Source of the DNA: Mobula hypostoma
Lineage: Eukaryota
NCBI RefSeq assembly: GCF_963921235.1
Contig: NC_086108.1
Location: forward strand, 7,254,001-7,318,000
Length of the DNA: 64,000 nt
Reading direction: 5' to 3'
The notes under the pieces are model-generated. The model searched no databases. It was not told the DNA's origin and saw nothing but the letters and a program-made list of their open reading frames with translations. Positions 1-64,000 of this stretch are shown piece after piece (the first letter of the stretch is position 1; each line of letters begins with the position of its first letter). The position numbers and the translations under genes were made by a program.

Positions 1-359
1 ATCATTAAGGGCCTCTGCCACCCAGAACATGCCCACTTCTCATTGCTACCATCAGGGAGGAAGTACAGAAGTCTGAAGACACACACTCAATGATTCAGGA
101 ACAGCTTTTTCCCCACCGTCATCCGATTTCTGCATGGACACTGAACCCATAAACACAACCTCAATATTTTTGCATTACTTATTTAATCTTCAATTTCTAT
201 TTCTTATTGTAAGAAATGTTGTGCCCACCCTTAAACTCTGCATCCCATATAACTCCCCACCTTAAATTCCTCCATATACCTGTCTAGTACATGTATATAT
301 ATATAGTATATGTGAGTATTGTATAGTACAGGCGCTACAAAACAGATTACACAACGTAT

Positions 360-575
360 GCCTGGAATGTACTGCCTGGTATGTTGGTAGGGGCAAATGC
401 ATTAGAGGCTTTTAAAAGAAGTTTGGATAGACACATGGATGTAAGGAAGATGGAGGGATATGGACCTTGTGTAGGTAGAAGAGATTAGTGTTTGTGTGTT
501 TTTGATTTGCTTCTTAGCTGGTTCGGCACAACACTGAGGGCCAAATGGCCTGTTCCTGTGATGTACTCTTCTATG
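360..575 (+). mobile_element. CR1 3' end fragment
   Basis: Same 3' UTR as the 15110 and 49200 copies, ending ttctatgt. Confidence 0.7.
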
Positions 576-696
576 TATGTATGCCTGTGATATTAAATAC
601 GATTCTGATTTGATGTCTGATTTCCTCAGCTGCTACCCAAAGCAGAAAAAAAGAATTCAGGAAACGTGAAGCAATCAATACACGAATATAGTCATA

Positions 697-1245
697 AACA
701 CAAGAGGTTCTGCAGATGCAGGAAGTTCAAAGTAACACACACAAAATGCTTAAGGAACTCAGCAGGTCAGGCAGCATCTATGGAGGAGAATCAACAGTTG
801 GTGTTTCAGGCTGACACCCTTCTTCAGGACTGGGGGGGGGAGTAGCTCGAATAAGAAAGTGGGGGGAGGGGGAGAGAGAGGACTACAGGCTGACAGGTGA
901 TGGGGAAGATGGGTGGATGAAGTAAGAATATGGGAGGTGATAGGTGGAAAAGGTAAAGGGCTGAAGAATAGGGAATCTGATAGGAGGGGACAGTGGACTA
1001 TGGGAAAAGGGAAGGGGGAGAGGAAACTAGGGGGAAGGTGATAGGGAGATCAGGTGAGGGGAAGGTGGGTGAGGGGGGATGAAGTAAGAAGCTGGCAGGT
1101 GATAGGTGAAGCTAGGCTGGTTGAGGAGGGGTAATGAAGTAAGAAGCTGGCAGGTGACAGGTGGAAGAGGTTAGGGGCTGAAGAAGGAGGAATCTGACAG
1201 GAGAGGAGAGTGGACTATGGGAGAACGGAAAGGAGAAGGGGCACC
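697..1245 (-). mobile_element. Penelope-like 3' end/pLTR fragment with internal duplications
   Basis: pLTR motif aaaatgct..aggaactcagcaggtcaggcagcatctatgg, degenerate hammerhead at 795-832, purine-rich tract. Confidence 0.7.
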
Positions 1246-2039
1246 ATTCTATTATTCTAGTTGCTTTTTTGGTTGGATCAGTTACTTGGGATTTACCTGC
1301 ATCCACCACACTGTACAAAACTGCCCTCAGATTGGCATCTCTTTTACCATTTTGAAGTCACGTTACCAAGTAATGGGCACGATTTACTGCGTCCAAGTTT
1401 CTGGACCATTTTCCAACACACAGCTTGGGGTCACTCAGAACTCACGCACCCATTGGACTCAATAACCACCCCTGCTTGTGTTTTATCTTTTTCAATTCCG
1501 GAGCAGAGTTGCAGAGAACATTCTGGGCCACTGCTCAATGCTAGTCTTAATAATCCAGTTATAATCCATGTTCAGTATGGAGCAACATCTCACAAACTGT
1601 CCACACAAGACCAGCAGATTCAGGAATGATTTCACTTCTGACACTGGAGAAAATCTCGATTGCAACCCAATTTGGAGTCTACCACATTTGAAAGGGCTTA
1701 AACTTTTCATCAATAGCATCCAGCCAATCAGAATCAGGTTTAATATGTCTTGAAATTTGCTGTCTTTGTGGCAGCAGTACATGATAATAGAGAAACATTG
1801 TGAATTACAGTAAATATATATATAAATATGTAGTGCAAAAATAGAAATAAAAAAAGTAGTGAGATAGCGTTCATAGATTCAATGTCCATTCAGAAATTGA
1901 CATTTCTGGCAGAGGGGAAGAAGCTGTTCCTTAATCATTGAGTGTGTGTCTTCAGGCTCCTGTACCTCCTCCCTGATGGTAGCAATAAGAACAAGGCATG
2001 ACCTTGGTCCAAACTGATGATATGACAGACTTGAGGGGA

Positions 2040-3230
2040 AAAGTGGCTGCAAATTAAATATTAGCATTCATTTTGAGAGGACTAGAATATTGAAGTAATG
2101 ATGTAATCATCATCGTCTTTATGTGCTGATGTGAGCGATCATGGTCTTTGATTGTGATTGATCCTGGCAAATTTTTCTACAGAAGTGGTTTGCCATTGCC
2201 TTCTTCTAGGCAGTGTCTTTACAAGATGGATGACCCCAGCCATTATTAATATTCTTCAGAGATTGTCTATTTGGAGTCAGTGGTCACATAACCAGGACTT
2301 GTGATATGCACTGTCTGCTCCTGTAATGCTGGGGCTTTAATAAGGCATTTGACAGACCACACTTGGAGCATTGTGGGCACCATATCTAAGAAAGGATGTG
2401 CTGGCATTGGAGAGGGTCCACAGAAGGTTCACGAGAATAATTTTGGGAATCAAAGGGTTAACATAAGCATTTGATGGCTGTGGGCCTGTACTCGCTTGAG
2501 TTTAAAAGAAAGGGTGGGGGAATCTCTTTGAGACCTATCAAATATTGAAAAGCCTAGATACAATGGGGCAGTCTAGGAACAGAGGGCACAGCCTCAGAAA
2601 ACAATTTAGAAGAGAGATGAGGAGGAATTTCTTTAGGCAGAGGGTGGTGAATCTGTGGAATTCATTGCCACAGATGGCTGTGAAGACTAAAATACTGGGT
2701 ATATTTAAAGCAGTGGTTGATAGGTTCTTGATTAGTAAAGGTGTCAAAGGTTGAGGAGAGAAGCAGGATAATGGGGTTGAGAGGGGTAATGAATCAGCCA
2801 AGATGGAATGGCAATGCAGATTAGATGGGCCGAATGGCCTACTTCTGCTCCTACGTTTTGTGGTATCCTGCTTGTATGATCACTATCCAGCACACTGTGG
2901 TCACCTTGTCCAGATGAAAAGCCAGAGACACTTGTCCAGTGACCATATTGACCCTTATATTTTGGGTTGGTGGGGCTACAATTAGAGGTCATGGGTTAAG
3001 AGTGAAAGGTGCAAAGTTTAAGGAGAAACATCTTCACTCAAAGGGTGGTGAGAGTGTGATGCATGCCAGCTCGATTTCAACATTTAAGCTAGGTTCAGAT
3101 AGCTACATGGATGGTAAGGGTATGGAGGGCTATGGTCCTGTTTAGGTCAATGGGAGTAGACAGTTTAAATGGTTCAGCATAGACCAGATGGACCAAAGGG
3201 CCTGTTTCTGCACTGTACTTTTCTATGACT
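2040..3230 (+). mobile_element. CR1 3' fragments (two subfamilies) with a nested RTE-type SINE piece
   Basis: RGHSLR...EMRRNFFRQRVVNLWNSLP remnant; CR1 3' UTR. Confidence 0.8.
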
Positions 3231-4812
3231 ATTTGCTTTGCAATAAAAAAAAAGCCATTCAGCCCATCAGTTCTATGCCAGCCATCAGAGCAATTCCATC
3301 AGTCCCATTCACCCCACTTGTTTTCCTAAATCTATTCTCTCCCACTTTATACTTATACTTTATGGTCGCCAAACAATTGGTACTAGAACGTACAATCATC
3401 ACAGTGATATTTGATTCTGCGCTTCCCATTCCCTGAATTACAAATATTAAATATTAAAAATAGTTAAAATTAGTAAATATTAAAAATTTAAATTATAAAT
3501 CATAAATAGAAAATAGAAAAATGGAAAGTAAGGTAGTGCAAAAAAAAACTGAGAGGCAGGTCTGGATATTTGGAGGGTACGGCCCAAATCCGGGTCAGGA
3601 TCCGTTCAGCAGTCTTATCACAGTTGGAAAGAAGCTGTTCCCAAATCTGGCCGTATGAGTCTTCAAGCTCCTGAGCCTTTTCCCGGAGAACTGCCCAACT
3701 GCCCAGATTCTCCTACCTGGGGTAACATGTCCAGTCAATCCTGTAACCAAGATTAGCTTCACATGTCACATGTCCATCAAAATATACCGTGAAATGTGCC
3801 TTTTGCATTCGACATCCAACGTAGTCCGAGCAGGTGCTGGCAGCCTGCCAGTGTTACCACACTTCTGACATAACGTGCCCACAACTCACTAACCTTAACC
3901 CATACTTCTTTGGAAAGGTGGAGGCAACTGGGGCACCTGGGGGAGACATACGTGGGCACAGGGAGAAAGTACAAATATCTTACAGACAGTGGCGGGAATT
4001 GCTATTTTGCTGCCCCCTAACCTCAACGCTCCTCCAGGAGCAGTGCAACCTTGTCCATAGGGTTTGGAGGCTGGAGAGCTACGGTGGCTGGAGCCAGGGC
4101 TTTCTTGGTAGGGTCACCCATGCCAAACAGGTCAAAGGTTAGAAGTCAGACTAAGAGTGGTCCACCGGCCCTTCAGGTTCGGGATTCCGCTCAGGGCAAA
4201 CTACACTGACTGGTTAAAAAAGGAATACTGTTATGGAAACAGCAGTGAAGATTCCTTCTACATCTGAGTGCGATGGTATGGACAGAGAGAGATGGAGGAC
4301 CAGCAGCGAACCGGGCAGTAGGTACATAACTTTTGCACTACCATACTATCCCTTTTAATATGGAAGCCCACCCGGTCCCAGAGAATACATGCACAAGGTT
4401 AGGACCCTTGAGCTACAAGGCCACAACTCTACCTGTTGTGCTATTGAGCCACCCAGCATTGGCTGAGAGAGTGAAAAAGCCATTTATAGATCCCATAAAG
4501 AGAATGAGAGTGCAGATGACATGACTGAAGACTTCTACAAGAAGTCGGAGATTTTTAGAACAAGCATATATTTAATATTCTTGTCCATTTGGTCAGAAAA
4601 TACAAAAAAGAAAGTTGTGAAAGTGAAACAGATATCAGAAACTGCAGTGGTACAAATCAGTAAGTTTCTGTGACACAATGCAATATAAAGATGCTTGCAA
4701 TCTGACGTTCCACATTTAACTACTGAGTGCATTAGTATTCAAACAGCAGACAGAGAAAATGCATTTACCATTAAGACAGAACACAGGTTATAGAAAAGCT
4801 TTAATAGAAAAA

Positions 4813-5195
4813 GTAACACACACAAAATGCTGGAGGAACTCAGCAGGCCAGGCAGCATCTATGGAAAAGAGTAAACAGTCGACATTTCTTCAGGACTGGA
4901 AAGAAAGAGGAGAAATCAGACTAAGAAGGTGGGAGGGGAGGAACAAGTACAAGGTGGCGGTGATAGGTCAAACCAGGAGAGGGGGAGGGGGGTGAGGTAA
5001 AGAGCTGGGAAGTTGATTGGTGGAAGAGATAAAAGGCAGGAGAAAGGGGAATTTGATAGGAGAGGACAGAAGACCATGGAAGAAAGGGAAGGGGGAGGAG
5101 CCCAGGGGGAGGTGATGGGCAGGCAAGGAGGTAAAGTGAGAGGGGAAATGGGGATGGAGAATGGTAAAGTAGGTGAGGGCAATTACTGGAAGTTT
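4813..5195 (-). mobile_element. Penelope-like 3' end fragment
   Basis: Same pLTR and purine-rich tract; hammerhead core partly deleted; ends at aacttccagtaa (NFQ*), which resembles the terminus of a PLE GIY-YIG ORF. Confidence 0.7.
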
Positions 5196-6524
5196 TTAGA
5201 AAAGGTACCTTTAACAAAAGGCCCAGAGTTTCCCTTATGACCTCTGCCACCACTGTGGTCTACGGCAGTGAAGAATTCTTTTAAAAAAAAGTTGCCACAC
5301 AGATCCTTTGAGCATACAAATAACAGCAATAATAAACCTAGCAACTGGAATGTTTGACAAGGTCTTTTTAACAGTCACAAATACTTATAAAGTTCATGAA
5401 CCTTGAACATTTTAATTCAAATGTGCATAATAGATTTGACCCAGAGCACCTGATCCCCTCTCCCAATACTGTAATGCATTCTCTGATTAAAAGTTTATCA
5501 AAAAACATATCCAAACTCTCATAAACAGGGCATAGATGGATGCTGGTAAGATTATGACAAAGTGCTGATCATACATCAATCACTTTAAGTCTACAAGGTG
5601 ATTAATAATCCTACAATCTCTGACCCCCTATCATCAGCCAGGAAGGACCATAGCATCAGGACTGTTGGGATGGGAACGAGCTTCGTCCCCAAGCCACAAG
5701 ACTGACTCCCTGTTACCATCCAGGTCTCATCAGGTATGAAACACCAGTAGAGTTACACTTCTCACTCTTTTAACTTCTGTCATAAATATACCTTATTATT
5801 TGTTAATTTATTTGTAGTAATATTACTTTACATGTTGTGTGTCTGAGTTACATGTACTGAGTTATGTGCTTTGGTCCGGACAAACATATGTATTGTACGA
5901 ATTATATGTACTGTGTTGTGTACTTTCCTCCAAGAGGACCATAACGTTGTTGTAGGGTTTGGGGGTTTGTGTGCCTCAATGACCTGGAGAGCTATGCTGG
6001 CTGGAGTCAGGGCTTCATGTTTTGACTCTTGATAGGTCAAAGGGTAGAGGCCAGACTAAGAGTGGTCCATCAGTCCTCCAGGTTCGGGGGTTCAGCTCAG
6101 GACTAACAACCCTGACTGGTCAAACAAAACTGTTACGGAAACAGCAATGAAGAATCCTTCTCCATCTGAGTGTGACGGTACAGACAGAGATGGAGGATCT
6201 TCATTGCTGCCCTAAACACCACTGGTGCAATGGGTAGTGAGTAATTAAGTTCTGCAGCTAGGTCAGGAGGAGCGTGGCTTTGTTTGACGCTTTACCTGGG
6301 TACGGTTGAATGACAATAAAGGTGAACTAGAGCTTGTTTAGTAGCAGTGTTCAGTTTTACAAAGCACTTTTCCATTTAGCAACTGGTGTCAGAAAGAACA
6401 TGCAACAGAAACTTCTGAGGGAACGGGATACAAGCTGAAAAAGCAAGCACTCGCAGGGTGTTGTCAGTGAGCTGGGAAGTGGGGCTGACACAATGAGTAC
6501 TTATTACCGGCGAGGTTTCATTTA

Positions 6525-7052
6525 GAGTATCGTGAGCAGCTATGGGCCCCTTATCTGAGATAGGATGTGCTGACGTTGGACAGGATTCAAAGGAGGTTCA
6601 CAAAAATGGTTCTGGGATTGAAAGGCCTAGCATATGAGGAACGTTTGATAGCTCTGGGCCTTTACCCACTGGAGTTTAGAAGAATGAGGAGGGATCTCAC
6701 TGTATGTTGAAAGGCCTCAATAAAGTGGACATGAGGAGGATGTTTCCTATGGTGGGGAGGATTCTAGGACCAGAGGGCACTGCCTCAGAATAGAGGGATG
6801 CCCATTTAGAGTGGAGATGAGGAGGAGTTTCTTTCACTAGAATCTGTGGAATTCGTTGTCATAGGTGGCTGTGAAGGCCATGTCATTGGGTATATTTAAG
6901 GGGAGGTTGACAGGTCCTTGATTAGTCAGGGTGTGAAGGGTTACAAGGAGAAGGCAGGAAAACGTCTGCAGTTGAGAGGGAAATGGGTCATCTGTGATGA
7001 AATGGCAGAGTAGACTCATTGGGCAAATAGCCTAATTCTGCTCCATGGTCTT
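6525..7052 (+). mobile_element. CR1 3' fragment
   Basis: Similar to the other CR1 copies in the window. Confidence 0.8.
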
Positions 7053-7295
7053 ATTCAAAACTACACCAATCCTCTCTCACTCTACCAGTTCCCACCAGAA
7101 TCGGTTCTCCAATTCTGTCAGGGTAGTATTTTGGGAACACTATCGAATAAATATGATACAATGATTGAAAAGGAGGAGGACAGGTCCATGATTTGTACTC
7201 CAAGCAGAGGGAGAATGTCTAGGCTGGTCAGTTCTGGAAAAAGGAGAGGCGATGTCAGTACCAGTGAGCTTTGAAAATCGTAGAACCCACAGTAA

Positions 7296-9200
7296 CCACA
7301 TGACCAGAAGACAAAGGAGCAGAATTAGACCATCTGGCCCATTGAATCTCCTCTGCCATTTCATCTTGGCTGATTTATTTTCCATCATCCCCATTCTCCT
7401 GCCTTCTCCCTGCTACTTTTGACACCCTTACTAATCAAGAACCTATCAAACCCCGCTTTAAATATACCCAACGACTTGGCCTCCACAGTCATCCATGGCA
7501 ATGAATTGCACAGATTCACCACCCTCTGGCTACAGAAATTCTTCCTAATCTCTGTTCTAAAGGAACGTCCTTCTAGCCTGAAGTTGTGCCCTCTGGTCTG
7601 GGACTCCCCCACCATTGGAATAATCCTTTCCACATCCACTCTATCTAGGCCTTTCAATATTCAACAGTTTCCAATGTGATTTCCCCTCATCCTCCTGAAC
7701 CCCAGCAAGTACAAACCCAGAGTCAGCAAGCACTACTCATACATTAACCCTTTCATTCCTGGGATCATTCTCCTGAGCCTCCTCTGGACCCTCACCAATG
7801 TCAGCACATCTTTTCTTACATAAGAGGCCCAAAACTGCTCAGAATACTCCAAGTGAGGCCTCACTGGTGCTTTCTAAGGCCTCAGCATTACATCCTTGCA
7901 TTTATATTCTAGTCCTCTCGAAATGAATGTTGACATCACATTTACCTTCCTCACCACAGACTCAACCTGTAAACTAACCTTTCGGAAATCCTGCACGAGG
8001 ACTCCCAAGTCCCTTTGCACCTCTGAATACTGAATTTTCTCCCTACTTAGAAACAATCTACACTTTTATTTCCTCTACCGAAGCGCATGACATACACTTC
8101 CTGACAGCATATTCCATCTGCCATTTCTTTGCCCATTCTCCTAATCTGTCCAATCAGTCAATCCTCTATCCATGCTAGTATCTTTCCTGTAACACCATTG
8201 AGCTCTTGTTAATCAGTCTCATGTGCCATACCTTGTCAAAGACCTTCTGAAAATCCAAGTACACAACATCCACCAATTCTCCTTTGTCTATCCTACTTGT
8301 TATTTCTTCAAAGAATTCCAACAGATTTGTCAGACAAGATTTTCCCTTAAGGAAACCATGCTGACTTCGGCCTATCTTATCACGTGCCTTCAAGTTTCCC
8401 GAAACCGCATCTTTAACAATCCACTCCAATGTTTTCCTAACCACTGAGGTCAGACTAACTGGCCTATAATTACTTTTCTTTTGCCTTTCCCCCCCTCTTG
8501 AAGAGTGGAGTGACATTTACAATTTTCCAGTCCTCCGGAACCATGCCAGAATCCAATGATCCTTGAAAGATCATTACTAATGCCTCTGCAATCTCTTCAG
8601 CCACCTCTTTCAGAATCCTGGGGTGTACATTATCTGGTGCAGGTGACTTATCTACCTTCAGACCTTTCCATTTCCCAAGCATCTTCTCCTCAGTAATGGC
8701 CTCCGACACTCTCGAACTTCCAGCATACTGATAGTGTCTTCCACAGTTTAGATTGATGCAAAATACTTATTCAGTTTGTCTGCCATTCCCTTGTCAACAA
8801 TTACTATCTGTTCAGTGTAATTTTGCAGTGGTCCAGCATCCACTCTCACCTCTCTTTTACCCTTTATGTATTTGAAAAAACTTTTGGCTTCTTTGATATT
8901 ATTGGCTAGCTTACCTTCATATTTCATCTTTTTCCTCCTTACCATTTTTTTTGGTGCCTTCTGTTAGTTTTTAAACATTTCCCAATCCTCTAATTTCCCA
9001 CTAATTTTTGCACTATTATATGCCTTCTCTTTTGCTTTTATGGTGGCTTGGACTTTCCTTGTCTGCCACGGTTGCTTCATCCTCACATTGGATAATATTT
9101 TAGATAATATTTGTTCATCAACTAACACCATCTTAAAAACTATCTGCTCCTTTAATTTACTTCTTATTATGTAATCTGGTTTTCCCATTTCAGAAACCAC
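7296..9200 (-). mobile_element. Degenerate CR1 ORF2 fragment
   Basis: NYRPVSLTSVV, QHGFLKGKSCLTNLLEFFE, YLDFQK remnants across several frames. Confidence 0.9.
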
Positions 9201-9454
9201 CAGGGCTATGTGGGAGGAAAGGGTTAGATTGATCCTAGAGTAGGTTAAAAGGTCAGCACAACTTTGTGGGCCAAGGACCTGAACTGTACAGTAACATTCT
9301 GTTCCAAAAAGCCTGATTATACTTTAGTCAAAAGATTCAAAATTGATTCATTGGTTATGGATGCCTTACGAAAGTTCTATAAAGGATGTGAAAGTCACTA
9401 GTGAAATGCAAATGTGGTGTTTCACATTGGAACAAAAAGGGTTCAAGGGAAGTA

Positions 9455-9765
9455 GTGGTATTTCAGAATTCAAAGGAGTTAGGGCATTCTACAATTCAAC
9501 GGAATTAGGAGTATTCTAGAATTCAGAGTCACGGGTGTTCTAGGAGTCGACGGAGTTTATGGGCTATCTAGAATTCAATAGGGTCATGTGTATTCTAGAA
9601 TTCAACAGAGTTGTGGGCATTCTAGCACTCAGCAGGGCCGTGTGCATTCTAGAATTTAACACAGACACGGGTATTCTAGAGTTCAACTGGGTTATGTGTA
9701 TTTTAGAATTCAACAGAGTTATGGATATTCTAGAACTCCATGGAGGTTGGGGTATTCTAGGATAC
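9455..9765. repeat. Degenerate 27-bp minisatellite (~11 copies)
   Basis: Unit approximately gggtattctagaattcaacagagttat. Confidence 0.9.
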
Positions 9766-9837
9766 ATCATGGAACAAAAAACAGAGTAGAGTGTTAGGAG
9801 TGGAATGCCTCAAGCAGATATCATGTGAGCATTCAAA

Positions 9838-10125
9838 TTCATGAGATTCTGCAGATGCTGGAAATCCAGAGTAAGACGTAAGAAAACACACACACGCACA
9901 CAATGCTGGAGGAACTCAGCAGGTCAGGTAGCATCTATGGGGGGAAATGAACAGCTGATGTTTCAGACCACGACCCTTCATCAGGTCCCCTTTCCAGATT
10001 AGGGATTCCCAATCTGGGAACCACAGACCCCTTGCTTAATGGTATTGGTCCAGGCGTAAAAAAAAGTTGGGAACCCCTGCTTTAGTTGTTGCCTGACCTG
10101 CTGAGTTCCTCCAGCATTTTGTGGA
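9838..10125. mobile_element. Penelope-like pLTR with inverted segment and nested hAT-type MITE
   Basis: gctggaggaactcagcaggtcagg ... cctgacctgctgagttcctccagc inverted pair; degenerate hammerhead at ~9952-9988. Confidence 0.65.
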
Positions 10126-11524
10126 TAAATTTGGCACTAGTAGTAATGTCTGCACCATCACTGTACATTGAATTGTTCAAGCAGAATACTTAAACCATTG
10201 AAAATAGAATGCAAGCCAAAGCCGATAATTTCCTGGACATCCAAGACAATAACTGATTAAATTAAATGGCAAGTTCCAGCAATGCAGCCTCCAAGAGGAC
10301 CACAATCTTATCCTGGCTTGGAGGCTTGCGTGCCTCAATAACCTGGAGAGCTCTGTTGTCTGGAGTTGGGGCTTTGTGCTTTGGCTCTTGCTAGGGTCAA
10401 CCCATGCCCAAAAGGTCAAAGGGTAGAGGCTAGACTAAGAGCAGTCCACCTGTCCTCTGGGTTCGGGGGGCTGGGGTTCAGCTCAGGATTGACAACCCTG
10501 ATTAGTAAAATTGTTATGGAAATACCAATGGAGAATCTTTCTACATCTGACTGTGACGGTATTCCTGAGTCTCCACCCGGGATTTGTACAACTGACAGCA
10601 GTGTGAGTTAATGACACAACGAAGTCACCGCCAGAGATTGAGCACCTTCATTGCTGCCCTAAATGGCAGCGGCATAACGGGCAGTAGAAAGACCAGCAAT
10701 GCAGCAAACCAACAGCACAAGAGAACAAAAAAAAATCCGACATAACCAAGCCCAACCACACAGCGGGTATGAAGACACACCCCATTTATTTACCATCTCA
10801 GTTTTCTCTCCAACCTGGGAAATGGACTTATGGCTCTTCCACTTTCAATCCCAATATTCCCTGGGGCTTAGAAGCAAGAGAGGCCACCTCATCAAGACTA
10901 ACAGGTTCTGAGAAGGACTGACAGCACAGATGATGCTGCCCAAAGTCTAGAACCACTGAGTCTTGGGGTGAAAGGATCATCTTAAAGAGAATTTCACCAA
11001 ACTGAGAAAGTTACAAGTCTACAACTTTCTCCCTCCAAGGGCTGTGGACGTGGTTTTCCAGAATATTCCCTCTGGGATTGAGCAGGATGATAGAATGGCA
11101 AAGTAGACTTGACGGGCTGAATGGCTTTTCTGTCTTATGCTCTCATATTTTAGTTCAAGATTCAGCATGGCAACAGTCCCCGCACCGCCCAATTACACCC
11201 GTGATCAATTAACCTACTAATCTGCATATCTTAGGACTGTGGGAGGAAACTGGGGCACCCAGAGGAAACCCACATGGTCACGGGAATAATTACAAACTCC
11301 TTATAGAGAGCAGCAGAATTGAACACAGATCACTAGCACTGTATTAGCAATAAACTGACCAGGTTGCCCCGGATGGAATCAATACACTCTTGCACGTCGG
11401 TCATCAGGCTAGGATGTAGACACGATGTGGCCTTGAAAGGCCTCGTGCAGCTCCAACCTATTCCATTTTAAACGACTGACTTCAGGGCCCATGTTTGGTG
11501 TTTTACAGAATCCCAGACGGTGGC

Positions 11525-11526
<2 letters not shown>

Positions 11527-11590
<64 letters not shown>

Positions 11591-11599
11591 CTCACACAG
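11527..11599. repeat. (CA)n microsatellite
   Basis: Read directly. Confidence 0.98.
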
Positions 11600-11629
11600 A
11601 CTAAGGACATGGAAAGGTAAAGGGAAGTT

Positions 11630-11850
11630 GGCACCACGGCGTAGCGATTAGTGCCAGTGAACCCAGGTTGCTGCCTGTAAGGAGTTTGTACGTTCTTCCT
11701 GCGACCGGGTGGGTTTCCTCCGGGTGCTCCGGTTTCCTCCCACATTCTGAAGATGTCCGGGTTAGTAGGTTAATTGGTCATGTGGATGTAATCGGGTGCT
11801 GCAGGCTCATTGGAAGGGCCTGTTACTCTGTTGTATCCCCAAGTAAAAAT
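11630..11850 (+). mobile_element. V-SINE (HE1-like); further copies at ~3870, 11170, 13270, 16195, 24250, 32300, 33630, 35465, 40125, 44060, 46638, 60025
   Basis: V-domain gtgggtttcctccgggtgctccggtttcctcccaca. Confidence 0.8.
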
Positions 11851-12336
11851 AAAGCAATGCTTCAAATCCACGTGTGCTTTTCTATGTCAATAACTAAAAG
11901 GAATCTACATTGTTGGTCAAATGGTAATGTCTACTTTAAAAAAAGTCAGATATCTGGTGCCCAGATGATATACACAAGATTTTCAGATGGTGTGCTGAGC
12001 TTTGAGGGTTTGTGGAGAAATCCTGTGTCTCAGTAGAGTATTCCACTCTCCAGTTAGAGAGAGCAGCAGAAAAGCCAGAAATCTCAGAGCCACGTGCGTT
12101 CAGTGAGACAGGGAGAGCAGAGAGACAGAAGAATCAGGAGCAGTTCGGACTAACAGTCATGGATTTTGTCACAGAGTCTTGTGCCTCACGCAGCAGAGAC
12201 CAACATCGGCAACTTTGCACCAAACAGCCGTTAACGCCTGCTTTTTGTTGGGTTTGATGTTAGACATGCTGCCTTGATTGGTTAAGCAAGGATTTTTTTT
12301 TTTTTTTTGGAGTTAGTCAGGCTCAAGAGAGAGAGC

Positions 12337-12464
12337 TTAGCCCAGAGAGAGGGGAGTCTTACGAAAGCAAACCGTCTCAAAGCTGGTGATGCAAACTGCA
12401 CCTGAGATAGGCTCATTTCCTTCCACACAGTCCGTCCTCTGCGACGTGTCGCTGGTAGCTTCGC
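12337..12464 (-). CDS. CCDC9: Probable last coding exon H of CCDC9, (G)EATSDTSQRTDCVEGNEPISGAVCITSFETVCFRKTPLSLG*
   Basis: Branch-point-like actaac, pyrimidine tract and gaag|GC acceptor in phase 1. SFETV resembles the FESV end of mammalian CCDC9 as recalled. Possible internal donors at 12372 (gtttgc) and 12362 (gtaaga), so the true end is uncertain. Confidence 0.6.
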
Positions 12465-13626
12465 CTTCAGAGAGCGGAAAAGAAAAGTTAGTGTGCACTC
12501 TAGAAACATTAGTGTTTAACAAAAGCAGACAACCAATGGCCCAGAAATTATTATACATCCAAAATGTCAACATGCAATTACATTTTCAGCCAAACATCTG
12601 TAGTAACACATCTGCTAAAGCAGAGCATAGAAATGATCTTGGATTGATCGTAGAGTAGGTTAAAAAGTCGGCACATCATGGGCCAAAGGTTCTGTACTGT
12701 GCTGTTCTATGAATGCTGTGGAAATAAATCTGTAACCCTGAAGTCTTTATGAATTTATAACTTTTGCATGAGGTAATGTGACAAAATGGAACCTGTGTGA
12801 TTCCAGAGTGCTTTGCTGGTTTGCTGATTTGGGTGGATGGCAAGCTTGCAAGGGTATGTTATTTATAGCAGGGAGTGTTTTGACATTACATGATTGAAAG
12901 CAGAGAAAAATATGACACAGCTGTTGGACAGGAGAAGCCTCAAAGACAAATGGGCTCATTAAAGACAAATGTGAGATAAGACAGGAATGCTATTAAGGGA
13001 TGGAACCACCTCAAAGACATGAAGTTGATGAATTACTGGACTCTGCAAACATATAAAAGTTAACTGTTTTGAGCTGTAAGATTGAAGCTACCTACCGATG
13101 ACTTAACATACAGAGATAGTCTTCCCTTGCAAGTAATAAACTCGCATATAATTTGAACCACTCTGAGTTTGTTGTAGTCTGTTACTGTATATTCAGAATA
13201 CCTACCTGAACGGGGAACAACCCCAATGTACAGGAGGAGATTGGGAGAAGAATCAAGCCCTTGGAGACTATATTTATTTATTGCGATACAGTGTGCAATA
13301 GACCCATCCGGCCTTCTAGCCGTGTGCCCAGCAATCCCGATTTAACCCTAGCCTAATCACTGAACAATTTTCAATGAACCGATTAATCTACCAACTGGCA
13401 CATCGTTGGACTGAGAGGGAGAACTGGAGCACCCAGAGTCATGGGGAGAGCATACAAACTTCTTACAGGCAGCATTGCAGAATTGAACTCGAGTCGCTAG
13501 TACTGTAAAGTGCTGTGCTAACCACTACGTTACCATGCCAACCAAGAGGGTACCGTGCCTGCGGACAGGGTAGCGGGATAATGAGCAGGGCTCCTCAGTA
13601 GACAAAGGAAACTGTTTTAATTTCTA

Positions 13627-14133
13627 TTCAGTGGCCACTTTATTAGGTATACTAACCAGCCAATCATCTGGCAGCAACTCAATGGCTAAAAGTAGGCAAA
13701 CGTGGTCAAGAGGTTCAGTTGTTGTTCAGACCAAACATCAGAATGGGGAAGAAATGTGATCTCAGTGACTTTGACTGTGGAATGATTGTGGGTGTCAGAT
13801 GGGGTGGTTTGAGTATCTCAGAAACTGCTAATCTCCTGGGTTTTCCACGCACAACAGTCTCTAGAGTTTACAGAGAATGGTGTGAAAAACAAAAAACACT
13901 CAGTGAGCAGCAGCTCAGTGGGTGAAAAAACCTTGCTAATAAGAGAGGTCAGAGGAGAATGGCCAGACTGCTTCAAGCTGACAAGGCAGTGACAGTAACT
14001 CAAATAGCTACGTTCTACAACAGTAGTGTGCAGGAGAGCATCTCTAAATGCACACCACATCGAACCTTAAAGTGGATGGACTTTAAGATCATACTGGTTA
14101 CACTCCTGTACCTAATAAAGTGGCCACTGAGTG
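13627..14133 (+). mobile_element. Internally deleted Tc1-like element
   Basis: TIRs cagtggccactttattagg / cctaataaagtggccactgagtg|ta; N-terminal HTH MGKKCDLSDFDCGMIVG...TVSRVYREW. Confidence 0.88.
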
Positions 14134-14899
14134 TACTTAGGAACTTTAATATATCAAATCGGGTGGAGATACGTCTCTACTAAAAGAGGTGTAAGGTGCT
14201 CCTTCCCTCTGCTAGCCTGCAGGTCACCCTTGGGCAAGGAGTAGCACCCGCTTAGCCCTTCCACCCCCCCACCCCTCCAAATCAGGGTCACTTGAAGTCA
14301 CGGGAGCAGGTGGTGGATGGTTGTATGAGCAGCTGGTGCATATCCATCCAGGTTATGTGACCACTGACGCCAGGCAGACAGTCTCTGAAGAGTATTGATA
14401 ATGACTGGGGTCACCCGTCTGGTAATGACACTGCCTACAAGAAGGCAATAGCAAACCTCTTCTGTAGAAATATTTGCCAAGAACAATCATTGTCATGGAA
14501 AGACCATGATGGCCCACATCATATGACACAGCACATAACAAATAACTATATCAAAAGGAAGGATGGTTCATGGGGGAGGGAGGGGCTGTCAAACACAAAT
14601 TGCACAAACAGCTGTTAGGACAGGTGACCAACAGCTCAAAGAGGGGTAGATTGTAAGTAGGAGATTAAGCATGGGGAGGGGGGATTCTTGCTGCCAATGG
14701 TAAAATAAGATTGAACAAGCAGCCAGATTGGAGGTGGAGATAGAGATGGCAAGAAAAATCTCAGGGAGTTTTTATACAGCTGGTACAACTATGGAAGGAT
14801 TTGAAAACAAAAGATGTGAATTTTAAAAACGCAGTCATTGTTTAACAGTGCTCAGTAGTGAGGGAAGGAACTGAGCCAAAATTCAAGATTGGTTATTTG

Positions 14900-15100
14900 T
14901 TCTTCAACATTTTTGGGCCGAGACCCTTCTTCAGGACTGGAAAGGAAAGGGGAGGATGCCAGAATAAAAAGTGGGGTTGATGTTCCAAGCCGAGCCAAGA
15001 CCATGCATCAAGACTGGAAATGAAGGGGGAAAGAATCCATAATAGGGAGGCTGTGAGGGGTGGGGGGAAGGAGAACAAGCTGGCAGGTGATAGGTGAAGA
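14900..15100 (-). mobile_element. Penelope-like 3' fragment
   Basis: Degenerate hammerhead (cagtcctgaagaagggtctcggcccaaaa) plus purine-rich tract. Confidence 0.6.
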
Positions 15101-15109
15101 CACTTTTCA

Positions 15110-15660
15110 ATGGTGGTCAATTCTGGTCACCCCACTAGAGGAAGGATGTTGAGGCTTTGGAGAGGGTGCAGAAGAGGTTCACCAGGATGCTGCCTGGTTT
15201 AGAGGGTGTGTGCTATCATGAGAGGCTGGACAAACTTGGGTTGTTTTCTCTGGAGTGTCAGAGGCTGAGTGAAGATCTGATAGAGGTTTATAAGATTATG
15301 AGAGGCACAGATAGAGTAGACAGGGAGTATCTGTTTCCCAGGGTTGAAATGTCTAATAACAGTGGCATGCATTGAAGGTGAAAGGGGGGAAGTTCAAGGA
15401 GGATGTGAGGGGTAAGTTTTTTTCACTCAGAGAGTGGTGGATGCCTGGAATGTGCTGCCTGGTATGGAGATAGAGGCAAATACATTAGAGGCTTTTAAAA
15501 GATATTTAAATAGGCACAGGAATATGAGGAAGACAGAGGGATATGTACATTTTGAGGAAGAGGGGATTAGTTTTTGTGTTTTCTGATTTACTTTTTAGCT
15601 GTTTCGGCACAACACTGTGGGCTGAAGGGCCTTGTTCCTGTGCTGAACTGTTCTATGTTC
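15110..15660 (+). mobile_element. CR1 3' fragment
   Basis: ERVQKRFTRMLPGLEG...LIEVYKIMRG. Confidence 0.85.
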
Positions 15661-15887
15661 TGTGTGGTGGGCACTGTTCCCACTCAGCTGCATGGGTGCG
15701 CAGCCCCGCAGTACCTGAAGTGCTCCAGTGCATCTAGCCTTTTTGGCCGCGCTGCTGGAGTTGGACACAGCTAGAAAGAGTTTACGAAACATAAAAAGTT
15801 TTCTTTGCTGTACTATATTTCATTATAGCCTTCAATTAATAAATAAAACAACAACTGCTCCGCTTAGCTGTGAAAAAAAATTTAGAG

Positions 15888-15951
15888 CAGGGGTTCCCAT
15901 GGACCAATACCATTAAGCAAGGGGTCCATGGAGCCCAGGTTGGGAGCCCTG
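15888..15951. mobile_element. Short hAT (Charlie-like) MITE; other copies at ~10000, ~42464, ~43548, ~55270
   Basis: caggggttccc ... gggagccctg TIRs; approximate 8-bp TSD atttagag/aattagag. Confidence 0.65.
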
Positions 15952-16450
15952 AATTAGAGGGAACGTTGGTGGAAGGAGAATCTATCAAAAAATACGAACA
16001 TGGGAAACAGATAATTATCTGACAATAAACATGTAATGCAGTTGAATCAGGGAGAGGGGCAGGAATGGGTTAACTGCTTTTCTTCTTTCAGAGAACCAGA
16101 ACTCTGAAGAGGTGTGATATAAATTCAGTGACGTTCCTTACTGGATGGAGGGGAAGATCACGGGTTATCAAACCCTGAACCTGAAATAATAAATACTTTA
16201 TTTAGAGAGACAGCACAGTAACATCCCTTCCAGCCCAACGAGCCCGCCCCATCAAATTATACCCAACTAGCTGATCAACCTGCACATCCTCGGACTGTGA
16301 GAGGAAACCAGCATATCTGGAGGAAAACCACAGGAGAACACACAAACCCCTTAAAGGCAGCGGCGGGAATTGAAGCCCAGGTCACTGGCACTGTAATAGC
16401 GCTGTGCTAACTCCTACACTACAGCAAATATTACCATAATTAAATCACTG

Positions 16451-16608
16451 CAACGCATACAAAATGCTGGAGGAACTCAGCAGGCCAGGCAGCATCTAGG
16501 AAAAGAGTACAGTCGACGTTTCAGGCCGAAACCTTTCGGCAGGACTGAGCTCCTCCAGCACTTTGCGTGTGTTGCTCCGATTTCCAGCATCGGCAGATTT
16601 TCTCATTT
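16451..16608. mobile_element. Penelope-like pLTR insertion with inverted 5' segment
   Basis: 15-bp TSD ataattaaatcactg (16436-16450, 16609-16623); the internal inverted repeat aaaatgctggaggaactcag / ctgagctcctccagcacttt encloses the hammerhead motif. Confidence 0.8.
16510..16547 (-). ncRNA. Minimal hammerhead motif, core variant CUGCCGA
   Basis: Reverse complement CAGUC-CUGCCGA-A-AGG(UUUCGG)CCU-GAAA-C-GUC|GACUG. Confidence 0.6.
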
Positions 16609-17089
16609 ATAATTAAATCACTGACAGTATTGTGCAAAAGTCTTAGGCACATGTAAAAAAAATTCTGCAAAGCAAAGATGATTTCAAAAATAATGAAATG
16701 AAAAATTTCTAAATATCAAAAAATTTACTATATACAGCAGCAAACAGTAAAAAAAAACACAAAATCAAATCAATATTTGTTGCGACCAGCCTTTGCCTTT
16801 AAAACTGCATCAATTCTCTTGGGTACATTGCTGTGCAGGTTTGTAAGAAAATCAGCTGGTAGGTTGTTCCAAGCATCTTGGAGAACTGGCCACACACAGT
16901 TCTTCTGCAGACTTTAGCTGTCTCCCTTCTGTCTCTCCAGGTAATCCCAGACAGACTCAATCAGGGCCCTGTGAAGCCACACCATCTGTTGCAGAACTCG
17001 TTCTTCTTTTCGCTGAAGATAGTTCCTTATGACCTCAGCCATGTGTTTGAGGTCATTGTTCTGCTGCAGAATGAAGTTGGGACTGATCA

Positions 17090-18651
17090 TAGAAACATAG
17101 AAACATAGAAAATAGGTGCAGGAGTAGGCCATTCGGCCCTTCGAGCCTGCACCGCCATTTATTATGATCATGGCTGATCATCCAACTCAGAACCCTGCCC
17201 CAGCCTTCCCTCCATACCCCCTGACCCCCGTAGCCACAAGGGCCATATCTAACTCCCTCTTAAACATAGCCAATGAACTGGCCTCAACTGTTTCCTGTGG
17301 CAGAGAATTCCACAGATTCACCACTCTCTGTGTGAAGAAGTTGTTCCTAATCTCGGTCCTAAAAGGCTTCCCCTCTATCCTCAAACTGTGACCCCTCGTT
17401 CTGGACTTCCCCAACATCGGGAACAATCTTCCTGCATCTAGCCTGTCCAATCCCTTTAGGATCTTATACGTTTCAATCAGATCCCCCCTCAATCTTCTAA
17501 ATTCCAACGAGTACAAACCCAATTCATCCAGTCTTTCTTCATATGAAAGTCCTGCCATCCCAGGAATCAATCTGGTGAACCTTCTTTGTACTCCCTCTAT
17601 GGCAAAGATGTCTTTCCTCAGATTAGGGGGCCATAACTGCACACAATACTCCAGGTGTGGTCTCACCAAGGCCTTGTACAACTGCAGTAGTACCTCCCTG
17701 CTCCTGTACTTGAATCCTCTCGCTATAAATGCCAGCATACCATTCGCCTTTTTCACCGCCTGCTGTACCTGCATGCCCACTTTCAATGACTGGTGTATAA
17801 TGACACCCAGGTCTCATTGCACCTCCCCTTTTCCTAATCGGCCACCATTCAGATAATAATCTGTTTTCCTATTTTTGCCACCAAAGTGGATAACTTCACA
17901 TTTATCCACATTAAATTGCATCTGCCATGAGTTTGCCCACTCACCCAACCTATCCAAGTCACCCTGCATCCTCTTAGCATCCTCCTCACTGCTAACACTG
18001 CCACCCAGCTTCGTGTCATCCGCAAACTTGGAGATGCTGCATTTAATTCCCTCATCCAAGTCATTAATATATATTGTAAACAACTGGGGTCCCAGCACTG
18101 AGCCTTGCGGTACCCCACTAGTCACCGCCTGCCATTCTGAAAAGGTCCCGTTTATTCCCACTCTTTGCTTCCTGTCTGCTAACCAATTCTCCACCCACAC
18201 CAATACCTTACCCCCAATACCGTGTGCTTTAAGTTTGCACACTAATCTCCTGTGTGGGACCTTGTCAAAAGCCTTTTGAAAATCCAAATATACCACATCC
18301 ACTGGTTCTCCCCTATCCACTCTACTAGTTACATCCTCAAAAAATTCTATGAGATCCGTCAGACATGATTTTCCTTTCACAAATCCATGCTGACTTTGTC
18401 CGATCATTTCTCCGCTTTCCAAATGTGCTGTTATCACATCCTTGATAACTGACTCCAGCGGTTTCCCCACCACTGACGTTAGGCTAACCGGTCTATAATT
18501 CCCCGGTTTCTCTCTCCCTCCTTTTTTAAAAATTGGGGTTACATTAGCCACCCTCCAATCCTCAGGAACTAGTCCAGAATCTAACGAGTTTTGAAAAATT
18601 ATCACTGATGCATCCACTATTTCTTGGGCTACTTCCTTAAGCACTCTAGGA
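17090..18651 (-). mobile_element. Young 5'-truncated CR1 LINE (RT domain)
   Basis: ORFs 17814-18644 and 17187-17786 are in one frame, split by a single TGA; motifs YRPVSLTS, YLDFQKAFDKV, GVPQGSVLGP, FADD; (TTTCTATG)n tail; TSD tgatca. Confidence 0.95.
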
Positions 18652-19629
18652 TGATCAGACGCCTCCCTGATGGTAATGCGTGATGGATGAGAATTTGCTT
18701 GTACTTCTCAGCATTGAGGTTTCCATTAATTCTGACCAAAACATCAACTCCATTTGCAGAAACACAGCCCTAAACCTGCAGGGAACCTCTGCCGCACTCC
18801 ACTGTTGGCTGCAGACACTTGTCCATGTAGTGCTCTCCAGCTTTTCTACGGACAGACAGCCTCCTGTTTGATCCAAAAATTTCAAATGTGGACTCGTCAG
18901 TCCAGAGCACTTGCTACTGTTATTCAGCATCTCAGTCCTTGTGTTTTCGTGCTTAGGCGAGTCTCTTGGCTGTTTCCACTTCAGAGGAACAGCTTTTTGG
19001 CAGCAACTCTTCCATGAAGACTACTTCTGACAAAACTTCTCCGGACTCTACTTCGGTTCCAGTGCAAGTTCAAAGCTGATAGCAGTGCTGGACTTTTTCC
19101 AATTTAGAAGGGACGTCAATTTGATGCATCTCTCATCTGCTGCACTTGGTTTCTGTGGCTGACCACTGGTTTCCGGTCCTCAACCTTGTCCATTTCTTTG
19201 TGCGTTTCAGCAGAACTTGGACAGCTCATCTTGAAACTCCTGTCAGCCACAAAATTTCTGCTTAGGAGACTGATACAGGATGACCACCTCGTGTTCTGTT
19301 GCTGTACTCACTCTTACCGTGGTGTAAGAATTGATGATCTGAAGATTAAACTGTCACATCGGCCACACCCTCACCTTTTAGCTTGGTTGTCCTTCGCCTA
19401 ATTTGTTCCTTGTACACCCGTTTCTGTTTCAGTTAATCAGTTTAGCTCATTCAACTCATTATGTCATTGAACATCAGCATCCTGTTTGTTATCTTTGTTT
19501 AATCATGCACTGGGCTAGACACCTACAAAGTAGTCAAGTTTTTATTTGAGAGGTGGTTTGTTGTTTAAAGTTACTTTGCTTAACGAAATACAAACATTTC
19601 TGTAATGCTTAATTTTTTTTTGAGAAGTT

Positions 19630-21081
19630 GGGCTATGCACTTGGCTCTATTTTAAGTTCCTCTCTTCCTTTTGATTTGAAAAACGCCTCAAACTGGTCTC
19701 TAACCCGATAGTTAAGTATACCTTGCGTATTTGGTTTCAATTCAGAAAATTTTTTGATCTCAACCAATTTGCTAGCGATTCCTATTTTAGGTAACATATT
19801 TTTTCCTCCCTCTTTCACGGATCACGTGTTTCAAATTTGGAAGACTAAGGGTATTTCACGGTTTTTGGATTTATTTTTAGATGGTTCCCTTATGTCTTTT
19901 GAACAATTATCTAATAAATATAATTTACCAAGAATACATTTTTTTAGATATCTCCAAGTTAGAAATTTCCTAAGTACTATACTCTCTTCCTTTCCGACGC
20001 TACCTCCTACATACATTTTAGATACTATAATTAACCTTAATCCATGTCAGAAAGATGTAACGGCTAATATTTATAATATTATTATGAAACTTAGGAAAGC
20101 TCCATTTGATAAGATTAGGTCAGATTGGGAACAAGAATTGGGTTCTATTATTTCCGTGGATGACTGGGGGCAGATTTTACAATTAGTCAATACTTCCTCT
20201 ATCTGTGCTAAACATTCCCTAATTCAATTTAAAGTTGTTCATAGAGCACATATGTCCAAAGATAAATTAGCTCGTTTCTATTCTCATATCAATCCTTTTT
20301 GTGATAGATGTCCGGGGCAGATAGCCTCTTTAACTCATATGTTTTGGTCTTGTCCTACTCTGGAAACTTTTTGGAGAGATATTTTTAATATTATCTCAAA
20401 GGTATTGAATATAGATATCTCTCCTCATCCTATTACTGCTATCTTTGGATTACCTAAAATTTCCAGTAATCTTTCCCTTTCAGCCCGTAGAATGATTGCA
20501 TTTCTTACTTTAATGGCGAAAAGATGTATCTTACAACATTGGAAAGAGCCTAATGCTCCAACTACCTTTTTTTGGTTTTCCCAGACGATATTATGCTTAA
20601 ATTTGGAGAAAATTAGAAGTAATCTTTGTGATTCCTCACTTAAATTTGAACAGACCTGGAGATCTTTTATTCAATATTTTCATTTAATGTAATTTTTTTT
20701 CTCTTTTGTTCCATATTTATATTCCCTTCTTGCCTTTTTTTAAACTGTTTTTAATGGAGGTCGGGTTTGAGGACGTGATTTTTAAGTTCTTTAACTCTAC
20801 CTGTTTCCAAGTTAGCCCATTGCTTTTAGTTTAGTTGCATGGTGGGTTTTTTTTTGGGGGGGTCTTTTTTTGGGTTTTTTTTTTCCTTTTCTCTATTGAT
20901 ATATATATATAAAAATTAGTATACTATTATTTTACCATATTATTTTATGTTTAAATTGCACTGTTTGTATCAATTTTTTCTTCTGTATTAATATCTCCTG
21001 TAATTTCTAACAGTGTATTAGTGCCTTTATGGTTTACCCTTTGTATACTTATTCAATAAAAAGATTTAAAAAGAAAAGAAA
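19630..21081 (+). mobile_element. 5'-truncated L1-clade LINE (ORF2 C-terminus, 3' UTR, A-rich tail)
   Basis: ORF 19754-20692 with CDRC...LTHMFWSC zinc knuckle; T-rich 3' UTR, AATAAA and A-rich tail; 8-bp TSD gagaagtt (19622-19629, 21082-21089). Confidence 0.92.
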
Positions 21082-21321
21082 GAGAAGTTAATGTCTGGAA
21101 ATCTTTGGTCTATTGATCTGACACACTAATGCAGAGGACAAAAAAAAACATCTCAAACAAAATTTATATTAAAAAATTTAGGGTGCTCAAGACTGTAAAC
21201 TTAAACTTAAATAGACTGCACAGTACTGTAAAGAGATGAAATATCATGGTATTGACAATACCTACAAGCAGCGTCTGGAAAAGAATTGGTCATGTTATCA
21301 AAGAAAGGCTACCACACAATA

Positions 21322-23153
21322 TTGGAGTGAAGGAGGATGAGAGGTGACTTGATAGAGGTGTAGAAGACAGTAAAAGGCACAGATCTAGTGGACAACCAAA
21401 GACTCCTCCCCACCCCAGAGTGAAATTGACTAATATGGGGACATAATTTTAAGGAGATTGGAGGGAAGTATAGGAGGGAGGATGTCAAAGGTAATGTTTT
21501 TACACAGAGAGTGGTGGATGTCTGGAACACCCTGCAGGGGTGGTGGCAAAGAGTGATACATTAGAACATTTAAGACTCTTGGCTAAGCACGTGGATGATA
21601 GAAAAATGAAGGGCTACATAGGAAGGAAGGGTAAGATTGATCTTACATTAGGTTAAAGGGTTGGCACAACATTATGGGCTAAAGGGCCTGTATTGTGCAG
21701 TAATGTTCTGTGTATTAATAAGCAGCGAGTTACTAGTTCCATACAAGATGTGTATGATGTTTCATTACATTTCCAAGCGAATTAAAACCAATGAAATACA
21801 TTTTGAAATGTGGCCACTCTTATTAGATCGGAAACATGACTAGTAATATGTGGAGAACAAACTCTCACTCCACTCTCCAGGGAGAAGACAGGAAATTATA
21901 AGCCAATTAGCCTGATCTGAGTGGTTGGGAGTTGATCATTAAGTATGTGGTTTCGGGGTACTTGGAGGCACATAACAAAATAGGAAATCTTGCCTGACAA
22001 ATCTGTCGGAATTCTTTGAGGAAGTAACAAGCAGGATAGACAAAGGAAAAAAGGTGAGCTTGTGTACTTGGAACTTCAGAAGACCTTCAACAAGCCCATG
22101 CTATTACAGGAAAGATACTAGGCAAAGAGTGGGAATAAAGGGATCTTTTTTCTAGTCGTGATTAGGGTCCTGTGTTGGGACCGCTTCTTTTTACGTTATA
22201 CATCAATGATTTGGTTGGTGGAACTGATACCTTTGTGGCCAAGTTTGTGAAAGATATGAAGATAGATGGAGGAGCTGGTAGTTTTGAGCAAGTAAAGAGG
22301 CTACAGAAGACTTGGACAGATTCGGAGAACAGGCAAAGAAGTGGCAGATGGAATATGGTATTGGGAAATGTACGGTCACACACTTTGGTAGAAGCATTGA
22401 CTACCTTCTAAATGGAGAGAAAGTTCAAAAGTCTGAGGTGCAAAGGGCTTGGGAGACCTTGTGCAGAATTCCCTAAATGCTAATTTGTAGGTTGAGTCGG
22501 TGGTGAGGAAGGCGAATGCAATGTTAGCATTCATTTTGAGAGGATTAGAATATAAAAGCAAGGATGTAATGTTGGGCTTGATAAGGCACTACTGAGGCCT
22601 CACTTGGAGTATTGTGAGCAGCCTTGGGCCCCTTAACTAAGAAAAGATGTGCTGACATTTGAGAGGGCTCAATGGAGGTTCACAAAAATGATTCTGGGAT
22701 TGGAAGACTTATCATATGAGGAGCGTTTGATGGCTCTGGGCCTTTACCTACTGGAGTTCAGAAGAATGAGTTTCTCATTGAAATCCATTGAATGTTGAAA
22801 GGCCTCAATGGAGTGGATGTGGAGAGGATGTTTTCTCCGGTGGGGAGTCTAAAACCAGACAACTCAGCCTCAGGATAGAGGGAATTCCTTTAGAACGGCG
22901 ATGAGGAGGAACTTCTTGAGCCAGAAGGTGGAGAATCTGTGGAATCTGTTGCCAAAGGCAGCTGTGGAGGCCAAGCCACTGGTATATTTAAGGCAGAAGT
23001 TGATAGATTCTTGATTAGTCAGGGCATGAAGGGATACAGGGAGAAGGCAGAAGATTGGGACAGGGAAGGAAATAGATCAGCCATGATGAAATGGTGGAGC
23101 AAACCCGATGGGCTGAATGGCCTAATTCTGCTCCTATATCTTATAGTTCTATA
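21322..23153 (+). mobile_element. Two CR1 fragments (21322-21712, 21880-23153)
   Basis: LGPLLFTLYINDL...VAKF remnants and CR1 3' UTRs. Confidence 0.85.
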
Positions 23154-23567
23154 ATATGATAACAATCTAAATATCGGTCCCAGGACACACAGGGGAACTG
23201 GTTTGGTCTTTGTCGTGAGCAGAGGGGAGACTTGTTCAACGTCTGATCGAGCTAAAATATTTTCAGTACAGCATGTTCACTCAACGCTCTGAAAGTGAGT
23301 CACAACCTTTCCTTGAACTACCTCCCTCCAAACGAGTAATTTTGATGTCATGGTATAAACAAGGAGCTGAGACTGGAGGGACATGATGTGAGAAGTCACG
23401 GAGGTATTCTGACTGTTATGGGGAGATTGAATGTCTGGGCATCCCTTTTGTAGAAGAATCCAGGACCTCAGTGTGCTGCAGGAACTAACCCTGAGCTCCG
23501 TGTTACTGTGTGGCTGCCGTTTGTAACTTGGATCAGAGGTGTGGCTGTACTTCACAAAAGCACTAAC

Positions 23568-23798
23568 CTGCATGTCCGCTGACCTCCGTCCTTGACCTTG
23601 CTTCTCCCTCCACTTCCACTGCTTCTATGGTGGCCGTGTTGTCAGCGGTGCGCTCAGTTTCCTGCTCTGGCCTCGCAGCGGGAAGATCTTGGCCTCCAAT
23701 CTCACCAGGCTCAGTGGCAGCCATGGACCCCTGCCCAGCGTGTTCTCTGGAGGGGGGAGGATCACAGTCGGTAGGGGCGACCTGAGGCTCCAACTCTG
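23568..23798 (-). CDS. CCDC9: Probable CCDC9 coding exon G, low complexity, (A)ELEPQVAPTDCDPPPSRE...EVSGHA
   Basis: Non-repetitive GC-rich open frame. Acceptor cttttgtttggcag|CAG is phase 1, matching the exon F donor; donor CAG|gttagt; 231 nt, symmetric. No recognisable conserved motif. Confidence 0.65.
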
Positions 23799-23854
23799 CT
23801 GCCAAACAAAAGCATGACCATTAACTCAAGCTGTTGGACCAGAGGCTTCTAGCA

Positions 23855-24095
23855 GCACAGAACAAGAGGAGATAACACTGAAACATCATTCCTCTGGGAC
23901 ACAGAACAAAGGGAGATAACACTGAAACATCGTTCCTCTGGGATACAGAACAAGTGGAGATAACACTGAAACATCATTCCTCTGGGATACAGAACAAGGG
24001 GACAGAAGGCTGAAACATCGTTCCTCTGGGATACAGAACAAGGGGAGACAAGGCTAAAACAGCGTCCTTCTGGGACACAGAGCAAGGGGAGAGGA
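23855..24095. repeat. 44-bp minisatellite (~5.5 copies)
   Basis: gagataacactgaaacatc.ttcctctggga.acagaacaa at 23869, 23913, 23957, 24001, 24045. Confidence 0.92.
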
Positions 24096-24436
24096 ATGGC
24101 CCCAGAGGAATGGTGGTTTCGTTTAGCTGTATACATGTGTATGGTTGAATGGCTGTAGAGGCAGAATTAGGCCATCTTGCCCATCGAGGTGGAGGTGGAG
24201 GAACAACAGATTGAGCTTTCGTCTTGTCTCACCCACAGTTGATACAGTTTATTTATTTACTGAGACACGATGTGGAATACGTCCTTCCTTCCCTTCAAGC
24301 CAATCCTCCGATTTAACCCTTGCCTAATCATAGGACAATGCACAATTAACCTACCAACTGGTAAGTCTTTGGACTGCGGGAGGAAACCAGGGCACCTGGA
24401 GGAAACCCACGCTGTCACAAGGGGAGCGTAAAAAGA

Positions 24437-26510
24437 CGCTGGAGTTTCTGTGAAAAATGAGGGAAGTGCAAGACGGATATATTCCAAATAAGAAGAAATT
24501 TTTGAATGGAAGGACACTACCGTGGCTGACAAGTGCAGTCAGAGCCAAAGTAAAATCAAAAGAGAGGGAATACAAGGCAGCCAAAGCTAGTGGGAAGATA
24601 GAGGATTGGAAAGCTTTTAAAACTTGCAAAAGGAAACTAAGAAGGTCATTAGGAAGGAAAAGATGAATTATGAAAGGAAGCTGGCGACTAATATCGAAGA
24701 AGATACTAGAAGTTTTTTTTAAAGTATATAAAGGGTAAAAGAGAGTTGAGGGTAGATATAGGACCAATAGAAAATGACGCTGGAGATATTGTAATGAGAG
24801 ATACAGCGATGGCAGAGGAACTGAATGCGTATTTTGCATCAGTCTTCACAGTGGAAGACATCTGCTGTATACTGGACATTCAAGAGTGTCAGGGAACTGA
24901 AGTATGTGCAGTGAAAATTACAACTGAGAAGGTATTCAGGAAGCTTAATGGTCTGAGGGTGGATAATTCTCCTGGACCTGATGGAATGCACCCTTGGGTT
25001 CTGAAGGAAGTAGCTAGAGAGATTGTAGAGGCATTAACAATAAATTTTCAAGAATCAATAGATTCTGGCATTGTACCGGATGACTGGACAATTGCAGATG
25101 TTACTCTGCTATTTAAGAAGGGTGGGAGGCAGCAGAAAGGAACCTATAGACCTGTTAGCCTGACATCAGTAGTTGGGAAGTTTTTGGAATCGATTGTTAG
25201 GTATGAGATTACTGAATAGCTGGAGGCACATGACAAGATAGGCCAAAGCCAGCATGGTTTCCTGAAAGGAAAATCCTGCCTGACTAACCTTCTGTAATTT
25301 TCTGAGGAAATTACAAGCAGGGTAGACAAAGGAGATGTAGTAGATGTGGTGTACTTGGATTTTCAGAAGGCCTTTGACAAGGTGCTGCACATGAGGCTGC
25401 TTAACAAGATTAGAGCCCATGGAATTACAGGGGAGTTACTAGCATGGGTGGAGCATTGGCTGATCGGCAGAAAACAGAGAGTGGGAATAAAGGGATCCTA
25501 TTCTGGCTGGCTGATGGTTACCAGTGGAGTTCCACAGGGGTTGGTGTTGGGACTGCTGCTTTTTACAATGTATGGCAATGATGTGGTCTATGGGATTAAT
25601 GGATTTGTGGCTAAATTTGCCAATGATACAAAGATAAGTGGAGCTGCGGGAAGTGTTGAGGAAACAGAGAGGCTGCATAGAGTCTTAAGTAGTTGAGGGG
25701 AATGGGTAAAGAAGTGGCAAATGAAATACAATGTTGGAAAGTGTACGGTCATACTTTGGTGGAAGAAATTATTTAGATGGGGAGAGAATTCAAAATGCAG
25801 AGAGGCAAAGGGACTTGGAAGTCCTTATGCAGGATACCCTAAAGGTTAACCTCCAGGTTGAGTTGGTGGTGAGGAAGGCGAATGCAATGTTGGCATTCAT
25901 TTCTAGAGGTTTAGAATATAAGAGCAGGGATGTGATCTTGAGGCTCTATAAGGCACTAGTGAGACCACACTTGAAGTACTGTGTGCAGTTTTGGGCTCCT
26001 TATTTTAGAAAGGATATACTGACATTGGAGAGAGTTCGGAGAAAATTCATGAGAATGATTCTAGGAATGAAAGGGTTACCATACGAGGAACATCTGGGAG
26101 CTCTTGGGCTGTATTCCCTGGAGTTCAGGAGGATGGGGGGGATATCATTGAAACATTCCGAATGTTGAAAGGCCTGAATGGCAAAGTTATTTCCCATGGT
26201 AGGGGAGTCTTGGACAAGCGGGTGCGACTTCAGAATTGAAGGACTTCCATTTAGAACAGAGATGCGGAAAAATTTACTTTAGTCAGAGGGTGGTAAATCT
26301 GTGGAAATTGTTGTCATGAGCAGCTGTGGAGGACAAGTCATTGGGTGCATTTAAGGCAGAGATAGATAGGTTCTTGATAGCTAGGGTATCAAAGGGTATG
26401 GGGAGAAGGCAGGGGAGTGGGGATGATTGGAAGAGTTAGATCAGCCCATGATTGATTGCAGACTCGATGGGCTGAATGGTCTACTTCTACTCCTATATCT
26501 TCTGGTCTTA
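24437..26510 (+). mobile_element. CR1 ORF2 fragment, ~2 kb, frameshifted
   Basis: ORFs 24746-25219, 25346-25696 and 25731-26168 carry RT motifs. Confidence 0.92.
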
Positions 26511-27165
26511 TGCTTTCCAGCAGCAGGGACTGGCAATCTGGTCAGGATTGATAGGAAGATGAATACTACTAAATACACAGAGATCCTGGATAAAAACCTG
26601 CTAGCCTCTGCCAAAAAGCTTAAATTGGGGAGGAAATTCATCTTTCAGCAGGACAACAACCTAAAGCACACTGTCAGAGCAACCATGGAGTGGCTTCAAA
26701 TGAAGAAAACTGATGTCACTGAGTGGCCCAGTCAGAGTCCTGGCCATAACCCAACTGAACATCTCTGACAAGACCTCGAGACTACTGTCCACCACTGCTC
26801 CTTTAATAACCTCGCACTGCCTGGACGATTTTGCAAGGATGAATGTGCAAATCTTGTTCTATCATGTTGTGCAAAGCCAATAGAGACTTATCCAGAAAGA
26901 CTACTGGCTGTATCAGCTGTGAGAGGGAGTTCAACTAAGTACTGAGCAAGAGGGATGAACACTTCTGAATTGCTGACATTTCAGTTTGTGATGGTTTAGT
27001 TTTTCAGGCTTCACAATTTTCCCTGTTTTTCGGGTTCTACTGTGAAAAAAGGAGCATGTGATTCACAAGTAAAAATTCTCAGTTAAATTGATCAAAATCC
27101 CTGGCTGTAATACTCATTTGTGTGAACAAAGGGCTGGGCGATGAATATTTTCACAAGACTCTGTT
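26510..27165 (+). mobile_element. Tc1-like transposase 3' fragment and right end
   Basis: FQQDNNLKH...EWPSQSPGHNPTEHL in ORF 26427-26768. Confidence 0.8.
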
Positions 27166-27350
27166 CTGAAATTTGTTGTTTTGTGGCAGCAGTACAGTGT
27201 AAGCCACAAAATAAACTATAAATGACAAAAAGAAAAAATCATTTATATCGTATTTAATAAATAATAGATATAATATGCACATATAAATGCATGTTATATA
27301 TAAGCATCATATGTAAACATTTATATATAATTAATAAATAAATAAACAAA

Positions 27351-27656
27351 GGCATCCGTTAGTCTTGCGAGACCATGGATCTGCGCCTGGAAAGTCTTCA
27401 CTCTCCAGGTTGCAGGCCTGGGCAAGGTCGTATGGAAGACCGGCAGTTGCCCATGCTGCAAGTCTCCCCTCTCCATGACACCAATGTTGTCCAAAGGAAA
27501 GGCATTAGGACCCATACAGCTTGGCACCAGTGTCGTCGCAGAGCAGTGTGTGGTTAAGTGCCTTGCTCAAGGACACAACATGCTGCCTCGGCTGGGGTTC
27601 AAACTCACGACCTTCAGATCGCTAGTCCAATGCCTTAACCACTTGGCCACGTGCCC
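27351..27656 (-). mobile_element. tRNA-derived SINE
   Basis: Head gggcacgtggccaagtggttaaggc with A box and B box (gtttgaacc), followed by gtgtccttgagcaaggcacttaacc; flanked by AT-rich simple sequence. Confidence 0.8.
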
Positions 27657-27699
27657 AGACATAATAATAAATATATATATAAATAATATATCCGAGTGG

Positions 27700-28085
27700 C
27701 AGGATGGAGATACATTTGTACCAAAGAAGGTGTAAGGTGCTTCTTCCCTCCGCTAGCCTGCAGGTTACACTTGGGCAGGTGTAGTACCTGCTTAGCCCCC
27801 CCCCCCCGACCCCGAGCAGGGTCATGTGAAGCCACGGGAGCCGGTGGTGGATGGTCGTATGAGCAGCTGGTGCAGATCAAAACTCCTGGTTATGTGACCA
27901 CTGACGCCAGGCAGACAATCTCTGAAGCGTATTGATAATGGCTGGGGTCACCCATCTTGTAAAGTCACTGCCCAGATGAAGGCAATGGCAAATCACTTCT
28001 GTGGAAAAATTTCCCAAGAACAATCACGGTCATGGAAAGACCATGATGGCCCATGTCATAGGATGTGTACACATTATGAACGAAC
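27700..28085 (+). mobile_element. RTE/BovB-tail SINE-like element; copies at 14160-14540, 62915-63200, fragments at 2107, 32110, 37750, 46108
   Basis: Shared body gctagcctgcaggtcacccttgggcaagg and BovB-like tail gaaggcaatggcaaaccacttctgtag. Confidence 0.7.
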
Positions 28086-28226
28086 ATTATATACAAATTG
28101 AATAACTAGTGCACAAAAAGAACAAAAATAGTGAGAAAAGTGAATATAAAAAACAGGAATTAATATGAAAACAAATTCAAATGAAATCCACATTCTCTGT
28201 GGAAAGTTTCCATTCACTGATCTTAC

Positions 28227-28719
28227 CATTAGCCCTGATGTCATCCTGGGAAGATTTGCCGGTGGAGGCAGACTGGAGGGGATTCTGTAACACATTGGTT
28301 CTGGGCGAAGCGATTTCTACTTCCTCTGCCCAGTCTTTGACCGGATGATATCCTTCAAGCGAGAACGGACTGAGGGGTTTGGATTCTGTATCTGCTGGGA
28401 TCTCGGCATCATCTTTGATGTGTAGTCTGGGTGTCTCCCGGGACTTCCTGACTCGCTGGTCTTTGGCTTCAACCTCTGGACTTTGGTCATTGCTCTGCAC
28501 CTCCTGCTTCTTTGCTCCTCCACCATCTTTCTTCTTTTCCTCATTCAAATCCTCTGCCTCCTCCTCGCCCTCTGACACATCCTCTCCAACAATCTCCTCT
28601 TCACTGTCGCTGGCGTCTTCCCATTGATCATCGTCATCATCAGCATCATCTGCAGGAGACTCATCCACATCGACCTTGCTCTCAGAGTGCTTGGGAGGTG
28701 GGGCTTTCAACTCCTTCTC
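28227..28719 (-). CDS. CCDC9: CCDC9 large acidic exon F (EKELKAPPP...DDQWEDASDSEEE...SPFSLEGYHPVKDWAEEVEIASPRT...AN)
   Basis: Acceptor gtccttgcag|GAG and donor G|gtaaga; 493 nt, phase 0-1. Acidic WED motif and SPFS..G..PV.DW.EEVE..SPRT match the CCDC9 C-terminal region. Unspliced read-through stops at 28177. Confidence 0.9.
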
Positions 28720-29034
28720 CTGCAAGGACAAGAACATTTAACTGATACAACAATTGGCTGAAGGAACTCCGGGTCGAGCAGCATGTGGGGGAAGGCAAAG
28801 GAACTGTTGATGCTTTGGGTTAAAATCCTTGCAACAGGACAACATTAAACTGATGGTGCTTCACAGATGGGCAACCTGGTCACAAGTCCTCCAACTGCTC
28901 AGCTGTGTATCTAATGCAGATTAACATGGAGCTCTGAGCTCCAAGATAATCATTCAATGCTTCACTGGACGAAGAGAGCACATATTGATTCAGCCACCAG
29001 GGGAACACCGTCCTCAGACAAGAAAGAAAGTGGT

Positions 29035-30020
29035 CATAGAGTCATAAAACAGGTCTTTCGGCCCATCTAGTTCATGCTAAACTCTTATTCTGCCCAGTCC
29101 CATCAACCCACACCTGAGCCATAGGCCATCGCTGTCCATACTCCTCTTGCCTATAAGATCATAAGACACAGAAGCTGAATTAGGCTACTCAGCCCATTGG
29201 GTCTGCTCCACCATTTCATCATGACTGATGTATTTCCCTCTCAACCGCATCCTACTCCCTCCTCTTGTAACCTAACTAGTCAAGAACCTATCAACCTCCG
29301 CCTTAAATATACCCAATGACCTGTCCTCCATAGCCAAATGTGGCAACACATTCCACAGATTCACAATCCTTGGGCTAAAGAAATTCCTCACCTGTTCTAA
29401 ATGGATGTCCCTCTATTCTGAGGCTGTGACTTCTGGTCCAAGACTCTCCAACCATACGAAACACCTTCTCCACATCCACTCTATCCAGGCTGATAGGTTT
29501 CATTAAGATTCCCCCACCCTCCCCCCCCACCACTCTTCTAAGTTCCAGCAAGTACGGGCCCAGAGCCATCAAATGCCTCTCACATGTTAACCCTTACATT
29601 CCCAGAATCATTCTCATGAACTTCCTCTGGACCCTCACCAATGTCAGCACATCCTTTCTTAAATAAGCAGCCCAAAACTGCTCACAATACTCCATGTGGA
29701 GCCTCAACAGTGCGTTATAAAGCCTCAATATTACATCCTTGCTTTTATATACTAGTCCTCTTGAAATAAATGCTAACATTGCATTTGTCTTCCTCACCAC
29801 TGACTCAAGTTAACCTTTAAGGAATCCTACACATCTCCCAAGTCTCTTTGCACGTCAGACTTTTGAATTTTCTCTATATTTAAGAAAATTGTCTACGCTT
29901 TTATTTCTTCCACCAAAGTGCATTACCATACTTTCTAACACTGTAATCCATCTGCCATTTCTTCGCCCCTTCTCCCTGCTTCCTCAACACTACCTGCTCC
30001 TTCACCTATCTACGTATTGT
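29035..30020 (-). mobile_element. CR1 fragments
   Basis: NAMLAFISRGLVYKSKDV remnant and 3' UTR. Confidence 0.85.
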
Positions 30021-30593
30021 GTGTTAACATGTACAATGCAATACATGATAAATATAGAAAAAAACTGAATCACAGTAAATATTTATATGTATATTAAATA
30101 GTTAAATGTACTGCAAAATAGAAATAAAAAGTAGTGAGGTAGTGTTCGTGGTTTCAATGCCCATTCAGAAATTGGATGACAGAGGGGAAGAAGCTGTTCC
30201 TGAATCATTGAGTGTGTGCCTTCAGGCTCCTGTACCTCAATCCCGATGGTAACAATAAGAGGGCATGCCCTGGGTAGGAGGGAAGGGTTTAGATTGAACA
30301 GGGTCAGCACAACATCGTTGTCCAAAGGATCAGTTGTATGCTCTACTGTTCCCACCCTACGTCTGTATTGACACCACCACCCCTTATCAAGTCCAAACTA
30401 ACCTCACAAACTCTGCCTGTGTGTATTCCTGGTCACTTCTTTCCTTCCAATGCATTTCCCTCTCCCATTATGGTTGTTCTTTCCCGTTAATGTATCTCAG
30501 GTGTAACATTTACAACATTTACAGACATCTCCCTTTACAGGGGGGAGCACAATACAACCCAAGTGGCTGTTTCCCACCCCTATGTTTGACATG

Positions 30594-31350
30594 AAGTGGG
30601 TGGTGTTGTTGAAGATTGTCATAGGTTACAATGGCATACAGACAGGATGCAAAGCTGGGCTGAGAAGAGGCGGGTGGAGTTCAGTACAGAGAAGTGAGAG
30701 GTGATTCACTTTGGGAAGATCGAACTTGAAGGCAAAGTACAAGGTTAGTGGCAGGATACTTCGCAGTGTGGAGGAACAGAGGGATCCTCGGTCTGTGTCC
30801 ACAGATCTCTCAAAGTTGTCGCACAAGTTGATACGATGGTTAAGAAAGGTTATGGTGTGTTGGCCATCTTTAGTCAGGGGATTGAGTTCAAGAGCCATGA
30901 GGTAATGCTGCAGCTCTATGAAACACTATTAGACCACACTCGGAGTACTGTGTTCAGTTCTGGTCACCTCACTATAGGAAGGATGTGGAAGCATTAGACA
31001 GGGTGTGGAGGAGATCTACCAGGATGCTGCCTGGATTCAACAGCATGTTTTATGAGGATAGGTTGGCTGAGCTAGCGCTTCGCCCTTTGAAGTGAAGCAG
31101 GATGAGAGGTGACTTGATAGAGGTGTACAAGATGGTAAGAGGCATAGATCGAGTGGACAGCCAGAGACCATCCCAGGCGGAGATGGCTAATATGAGGGAT
31201 CATTTTAAGGTGCTCGGAGGAAAACATAGGGAGAATGTCAGTGGTAGGTATTTTACAGAGAGTGGCGGGTGCCTGAGAGTCAATCAAGAGTGCTGCTAGA
31301 ACCAGAAATACTGGGGACATACAAGAGGCACGTAGATAGGCACATGGCTA
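30594..31350 (+). mobile_element. CR1 fragment
   Basis: RGDLIEVYKMVRGIDRVD remnant. Confidence 0.8.
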
Positions 31351-31822
31351 GATTGAAAAGGTTGGGGTGTCGAGACCGGAGGCGAGATATGGGCCACTTC
31401 AGCTCGCTGCTCTGTGAGATTTACTCATCCCTGTACTGAACTGAGGCTGTGTCCTGCAACTAACGGGCTCCTGAATTGGCTGCACTGAAGGATTGGCTTC
31501 GTGGCTGTGCGTGCACTTCTGTGAACTTTAGTTCTGAATGCTACTTGCTCTTTTTTTAAAAAACACATCGGGCGTTTGACGGTTTTTTAAAAATGGGTTC
31601 CACTGGGTTTGTGGCTGCCTGTAAGGAGATGAATCTCAAGGTTGTAAAACATATACTTTGAACTTTAAACATGGATGAAGGAAAAATGAAGAACGATGTG
31701 GGAGGAAAAGGTTAAGTTGATCTTAGAGAAGGTTAAAAGGTCGTCACATCATGAGCCGAAAGAGCTGTACAGTGCTGGGCCTCCGGTACACCACTGCACT
31801 GAAGATCTGGCTGTTTACTTGC

Positions 31823-31874
31823 CTGTTTCTCCTCCACTTCAGCTTCAGGTGTTTCCCAGCGATCATCATGCATG
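31823..31874 (-). CDS. CCDC9: CCDC9 small coding exon E, (S)MHDDRWETPEAEVEEKQ, with GC donor
   Basis: Acceptor ttttttcctgtag|C; conserved HDDRWE motif; 52 nt, phase 2-0 using CAG|gcaagt. Confidence 0.85.
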
Positions 31875-32861
31875 CTACAGGAAAAAAAACAAAGTCCATT
31901 TCACCAGTGCAACCCTCCACACTCAGTTCCTGGCTATTAGGTCACTGGATAGGATCCAGATTCGGGAATGTTTCAGGACATCAGCACTGAAAAGCCATTT
32001 TTCTCCCCGCGCGCACCCCCCCCAAACCCACCCCCTTCTCTCATTCCCAGCCATACAAAAGCCTGAAGTCAAAGCTACTAGGTTCAGAAAAAGTTATTTT
32101 GGCAAGGTTCATTTGTTCATTCTGTGCCATATTGTATGACATGGGTGATCATGGTTTTTCCATGATTATTCTTGGCAAATTTCTCTACAGAAGTGTCTTT
32201 ACAAGACGGGTGATCTCCCCCGCCATTATCAATACTCCTCAGAGATGGTCTGCCTGGCGTCAGCAGGACGTGTGACATGCACTGGCTGTCAGACTGTGGG
32301 GACAGTACGGTAGCGTAGCAGTCAGCGTAACACTATTACAGCACCATCTGTGAGGAGCTTGTATGCTTTCACTGTGGCTTTCCTCCGGGTGCTCTGCTTT
32401 CCTCCCAGGTTCCAAAGACGCACTGGTTAGGGTTGGTGGGTTAATTGGTCACATGGGTGGGCTTGTAATGCCGGAAAGGGCCTGTTACCATGCTGCATCT
32501 CTAAACAATGCCCGGCTTGCCCGTTATGCCACGGGCGTTTAGGGCAGCAACCAAGGTCCTACATCTCTGGCAGCGTTCAGGGCTTCCTTCATCGTGTCAG
32601 CGGCTCAGGTTTTCACTCCTGTCAGTCACGCAGGTCCCATGTGGAGACTCAGGGATACCGTCACACTCAGATGTAGAAGGATTCTTCATTGCTGTTTCCA
32701 TAACAACGTTGTTTGACCAGTCAGGGTTGTCAGCCCTGAGCTGAACCCCAAAACCTGGAGGACTGGTGACCACTCTTAGTCTGGCCTCTACCCTTTGGCC
32801 TGTTTTGCATGCATGACCCTACCAACAGCCAAACCACAAAGCCCTGATTCCAGCCAACATA

Positions 32862-33344
32862 CGAGGGGTGATTGATAAGTTTGTGGCCTAAGCTAGAAGG
32901 AGTCAATTTTAGAAAACCTAGCACATTTATTTTTCAACATAGTCCCCTCCTACAGGTACACACTTAGTCCAGCGGTCGTGGAGCATACGGATCCCTTCTT
33001 TGTAGAAGTGGTCCAAGCAAGGATGATTGATAAGTTCGTGGCCTAAGGTAGAAGGAGATTAGTTATACAGCTCTTGTTACATGCACGTGCAGTTCAACTC
33101 TGAGTGAAAATGCAGAAAGTTTGAAGTTAACAACTCAAGTCCTTCTACCTTAGGTCACGAACTTATCAATCACCCCTGCTGTGGACCACTTCTGGAGGTC
33201 TAAGATGCCGACTTTTACAAAGAAGGGATCCGTATGTTCCACAATTGCTGGACTAAGTGTGTAAATGTACGAAAAATAAATGTGCTAGGTTTTCTAAACT
33301 TGACTCCTTCTACCGTAGGCCACGAACTTATCAGTCGCCCCTCG
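32862..33344. mobile_element. Palindromic mariner-type MITE
   Basis: ta|cgaggggtgattgataag ... cttatcagtcgcccctcg|ta; TA duplication inside an RTE-derived element; four TIR copies. Confidence 0.88.
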
Positions 33345-34004
33345 TAGCTCTCCAGGTCATTGAGGCACACAAGATTCCAAACCTGCACGCCCCTGATCGC
33401 TACCCCAGTATAGCAATATTATGACCACTTAGCACTACAATGGACTGTTTGTTTCAATATGACTGTGTTCTTACTTGGATAATTTTGTACAATTCATGTC
33501 GTTGGTTTATATTTTTTGTGAACATTGTGTATATGATGCAACGTGACTGCCAGGCCACTGCAGAGGTGAATTTATTGTCGTTTCTACACATGCAATGAAA
33601 AACATACTTCCATCAGCCTCACAGGTTCATAGGGCATAGTGGTTAGCACAACACTTTAAAGTGCAGGTGACACGAGTTCAATTCCCTCCTCTGCCTGTAA
33701 GGAGTTTGAATGCTCTTCCCATGACAACGTAGATTTCCTTGTAGAACCCACTGGAAGGTTCATTGGTCATTGTAAATTCTCCCGTAATTAGGCCAGGATT
33801 CAATCATGTCATCCATGGATGGTGCAGCTCAAAGGGCCAGAAGGGCCTATAGTGTGCTGTATCTCAATAAATAATGCATCAGGTGTGCAGCACTCACGAG
33901 AAAAACACAAATTAAATGTAAATTATATAGTTTTTTACATCTGGAACAAGAAAAGACAATGTCGATTTTAGTGCAAAGTAATCACTGCGTTGTTGAACTG
34001 TTGG

Positions 34005-35350
34005 AGAACATAGACTAGTACAGCACAGAAACAGGCCATTCCGCCCACAATGTTGTGCCAAACCAGCTAAAAAGCAACTCAAAAACAACCAAACACTAAT
34101 CCCTCCTACCTACACCGTTTCCATATCCCTCCATCTTCCTCACATCCACGTGCCTATCCAAACATCTCTTACCAGGCAGCATATTCCAGGCATCCACAAC
34201 TCTCCCAGTGAAACGCTTACTCCACATCCCCTTTGAACCTCCCCCCTTTCACCTACAATGCATGCCCTCTGGTATTAAGACATTTCTACACCAAGAAACA
34301 AATACTCCCTGTCTACACAAACAAGAGGAAATCTGCAGATGCTGGAAACCTGAGCAAAACACACAAAATGCTGGAGAAACTCAGCAGGCCTGGCAGCATC
34401 TATGGAAAAGAGTACAGTCAACATTTTGGGCTGAGCCCCTTCATCAGGACATATTCCCCGTCTGCTCTACCCATGTCTCTCATAACCTTATAAACCTCTA
34501 TCAGATCTCCCCTAAACCCCTACCGCTCCAGAGAAAACTACCCAAGTTTGTCCAGCCTCTCATGATAGGACATGACCACTAAACCAGGCAGCATTCGGAT
34601 AAACCTCTCCAAAGACTCAACATCCTTCCTAGACAATGGAGCAACCGGAACTGCATGCAATACTCCAGACGTGGCCTTACCACATCAGGGTTTCGCTAGC
34701 TGGGTCAAGCCCGAATGAGCTGAGTTGGTGGTGAGGACGGCAAATGCAATGTTAGCATTCATTTCCAGAGGACTAGAATATAAAAGCAAGGATGTAATGT
34801 TGAGATTTTATGAAGCACTGGTGAGGCCTCACTTGGGAGTATTGAGAGCAGTTTTGGGCCCCTTATCTAAGAAAGGATGCGCTGACATTGGAGAGGGTTC
34901 AGAGGAGGTTCACAAAAATGAAAGGCTTGTCATATGAGAAGCCTTTGATGGCTCTGGGCCTGTGCTCACTGAAAGTCAGAAGAATGGGGGGGGGGGATTT
35001 CATTGAAACCTATCAAATGTTGAAAGGCCTCAACAGAGTGGATGTTTCCTATGGTGGGGAGTCTATGACCAGAGGGCACAGCCTCAGAATAGAGGGACAA
35101 CCATTTAGAACTGAAATGAGGAGGAATTTCTTTAGCCAGAGAGTGGTAAATCTGTGGAATTTGTTTCCACTTGCGGCTGTGGAGGCCAAGTCATTGGGTA
35201 TACTTAAGGCAGAGGTTGATAGATTCTTGATTGGTCAGGGCATGAAGGGATATGGGGAGAAGGCAGGAGGCTGGGGCTGAGCGGGAAATGGATGCGGCAT
35301 GATGAAATGGCGGAGCAGACTCAATGGCCTAATTCTTCTCCTACATCTTT
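34005..35350. mobile_element. Two CR1 3' fragments in opposite orientation (34005-34683 minus, 34720-35350 plus)
   Basis: ANAMLAFISRGLEYKSK, RRNFFSQRVVNLWN. Confidence 0.85.
34315..34450 (-). mobile_element. Penelope-like pLTR fragment inserted in CR1
   Basis: pLTR consensus with CpG-decayed hammerhead; diverged TSD atactccctgtct / atattccccgtct. Confidence 0.7.
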
Positions 35351-35598
35351 TGGAATGGTTGGAGGTTTTCTTTGCTCCTATGTGCGCACGTACACCTGCA
35401 TTTGAGTACAAACTTGACTTTGAATTTGGGGTTGTTCAGAAGGACAGGGAAGAGAAGTAGCAGAGTTGGCAGCATGGTCGCGTAGCAGTTACAGCGCCAG
35501 CCATCCATGTTGGACCCCGCCACTGTCTGTAAGGAGTTTGCACTCTCCCCATGACAGCGTGGATTTCCTCACACATTCCAAAGACGGTTTGGGTTGGA

Positions 35599-35632
35599 GT
35601 CCTGAAGATGGGTCTCAGCCCGAAACGTTGAC
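35599..35632 (+). ncRNA. Minimal hammerhead motif
   Basis: GUC-CUGAAGA-U-GGG(UCUCAG)CCC-GAAA-C-GUU|GAC. Confidence 0.6.
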
Positions 35633-35736
35633 AGTTAACTCCTTGTCCCACAGATGCTGTCTGACCTGCTGAGTTCCTCCAGCGTTATGTGTGTGTTACT
35701 CTGGACTTCCAGTATCTGCAGATTTTCCCGTGTTTG
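35601..35736 (+). mobile_element. Penelope-like pLTR fragment inserted in a V-SINE
   Basis: TSD tgggttggagt on both sides; same pLTR sequence (gatgctg.ctgacctgctgagttcctccagc...tctgcaga) as the other copies. Confidence 0.75.
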
Positions 35737-36083
35737 TGGGTTGGAGTTAGCATATTTGGACTATGTTGGTCACTGATACCATCAACACATTTTGCTGTAC
35801 ATTTCAATGCACATGTCACAAATAAAGCTAATCCTTAACTTTAAGATGACTGAACGGCCCCTCTCCACACAGTTTCAGCTACCCACGTTGGCATTTCTCA
35901 ACACTCTTTGGGTAGGAACAAGGAGGTGGCAGCCTCCCCCTGTATTGTTCATCAGCTCTGCACCCAAAAGTGGCGCCTTAAACACTAACCAAGAGATGCT
36001 CTCTCGTGGGTTTTGGAGACCAGACACCAGAGACCAGGCACAAATTGGCAGGGAGGTAGACAAGGCTGAAAGATATTGCCTAC

Positions 36084-36189
36084 CTGTAGTTCTTCTCCCT
36101 GCGTTTGACTTTCCCCTTCTTGGAATCCTTACTTTTGGATTGAAAGATAAAGTCAGAAATTGTTGGAGGCTTGGGTGGTCTATGTTCAT
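36084..36189 (-). CDS. CCDC9: CCDC9 coding exon D, (D)EHRPPKPPTISDFIFQSKSKDSKKGKVKRREKNY(S)
   Basis: Acceptor ttttttttcag|AT and donor AG|gtaggc; 106 nt, phase 1-2. Conserved RPPKPPT motif followed by a basic tract. Confidence 0.9.
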
Positions 36190-36287
36190 CTGAAAAAAAA
36201 ATTGAACAGGTTACCAGCTACAGGACCTGGAGAATTAGCAAGGCCATCCAACTCACCTCCGAGAACAGCTTATTTTAACACAGCCTA

Positions 36288-36750
36288 CAGTACTGTCCAA
36301 AAGTCTTAGGCACATATACACAGACAGAGTGACCAAGACTTTTGCACAGTACTGTAGTAGTTCTGCACTGTACTGCTGCCATACAAAAAAACACTACTTT
36401 CATGAATGATGATAAACCTGATTCTGATATGGGTCTCTATTGTGGACTGAGAGTGGGAAGGGGGCAGGGAGAGGGGAATCATGGTTGGGAAAAGGGGAAG
36501 GGAGAGGGGAGGGAGCAGGAAGCACCAGAGACATTCTGTAATGATCAATAAACCAATTGTTTGGAATGAAAGGACCTTGCCTGGTGTCTCAGGGCTGCGT
36601 GCGTCACCCCCACACCCAGGCATTCCTTCTCTGTCACCTGTCCCACATCTCTCCCACGATGCTCCACCTTTGCCATTCTCAACCTCGGTCTGCGCAAACG
36701 TCTTAGACATGCTAGCTATATATATGCGCCCCAGGCTTTTGCACAGCACT
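36288..36750. mobile_element. Tc1-derived MITE sharing its TIR with the 16625 element
   Basis: cagtactgtccaaaagtcttaggcac ... cttttgcacagcac; related truncated copy at ~56133-56445. Confidence 0.75.
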
Positions 36751-36961
36751 ATAAGCCTACTCCAAAACAAAACAGATCTACATTCCTGCAGCACCTCTCA
36801 GACACAGCTCTGCTCTAGGCAGTGCAGTGGTGCAAGTCACAAAGATGTTGCCTTAAGGCCTCTGTTACCCAAGGTTGATCCTGATCCCTGAGGTGGAGTT
36901 TTCACTTTCACAGTGACTACACGGGTTTGCCCCTCAGTTAATACCAGGAATCACTTCCCCC

Positions 36962-38870
36962 CAGGAATGAAAGGGTTAACTTATCAGGAGTGTTTGATGG
37001 CTCCAGGTCTGTACTGGCTGGAGTTTATTAAAATGGGTGGGGGAGGCAGGGGGGAATCTCATTGAAGCCTATCAAAAGGCCTAGATAGAGTTCATGGGTT
37101 AAGGGTGAAAAGTGAAATGTTTAAGGGGAACCTGGGGGAAACTTCTTCACTCAGAGGGTGCTGAGATTGTGTAACAAGCTGCCAGCGGAGATGGTGGACG
37201 TGGGTTTGACGTTAACATGTAAGAGAGGTTTGGATAAGTACATGGATGAGAAGAGCATGGACCAGGTCAACGGGAAACGGCAGAGTAATTATTCGGCACA
37301 CACTAGATGGGCCAAAGAGCCTGGTTGTATGCTGTTGTACTCTAAAAAAGAACATTGGCCAAGACAGAAGAAACTCCCCCGCTCAGGGTATCACATACAT
37401 GGGGTAACTAGGAGTCCATGTAATGCCTGATCCATCTCTGCCCAGCCTCCTACACCGCTGCTTCGGGAGTTTATGACAGCATTTCAGTAGCAGGTCTTGG
37501 CCCAACAACCTGACTAGGGAGGCAGAGGTGTGTCCCACCAGGCCACCAAGCAAACACACAGCAAAGAGGCACTGGAATTCGCACCCACAAATGGAACACG
37601 CAGTGGAGTGAGTCAGTGGTGCCTGGCACTCAAATTTGATTTCTTAAAGCTCTTCGGACCTACGGGCAAACAGTCAGAAATAAGAGACAGAGATAGCAAG
37701 GTAAACAGGAAACAGGAAAGTATAAACAGACTGAAGCATTATCAAATCCACCACCATCATCATTATGTTCCGCGGCATATGACGTGAGCGATCAGGGTCT
37801 TTGACCAAGGTTGCTCTTGGTAAATGTTTCTACAGAAGTGGTTTGCCATTGCCTTGTTCAAATCCATGCAGTATTGACTGAAAAATTTAATTGATTGAGT
37901 TCCAGAGCCACAAGGTAATGTTGTAGCTCCATAAAACTCTGGTTAGACTTGGACTGCACATGGAATACTGCACATGTTCTGGTCACTTCATTACTGGAAG
38001 GATATGGAAACCTTTGAGAGCGCAGAGGAGATTCAGCAGGATGTGGCCTGCATTGGAGACCATGTCTTATGAGAACAGGTTGAGTGAGCTCAGGCTTTCT
38101 CTTTGGAGGGAAGAGAATGAGAGGCGACTTGATGGAGGTGTACAAGATGATAGGAGACACAGATCGAGTGGACAGCCAGACACTTTTTCCCAGGGCAGAA
38201 ATGGCTAATACTAGGGAAGCACAATTTTAAGGTGCTGGGAGGAAAATTTTCAGGTGATTGGAGGGAAGTATAGGGGGCGGGGGTGTCAGAGGTAATTTTT
38301 TTTAAAATACATAGTGTGGTGAGTGTGTGGAAAGCACTGCCAGGAATGGTGGTGGAGGCAAAGAGGCAAATTCATTAGGGATCTCCAAGTGTGCTTTAGA
38401 TAGGCACATCCTCCAAGAGGACCACAGCCTTGCCGTAGGGTTTGGAGGCTTGTGAGCCTCAATGAGCTGGAGAGCTAGGTTGGCTGGAGCCAGGGCCTTG
38501 TGCTTTGGTTCTTGGCAGGGCCACCCATGCCAAACATGTCAAAGGGTAGAGGCCAGACTAAGGGTGGTCCACTGGACCTCCAGGCTCGGGGGTTCAGCTC
38601 AGGGCTAACAACCCTGACTGGTCGAAACACAATCGTTACGGAAACAGCAATGAAGAATCTTTCCACACACTATGGACAGAGAGAGATGGAGGACCTTCAT
38701 TGCTGCCCTAAACACCAGTGGCGTGACAGGCAGTAAGTAGGCAAATAGGCACATGAATGAAAAAATGGAGGGCTATGTGGGAGTGAAGGGTGAGATTGAT
38801 CTTGGAGTGGGTTAAGAGGTCAGTACAGTATCATGGGCCGAAGGGTCTGTACTGTTTCTTTGTTCTGGAG
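36962..38870 (+). mobile_element. CR1 fragments (36962-37345, 37890-38870)
   Basis: CR1 C-terminal coding and 3' UTR similarity. Confidence 0.75.
38410..38740 (+). mobile_element. Bipartite RTE-derived short element; copies at 4030-4322, 5927-6245, 10288-10690, 32510-33383 (minus)
   Basis: Head ggaccacagccttg...ctcaatga...gggccaccca...gtggtcc resembles RTE/BovB 5' ends; tail gagatggaggaccttcattgctgccctaaac...gggcagtaagtag. Confidence 0.7.
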
Positions 38871-38884
38871 TCAACGATCTACTT

Positions 38885-39245
38885 TCTAATTAGCAGCAAG
38901 TTACTTGTCCCATAAAAGATATACGCGATGTTTCATTCTTGTTCTAAGTGCGTTTTAACCAATGAAATGGGAGCATGGATCAGCTCATGGTAAAATGGCG
39001 GAGCAGACTCGATAGGCTGAATGGCCAACTTCTGCTCCTTTGTCTTATGGTCTAAATGTGGTCGTTCCTGTTGGTTGGGAAAGATGTGCAGAACAAGCCC
39101 TCACATAATGAGCTGAAGGATAAATATTAGTCCCAGGTCATAAGGGAACTGGCGTGATCTTTGATGTGAAAAAGGGGAGACCTGTTCCATGTCTCATCTG
39201 AAAGGTGATTCCTCTGACACCCGCTCAGCGCTCCACTGTGTGGGT
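38885..39245 (-). mobile_element. Ancient DeuSINE (SacSINE1/AmnSINE1-like) remnant; second copy at 21715-21870 plus 23155-23295
   Basis: ggataaatatt..cccagg...gatcttt...gtctcatctgaaag resembles the Deu domain as recalled. Confidence 0.5.
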
Positions 39246-39429
39246 GTTTACCTGTCACACCCTGTGTGTGATGTAAATAGAATGGTTTGTTTTCTGAACT
39301 GTGACTCCGTGGACACCGAAGTAAAAGAAACAGTAGTAAGTAATTCGGAAGATGTGTAGTTTCGGGGGGTGGGGGTTTGATGGTTGGGTTGAGTTGTTCT
39401 CTGATCTTAGCAATCTACTTGCAAACAAC

Positions 39430-39985
39430 AAGAGAAGTCGAGTCTATTGTCATTTAACTATATACATGCATACCATCAAATGAAACGATGTTTCTCCAGA
39501 CCAGGGTGTATAGCACAGTAGTACACATAACACACAGTAACTTAGGAAAGTAAGGATCAAATCTACGGATCGATTACGTATAAATACACATAAAGGGCAT
39601 AAATGAAACAATATCGTAGGGTACGGAACAGATTAACCAGAGACACTTTGAATGCGATGTGGCAGGGAGCTCAGAAGCCTAACAGCCTAAACAAAGAAGC
39701 TGTTTCCCCTCCTGACCGTTCTTGTCTTTATGCATCGGAGTCTCCTGCCTGATGGTAGAAAGTCAAAGAAGATACTGGATGGATGGGTGGGATCCTTGAT
39801 AATACTAAGGATATGCAGTGCTCCTGATAAATGTCCTCGATAGATGGCAGGGAGAGCCCTATGATCCCCTTGGCTGTTCACCCAGTCCTTTTATGCTGCT
39901 CCCGTACCAGATGGAGACGCTCTCAATGGTGCTCCAATGAGATGCAGTTAAGATGGGAGAGGGAACCTCACTTTCCTCAGTCCCC
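39430..39985 (-). mobile_element. Rex1/Babar-like LINE 3' fragment
   Basis: IIKDPTHPSSIFFDFLPSGRRLRCIKTRTVR.GNSF; same subfamily as the 60530 copy. Confidence 0.8.
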
Positions 39986-40314
39986 TTTTGTTCCGATGCA
40001 AGACGACAACATCAGCGTGCTATCTACACCACAACCAACAACACACTGTCAACGTCTCCTTGTATGGTGACGAAACACTTGCAAGTAAATTGCCTAGACT
40101 GGAGAGTAACTCCACACACCAAAAATAGTAGCATAGCGGGTAGTGTAACGCTTTACCATGCCAGCAACCTCTGATGAGGGTTCAATTCCCGCTGCTACTG
40201 TCTCTGTACATTCTCTCTGTGACTGTGGGTATCCTCCCACATTCCAAAGACAGATGGGTTAGGGTTAATAAGTTGTGGGTATGCTATGTTGGTACCAGAA
40301 ATATGGCAACACTT

Positions 40315-40613
40315 GTGATGTAATTGTTTTAATTATGTAGCCTATTAACTAGTTTATCTCTATCTAAGGAAGTTCCTTCATCTTATCTATAAAAGTGATG
40401 GATTTTTCAGAAGTGCCATCATTTATTTCTTTGTCCTAAACCCCTTAGCATTATTCCCCTCTTAACATTGTTTCTCAGCTCTTTATTTAGTTTGCTTCGT
40501 ATTTGTATGTTTGTTTGTACTCTAAATAAACTGAAATATTGGAATTAGGATTGCTCGTCAGTCTTGACTCCTGGAAGAACACCAAGGATCAGAAATTAAA
40601 CAGAGATCTAACA
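40315..40613 (+). mobile_element. Possible solo LTR
   Basis: TG...CA ends, TATAAAA and AATAAA in the expected order; no clear TSD. Confidence 0.35.
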
Positions 40614-40635
40614 CAGAAAGAAGATAATCTTTAAA

Positions 40636-42000
40636 TCTATATACTACTAAAACTCTTATGCTCTGTTTGTCTGTTTGTGACCTCCAATTAGCGCAGACAG
40701 TGCATTACAGCGGCACTATTTTTGGCTAAATCGACTTAAAATGCGCTAACTTACAGTATGCAGGCAAAGTTCAGGGTTATATATTCTTATAAAGTTGCTC
40801 ACTCGCTAAAATCAACAGCCCCGCTTTCACCCGAGAGCCGAAGTCAGCCATGATGGAAACCGCGACGCCTCACCATGACCCATGCACATGGCCAACCTCA
40901 GAAATGACTCACAATGCTCACAGCAGCAACACCAACAGCAGCAAAAGGGCAGGGCAGCTCTATTTCGAGCGGTCACATTCTGCTAATCACCATCAGCATG
41001 TGCAGGATTGGGACAGATCAAACTGAGACCCATCAATAAGAGATAATTAAATCTTATTGTAATGACGTACTTTAAATCTTATTGTAATGACGTACTTTAA
41101 ATCTTATTGTAATGACGTACTTTGAGACACCCATCAAACCCTTTACTGCAGTCAAAGGACAGAGGTGAGTATATCACGTCCATTTAGGAGAGTGCCAACC
41201 ACATCATCAAGAATAATCAGCATCCTGGAGGCTTTGGTGTTACTGCTTGTATCTTCTATCCAGCATTAGGGTAAAAAAAAAATATGGTCAGCCTAATTAT
41301 GCTGTGTGAAAAGAGAAGGGCAACTTTATGGTCAAGAAATGATGCCAAATGTTGTCAGGAAGCGGCAAGGAGAGGGAGAGAACAAGAATCGGATGAGGCC
41401 AGGGCTGCATGACTCCAGGATCGAAGAGTCAGGACAAAAAAAAATGAGAGAAAAAGAGACAGAGGAGGAGAGGCATGCACGTCTCCAAAATGACAACAAC
41501 TGGCATAGAAGGAGAGATGAAGAGACAAAGGAGCTGAGAAATGCAAGTCTCCAGGATCAGAGACAAACAACAAATAGAAGAGATAAAGAGACAGGGGATG
41601 AAAGGGCTGCATGTCTCCAGAATGACAAAAACAGGCACAGGAGGAGGAGAGAGGAAGAGACAAAGGAGCAGAGAAATGTACATCTGCAAGATCAGAGACA
41701 AAGAATAAACAGCAGAAGAGATGAAGAAATGGTGGATGAAAAGACTGCATGTCTCCAGAATAACGAGAGGCACAAAGCTGGCAGATCAACCAGAAATGAT
41801 GCCATCAAAAGTGTCCTTCGTTAAACGAGGAGCTATATTTGCCTTGCTACGCGTCGTTCTTCTTCAATAACCTGAGGTTTTCTTCTTCAATTTCCAAAGC
41901 AAAGTGATACCAATAGCATTCAGGAAAATTTAATGTTCATTCTGGTCACATCAGACTGCACTTCTCAAAGGGTGCCCCAACGGGTCACCCCGTTGTCTAG
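40636..42000 (+). mobile_element. Non-autonomous Helitron (1365 bp) retaining an STPR-like repeat ORF
   Basis: A|TCTATATACTACTAAAACTC 5' end; CTAG|T 3' end; 9-bp hairpin gggtgcccc-aac-gggtcaccc (41970-41990) ending 10 nt before the terminus; no TSD. ORF 41306-41824 has ETEEERHARLQ-type repeats. Confidence 0.9.
41047..41123. repeat. Perfect 25-bp triplication inside the Helitron
   Basis: ttaaatcttattgtaatgacgtact x3. Confidence 0.95.
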
Positions 42001-42182
42001 TCCTCCTTAATTTTGATTACTTAGTGTAGGAGAGAGAGTGAGGGTAAACTTCTGACTAAACACAGACACTAGTTACAAATGTGAAATAACTTTCTTTGAA
42101 GAATAATTAACTTTTCAGGCTGAATATCACTCAGCTTGGAGCTTAGCTTTAACGACACATCATGAAACAGCTTTTCAGCTTA

Positions 42183-42851
42183 CACTCAGTGGCCGCTTTA
42201 CTTGGTACACTTGTACACCTGCTCGTTAATGCAAATATTTAATCGGACAATCATGTGGCAGCAAATCAATGCATAAAAGCATGCAGGCACAGTCAAGAGG
42301 TTCATTTGTTTTTCAGACCAAACTTCATTATGGGGAAGAAATGTGATCTCAGTGACTTTGACTGTACAATGATTGCCGGTGCCAGATGGGGTGGCTTGAG
42401 TATCTCAAAGACTGCACAAATCCCAGATTTCCTGGGATTTTCATGCACAACAGGGGTTCCAGAGCAGGGGTTCCCAACCCGTGGCCCAAGAACCCTTCGG
42501 TTAATGATAGGGGTCCAAGACATAAAAAAAAGAATGGGAGCCTCTGATCTAGTGTTCACAGAGAATGATGTGAAGAACAAAAAAGCATCCAGTGAACAAC
42601 AGTTTTGAGGGAGAAAATGCCTTGTTGATGAGAGGTTAGAGAAGAATGGTCAGACTGGTTCAAGCTGACAGGAGGGTGACAGTAACTCAAATAGCCATGC
42701 ATTACAACAGTAGTGTGCAGAAGAGCATTTCCCCAAGGGAAAACATGTTGAACCTTGAAGTGGATGGGCTACAGCAGCAGAAGACCATGAGCACGCACTC
42801 AGTGGCCACTTTATCAGGTACAGGAGGCAGGTGATAAAGTAGCCATTGGGT
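42183..42851 (+). mobile_element. Second copy of the same deleted Tc1-like family, with nested hAT MITE
   Basis: ta|cactcagtggcc TIR; MGKKCDLSDFD remnant; extra internal TIR copy at 42796. Confidence 0.85.
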
Positions 42852-43159
42852 ATATTTCTCAGTTCCAGCTGACATTTTAAGGTCTTTCACACCTTTGTGA
42901 CCTTCCCAATTCATTGGAAAAGTGTCTCTGGGAGAGTCACAATTCATTTGATAATGGCAGCGGTCTGGGGGGGGGGGCGGGGGGGAGAGAGGAAATGTGG
43001 CAGTGGGGGACAGATGGGAATTCCAAAAGTATTAGGCAGGAGCTGGGAAGAGTAGACCGGGAGCTGCTGTTGTTGGGCAAGTCCAGACCTGACATGGGGA
43101 TTAACAGCTGGCTGGTCAGAATTCTGGATCAACCTGCGCCTGTGGGGAAGCATGAGAAA

Positions 43160-43885
43160 AAACTGTGGCTACACAAGTTGATAGGGTGGCTCAGAAGGCT
43201 TATAGCATGCTTGTTTTCATTAGGAAAGACATTGAGTTCAAAAGTCAGGAAGTTACGTTGCAGCTTTATAAAACTCTGGTTAGGCTGCATCTGGAGTATT
43301 GCACATTGTTCTGGTCGCCCCACTATAAGAACTTTGAGGCTTTGGAGAAGGTGCTGAGGAAGTTTACCAGGATACTGCCCGGATTTGAGGGCTTGTGCTA
43401 TCATGAGAGGCTGGATAAACTTGGGTTGTTTTCTCTGGAGCGGCAGAGACTAAGGGTAAATCTGATAGAGGTTTATAAAATTATGAGAGGCATAGATACA
43501 TTAGACATTTTTTTTTTGCAAGAGTCAAAATATCTAATGCCAGGAGGCAGAGGTTCCCAACATGGGGTCAACTGACCCCCCTCTACCCCGGTTAAAGGTA
43601 GAGGTTCATGACATAAAAAAGTTTGGGAACCTCCAGTTTAAGGTAAGAGGAGGCAATTTCAAAGGAGAGGCGAGGCACATTTTTTAAAAATACAAACACT
43701 GAGTGGTGGGTACCTGAATGCACTGCCTGGGGCGGTGGTAGAGACATAAACATTAGAGGCACTTAGATTAGCCAACCATGAATATGAGAAAAATGGAAGG
43801 CAGAAGAGATTGGTTTAGTTGGCCATTTGATGACTTTATTTAATTGGTTCAGCAACTGTGTGGGCATAAGGGTCCGTTCCTGTGT
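43160..43885 (+). mobile_element. CR1 3' fragment
   Basis: ORF 43165-43575, LYKTLVRLHLEYC. Confidence 0.85.
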
Positions 43886-44924
43886 TGTACTGTTCCCTGT
43901 TCCAACAGGATGGCAAGGATGATAATGAGAGATGTGACAAATTTAGTTAGAGAGAAAGTGTAGGAAGCCGAGATCAGACAGGGTCTTTGAGGAATATAAA
44001 GGAAACAGGAAAGAACTTCAACAGCAAATCAAGGCGGCCAAGAAATTTTATTAATTTTATATTTAATTTAGAGGTATAGGTCAGTAACAGGCCCTTCCTG
44101 CCCAACCAGCCTGGTCCGCCAATTTACACCCTTGTGAACAATTAACCTACAGATCCAGACACCTTTGGAATGTGGGAGGAAACCGCAGCATTCAGGGGAA
44201 ACACGTGCGGACACGGTGAGAACATTCAAACTCCTTACAGACAGCAGCGTGAACTGAACCCAGGTCACTGGCACTGTAATAGCATCACACCTACTGCCCC
44301 GACACTGTGCTGTTTGTGTTGAGTAGGATTAAAGAGAAATAAGAGGAATTTTACACATACATTTAAAACGAGAGGGTGGGGTCACTCAAGGACAAAGGCG
44401 GGGATTTATGCGTGGACCCAGAGGGAAGATATAATGAATGAGCACCTTACATTGGTGTCACCAATGAGAAGGACATGGAGGAAAGTGAGATTGGGGAGCT
44501 GACATAAGGAGATGGTGGTGCTGGATTTAAGAACACTAAGGTTAAGGGCCTGATGGGATGGATCTATAGCAGATTACGGAAGAGGCAAGGTCTTCAACAG
44601 AATCCAGCGCAGATGAGGTATAAAAAAAATGCCATTCAAATCCCATGGCGGATTTAAGAGCGAGATATTCTTTGGGAGAGATTTGCTGCACAGAATTAAT
44701 AACCTTCAAACCACAGATCCTAAAATGGTAATGTGGTAACGATCTTCTGTTTAGTTTTATCATTCAGAAGTTACAGACAACAATTATTAACAATCCCAAT
44801 CTATGTGGCTTAGGAAAACTGGTATGAATCAAGCATTTCTGGATCCATGTACTTGTAACCCACCCCCACCCCCCCCCACACCATCAAACTACATTTTGCC
44901 GCAAATATCAGACGTCTCTACTTA

Positions 44925-46108
44925 GAACATACAAGAGTTCAGCAGTGTACAGCCCTTTGGCCCACAATGTTGTGATGACCCTTTAGCCCACTCTAAAATC
45001 AATCTGACCCTTCCCTCCCACATTGCACCCCCCCCCCGTTTTTCTATTACCCATGTGCTGATCTAAGCTTCTCTTAAATGTCCCTCATGTATCTGCCTCT
45101 GTGTTTAAACAAATACTTCTGACACCCCGGTAGATTTTCCCCCAATCACCTTAAACTTACACCCCTTTGTAGGTCACTTCAGCCTGTACCTCTCCTCCAG
45201 CCTGACACCCCCAAACTTTCAATCGTGTAAGGGTTTTTTTTTAATACATCCTTAATGATCTGCCTCTACCAATACTCTTGGCATCGTGTTTCATGAGCCC
45301 ATCACTCTCTGTAAAATACCTACCACTGACATTCTCCCCAAGTTTTCCTCCCAACACCTTAAAATGATCCCTCATATTAGCCATCTCCACCCTGGGAAAA
45401 AGTCTCTGGCTGTCCACTCAATCTATGCCTCTTATCATCTTGTACACCTCTATCAAGTTACCTCTCATCCTCCATCGCTGTAGAGACAAAAGCCCTAGTT
45501 TGCTCAACCTACCCCAAGACACGCTCTCCAAACCAGGCAGCATCCTGGCAAATCTCCTCTTCACCCTCTCTAATGCTTCCACATCCTTCCTATAGTGAGA
45601 TAGCCAGAACTGAACACAAGAGTGGTCTAACCAGTTTTACAAAACTGCAATATTATTTCATGGCTCTTGAACTCAATCCCCCAGATATGAAGACCAACCT
45701 CCTTCTTAACCGCCTCAACTTGCACGGCAACGTTGAGGGATCTATGGACGTGAACCCGAAATATCCCTCTGATCCTCCATTAACCTTGCATTCTGCCTTC
45801 AAATTTGACCTGCCCAAGTGTATCACTTCACACTTCTCTGGATTGAACTCCATCTGCCACTTCTCAGCCCAGCTCTGCATCCTATCAATGTCCCACTGTA
45901 ATCTATGACAACGTTCTACATCATCCAAAACACCACCAACCTTCCCGTCATCTGTAAACTTAGTAATCCATTCTTCCACTTCCCCATCCAAGCCATTTAT
46001 AAAAGCAAAGAAAGAGCAGGGGTCCCAGGACAAATCCCTGTAGAACATCACTAGTTAAAGACTTCCAGACAGAATACACTCCATCTACTAACACTCTCTG
46101 CCTTCTGT
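44925..46108 (-). mobile_element. CR1 fragments
   Basis: ITKFTDDGKVGG...WAEKWQMEFNPEKCEVIHLG. Confidence 0.85.
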
Positions 46109-46508
46109 TCATTCGTTCATCGTGTGCCGTATCATATGATGGTCTCGACTGTGATTGTTCTCAGCAAATGCTTCTGCAGAAATGATTTGCCACTGCCTTG
46201 TTCTGCTCCACAGCTTCACGTGACCCTGACTGGAGGGCTGGGCTAAGCAGGTGCTGCACCTTGCTGGAGAGTGACTTACAGGCTAGCAGAGGGAAAGAGC
46301 ACGTTACACCTCTTTGGGAGAGACATAGCTCCACCCTGACACCCACTGTCTTTTGTGGGCAAGTCAATCCACATAGCCAATTTTTCCTGGATCCCATTTC
46401 TCCTGATATTCTGAATAAACCTACCATGGGAGACCTTACTAAAATTTATGCACACATCAACTGCTATAAATCCACCAAATTAGTTTGTAAATTCATTTCA
46501 GTACTCAC

Positions 46509-46555
46509 CTCTAGTACTGCTTTTTTCAACAGGATGTGAACCTTGAACCTTGAAC
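46509..46555 (-). CDS. CCDC9: CCDC9 small coding exon C, (M)FKVQGSHPVEKSSTR(D)
   Basis: Acceptor tttttgcatatctccag|G and donor AG|gtgagt; 47 nt, phase 2-1, which exactly bridges exons B and D and completes the conserved MFK motif. Too short for the ORF track. Confidence 0.85.
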
Positions 46556-47249
46556 CTGGAGATATGCAAAAACAAAAAAAAATTAGACTAAACTCTCATT
46601 AAGGGAAGAATTCATCTTCAGTTGCCGAAGTTAATGAGGCGACACGTTAGCGTGATGGTCAGCACAACGTTTTACAGTACAGATGACCCGAGTTCAATTC
46701 TCACCACTACCTACAAGCAGTTGGTACGTTCTCCCCGTAATTACGTGGGTTTCCTCTGGGTGCTCCAGTTTCTTTCCACAGTCCAGACATCTACCAGTTG
46801 GTAGGTTAATTGGTTATTGTAAATTATCCCATGATTAGGCTAGGGTTAAATTGTGGGATTGCTGGGTGGCATGACTCAAAGGGCTAATTCTGCTCAATCA
46901 TCTATCTATCAAACGCCTGTCTTTCCGAATGCCTGTCTATCCATGAAAAAACATCCACCTATCCAGATAACTAAGTAAATAATAAATAACTACAACTACT
47001 GGTTAGAGCCACCCCACCCCAATCACAGTTAGTAGGGGTTTCTTCTTACATAAGTTTGGCTCTAAGTGACTAGAGGCAAATTTCTTTCCACACTCCCTGC
47101 TCCCAGTCCATCACAGGCAAAGCCCTACCCACCACTAAGCACACATCTACATGCAGCACTGCCACCAGAAAGCAGCATCTATCATCAAGGACCCCGACCT
47201 TCCAGTTCATGCTCTCTTCTCACTACCACCATTGGACTGGAGTTACAAG

Positions 47250-48352
47250 AGTTATTACCCCACAACCATCAGGCTCCTGAACCAGTGTGGATAACTTCAC
47301 TCCCCACAATGAGCCTCAGGTCCCACACCACCAGGTTCAGGAACAGTTATTACCCCACAACCATCAGGCTCCTGAACCAGTGTGGATAACTTCACTCACC
47401 ACAATGAGCCTCAGGTCCCACACCACCAGGTTCAGGAACAGTTATTACCCCACAACCATCAGGCTCCTGAACCAGTGTGGATAACTTCACTCACCACAAT
47501 GAGCCTCAGGTCCCACACCACCAGGTTCAGGAACAGTTATTACCCCTCAACCATCAGACTCCTGAACCAGTGTGGATAACTTCACTCCCCACAATGAGCC
47601 TCAGGTCCCACACCACCAGGTTCAGGAACAGTTATTACCCCACAACCATCAGGCTCCTGAACCAGTGTGGATAACTTCACTCACCACAATGAGCCTCAGG
47701 TCCCACACCACCAGGTTCAGGAACAGCTATTACCCCACAACCATCAGACTCTTGAACCAGTGTGGATAACTTCACTCACCACAATGAGCCTCAGGTCCCA
47801 CACCACCAGGTTCAGGAACAGTTATTACCCCACAACCATCAGGCTCCTGAACCAGTGTGGATAACTTCACTCCCCACAATGAGCCTCAGGTCCCACACCA
47901 CCAGGTTCAGGAACAGTTATTACCCCACAACCATCAGGCTCCTGAACCAGTGTGGATAACTTCACTCACCACAATGAGCCTCAGGTCCCACACCACCAGG
48001 TTCAGGAACAGCTATTACCCCACAACCATCAGACTCTTGAACCAGTGTGGATAACTTCACTCACCACAATGAGCCTCAGGTCCCACACCACCAGGTTCAG
48101 GAACAGTTATTACCCCACAACCATCAGGCTCCTGAACCAGTGTGGATAACTTCACTCACCACAATGAGCCTCAGGTCCCACACCACCAGGTTCAGGAACA
48201 GTTATTACCCCACAACCATCAGGCTCCTGAACCAGTGTGGATAACTTCACTCCCCACAATGAGCCTCAGGTCCCACACCACCAGGTTCAGGAACAGTTAT
48301 TACCCCACAACCATCAGGCTCCTGAACCAGTGTGGATAACTTCACTCACCAC
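47250..48352 (+). repeat. 95-bp tandem array (~11.6 copies) inside a Rex1/Babar-like element (47105-48930)
   Basis: Unit gttattaccccacaaccatcaggctcctgaaccagtgtggataacttcactc(a/c)ccacaatgagcctcaggtcccacaccaccaggttcaggaaca; ORFs recur every 95 nt. Confidence 0.98.
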
Positions 48353-48933
48353 TAATCTGATTCAATAACCTATGGACTCACTTTCAAGAACTCTACAACT
48401 TATGGTCTCAGTATTATTTATTTGTTTATAATTTTACTTTTATTTATTGTTACTTTAGTTCACGTTACGATGAGTTCCTGATTGCTCCTTTTTTTTGTTG
48501 CTATTTTGGGCGATTCTGAGTTGGGGCGGACTGCAGATAAGGAACACTGAGCTGAACTGAATATGGCTGGACTCCTTTTAATTTTGTGTTTTATATTTTG
48601 TGTTTCTGGCTTTTTTTGGGTAGCTGTATGTACAATTTTTTTTGTGCGGGGGGGAGGTTTGATGTTTTCCTTTGAATGTACGCCATGATGTTTCGTTGTT
48701 TCGTGGCTGTCTGTGGGGAAGATGAATTTCAGGATTCTATACTGAGCACATACTTTAATAATAAACGTACTTTGAATCTTTTGTCTTTTGTCATTGGTTG
48801 TTTGTCAATCTTTGTGAGTAGCTTTACACTGATCCTATTGTACTTTTTGTCCTAGTATGAATGCCTGCAAGAAAATGAACCTCAAGGTAGCATATGGTGA
48901 GACATACGGACTTTGATAATAAATTTACTTTGA

Positions 48934-49750
48934 AGGTGAGAGGGGAGAAATTTAAAGTTCTTTTTCACCCCCACACAGAGGGTGATGAATGTCTGAAACG
49001 AGCTGCCTGAGGAGGTGGTAGAGGCAAATTCAATGTTTAAAAGGCTTTAGGATAGGAAATGAGTTGAGGTGTATGGGCTTACTGCGGGCAAATGGGATTC
49101 AGGTAATTAGCATTACGGTCAGCAGACAGAGATTACAGGGAACATGAACTTCATGCACAAACTTTAATGTCTACTCAGCACTGCTCCAAAACTAATGTTG
49201 ACTTTGGTTTGGCCACATCTGTAGTATTGCATACAGTCCTGGTTGCCCCACTATAGGAAGGATGTTGAGGCTTTGGAGAGGGTGCAGGAGAGGTTCACCA
49301 GGATGCTGCCTGGTTTAGAGAGCATGTGCCATCATGAGAGGCCGGATAAACTTGGGTTGTTTTCTCTGGAGCACCAGAGACTAAGGGGAGATCCAATAGA
49401 GGTTTATACGATTATGAGAAGCATAGACAGAGTGGACAGAGAGTATCCAGAGCGTTGAAATGTCTAATACCAGAGGGCATGCATTGAAGGTGAGGGGGGG
49501 AGGTTCAAAGGGGATGTGAGGGGTAAGCGTTTTACTCAGAGAGTGGAATGCCTGGAATGCCCTGCCTGGTATAGTGGTAGAAACAAATACATTAGAGGCT
49601 TTTAAGAGACGTTTGGAACATAGATATAAGGAGGATGGAGGGATATGGATATGGTGTATGTAGGAGGGATTAGTGTTTGGGTGCTTTGATTTACTTTTTA
49701 GCTAGGTTTGCAAAATGTTGTGGGCTGGCTGTACCGTTCTATGCCCTATG
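48934..49750 (+). mobile_element. CR1 3' fragments
   Basis: PHYRKDVEALERVQERFTRMLPG. Confidence 0.8.
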
Positions 49751-50228
49751 TTAAGCATAATGACAGCCCCTTATAACAGCCAAGTAATTAACCAGACCGC
49801 TCACTGGTGCTGAAGGAGAAACGGTCAAACAGCAATAAACTGCACTGTTGATTTTTGGCTGAATCAGTTGGAGAGGAGGAAGTTTGCTGGCAAATAACTG
49901 GAGGGCAGGATATTAACCATGGCTTGCTCACACCATATCCACCATCCTGACACTGAGACTTCAGCACCTGGTGTTGGTATCCTCTTCAGCTGAAGAGGAT
50001 ACCAACACCAGGCGCCTCTCATCGGGGCTGCGGGAGCAGTACAAAGCCCTTCCAACTTGCGCACCACCCTGACTTTGCAATGAACATCCACTTCTTCATT
50101 ATCATTGGGTCTTTAAAAACCTGAGCTCCATCCCCAGCCAAAGCTGAAGACCTAACATTTGGGAATCCACTGCAGCAGGAGGCCAAGGAGACAGCCTGTT
50201 CTCGGGCTAGAGGACTGTGTACGTGCAC

Positions 50229-50277
50229 GGGTGGGTGGGAGGGTGGGAGGGAGGGAGGGAGGGAGGGAGGGAGGGAG
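50229..50277 (+). repeat. (GGGA/GGGT)n tract, G-quadruplex-prone
   Basis: About 12 GGG runs separated by single bases. Confidence 0.9.
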
Positions 50278-50980
50278 AACTGGGATTTGTTTTGCTGTTG
50301 GAAACCACTGGTTTTCACACTCACTGGCAGAAAACAATATAGAGGCTAAACTAATAGTTTAATCACCTTGCTCACTTAGCTCCACCCCGCCACCTTATCT
50401 TGATTAGTCAGGGTGTCAAAAGTTACAAGGAGAATGGGGTTGGGAGGAATAATAAATCAGCCATGATGGAATGGCGGAGCAGACTCAATGGGCCGAATGG
50501 CCTAATTCTGCTCCTTTGTCTTACGGTCTAACACAACGCATCCCCACTCCCCCTCCTGCTTAGCATGTACCTGGGTCTTGACAACTGGTGTTAGAATCCT
50601 ATCTGGTATAAAGCCGAGGAGCTAGAAACTGGGGAAAATAAACTATTCCAAATTTTATTTTATTTTAATATTTGGGGATAGGCAAAATAAAAATGTTTGC
50701 AATGCGACAGCCGAGAACTGGAGAGCACGGCAGAGTACAACAGCTGTCGCTCCTGGAAGGTGTGAATAAAATGTCTGAGGGATTAAGATGGTGTGAAAAT
50801 TCATGCTGGTTTGACACCAAAAAGTTAATACATATTGGCACCCACTCGCACCTCAGACTCAGCTGCTTAGCAGCTTTGTGTCACAAGGAAAATTTTCTCC
50901 TCCAAAGTATCCAAGACAGTTTCAAGGAGCGATGCCTCAAAAAGGTGGCGTCTATCATTAAGGACCCCCCCATCACCCAG

Positions 50981-51127
50981 GACATGCCCTCTTCTCATTG
51001 CTACCATCAGGGAGGAGGTACAGGAGCCTGAAGGCACACACTCAACAATATATATATATTTGTTGAGTGTGTGCCTTCAGGCTCCTGTACCTCCTCCCTG
51101 ATGGTAGCAATGAGAAGAGGGCATGTC
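50981..51127. repeat. Perfect inverted repeat with 68-bp arms and an 11-nt (TA)n spacer
   Basis: 50981-51048 is the exact reverse complement of 51060-51127. Confidence 0.95.
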
Positions 51128-51305
51128 ATATATATATATATATACATACCAGTGACATTAAACCTGATTTTGATGATTTTGATTCTGATTTCACCCCCGG
51201 AACTCCTATTTCTAACCTGCTCTGCCTCACCCAGTAGCATGATTTCTGCACCGAATGTCCTCCCCTTGCTTCTCCAGGAACAGAGGGATTAGCCGAACCT
51301 ATTCA

Positions 51306-51720
51306 GGATCATAGGAGCGTAACAGATAGAAGCAGAATTATGGCATTTGTCCCATTGAGTCTGATCCACCATTCAATCGTTCCTGATTGTTTCCCCCACT
51401 CAATCCCATTCTCCCCTTAACCAATCCTATTGATCGCCACCTCAGAAACTCCCAATGACTTGGCCTCCACAGGTGTGGTAACAACTTTCACAGATTCATC
51501 ACCCTCTGTCTAAAAGTTCCTCTTCATCTCTGTTCCCTTTATCCTGAGGCTGTGTTCTCTGGTCCTACACTCTCCCACTACTGGAATCATCCATTCCATA
51601 TCCACTCTATCTACACCTTTCAATATTTGGTAGGTTTCTATCAGACTCCCTCCTCATTCTTCTAAACTCCACTGCCAGGCCCAGAGTCATGGATCATTCT
51701 CATGAATCTCCTCTGGACCC
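51306..51720 (-). mobile_element. CR1 3' fragment
   Basis: Similar to the other CR1 3' ends. Confidence 0.75.
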
Positions 51721-51770
51721 TCGAAAGTATGGGCACTCACCACCCCACCACAAAGCAAAAACAAACATAC

Positions 51771-51958
51771 ATAGATTCTGTCTTCTCAGCGTCCCACTCG
51801 CGTCTCCACTGCCCCGTAGCGTTGCGATGCCGAGCCAACCTCTCCTGGTCAATCTGTTCTCGTTCCTTCTTCCAGCGCATATACTCCGCTCTCTCCCGTC
51901 CGGTCATGGAGAGGGTCATGTCCACCCTGCTATGGTCCTTGGCACCAGAGTGCCTGCC
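51771..51958 (-). CDS. CCDC9: CCDC9 coding exon B, GRHSGAKDHSRVDMTLSMTGRERAEYMRWKKEREQIDQERLARHRNATGQWRREWDAEKTES(M)
   Basis: Acceptor cccttctcag|GGC and donor AT|gtatgt; 188 nt, phase 0-2. Hallmark CCDC9-family motif MTGRER.EY.RWK.ERE.ID.ERL.RHR..TGQWRREWDAEK. Confidence 0.95.
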
Positions 51959-53255
51959 CTGAGAAGGGAACATCACACCACAGTTCAAACCAAAATTAGC
52001 TTTCTTTGTCACATGCACAGCATATTGAAACCTCCAGCGAAATGCGTCATTTGTGCCATCACTACATCACGGGTAAAGCCCTCCCAACCACTGAGCACAT
52101 CTACATGAAACCCTGTCGTAAGAAAGCAGCATCCATCACCAGAGATCCCCACCACCCAGGCCATGCTCTCTTCTCACTGCTGCCATCAGGTAGAAGGTAC
52201 AAGAGCCTCAGGACTCACACCACCAGGATCAAGAACAGTTACTACCCCTCAAACGTCAGGCTCTTGAATAAAAGGTGATAACTACACTCACTTGCCCCAT
52301 CATTGAGATATTCCCACAACCAATGATCTCACTTTAAGGATTCTTTATCTCATTATCTCATGTTCTCATTACTTATTGCTATTTATTTATATTTGCATTT
52401 GCACAATTTGTTGTCTTCTGCACTCTGCTAGATCTTTCATTCATCCTGTTATAGTTACTATTCTATAGATTTGTTGAGTATGCCTGCAGGAAAATGAATC
52501 CCAGGGTTGGATATGGTGATATCCATGAACATTTACAAACGGTTTGTGGAATGAATCTTACTTTGAACTCTGTAGACTACCATTAGAACATAGCAGAATG
52601 AGCAGAAATTTGACAGAAGTACACAAAATTATGATGCGTTTCGACAGGTAAATGGAAGGTTCCCCCCCTCCCCACCGCCACACAGAGGTTAGGTGAAACT
52701 AGAAATAAAGGTCATGTGTTAAGATGAAATGTGAAACGTTTAAGGGAAACATGAGAGGGGTAATTCTTCACTCCAATGAACAAAGTTCTAAGCTGCCCTA
52801 CATCTCCCTATAGACTAGACTAGATGGGCCGAAGGACCTGTTTCTGAGCTGGATATTTCTATGACATCTATTGCTTAGGCCTTTAAGCCTGGCTGGTTAG
52901 TGGAGTAAACTGTACTTTACTGAACCTTCCTCATAATCAGATCTTTCTTGAGAACGGTGCCTTTTATTGAAAAATTGCTCTTTATGAATCTCAAAGTATT
53001 ATTATGGAAGTATTTACATATAATATAGACTTGAGATTTGTCTGCTTACAGGCAGCCACAAAACAAGGAAACCCGAAAGAACTCACTCAAAAAAAAACAA
53101 GATCCAATGTGCAGAGAAAGAAAAAACACACAAATCATGCAATCAATAAAAGCGAGCAAACAGCCTTCAGAACGAATGCTGGTTGTCCATAAGACACGAA
53201 GCCATAATAGGCCCACAGCCTCAGCTCATCTTCTCAGTTCATTTTCTTTGACAAA

Positions 53256-53495
53256 CATACAGCACCCTGATCACAGTGTATTCCAGTACCATCTCCAAGA
53301 TACCAAACACCTAGTTCACAGTGTACCCCGATACCATCCCAGAAACACCAAACACCCAGATCACAGTGTACCCCAATACATTCCTGGAAACACCATAACA
53401 CCATACACCTAGATCACAGTGTACCCCGATACTACCCCAGAAATACCGAACATCCAGATCAGTGTACTCCCATACCATCTCCGAAACACCAAACA
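53256..53495. repeat. Degenerate ~44-bp minisatellite (~5 copies)
   Basis: Recurring gatcacagtgtacccc..tacca...gaaacaccaaaca. Confidence 0.85.
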
Positions 53496-53561
53496 GAGTT
53501 AATTGCACACCAGACAATGCTGATTAACATTCATACTGGGTGTCTGGAATGTGAAAGCATA

Positions 53562-53785
53562 TGTAATTCAAAGGAAGCATTGTAGATACATTGTGACTCT
53601 GGAATTGTCCTGCTGTTAGCTTTAATCTAGAGCACATAAAAATGTCATATAATATTGGGTCAGGAGGCCTTTTCTTCCAAGAGTGTCTCAATATGATGCC
53701 TGTTGCTCGTTTTTGTTGAATAAAACACTTGTATATCCATTAGCTTCAGTGTCTCTCCAGTGACTTTGTTATAGTGCCGGTAACA
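53562..53785 (+). mobile_element. Possible solo LTR
   Basis: TGTAA...TAACA ends and internal AATAAA; no clear TSD. Confidence 0.3.
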
Positions 53786-54399
53786 TACATAAACGTGCAC
53801 CTCACAATGTATGTCAACCAGTCAGTCTCCAGGCCATACTACTCAGGGGACTTGTGCAAATATTATTTTGTGACTGTCGGAGCCAAGTATCTGTTCTCTC
53901 TTTGCATTGCATTCTGTGATGTGCGTTTATTATTGTAAATAGTCACGAGTGGGACTTGGTCATAGCGAAGGGAATAAGTTACGTATTCGTGCTTGGCTTT
54001 GTGCAGTTTGCAGCTGGGGACTGACGGATGTTGCATCTTTTGTTGGCCACTCAATTGCACGTAACGTTTACTAATTGCTAATAAAGGATCGAATACATAT
54101 CTCCGACTTTTAGAACAATCATTACTGGAGTCGAGGGCACGTCTGACAAGTATAAGAAATCTATGGGGGGTCAACAGCATCTCCGGTTGGTTAGAACTGG
54201 CTGCTGCAGTGACTATGTGCTAGATCATAACTGTGTGACTTTTACGTGCTGTTCTGCACCTTGGCCCCAATGGAACAATACATGTCAATGGTTTAATGAC
54301 AATAAACTTGAACTAAAAGTCCCTAATGTATCAGCCTCAAGTTGAAAGACACGCTACTCTAGAAAAGAATCTCATTTGGATTCTGGGCATGGGCGTACA

Positions 54400-55200
54400 G
54401 AAGCAAGATATATCAGCTAGTTGAGTGGTGTCCCAACAACAACCTTGCACTCAATGTCAGTAAGGCTAAAGAACTGATTGTGGACTTCAGAAGGGTAAGA
54501 TGAGGGAACACTCACAAGTGCTCAGAAGGATCAGAAGTGGAAAGAGTGAGCAATTTCAAGTTCCTGGGTGTCAAGATCTCTGAGGATCAACCTGGACCCA
54601 ACATACTATGCAGCTACAAAGAAAGCATAACCATGGCTATATTTCATTGGGAGTTCGAGGAGACTTGGTTTGTCACCAAAGACACTCGCAAATTTCTGCA
54701 GATGTACCGTGGAGAGCATTCTGACTGACTGCATCACCGTCAGGTATGGGAAGTGGGGCCACTGCACAGGATCGAAGTAAGCTGCAGAGAATTGTGAACT
54801 TAGTCATCTCCATCAAGTGCACCAGCCTCCGTGGTATCCAGGTCATCTTTAAGGAGCGATGCCTGAAAAAGGCAGCATCTATCACTAAGGACCTACATCA
54901 CCCAGGACACAGCCTCTCCGATTGCCACCGTCAGGAAGGAGGTACAGGAGCCTGAAATCACACACGCAACAACTCAGGAACAGCTTCTTCCCCTCTGCTA
55001 TCTGATTTCTGAATAGATATTGAGCCCATGACACTACCTCACTACTTTTATTTCTATTTTTGCACTACTTATTTAATGTAACTATTCAATGTACAGTAAT
55101 TCACAGTTTTTTCCTGTTATGTATTGCAATGTACTGCTGCCACAAAGACAACAAATTTCATGATATATGCTGGTGATATTAAACCTGATCCTGATTCTGA
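54400..55200 (+). mobile_element. Rex1/Babar-like LINE fragment; related pieces at 1-200, 1727-2000, 3347-3690, 30020-30275, 50905-51190, 52060-52570, 56450-56805
   Basis: NNLALNV.K.KELIVDFR, ERVSNFKFLGV and RNSFFPSAI remnants; gattct tail. Confidence 0.8.
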
Positions 55201-55653
55201 AACATAACTATGAAAGCAAACATTCCTTTATTTAATGCTGTGAGATTTTCTACAACAAATGCACTCAGCCAGTGCTCCCAACCTGTGGTCCACAGATCCC
55301 TCGGTTGATGGTAAGGCTCCGAGGCATAAAAAAGGTTGGGAACCCCTGCTTCTAGGCCCTATTTCAGAAATCTGTGAATTTTAGTATTTTTTTTTCATTC
55401 CAGATCTTAGCATTTCACATCCTCCCGCCTCACAGACCTCTTTAAATCCACCCAGTATATTGAAGGTGCTCTGACTTATCTACAGCAAAAGGGCAGTACT
55501 TCTCATGAGGGATGGGACAACACGGAGCTGTGCTCAGAACGGTTCTTCCCACCTGTTGGGCATAACTGGGAACTTATATTCCAAATTTATAAATTCATGC
55601 CTGCATTTCAAAGCCACGGACGGTGGACAGGCCAAGTCAACCCCAAGCCTTAC

Positions 55654-55824
55654 CCGTTGGTCCTTGCCACGGTCAAGCCCGGTCTTCACTTTGTCGAAGT
55701 CGGGCCCGCCCCAGTTGCGCACGTGTCGGCGGCTGCCGTCCTTCCTGTCGCCGTCGGGAAGGGAGCCCAGACGTCGCGGGTCATCCAGGAAGTTCCGCAT
55801 GGGGTTTCTCTCCCCAGTGCCATC
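55654..55824 (-). CDS. CCDC9: CCDC9 coding exon A (first exon found in window), DGTGERNPMRNFLDDPRR...RNWGGPDFDKVKTGLDRGKDQR
   Basis: Acceptor ttcttgttttcaag|GAT and donor CGG|gtaagg; 171 nt, phase 0-0. NFLDDPRR and RNWGGPDF match vertebrate CCDC9 as I recall it. Confidence 0.92.
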
Positions 55825-56132
55825 CTTGAAAACAAGAATTTGGGTCCATTTTTTAGTTCATTGAAATAGAGCCATCCAATAACCTAGAAAATTCAAAACA
55901 TTAGAAAAAGGTCCTACAATCCAACTCATCCATATCGACTCTAATGCCCAGTGAAGTAATCCTCTCTGCCCATGTTTGGCCCATCCTATCCTATCCCACC
56001 CCACTAAGCCTCTCCTGTTCATGTACTTCTCTGAATGGCTTTGAAATAGAGGCATGACTTTATTAATTTGGAATATAAATTTACGATCAGGTAATGGTCA
56101 GAAACAGAAGCAGGGTTAGTATTGCTGACCTA

Positions 56133-56445
56133 CAGAGCTGTGCAAAAGTCTTAGGCACATATACCTAGCCCAAGACTTTTGCACAGTACTGTAGCAATTT
56201 TAGTTATTGCACTGTACTGCTGCTGCTACAAAAATGGGTCTCTATTGTCGACAGATAGTGGGAAGGGGGCAGGGAGAGGAGAATCACGGTCGAGAAAAGG
56301 AGAAGGGATGGGGAGAGAGTGGGAAGCACCAGAGAGATATTCTGTAACGATCAATAAACCAATTATTTGGGATCAAATGACTTTGCGTGGCATCTCAGGG
56401 CTGGGTGTGTCTGCACTCGTGCCATCCTCCTCCTCTGCCCCTGCA
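56133..56445. mobile_element. Truncated copy of the same Tc1-derived MITE
   Basis: tgtgcaaaagtcttaggcac and the internal purine-rich segment shared with the 36288 copy. Confidence 0.7.
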
Positions 56446-57164
56446 CTATGTTTCATTAGGAGTTTCAGGAGGTTTGATATCTTACCAAAAACACTCGAAA
56501 ATTTCTAGATGTACCATGGAGAGCGTTCTAACTGGCTGCATCACTGTCTAGTATGGGGATTGGGGATACACAGGATCAAAATAAGCTACAGACAGCTGTA
56601 AGCTCAGTCAGCTCCATCGTGGGTACTAGCCTCTGTTGTATCCAATAACATCTTCAAGCAGCGATGCCTCAAAAAGGCGCCATCCATCATTAAGGACCCC
56701 CATCACCCAGGACATGCCCTCTTCTCATTGCTACCATCAGGAAGGAAGTACAGAAGCCTGAAGACACACACTCAATGATTCAGGAACAGCTTCTTCCCCT
56801 CTGCCAAGCAATTACAGAAACACAAGTTCCTCAACTCTAACCATTAAGAAGATAACTGTATCTCTGATGGGGGAGAACTAGCTCTGGTCTACTGCTGCAA
56901 GATTATTTTCTCTTCAGATAATAACAGAAAAAACAAGACAGGAGATAATTAAATCTAAAAAAGGGCCGTTGACAATCTGACAGAAATACTGCACAGCAAC
57001 GCAGAGTCGGGAACACCTCCACAGCAGGAGGGCTTATTAAACACAGCTGTGTGTCGGTTAATAAAGACACTCACTCTCTCTCTGGAGACACCAATCACAG
57101 TCCTTCAGGAAGTGATAGGCAGTATCCGAGCATCCCCATCCCCTGATCACTTCCCAAGTTCCCA

Positions 57165-59420
57165 TGAAAGGGTTAACGAACGGAGAGCATTTGATGGCTC
57201 TGAGCCTGTGCCTGCTGGAGGGGAGGGGGAGTGGAGGATCTCACTGGAACCAATCGAATATTGAACGGCTTAGATAGGGTAGATGTGGATAGGATGTTTC
57301 CTTTAGTGTGAGAGTCTAGGATCAGAGGGAACTACCTCAAGGTAGAGTGACGTCCATTTCATAGTCATAGTCATACTTTATTAATCCCGGGGGAAATTGG
57401 TTTTCGTTACAGTTGCTCCATAAATAATAAATAGTAATAGAACCATAAATAATTAAAATAGCAATATGTAAATTATGCCAGTAAATTATGAAATAAGTCC
57501 AGGACCAGCCTATCGGCTCAGGGTGTCTGACCCTCCAAGGGAGGAGTTGTAAGGTTTGATGGCCACAGGCAGGAATGACTTCCCATGACGCTCTGTGTTG
57601 CATCTCGATGAAATGAGTCTCTGGCTGAATGTACTCCTGTGCCCACCCAGTACATTATATAGTGGATGGGAGACATTGTCCAAGATGGCATGCAACTTGG
57701 ACAGCATCCCCTTTTCAGACACCACCGTGAGAGAGTCCAGTTCCATCCCCACAACATCACTGGCCTTACGAATGAGTTTGTTGATTCTGTTGGTGTCTGC
57801 TACCCTCAGCCTGCTGCCCCAGCACACAACAGCAAACATGATCGCACTGGCCACCACAGACTCGTAGAACATCCTCAGCATCGTCCAGCAGATGCTAAAG
57901 GACCCCATTTGGAACAGGAATGAGGAGGAATTTCTTTAGCCAGAAAGTAGAGATCTACAGAACTCACTGTCACAGATGGTTTTGGAGGCCAAATGATTGG
58001 GTATATTTAAAGTGGACATTGTTAGATTCTTGATTAGTCAGGGTGTCAAAGGGAGAAGAATGGAGTTGGGGGGGGGAGGTAATAAAATCAGACGGCCTGC
58101 AGATAGTGAACACCAAGCTGAACTGAAATATGTCTTCTGTATTTTATATCCTGATTCAATTCTTCCAGTCATCCCAACTCCCCTGCCTTCCCCCATACCC
58201 TTTAATGACCTGGCTAATCAAGAACCTATCTATCTCTGCCTTAAATACACCCAATGACTTGACCTCCACAGCCGCTCATGGTAACAAATTCTACAGATTT
58301 ACCACCCTCTGACTAAAGTAATTTCTCCGCATCTCAGTTCTAAATGGAAGTCCTTCAATCCTGAAGTCATGCCCTCTTGCCCTAGACTCCCCTATCATGG
58401 GAATCAACTTTGCCATATCTAATCTGTTCAGGCCTTTTAACATTCAGAATGTTTCTATGAGATCCCCCCCTCATTCTCCTGAACTCCAGGGAATACAGCC
58501 CAAGAGCTGCCAGGCATTCCTCATACGCTAACCCTTTCATTCCTGGAATCATTCTTGTGAATCTTCTCTGAACCCTCTCCAATGTCAGTATATCCTTTCT
58601 AAAATAAGGAACCCAAAACTGCACACTATACTCCAACTGTGGTCTCACGAGTGCCTTATAGAGCTTCAACATCGCATCTCTGCTCTTATATTCTATACCT
58701 CTAGAACTGAATACCAACATTGCATTCGCCTTCTTTACCACTGACTCAACCTGGAGATTAACCTTTAGGGTATTCTGCATAAGGACTCCCAAGTCCCTTT
58801 GCATCCCTGCATTTTGAATCTCAGTTCAAATCTTTGGTCTGCTTTGCTAAGAAATAATATTCTTGGGATATTAGGTTGAAATGTTATGTTGATAAGACAT
58901 TGGTGAGGTCTAATTTGGAGTATTGTGAGTAGTTTTGTTCACCTACCTACAGGAAAGATGTAAATATGATTGAAAGAGTACAGAGAAAATTCACAAGGAT
59001 GTTGCCAGGTCTGGAGGATCTGAGCTATAAGGAAAGATTGAATAGATTAAGACTTTATTCCTTGGAATGTAGAAGATGGAAAAGGAGGCTTGATTGAGGT
59101 ATACAAATTATGAGAGGTATAGACAGGCTAAATGCAAACAGACTTTTTCCACTGTGGTTTGGGTGGGACTACAACCAGAGGTCATAGGTTAAGGATGAAA
59201 GGTGAAAAGTTTATGGGAAACATGAGGGGAAACTTCTTCACTCAGAGGGTCATGAGAGTGTGGAACGAGCTGCCAGTGTAAGTGGTACATTCAGTCTCGA
59301 TTTCAGCGTCCAGCACAAGTTTGGATTGGTATATGGATGGTAGAGATATGGAGAGGTATGGTCCTGGTGTACTTCGATGGGAGTGGGCACTTTAAGTGGC
59401 TTGGCACAGACTGGATGGGC
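57165..59420. mobile_element. Cluster of CR1 fragments (57165-58070 plus, 58170-58820 minus, 58880-59420 plus)
   Basis: ORF 58382-58804 and CR1 3' UTRs. Confidence 0.85.
57360..57904 (-). mobile_element. Young Rex1/Babar-like LINE 3' fragment
   Basis: Open ORF 57510-57908 (FYESVVASAIMFAVVCWG...SHPL...SFLPVAI); (GACTAT)n tail; TSD ccattt within CR1. Confidence 0.85.
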
Positions 59421-61015
59421 CTCCAGGTGTTGCCATAAAGGAACAGAGACGACGGGCTTTCTGTATTAGAGGTTGAGCAGAGCGGGATTTATAATCTTTG
59501 GAAGTTAGGAGAGAAATCTGACAAGGAGACCTCACTGAAATCCACAGAATTCTTACAGGATGGACGTAGAAGGGACACTTCCTACGGCTGAGGGGTTTAG
59601 GACTAGGAACGGGGCCAGAGCAAGACATTTAGGGCAGAGGTGAGGAAACATCTCTTCGCTCAGATTGGTGAACCTTTGGAGTTTTGACCCCCCCCCCCCC
59701 GCCACCAAAAAGGGCTGCAGAGACCCAGTCATGGTTTCCATTATAGGTTCGGAGACTTCAGGACATACCGCGCCCCAACAAATCCCCACCATTCAGAATT
59801 GGCTATCAATTTAAAAGTGATAATTGAGTTGGCATGCAAATGGAATTTATTCACCTGAGGGGCAGACTTCAAATGAAGATGGTTTTAAAAAAAAAGATTA
59901 TATATAAAAAAAACACAAAATGAACTCTGAGCAACGCACACAAAATGCTGGAGCAATTCAGCAGGCCAGGCATCTATGGAAAAGAGTACAGTCGATATTT
60001 CGGACTGAGACCTTTCAACACAGTTACGACCCCGGTGACCACAGGTTCAATTCTTGCCACTGTCAGTGAGGAGTTTGTACATTCTCCCTGTGGCCGCATG
60101 GATTTCCTCCAGGTGCTCCGGTTTCCTCCCACATTCCAAAGATATACAGGTTAGGAGGATAATTGGTCACATGGGTGTATTTAGGCAGCGCAGGCTTGGG
60201 CCAGCAGGGCCTGTTACCATCACCACAAAACAAAGTGAACTGCACGCTCAGCAATGTGGGAAGAGGAATGGTCCGGTTTGACTTCACACGGAGAATGACT
60301 GAGCTCAGGAGGAAGTGCAAAACCTTTCTCAAAAAGAGACAGGGTTGAGTTCCAACAGCGTCCCCAAGGGCCCCCTCTCTACCATCCAGAAGAAAAAGGA
60401 AGGGGTGCCTCTCCAGGTTACACACCCCAATCTGGGAATATAATTGTCCCTTCCTGCCCAAGGGTGGTAGATGTAGGCTTCATTTTCTACATCTCCTCAC
60501 TTTCTCCCTCCCTCCATCTTGACTGCATGTTACAGGAGCACCATTCAGAGCGCCCTGACAGGTTGCATCTCCATCTGGTCTGGGAGCAGCAGAACATCAG
60601 ACCGGAAGTCCCTACAAAGGCCTGTAAGAATGGCCAAGAGGATCATAAGGGTCTCCCTAGTATCCGCTGGGGACATTTATCAGGAGTGCTGTGTACACAG
60701 GGCCCTTAGTATTATCAAGGATCCCACCCACCCATCCAGCATTCTCGTTGACTTTCTACCATCAGGCAGGAGACTACGATGCATAAAGACAAGAACAGTT
60801 AGGATGGGAAACAGCTTCTTTCCTCAGGTCATTAGGCTTCTGAACTCCCTGCCGCATCGCATTCAAAGTGTCACTGGATAATCTGTTCTGTACCTGACAA
60901 TATTTAATATTAATGCACTTCAGTTTGTTATTTATGCAGGATTCATTTAAGTAATTGTGTTATGTGTACTACTTTGCTTTACACCCTGGTTTGAAGAAAC
61001 ATTGTCTTGTTTCTA

Positions 61016-62610
61016 CAAACCCCATTTCCAGAAAAGTTGGGATATTTTCCAAAATGCAATAAAAACAAAAACCTGTGATATGTTAATTCACGTGAACCTT
61101 TATTTAACTGACAAAAGTACAAAGAAAAGATTTTCAATAGTTTTACTGACCAACTTAATTGTATTTTGTCACAAATTTAGAATTTGATGGTTGCAACACA
61201 CTCAACAAAAGTTGGGACAGAGTTAAAATAAGATTGAAAAGTGCACAGAATATTCAAGTAACACCGGTCTGGAAGATTCCACATTAAGCAGGCTAATTGG
61301 TAGCAGGTGAGGTATCATGACTGGGTATAAAAGTAGCGTCCATCAAAGGCTCAGTCTTTGCAAGCAAGGATGGGTCATGGCTCACCCCTTTGTGCCAAAA
61401 TTCGTGAGAGAATTGTTAGTCAGTTCAAAAGGAACATTTCTCAATGCAAGATTGCAAAGAATTTAGGTCTTTCAACATCTACAGTACATAATATTGTGAA
61501 AAGATTCAGAGAATTCAGAGACATCTCAGTGCGTAAAGGGCAAGGTCGGAAACCACTGTTGAATGTGCGTGATCTTCGAGCCCTCAGGCAGCACTACCTA
61601 AGAAACCATCATGCTACTGTGACAACTATAGCCACCTGGGCTCGGGAGTACTTCGGAAAACCATTGTCACTCAACACAGTCCGTCGCTGCATCCAGAAAT
61701 GCAACTTGAAACTGTATTACGCAAGGAGGAAGCCATACATGAACACTATGCAGAAATGCCGGCGAGTTCTCTGGGCCCGAGCTCATCTCAGATGGACCGA
61801 AAGACTGTGGAACCGTGTGCTGTGGTCAGATGAGTCCACATTTCAGCTAGTTTTCGGAAAAAACGGGCGTCGAGTTCTCCATGCCAAAGATGAAAACGAC
61901 CATCCAGATTGTTATCAGTGAAAGGTGTAAAAGCCAGCATCTGTGATGGTATGGGGGTGCATCAGTGCCCACGGCATGGGTGAGTTTCATGTATGTGAAG
62001 GTACCATTGACTCTGAGGCATATATTAGGATTTTAGAGACATATGTTGCCACCAAGGCGACGTCTCTTCCTGGGACGTCCATGCTTATTTCAGCAGGACA
62101 ATGCCAGACCACATTCTGCAGGGGCTACAACAGCGTGGCTTTGTAGACACAGAGTGCGTGTGCTTGACTGGCCTGCTGCCAGTCCAGATCTATCTCCTAT
62201 CGAAAATGTATGGCGCATCATGAAGAGGAGAATCAGACAACAGAGACCACGGACTGTTGAGCAGCTGAAGTCTTATATCAAGCAAGAATGAACAAAATTT
62301 CTAATTGCAAATCTACTACAACTAGTATCCTCAGTTCCAAAACGATTAAAAAGTGTTATTAAAAGGAAAGGTGATGTAACACAATGGTAAACATGCCTCT
62401 GTCCCAACTTTTGTTGAGTGTGTTGCAGCCATCAAATTCTAAATTTGTGTATGTTTACAAAATACAATTAAGTTGGTCAGTAAAACTATAGAAAATCTTT
62501 TCTTTGTACTTTTGTCAGTTAAATAAAGGTTCACATGAATTAACATATCACAGATTTTTGTTTTTATTGCATTTTGGAAAATATCCCAACTTTTCTGGAA
62601 ATGGGGTTTG
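61016..62610 (+). mobile_element. Full-length Tc1-like DD34E transposon (IR/DR type), transposase disrupted
   Basis: TA TSD; ~205-215-bp TIRs (caaaccccatttccagaaaagttggga) with the internal repeat aaaagttggga; HTH region, WSDES, FQQDNARPH and SPDLSPIE with 34 residues between D and E. Confidence 0.95.
61370..62390 (+). pseudogene. Tc1 transposase pseudogene
   Basis: ORF pieces 61358-61921, 61943-62146 and 62043-62291; stops at 61919, 61928 and 62289, and a frameshift near 62040. Confidence 0.9.
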
Positions 62611-63367
62611 TATATACATTATATGGTTATATATGTTACATGCATGTATATAGTGAAATGACAATAAACTTGACTTGGCATGACTTGGTTAAGGATGGCT
62701 GCTGTGTAAAGTTGGACTGGAGGGCATCCAGGAAGAGCTAGAGCTAATTGGATGTACATTGGCTTGTTGGCAAGAGGCAGAGGCTGATGGAGGAAGCTTG
62801 AGTTTTTTTGGATTGGGAAACTGCGATTTGTAGTGTTCCCCAGGAGTTGGCGCCAAGAACATTGCTATGTGTCACCTACGTCAGTGAGAACGTACAAGGC
62901 ATCGGGGTGGCGGGGTGGAGGTGTGAGGTGCTCCTTCCCTCCGCTAGCCTGCAGGTCACCCTTGGGCAAGGTGTAGCACCTGCTTAGCCCCCTATTCAGG
63001 GTAACGTGAACCCATGGGAGCAAGTCGTATGAGCAGCTGGTGCATATCACAACTCCTGGTATGTGAAACCAGGCAGGCAGTCTCTGAAGAATATTGATAA
63101 GGCTGCAGTCACCTGCCTTGTAAAGACACTGCCCAGAAGGCGGCAATGGCAAACCACTTCTGTAGAAAAGTTTGCCATGAGCAATCATGGTCATGGAAAG
63201 TTGTCACATAACAATAAGGCATGGTCAGTAAATTTGCAGGGGCCATTAAAAGAGATGGTTTCATGGACAGTGAAGGTGGCTATCAGGGATTAATTAGAGG
63301 TCTTGATCTGCTGGGAAAGTGGGCCAAAGAATGGGAGATGCAGTTTAATTCAGGTAAGTGTAAGATG

Positions 63368-63697
63368 CAACTTTGATGTATGTTGCTTGAATTTCCAGCA
63401 TCTGCAGAATTCCCGTTGTTTGCGTTTAAATTCACTACTGCGAAGCCTCTTCCGGTGATGCCTACACCGAAGAAGTTTAGATCCTCTCTTCGACGGGAGT
63501 TCAGTGAAACCATCTCTCACTGCTCCCCATCTCTTTCAAATCCCTTACTCACTCTTCCTTCAGTTAGTCCTGACGAAGGGTCTCGGCCTGAAACGTCGAC
63601 TGCGCTTCTTCCTATAGATGCTGCCTGGCCTGCTGCATTCACCAGCAACTTTGATGTATGTTGCTTGAATTTCCAGCATCTGCAGAATTCCTGTTGT
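63368..63697 (+). mobile_element. Mini Penelope-derived, retrozyme-like element with terminal direct repeats and a hammerhead motif
   Basis: 13-bp TSD taagtgtaagatg (63355-63367, 63698-63710) inside a CR1 fragment; ~52-bp direct repeats starting at 63368 and 63646 (period 278); internal CUGACGA...GAAAC GUC motif. Confidence 0.85.
63566..63601 (+). ncRNA. Minimal type I hammerhead ribozyme motif
   Basis: AGUC-CUGACGA-AGG(GUCUCGG)CCU-GAAA-C-GUC|GACU: helix I 4 bp, helix II 3 bp, palindromic ACGU in place of helix III; predicted cleavage after 63597. Confidence 0.8.
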
Positions 63698-64000
63698 TAA
63701 GTGTAAGATGTTGCATTTTGGGAAGAGAAATCTGGGTAGGATTATCACAATGGGGAGCGTTGCAGAACAGAGAGACCTTGAAATACAAGTACACAGTTCC
63801 CTGAACATGATGTCACATGTGGACAGGGTGGTGAAGAACTTTGACCTCTAACCATGATCTTTCAGGACGTTAACCGAGATGTCAGATTGCAGTTGTACAC
63901 AGTTTCGTTCCACGGTGTTTTTGTTTCGCGGCTGCCTGCAGAAGGCTGAATCAGAGGTGTATTCTGCATACCTGCTTAGATAATAAATGTACTTTGAATC

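Follow-up and report, generated by a model that had tools for sequence, protein, structure and literature searches.

A 330-bp hammerhead-bearing insertion as a probable internally deleted, non-autonomous copy of an abundant Penelope-like element

The 330-bp element described here, which lies in the 64-kb stretch of DNA that we analyzed as a whole (the window), is very probably an internally deleted copy of an endonuclease-bearing (EN+) Penelope-like element (PLE), non-autonomous and inserted in trans, and not a retrozyme. It is a PLE of the type found at L080, a near-full copy in the same genome, minus ~3.2 kb, and this parent PLE is abundant (tens of thousands of copies) and recently active. 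The anatomy, parentage, and copy numbers, together with the diversity of junctions and the classes of ends among the relatives, are established. Taken alone, the locus is ordinary, a rare dead-on-arrival by-product; it is also a clean worked example in which the parent, the deletion borders, the ends, and a sibling locus can be read at base resolution.

Structure of the insertion

The element is flanked in the window by identical 13-nt direct repeats (Table 1), and the same 52-54 nt stand at both of its ends with one mismatch and a spacing of 278. The sequence-only reading of this DNA had already described a 330-bp insertion with a 13-bp target-site duplication, ~52-nt repeated ends, and a 278-nt unit, and we arrived at the same coordinates and spacing. 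Because the two flanks form a collinear alignment to a single LINE-like RT-type ORF, with an exact overlap at the codons that were duplicated, this is a true insertion site; a Pfam search of the two 50-aa pieces of this host ORF gave no match. The ATG behind the leader, likewise picked out in that reading, opens an 80-codon frame in the window beginning MPTPKKFRSSLRREFSETISHCSPS, which is the PLE ORF start as in L080.

Table 1. Parts of the insertion and of its host sequence (positions in the window)
Feature	Position	Strand	Remarks
Host sequence, left part of decayed LINE-like RT-type ORF	63218-63367	+	E 5e-08 to L080 minus-strand ORF, residues 10-57
Left target-site duplication	63355-63367	.	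TAAGTGTAAGATG, 13 nt
Whole insertion, 5'-truncated internally deleted PLE	63368-63697	+	1.2 turns of 278-nt unit
Partial left pLTR, last ~54 nt of pLTR (unit 1-54)	63368-63421	+	Repeated at 63646-63697; matches L080 1031-1084
PLE 5' leader (unit 55-90)	63422-63457	+	In L080 contiguous with unit 1-165 at 96.4%
PLE ORF, first 25 codons	63458-63532	+	MPTPKKFRSSLRREFSETISHCSPS; L080 equivalent MPAPKKFRSSLRREFSETISHCSPS, continuing into 460-aa frame
Deletion junction, from ORF codon 25 to PLE 3'UTR	63532-63533	+	~3.2 kb missing
PLE 3'UTR remnant directly 5' of hammerhead (unit 166-198)	63533-63565	+	33 nt
Minimal type I hammerhead of pLTR	63566-63601	+	Cut predicted at 63597/63598
Remainder of right pLTR to long-form 3' end (unit 235-278 plus 1-52)	63602-63697	+
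Optional ~36-nt "tail" extension, approximate (unit ~17-52)	63662-63697	+	Spans the gap between the family's two 3'-end classes
Right target-site duplication	63698-63710	.	Same 13 nt, TAAGTGTAAGATG
Host sequence, right part of same LINE-like ORF	63699-63848	+	E 1e-06 to L080 minus-strand ORF, residues 54-104

The single hammerhead core that had been noticed in the insertion is present as AGUC-CUGACGA-A-GGGUCUCGGCCU-GAAA-CG-UC/GACU (slash, predicted cut), with helix I AGUC and GACU, the CUGACGA box, an extra A, helix II GGGU..GCCU, GAAA, and a palindromic C-G. It was recognized solely by a descriptor that we wrote after Cervera and de la Pena (2014; PMC4209133), and none of the Rfam hammerhead models matched here, whether at the gathering score or with E up to 10. 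The features listed by these authors for minimal hammerheads are found here, namely CUGANGA and GAAA boxes, U-H at the cut, a helix I of 4-5 bp, an additional base separating 9 from 10.1, and palindromy of the 15.2-16.2 pair. A relaxed version of the pattern has four matches in the window, where 0.33 were expected and none of 100 shuffles reached four; together with the collinear flanks, this takes both the hammerhead and the insertion site beyond chance.

The descriptor was passed by 63 of the 73 hammerhead instances in sister loci and by 17 of 24 in PLE loci (BLAST-guided extraction), and the identical 36-nt hammerhead occurs 32,886 times in the genome. The G10.1-C11.1 pair, which is conserved in minimal hammerheads, is replaced in the window by G.U (or a shifted A-U), and variants with C at this place are found in 6/73 sister instances as well as in PLE loci and older copies. 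The motif is minimal, with no loop on helix III, 4 bp in helix I, and none of the loop-loop contacts of the canonical type in the 2020 definition, and folding predictions for the monomer favor inactive alternative pairings. The hammerhead is probably an inherited passenger of the pLTR whose self-cleavage is putative; having a single hammerhead, the window copy is unable to release a unit-length RNA.

Among sister copies the 3'UTR remnant is the most variable stretch of the unit, and variability is lowest in the hammerhead and the 3' tail (mean minor fraction 0.023 vs. 0.03-0.05 elsewhere; one-sided p 0.019 for CpG columns and 0.075 for non-CpG columns). The stem pair AGATGCUG/CAGCAUCU in the pLTR tail is nearly invariant in the copies compared, and covariation is uninformative here either way.

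Parent element

L080 shares with the window element its leader, its ORF start, and a hammerhead-bearing pLTR, and it has in addition an RT/GIY-YIG frame. Its order is unit 1-165 (96.4% identity), a 460-aa frame starting MPAPKKFRSS..., a 532-aa frame, and unit 156-278 plus 1-61 (93-95%), with a terminal direct repeat of 72 nt. It was reached through a query with the RT part; the N-terminal query (L077:5560-6165) gave mixed matches with very long frames. The 532-aa frame matches RVT_1 (E 1.3e-5) and GIY-YIG (E 0.0012, 19.5 bits, below the Pfam cut-off), and L077, with the same pLTR ~250 nt after its ORF, scores 27.6 bits for GIY-YIG (Pfam cut-off 22.6) and E 6e-6 for RVT_1, a domain that stayed below the Pfam cut-off in every copy tested. 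Fifteen of 30 GIY-YIG loci hold a pLTR of the window type at 84-98%, and two more have weaker partial matches (76-83%). The ORF with RT and GIY-YIG is absent from the window element, of which 25 codons remain, and is present in the parents; the window element is thus a derivative, and not an autonomous member of the PLE family. The sequence-only reading had taken it for a Penelope element that lost almost its whole ORF, and L080, by sharing the pLTR, leader, ORF start, and hammerhead, bears this out.

A SINE with an L2/UnaL2-type 3' tail, mobilized by a LINE, was also considered, since the UnaL2 3' element of Rfam weakly matches the terminal repeat (15.9 bits, E 6.8) and the insertion lies in a LINE-like ORF. 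We rejected this identity because the tail belongs to RT/GIY-YIG elements, which it terminates. The UnaL2 match is, moreover, far under the gathering score of 55 bits, and two classes of 3' ends and inverted 5' pieces, both described below, are traits of PLEs, so that a SINE is extremely improbable.

Deletion junction

The 34-mer across the junction, allowing up to two mismatches, occurs three times in 3.48 Gb, at two loci with unrelated flanks; the copies outside the window are two units of one array, C50:8152364-8152971, 835 kb away. For comparison, PLE 3'UTR 28-mers number 22,491 genome-wide and PLE 5' 31-mers 719. The sequence-only reading had proposed a retrozyme family that would show as many copies of the junction, and had named a junction unique to this locus as what would speak against it; three occurrences at two loci come near to the latter. 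The window unit and the two L002 units each differ from one another by 4 positions, a star-like pattern that does not fix the direction of descent. Among 40 scored matches, 26 cover only the part before the junction, and of these the 25 at 100% end exactly at it. The contigs of 4 of 22 sequencing runs, whose kind we guessed, have a very deep pLTR module and ~100-1000x less of the internal part; these contigs break at 63532/63533, and none of those listed spans the junction.

Genome-wide, 39 short units in 33 loci match an anchored pattern. In the sister loci the 5' part stops at 24 different points, and 49 instances of the junction comprise 40 distinct strings. The sister junctions are nested on both sides and have 2-6-nt microhomologies or 1-3-nt fillers, and the frame behind the junction, which runs for 8-200 codons in 38 units, is not conserved. 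With at least 24 different junctions among 33 loci, the short copies are mostly independent products. The deletion in the window element is a rare event, and it most likely arose when the RT switched template between the ORF start and the stretch immediately 5' of the hammerhead.

The window junction also fits the GT...AG borders of an intron, so the deletion may not be a template switch. A PLE transcript could have lost nearly the whole ORF as an intron of ~3.2 kb and then have been reverse-transcribed by the PLE machinery; spliceosomal introns are known in PLEs (PMC4209133). The position of the junction is unambiguous, the 5' part ends exactly before GTAAT/GTGAT of the parent sequence, and the 3' part begins exactly after CCAR, itself behind a run of ~17 pyrimidines, where AG is about as common as AA in the first 100 listed of the 22,491 PLE 3'UTRs. 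L080, however, carries AA and not AG at this acceptor, and hardly any of the ~24 or more other junction types lies at GT...AG borders, a number among which one chance fit is not unlikely (~10% by a rough estimate). Given the size of the family, moreover, a regular splicing event would have put the junction at far more than two loci, and we regard splicing as unlikely.

Ends of the sister copies

The 38 sister loci that we compared are the best matches to the window element, a choice that under-samples shorter and longer relatives. Flanking duplications of 9-17 nt are seen in 28 of them, and the left pLTR is present in most. Their 3' ends fall into two fixed classes ~36 nt apart, at unit 15-20 (13/38) and at unit 51-59 (15/38), with 10/38 unassigned; the window copy has the long form (unit ~52), and the same two classes are present in the RT/GIY-YIG loci. 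The 5' ends are variable, with 17/38 at unit 187-213 and 2/38 at the cleavage site. An inverted 5' piece, as a rule starting at one of the two 3'-end classes, is found in 16/38 sister loci, and inspection of the 5' end of the window copy found no inverted 5'-truncated piece next to it; such a piece is a frequent, not an obligatory, trait of PLE insertions.

Two internal RT start sites, a tail of 30-40 bp, and extension of both strands have been described for PLEs (PMC8557442; PMC11167929). Fixed 3' classes, variable 5' ends, inverted pieces, and duplications of 9-17 nt are together the signature of PLE insertion, and the combination of two 3'-end classes with inverted 5' pieces is, for a distantly related vertebrate, in agreement with the internal-initiation model derived from in vitro work on the anole PLE.

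Tandem arrays and the retrozyme reading

Of 36 sister loci, 16 are tandem arrays with 2-4 descriptor-intact hammerheads 265-310 nt apart; L081 is a further array, of 4 units with a period of 310, and arrays with periods of 427 and 435 exist as well. Every unit of an array has the identical junction (2/2 in L002, 3/3 in L004, 3/3 in L030, 2/2 in L010), most such junctions are at no other locus among those sampled or listed, and units inside one array differ at 0-4 positions only. One junction in all units points to a multimeric or circular template or to later unequal crossing-over; serial template jumps fit poorly.

Unequal crossing-over would be part of an origin at the level of DNA, in which a full-length PLE was deleted in situ and then expanded between its pLTRs, with no special RNA template. 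Two direct copies of the pLTR spaced by ~280 nt lend themselves well to such exchange, array units are nearly alike, and flanking duplications would survive the expansion. The second locus with its unrelated flanks, on the other hand, requires at least one step of copying by retrotransposition, the 13-bp duplication of the window copy is its own and immediately adjoins the short element on both sides, and the left end is a 5' truncation inside the pLTR, as reverse transcription predicts. An origin by DNA rearrangement is for these reasons improbable.

A strict retrozyme would be a 278-nt unit that is transcribed, cut by a dimeric hammerhead, circularized, and reverse-transcribed by rolling circle, giving arrays and insertions of more than one unit. 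The arrays with several intact hammerheads, their private junctions, and the low variability of the hammerhead and 3' tail are what it would lead one to expect, and circular templates have been proposed for PLEs (PMC4209133) and shown for other animal retrozymes (PMC7229834). The window copy, however, has one hammerhead, which is minimal and not of the canonical type of the 2020 definition (PMC7229834), and its junction is at just two loci, which is not an amplified family. The sequence-only reading had further counted permuted start points among what would support a family, but the 3' ends are fixed, the sister junctions differ from locus to locus, and few 5' ends lie at the cleavage site as against unit 187-213. 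It had also inferred copying from a circular or tandem RNA, but the 1.2-turn shape is no support for a circle: L080 has the same kind of redundancy (72 nt) without being a small circle, and partial tandems are published as the default architecture of PLEs. Finally, the anole PLE inserted in vitro without hammerhead cleavage, with no reads ending at the cut site (PMC11167929). A strict retrozyme is, in our judgment, a poor candidate for the window element.

A wider idea concerns the arrays: an active PLE may repeatedly spawn hammerhead tandem units, with multimeric or circular RNA as templates copied by rolling-circle reverse transcription, in place of serial template jumps or a later duplication of DNA. 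We regard this as doubtful, though less lightly dismissed; if true, the birth of retrozymes would be caught in the act, with at least 33 loci, at least 24 junctions, and arrays of up to 4 units. In a 2026 preprint (10.64898/2026.07.22.740005), non-LTR retrozymes are defined operationally by at least two consecutive units, each with a complete type I hammerhead; this is what the arrays have, and the window copy has 1.2 units and one hammerhead. Of the suggestion that the window element is an intermediate from PLE to retrozyme, the PLE origin stands, and the sister arrays fit the wider, already published idea of a passage from PLEs to retrozyme-like units; for the window locus itself, the retrozyme reading is not supported.

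We return to the non-autonomous PLE copy as the preferred reading. Everything that is kept comes from around the start of PLE reverse transcription: a pLTR end and the leader behind it, then the 25 codons at the ORF start, 33 nt of 3'UTR, and finally the complete pLTR that carries the hammerhead. Insertion would have relied on the reverse transcriptase/GIY-YIG endonuclease of the PLE, supplied in trans, with reverse transcription initiated at the fixed long-form site at the pLTR end (unit ~52) and proceeding back through one unit. An early stop inside the preceding pLTR would leave the 52-nt redundancy of the ends and the duplication of 13 bp at the target site. A linear RNA of more than one unit, from a sibling array with the same junction, most likely served as the template, which we infer because the only other locus with the window junction is an array. 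The ~33 sister loci, each with its own junctions, give junction-level support to the published PLE origin of animal retrozymes, so far based mainly on co-occurrence across species and a frog pLTR phylogeny.

Comparison with known systems

The window element and its parent resemble the EN+ PLEs Penelope, Poseidon, and Neptune (PMC4209133; PMC8557442; PMC11167929), for which partial-tandem pLTRs, a minimal type I hammerhead (one additional base behind A9, palindromic pair 15.2-16.2), flanking duplications, an optional tail of 30-40 bp, and inverted 5'-truncated pieces are described. Partial-tandem pseudo-LTRs are seen in the window (52-54 nt) and in L080 (72 nt), and the parent carries RT plus GIY-YIG, whereas the window copy has no RT/EN ORF beyond 25 codons. 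In the anole PLE (PMC11167929) hammerhead and start codon overlap, and the RT start sites are 111-118 nt into the ORF, while the family in the window has the hammerhead and both RT start sites upstream of the ATG.

Animal non-LTR retrozymes, as presented in PMC7229834 and 10.64898/2026.07.22.740005, are likewise non-coding units of a few hundred nucleotides with a type I hammerhead and kinship to PLE pLTRs, and the sister loci resemble them in their tandem arrays, every unit of which has a hammerhead. The window copy differs from them as a "monomer" of 1.2 units with one minimal hammerhead, and its unit does not form an amplified family, each locus having a junction of its own. The preprint (Li, Clavereau and Pollet, 2026) finds such elements in 20 of the 31 vertebrates it covers, its single species of Chondrichthyes among them, and argues for a PLE origin, so PLE-derived hammerhead arrays are a kind already in print, one cartilaginous fish included; in the literature on hammerhead retrozymes, sharks included, we found no paper describing the PLE family of the window.

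A parallel in formation is with the short internally deleted elements (SIDEs) of R2 and R1 (Eickbush and Eickbush, 2012; PMC3414825), in which a ribozyme-bearing 5' part is joined to a 3' part with loss of the ORF, and for which mobilization in trans by the parent machinery and template jumps are invoked. In the window, too, the 5' part of an autonomous element is joined to its 3' part, the ORF is lost, and the insertion hallmarks of the parent are kept. R2 SIDEs differ in that their 5' end carries an HDV-like ribozyme and their insertion is site-specific (PMC3414825), whereas the window element has a hammerhead in a repeated pLTR and belongs to dispersed insertions. Derivatives of Chlamys PLEs, such as MRC1 in Chlamydomonas (PMC8557442), are also non-autonomous, but they belong to another PLE clade and another host kingdom and form amplified families, while products of the window type are mostly one-off.

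A Deleted Penelope-Like Element and Its Parent

The 330-bp element lies between exact direct repeats, and its terminal 52–54 nt, spaced 278 nt apart, are alike at both ends except for one base (unit position n stands for 63367+n in the window). Because the translated flanks are collinear with a single LINE-like RT-type ORF, overlapping where the duplicated 13 nt encode codons, the element was truly inserted and has a target-site duplication; the repeats, the ends and the ORF-split flanks confirm what the sequence-only reading had proposed on this point.

In a search of the assembly (3.48 Gb, 200 contigs) for the GIY-YIG domain (PF01541), 150 candidates were scored, of which 39 matched. A hammerhead-plus-tail module (unit 156–278 plus 1–~53) was found at 84–98% identity in 15 of the 30 GIY-YIG loci fetched, with weaker partial matches (76–83%) in L066 and L071. 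At locus L077, the module is located ~250 nt 3' of RVT_1-like (E 6e-6, under cut-off) and GIY-YIG (27.6 bits, cut-off 22.6) frames. The near-full Penelope-like element (PLE) copy L080 has first unit 1–165 at 96.4% [pseudo-LTR (pLTR) end, leader, and ORF start MPAPKKFRSSLRREFSETISHCSPSVISS...]. Two frames come next, one of 460 aa and one of 532 aa, the second matching RVT_1 (E 1.3e-5) as well as GIY-YIG (E 0.0012, under cut-off), and after them unit 156–278 plus 1–61 at 93–95%. Judging from this order, the window element is this PLE minus ~3.2 kb, the two remaining parts meeting at unit 165/166 (63532/63533). With this parent identified, the Penelope derivation holds, and the ATG with its 25 codons was correctly read as a Penelope ORF start fused to the pLTR. 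The frame from this ATG is 80 codons in the window, and with a range of 8–200 over 38 sister units it cannot be called a conserved gene. L080 also begins and finishes with an identical 72 nt, and pseudo-LTRs made from partial tandems are the published PLE default (PMC8557442; PMC11167929); the terminal redundancy of the window element is nothing special.

Many PLE copies have their coding region divided between an N-terminal frame and the recurrent 532-aa RT/GIY-YIG frame, overlapping or abutting out of frame, which may reflect a common frameshift, an intron or decay. Part of the N-terminal region (residues 34–174 of the L077 query) also matches, at 94%, sites with open frames of 800–1600 aa, which could belong to another element or to a host gene with a shared domain.

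Coordinates of features in the window and at related loci (Cn, contig n of the same assembly, G000)
Feature	Position	Strand	Remark
Whole element	63368-63697		330 bp
13-nt direct repeat TAAGTGTAAGATG	63355-63367 and 63698-63710		exact identity
Hammerhead	63566-63601		predicted cut 63597/63598
Solo module copy	700-831	-	broken hammerhead core
Solo module copy	4811-4888	-	
Solo module copy	9904-9985	-	hammerhead 9957-9984 passes minimal pattern
Solo module copy	16465-16546	-	broken hammerhead core
Solo module copy	34321-34450	-	splits LINE-like ORF, degenerate flanking duplication
Solo module copy	35598-35725	+	hammerhead 35602-35629 passes minimal pattern
Solo module copy	59930-60016	-	
L080, near-full PLE copy	C50:25534001-25539200		
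Split coding frames in L080	1054-2433 and 2570-4165		
Array with window junction (L002)	C50:8152364-8152971		2.4 units, 835 kb away
L081, array	G000:C2:157816101-157818300	minus	4 units, period 310 nt
Long-frame match to N-terminal PLE region, example	G000:C45:113963781-113964203		open frame 1625 aa
Head-to-head hammerhead pairs, examples	C1:109232/109303, C1:2546804/2546840, C1:4659450/4659496		

The Hammerhead and Its Module

The hammerhead string noticed from the sequence alone is present, with helix I AGUC/GACU, a CUGACGA box followed by an extra A, a helix II of ~4 bp, GAAA, a palindromic C-G pair without loop, and U-C at the cut. These parts are the ones on the minimal hammerhead feature list for PLEs (Cervera and de la Pena, 2014, PMC4209133). 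None of the Rfam hammerhead models matched the element at gathering score or at E<=10. A relaxed minimal pattern matched four times within the window vs 0.33 expected, three of these in homologous modules. The exact 36-nt hammerhead occurs 32,886 times in the assembly, and this "intact" hammerhead is one among tens of thousands. Among the matches listed genome-wide, many exact copies form inverted pairs, head to head and separated by a few tens of nt, in agreement with the inverted 5' pieces that PLE insertions typically carry.

Within the unit, copies vary least in the hammerhead and the tail (hammerhead vs the rest: one-sided p 0.019 for CpG columns, p 0.075 for non-CpG columns), a weak argument because the family is young. 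Within 63548–63582 (unit 181–215), folding predictions pair the pyrimidine stretch CUCUUC..CUUCAG just 5' of the hammerhead with the CUGACGAAGGG box, a pairing that would keep the monomer ribozyme in an inactive fold.

The hammerhead-plus-tail pLTR module also stands by itself in seven older copies in the window (73–85% identity); two pass and two are broken among those with a readable hammerhead part. By their appearance they would be solo-pLTR insertions, the products of very short reverse transcription.

Junctions and the Origin of the Deletion

The junction count suggested in the sequence-only reading as support for a retrozyme family did not bear it out: a 34-mer spanning 63532/63533 occurs three times in the assembly (<=2 mismatches), one occurrence being that in the window and the other two lying in the array L002, whose flanks are unrelated to those of the window element, and the other short copies are joined differently. 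Their ORF part stops at 24 positions (ORF +24 to +123), and the 3' side of the joins ranges from unit ~127 to the first hammerhead bases, mostly from unit ~165 onward, with 2–6-nt microhomologies or 1–3-nt fillers. There were 40 distinct junction strings among 49 instances, a few common to two or three loci (e.g., L012/L026, L009/L038). On both sides the variants form nested sets, therefore the copies do not descend from a single deleted master, and most are independent events.

Since the donor points are concentrated at places where insertions also tend to stop, and since microhomology or fillers mark the joins, we prefer template switching by the reverse transcriptase as the cause of the deletion. 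Splicing of an intron might account for the window variant alone, as the parent has CATCT|GTAAT at the 5' border and, at the 3' border, CCAR|CTTT (the AG form being common) after a long stretch of pyrimidines, but the other junctions do not fit intron borders and we consider this origin improbable.

An anchored genome-wide pattern (ORF-start 18-mer, 30–60-nt gap, hammerhead core) found 39 units at 33 loci, only three of them new to our sample, a lower bound in that exact anchors miss older copies and arrays with longer units (periods 310, 427, and 435) are also present. Set against 22,491 occurrences of a PLE 3'UTR 28-mer, 719 of a PLE 5' 31-mer and the hammerhead count above, the short copies are infrequent by-products of a family that is both very large and young.

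Insertion Signature of the Sister Loci

The sister loci compared, 38 in number, are those in the genome that match the 330-bp element best (leaving out L003, an overlapping fetch of the L002 place, and L040, a duplicate of L038); direct repeats of 9–17 nt were found at the ends in 28. The 3' ends fall into two classes ~36 nt apart, unit 15–20 (13 loci) and unit 51–59 (15 loci, and the window copy), with 10 unplaced; the RT/GIY-YIG loci have the identical two classes. The 5' ends are variable, 17/38 being at unit 187–213, at or just before the hammerhead, and only two at the cleavage site. An inverted piece, beginning as a rule at one of the two 3'-end classes, is found at the 5' end in 16.

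These features match the PLE hallmarks of an optional 30–40-bp tail and inverted 5'-truncated copies described in PMC8557442. The two end classes and inverted pieces also agree with the biochemistry of an anole PLE, which has two internal reverse-transcription start sites with the tail as the stretch between, extends both DNA strands, inserts without need of hammerhead cleavage, and requires RNA mapping to the pLTR-ORF junction (PMC11167929). The short copies were probably made by the PLE's own enzyme, and the leader and ORF start may have been retained because they flank the reverse-transcription start sites.

Arrays and the Retrozyme Question

The proposal that the window copy came from a circular RNA as a retrozyme intermediate is unsupported: it has one hammerhead and a junction at two loci only, 3' ends are fixed with almost no 5' ends at the cut site, the parent shares its architecture, and its frame is unconserved. 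A retrozyme-like reading may instead be put forward for the sister arrays. Two to three hammerheads intact by our descriptor (a pattern written after PMC4209133) lie on one strand, 240–310 nt apart, in 16/36 sister loci, and the array L081 has four, with the short-form 3' end. Its unit is made of the same PLE parts, with a longer ORF-start piece joined a few nt 5' of the hammerhead, and it is the most retrozyme-like locus seen. The low variability of hammerhead and tail is on the same side, as is the junction common to the units of one array, which differ at 0–4 positions. Where such a junction turned up nowhere else among the loci sampled or listed, it calls for a template that was multimeric or circular, or else for unequal crossing-over of pLTRs at a later stage.

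At L002, the left end (1340–1433, G000:C50) passes into a (GGGTCT)n-like simple repeat resembling the helix II segment of the hammerhead; a flanking duplication sought at this locus was not found.

Comparison with Known Systems

A literature search for this particular PLE-derived family found no description. PLE pLTRs carry minimal hammerheads (PMC4209133). Non-LTR retrozymes are reported to be expressed as circles and to consist of short units repeated in tandem, their hammerheads being of canonical type I (PMC7229834). According to Li, Clavereau and Pollet (2026; 10.64898/2026.07.22.740005), retrozymes are present in 20/31 vertebrates including the one Chondrichthyes species in that study (mean consensus 363 bp), and in Xenopus a relationship is shown between the consensus sequences of retrozymes and PLE termini; L081 and 16 sister loci fall under their operational retrozyme rule. 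Internally deleted non-autonomous derivatives are known from R2 (PMC3414825) and Chlamys PLEs (PMC8557442).
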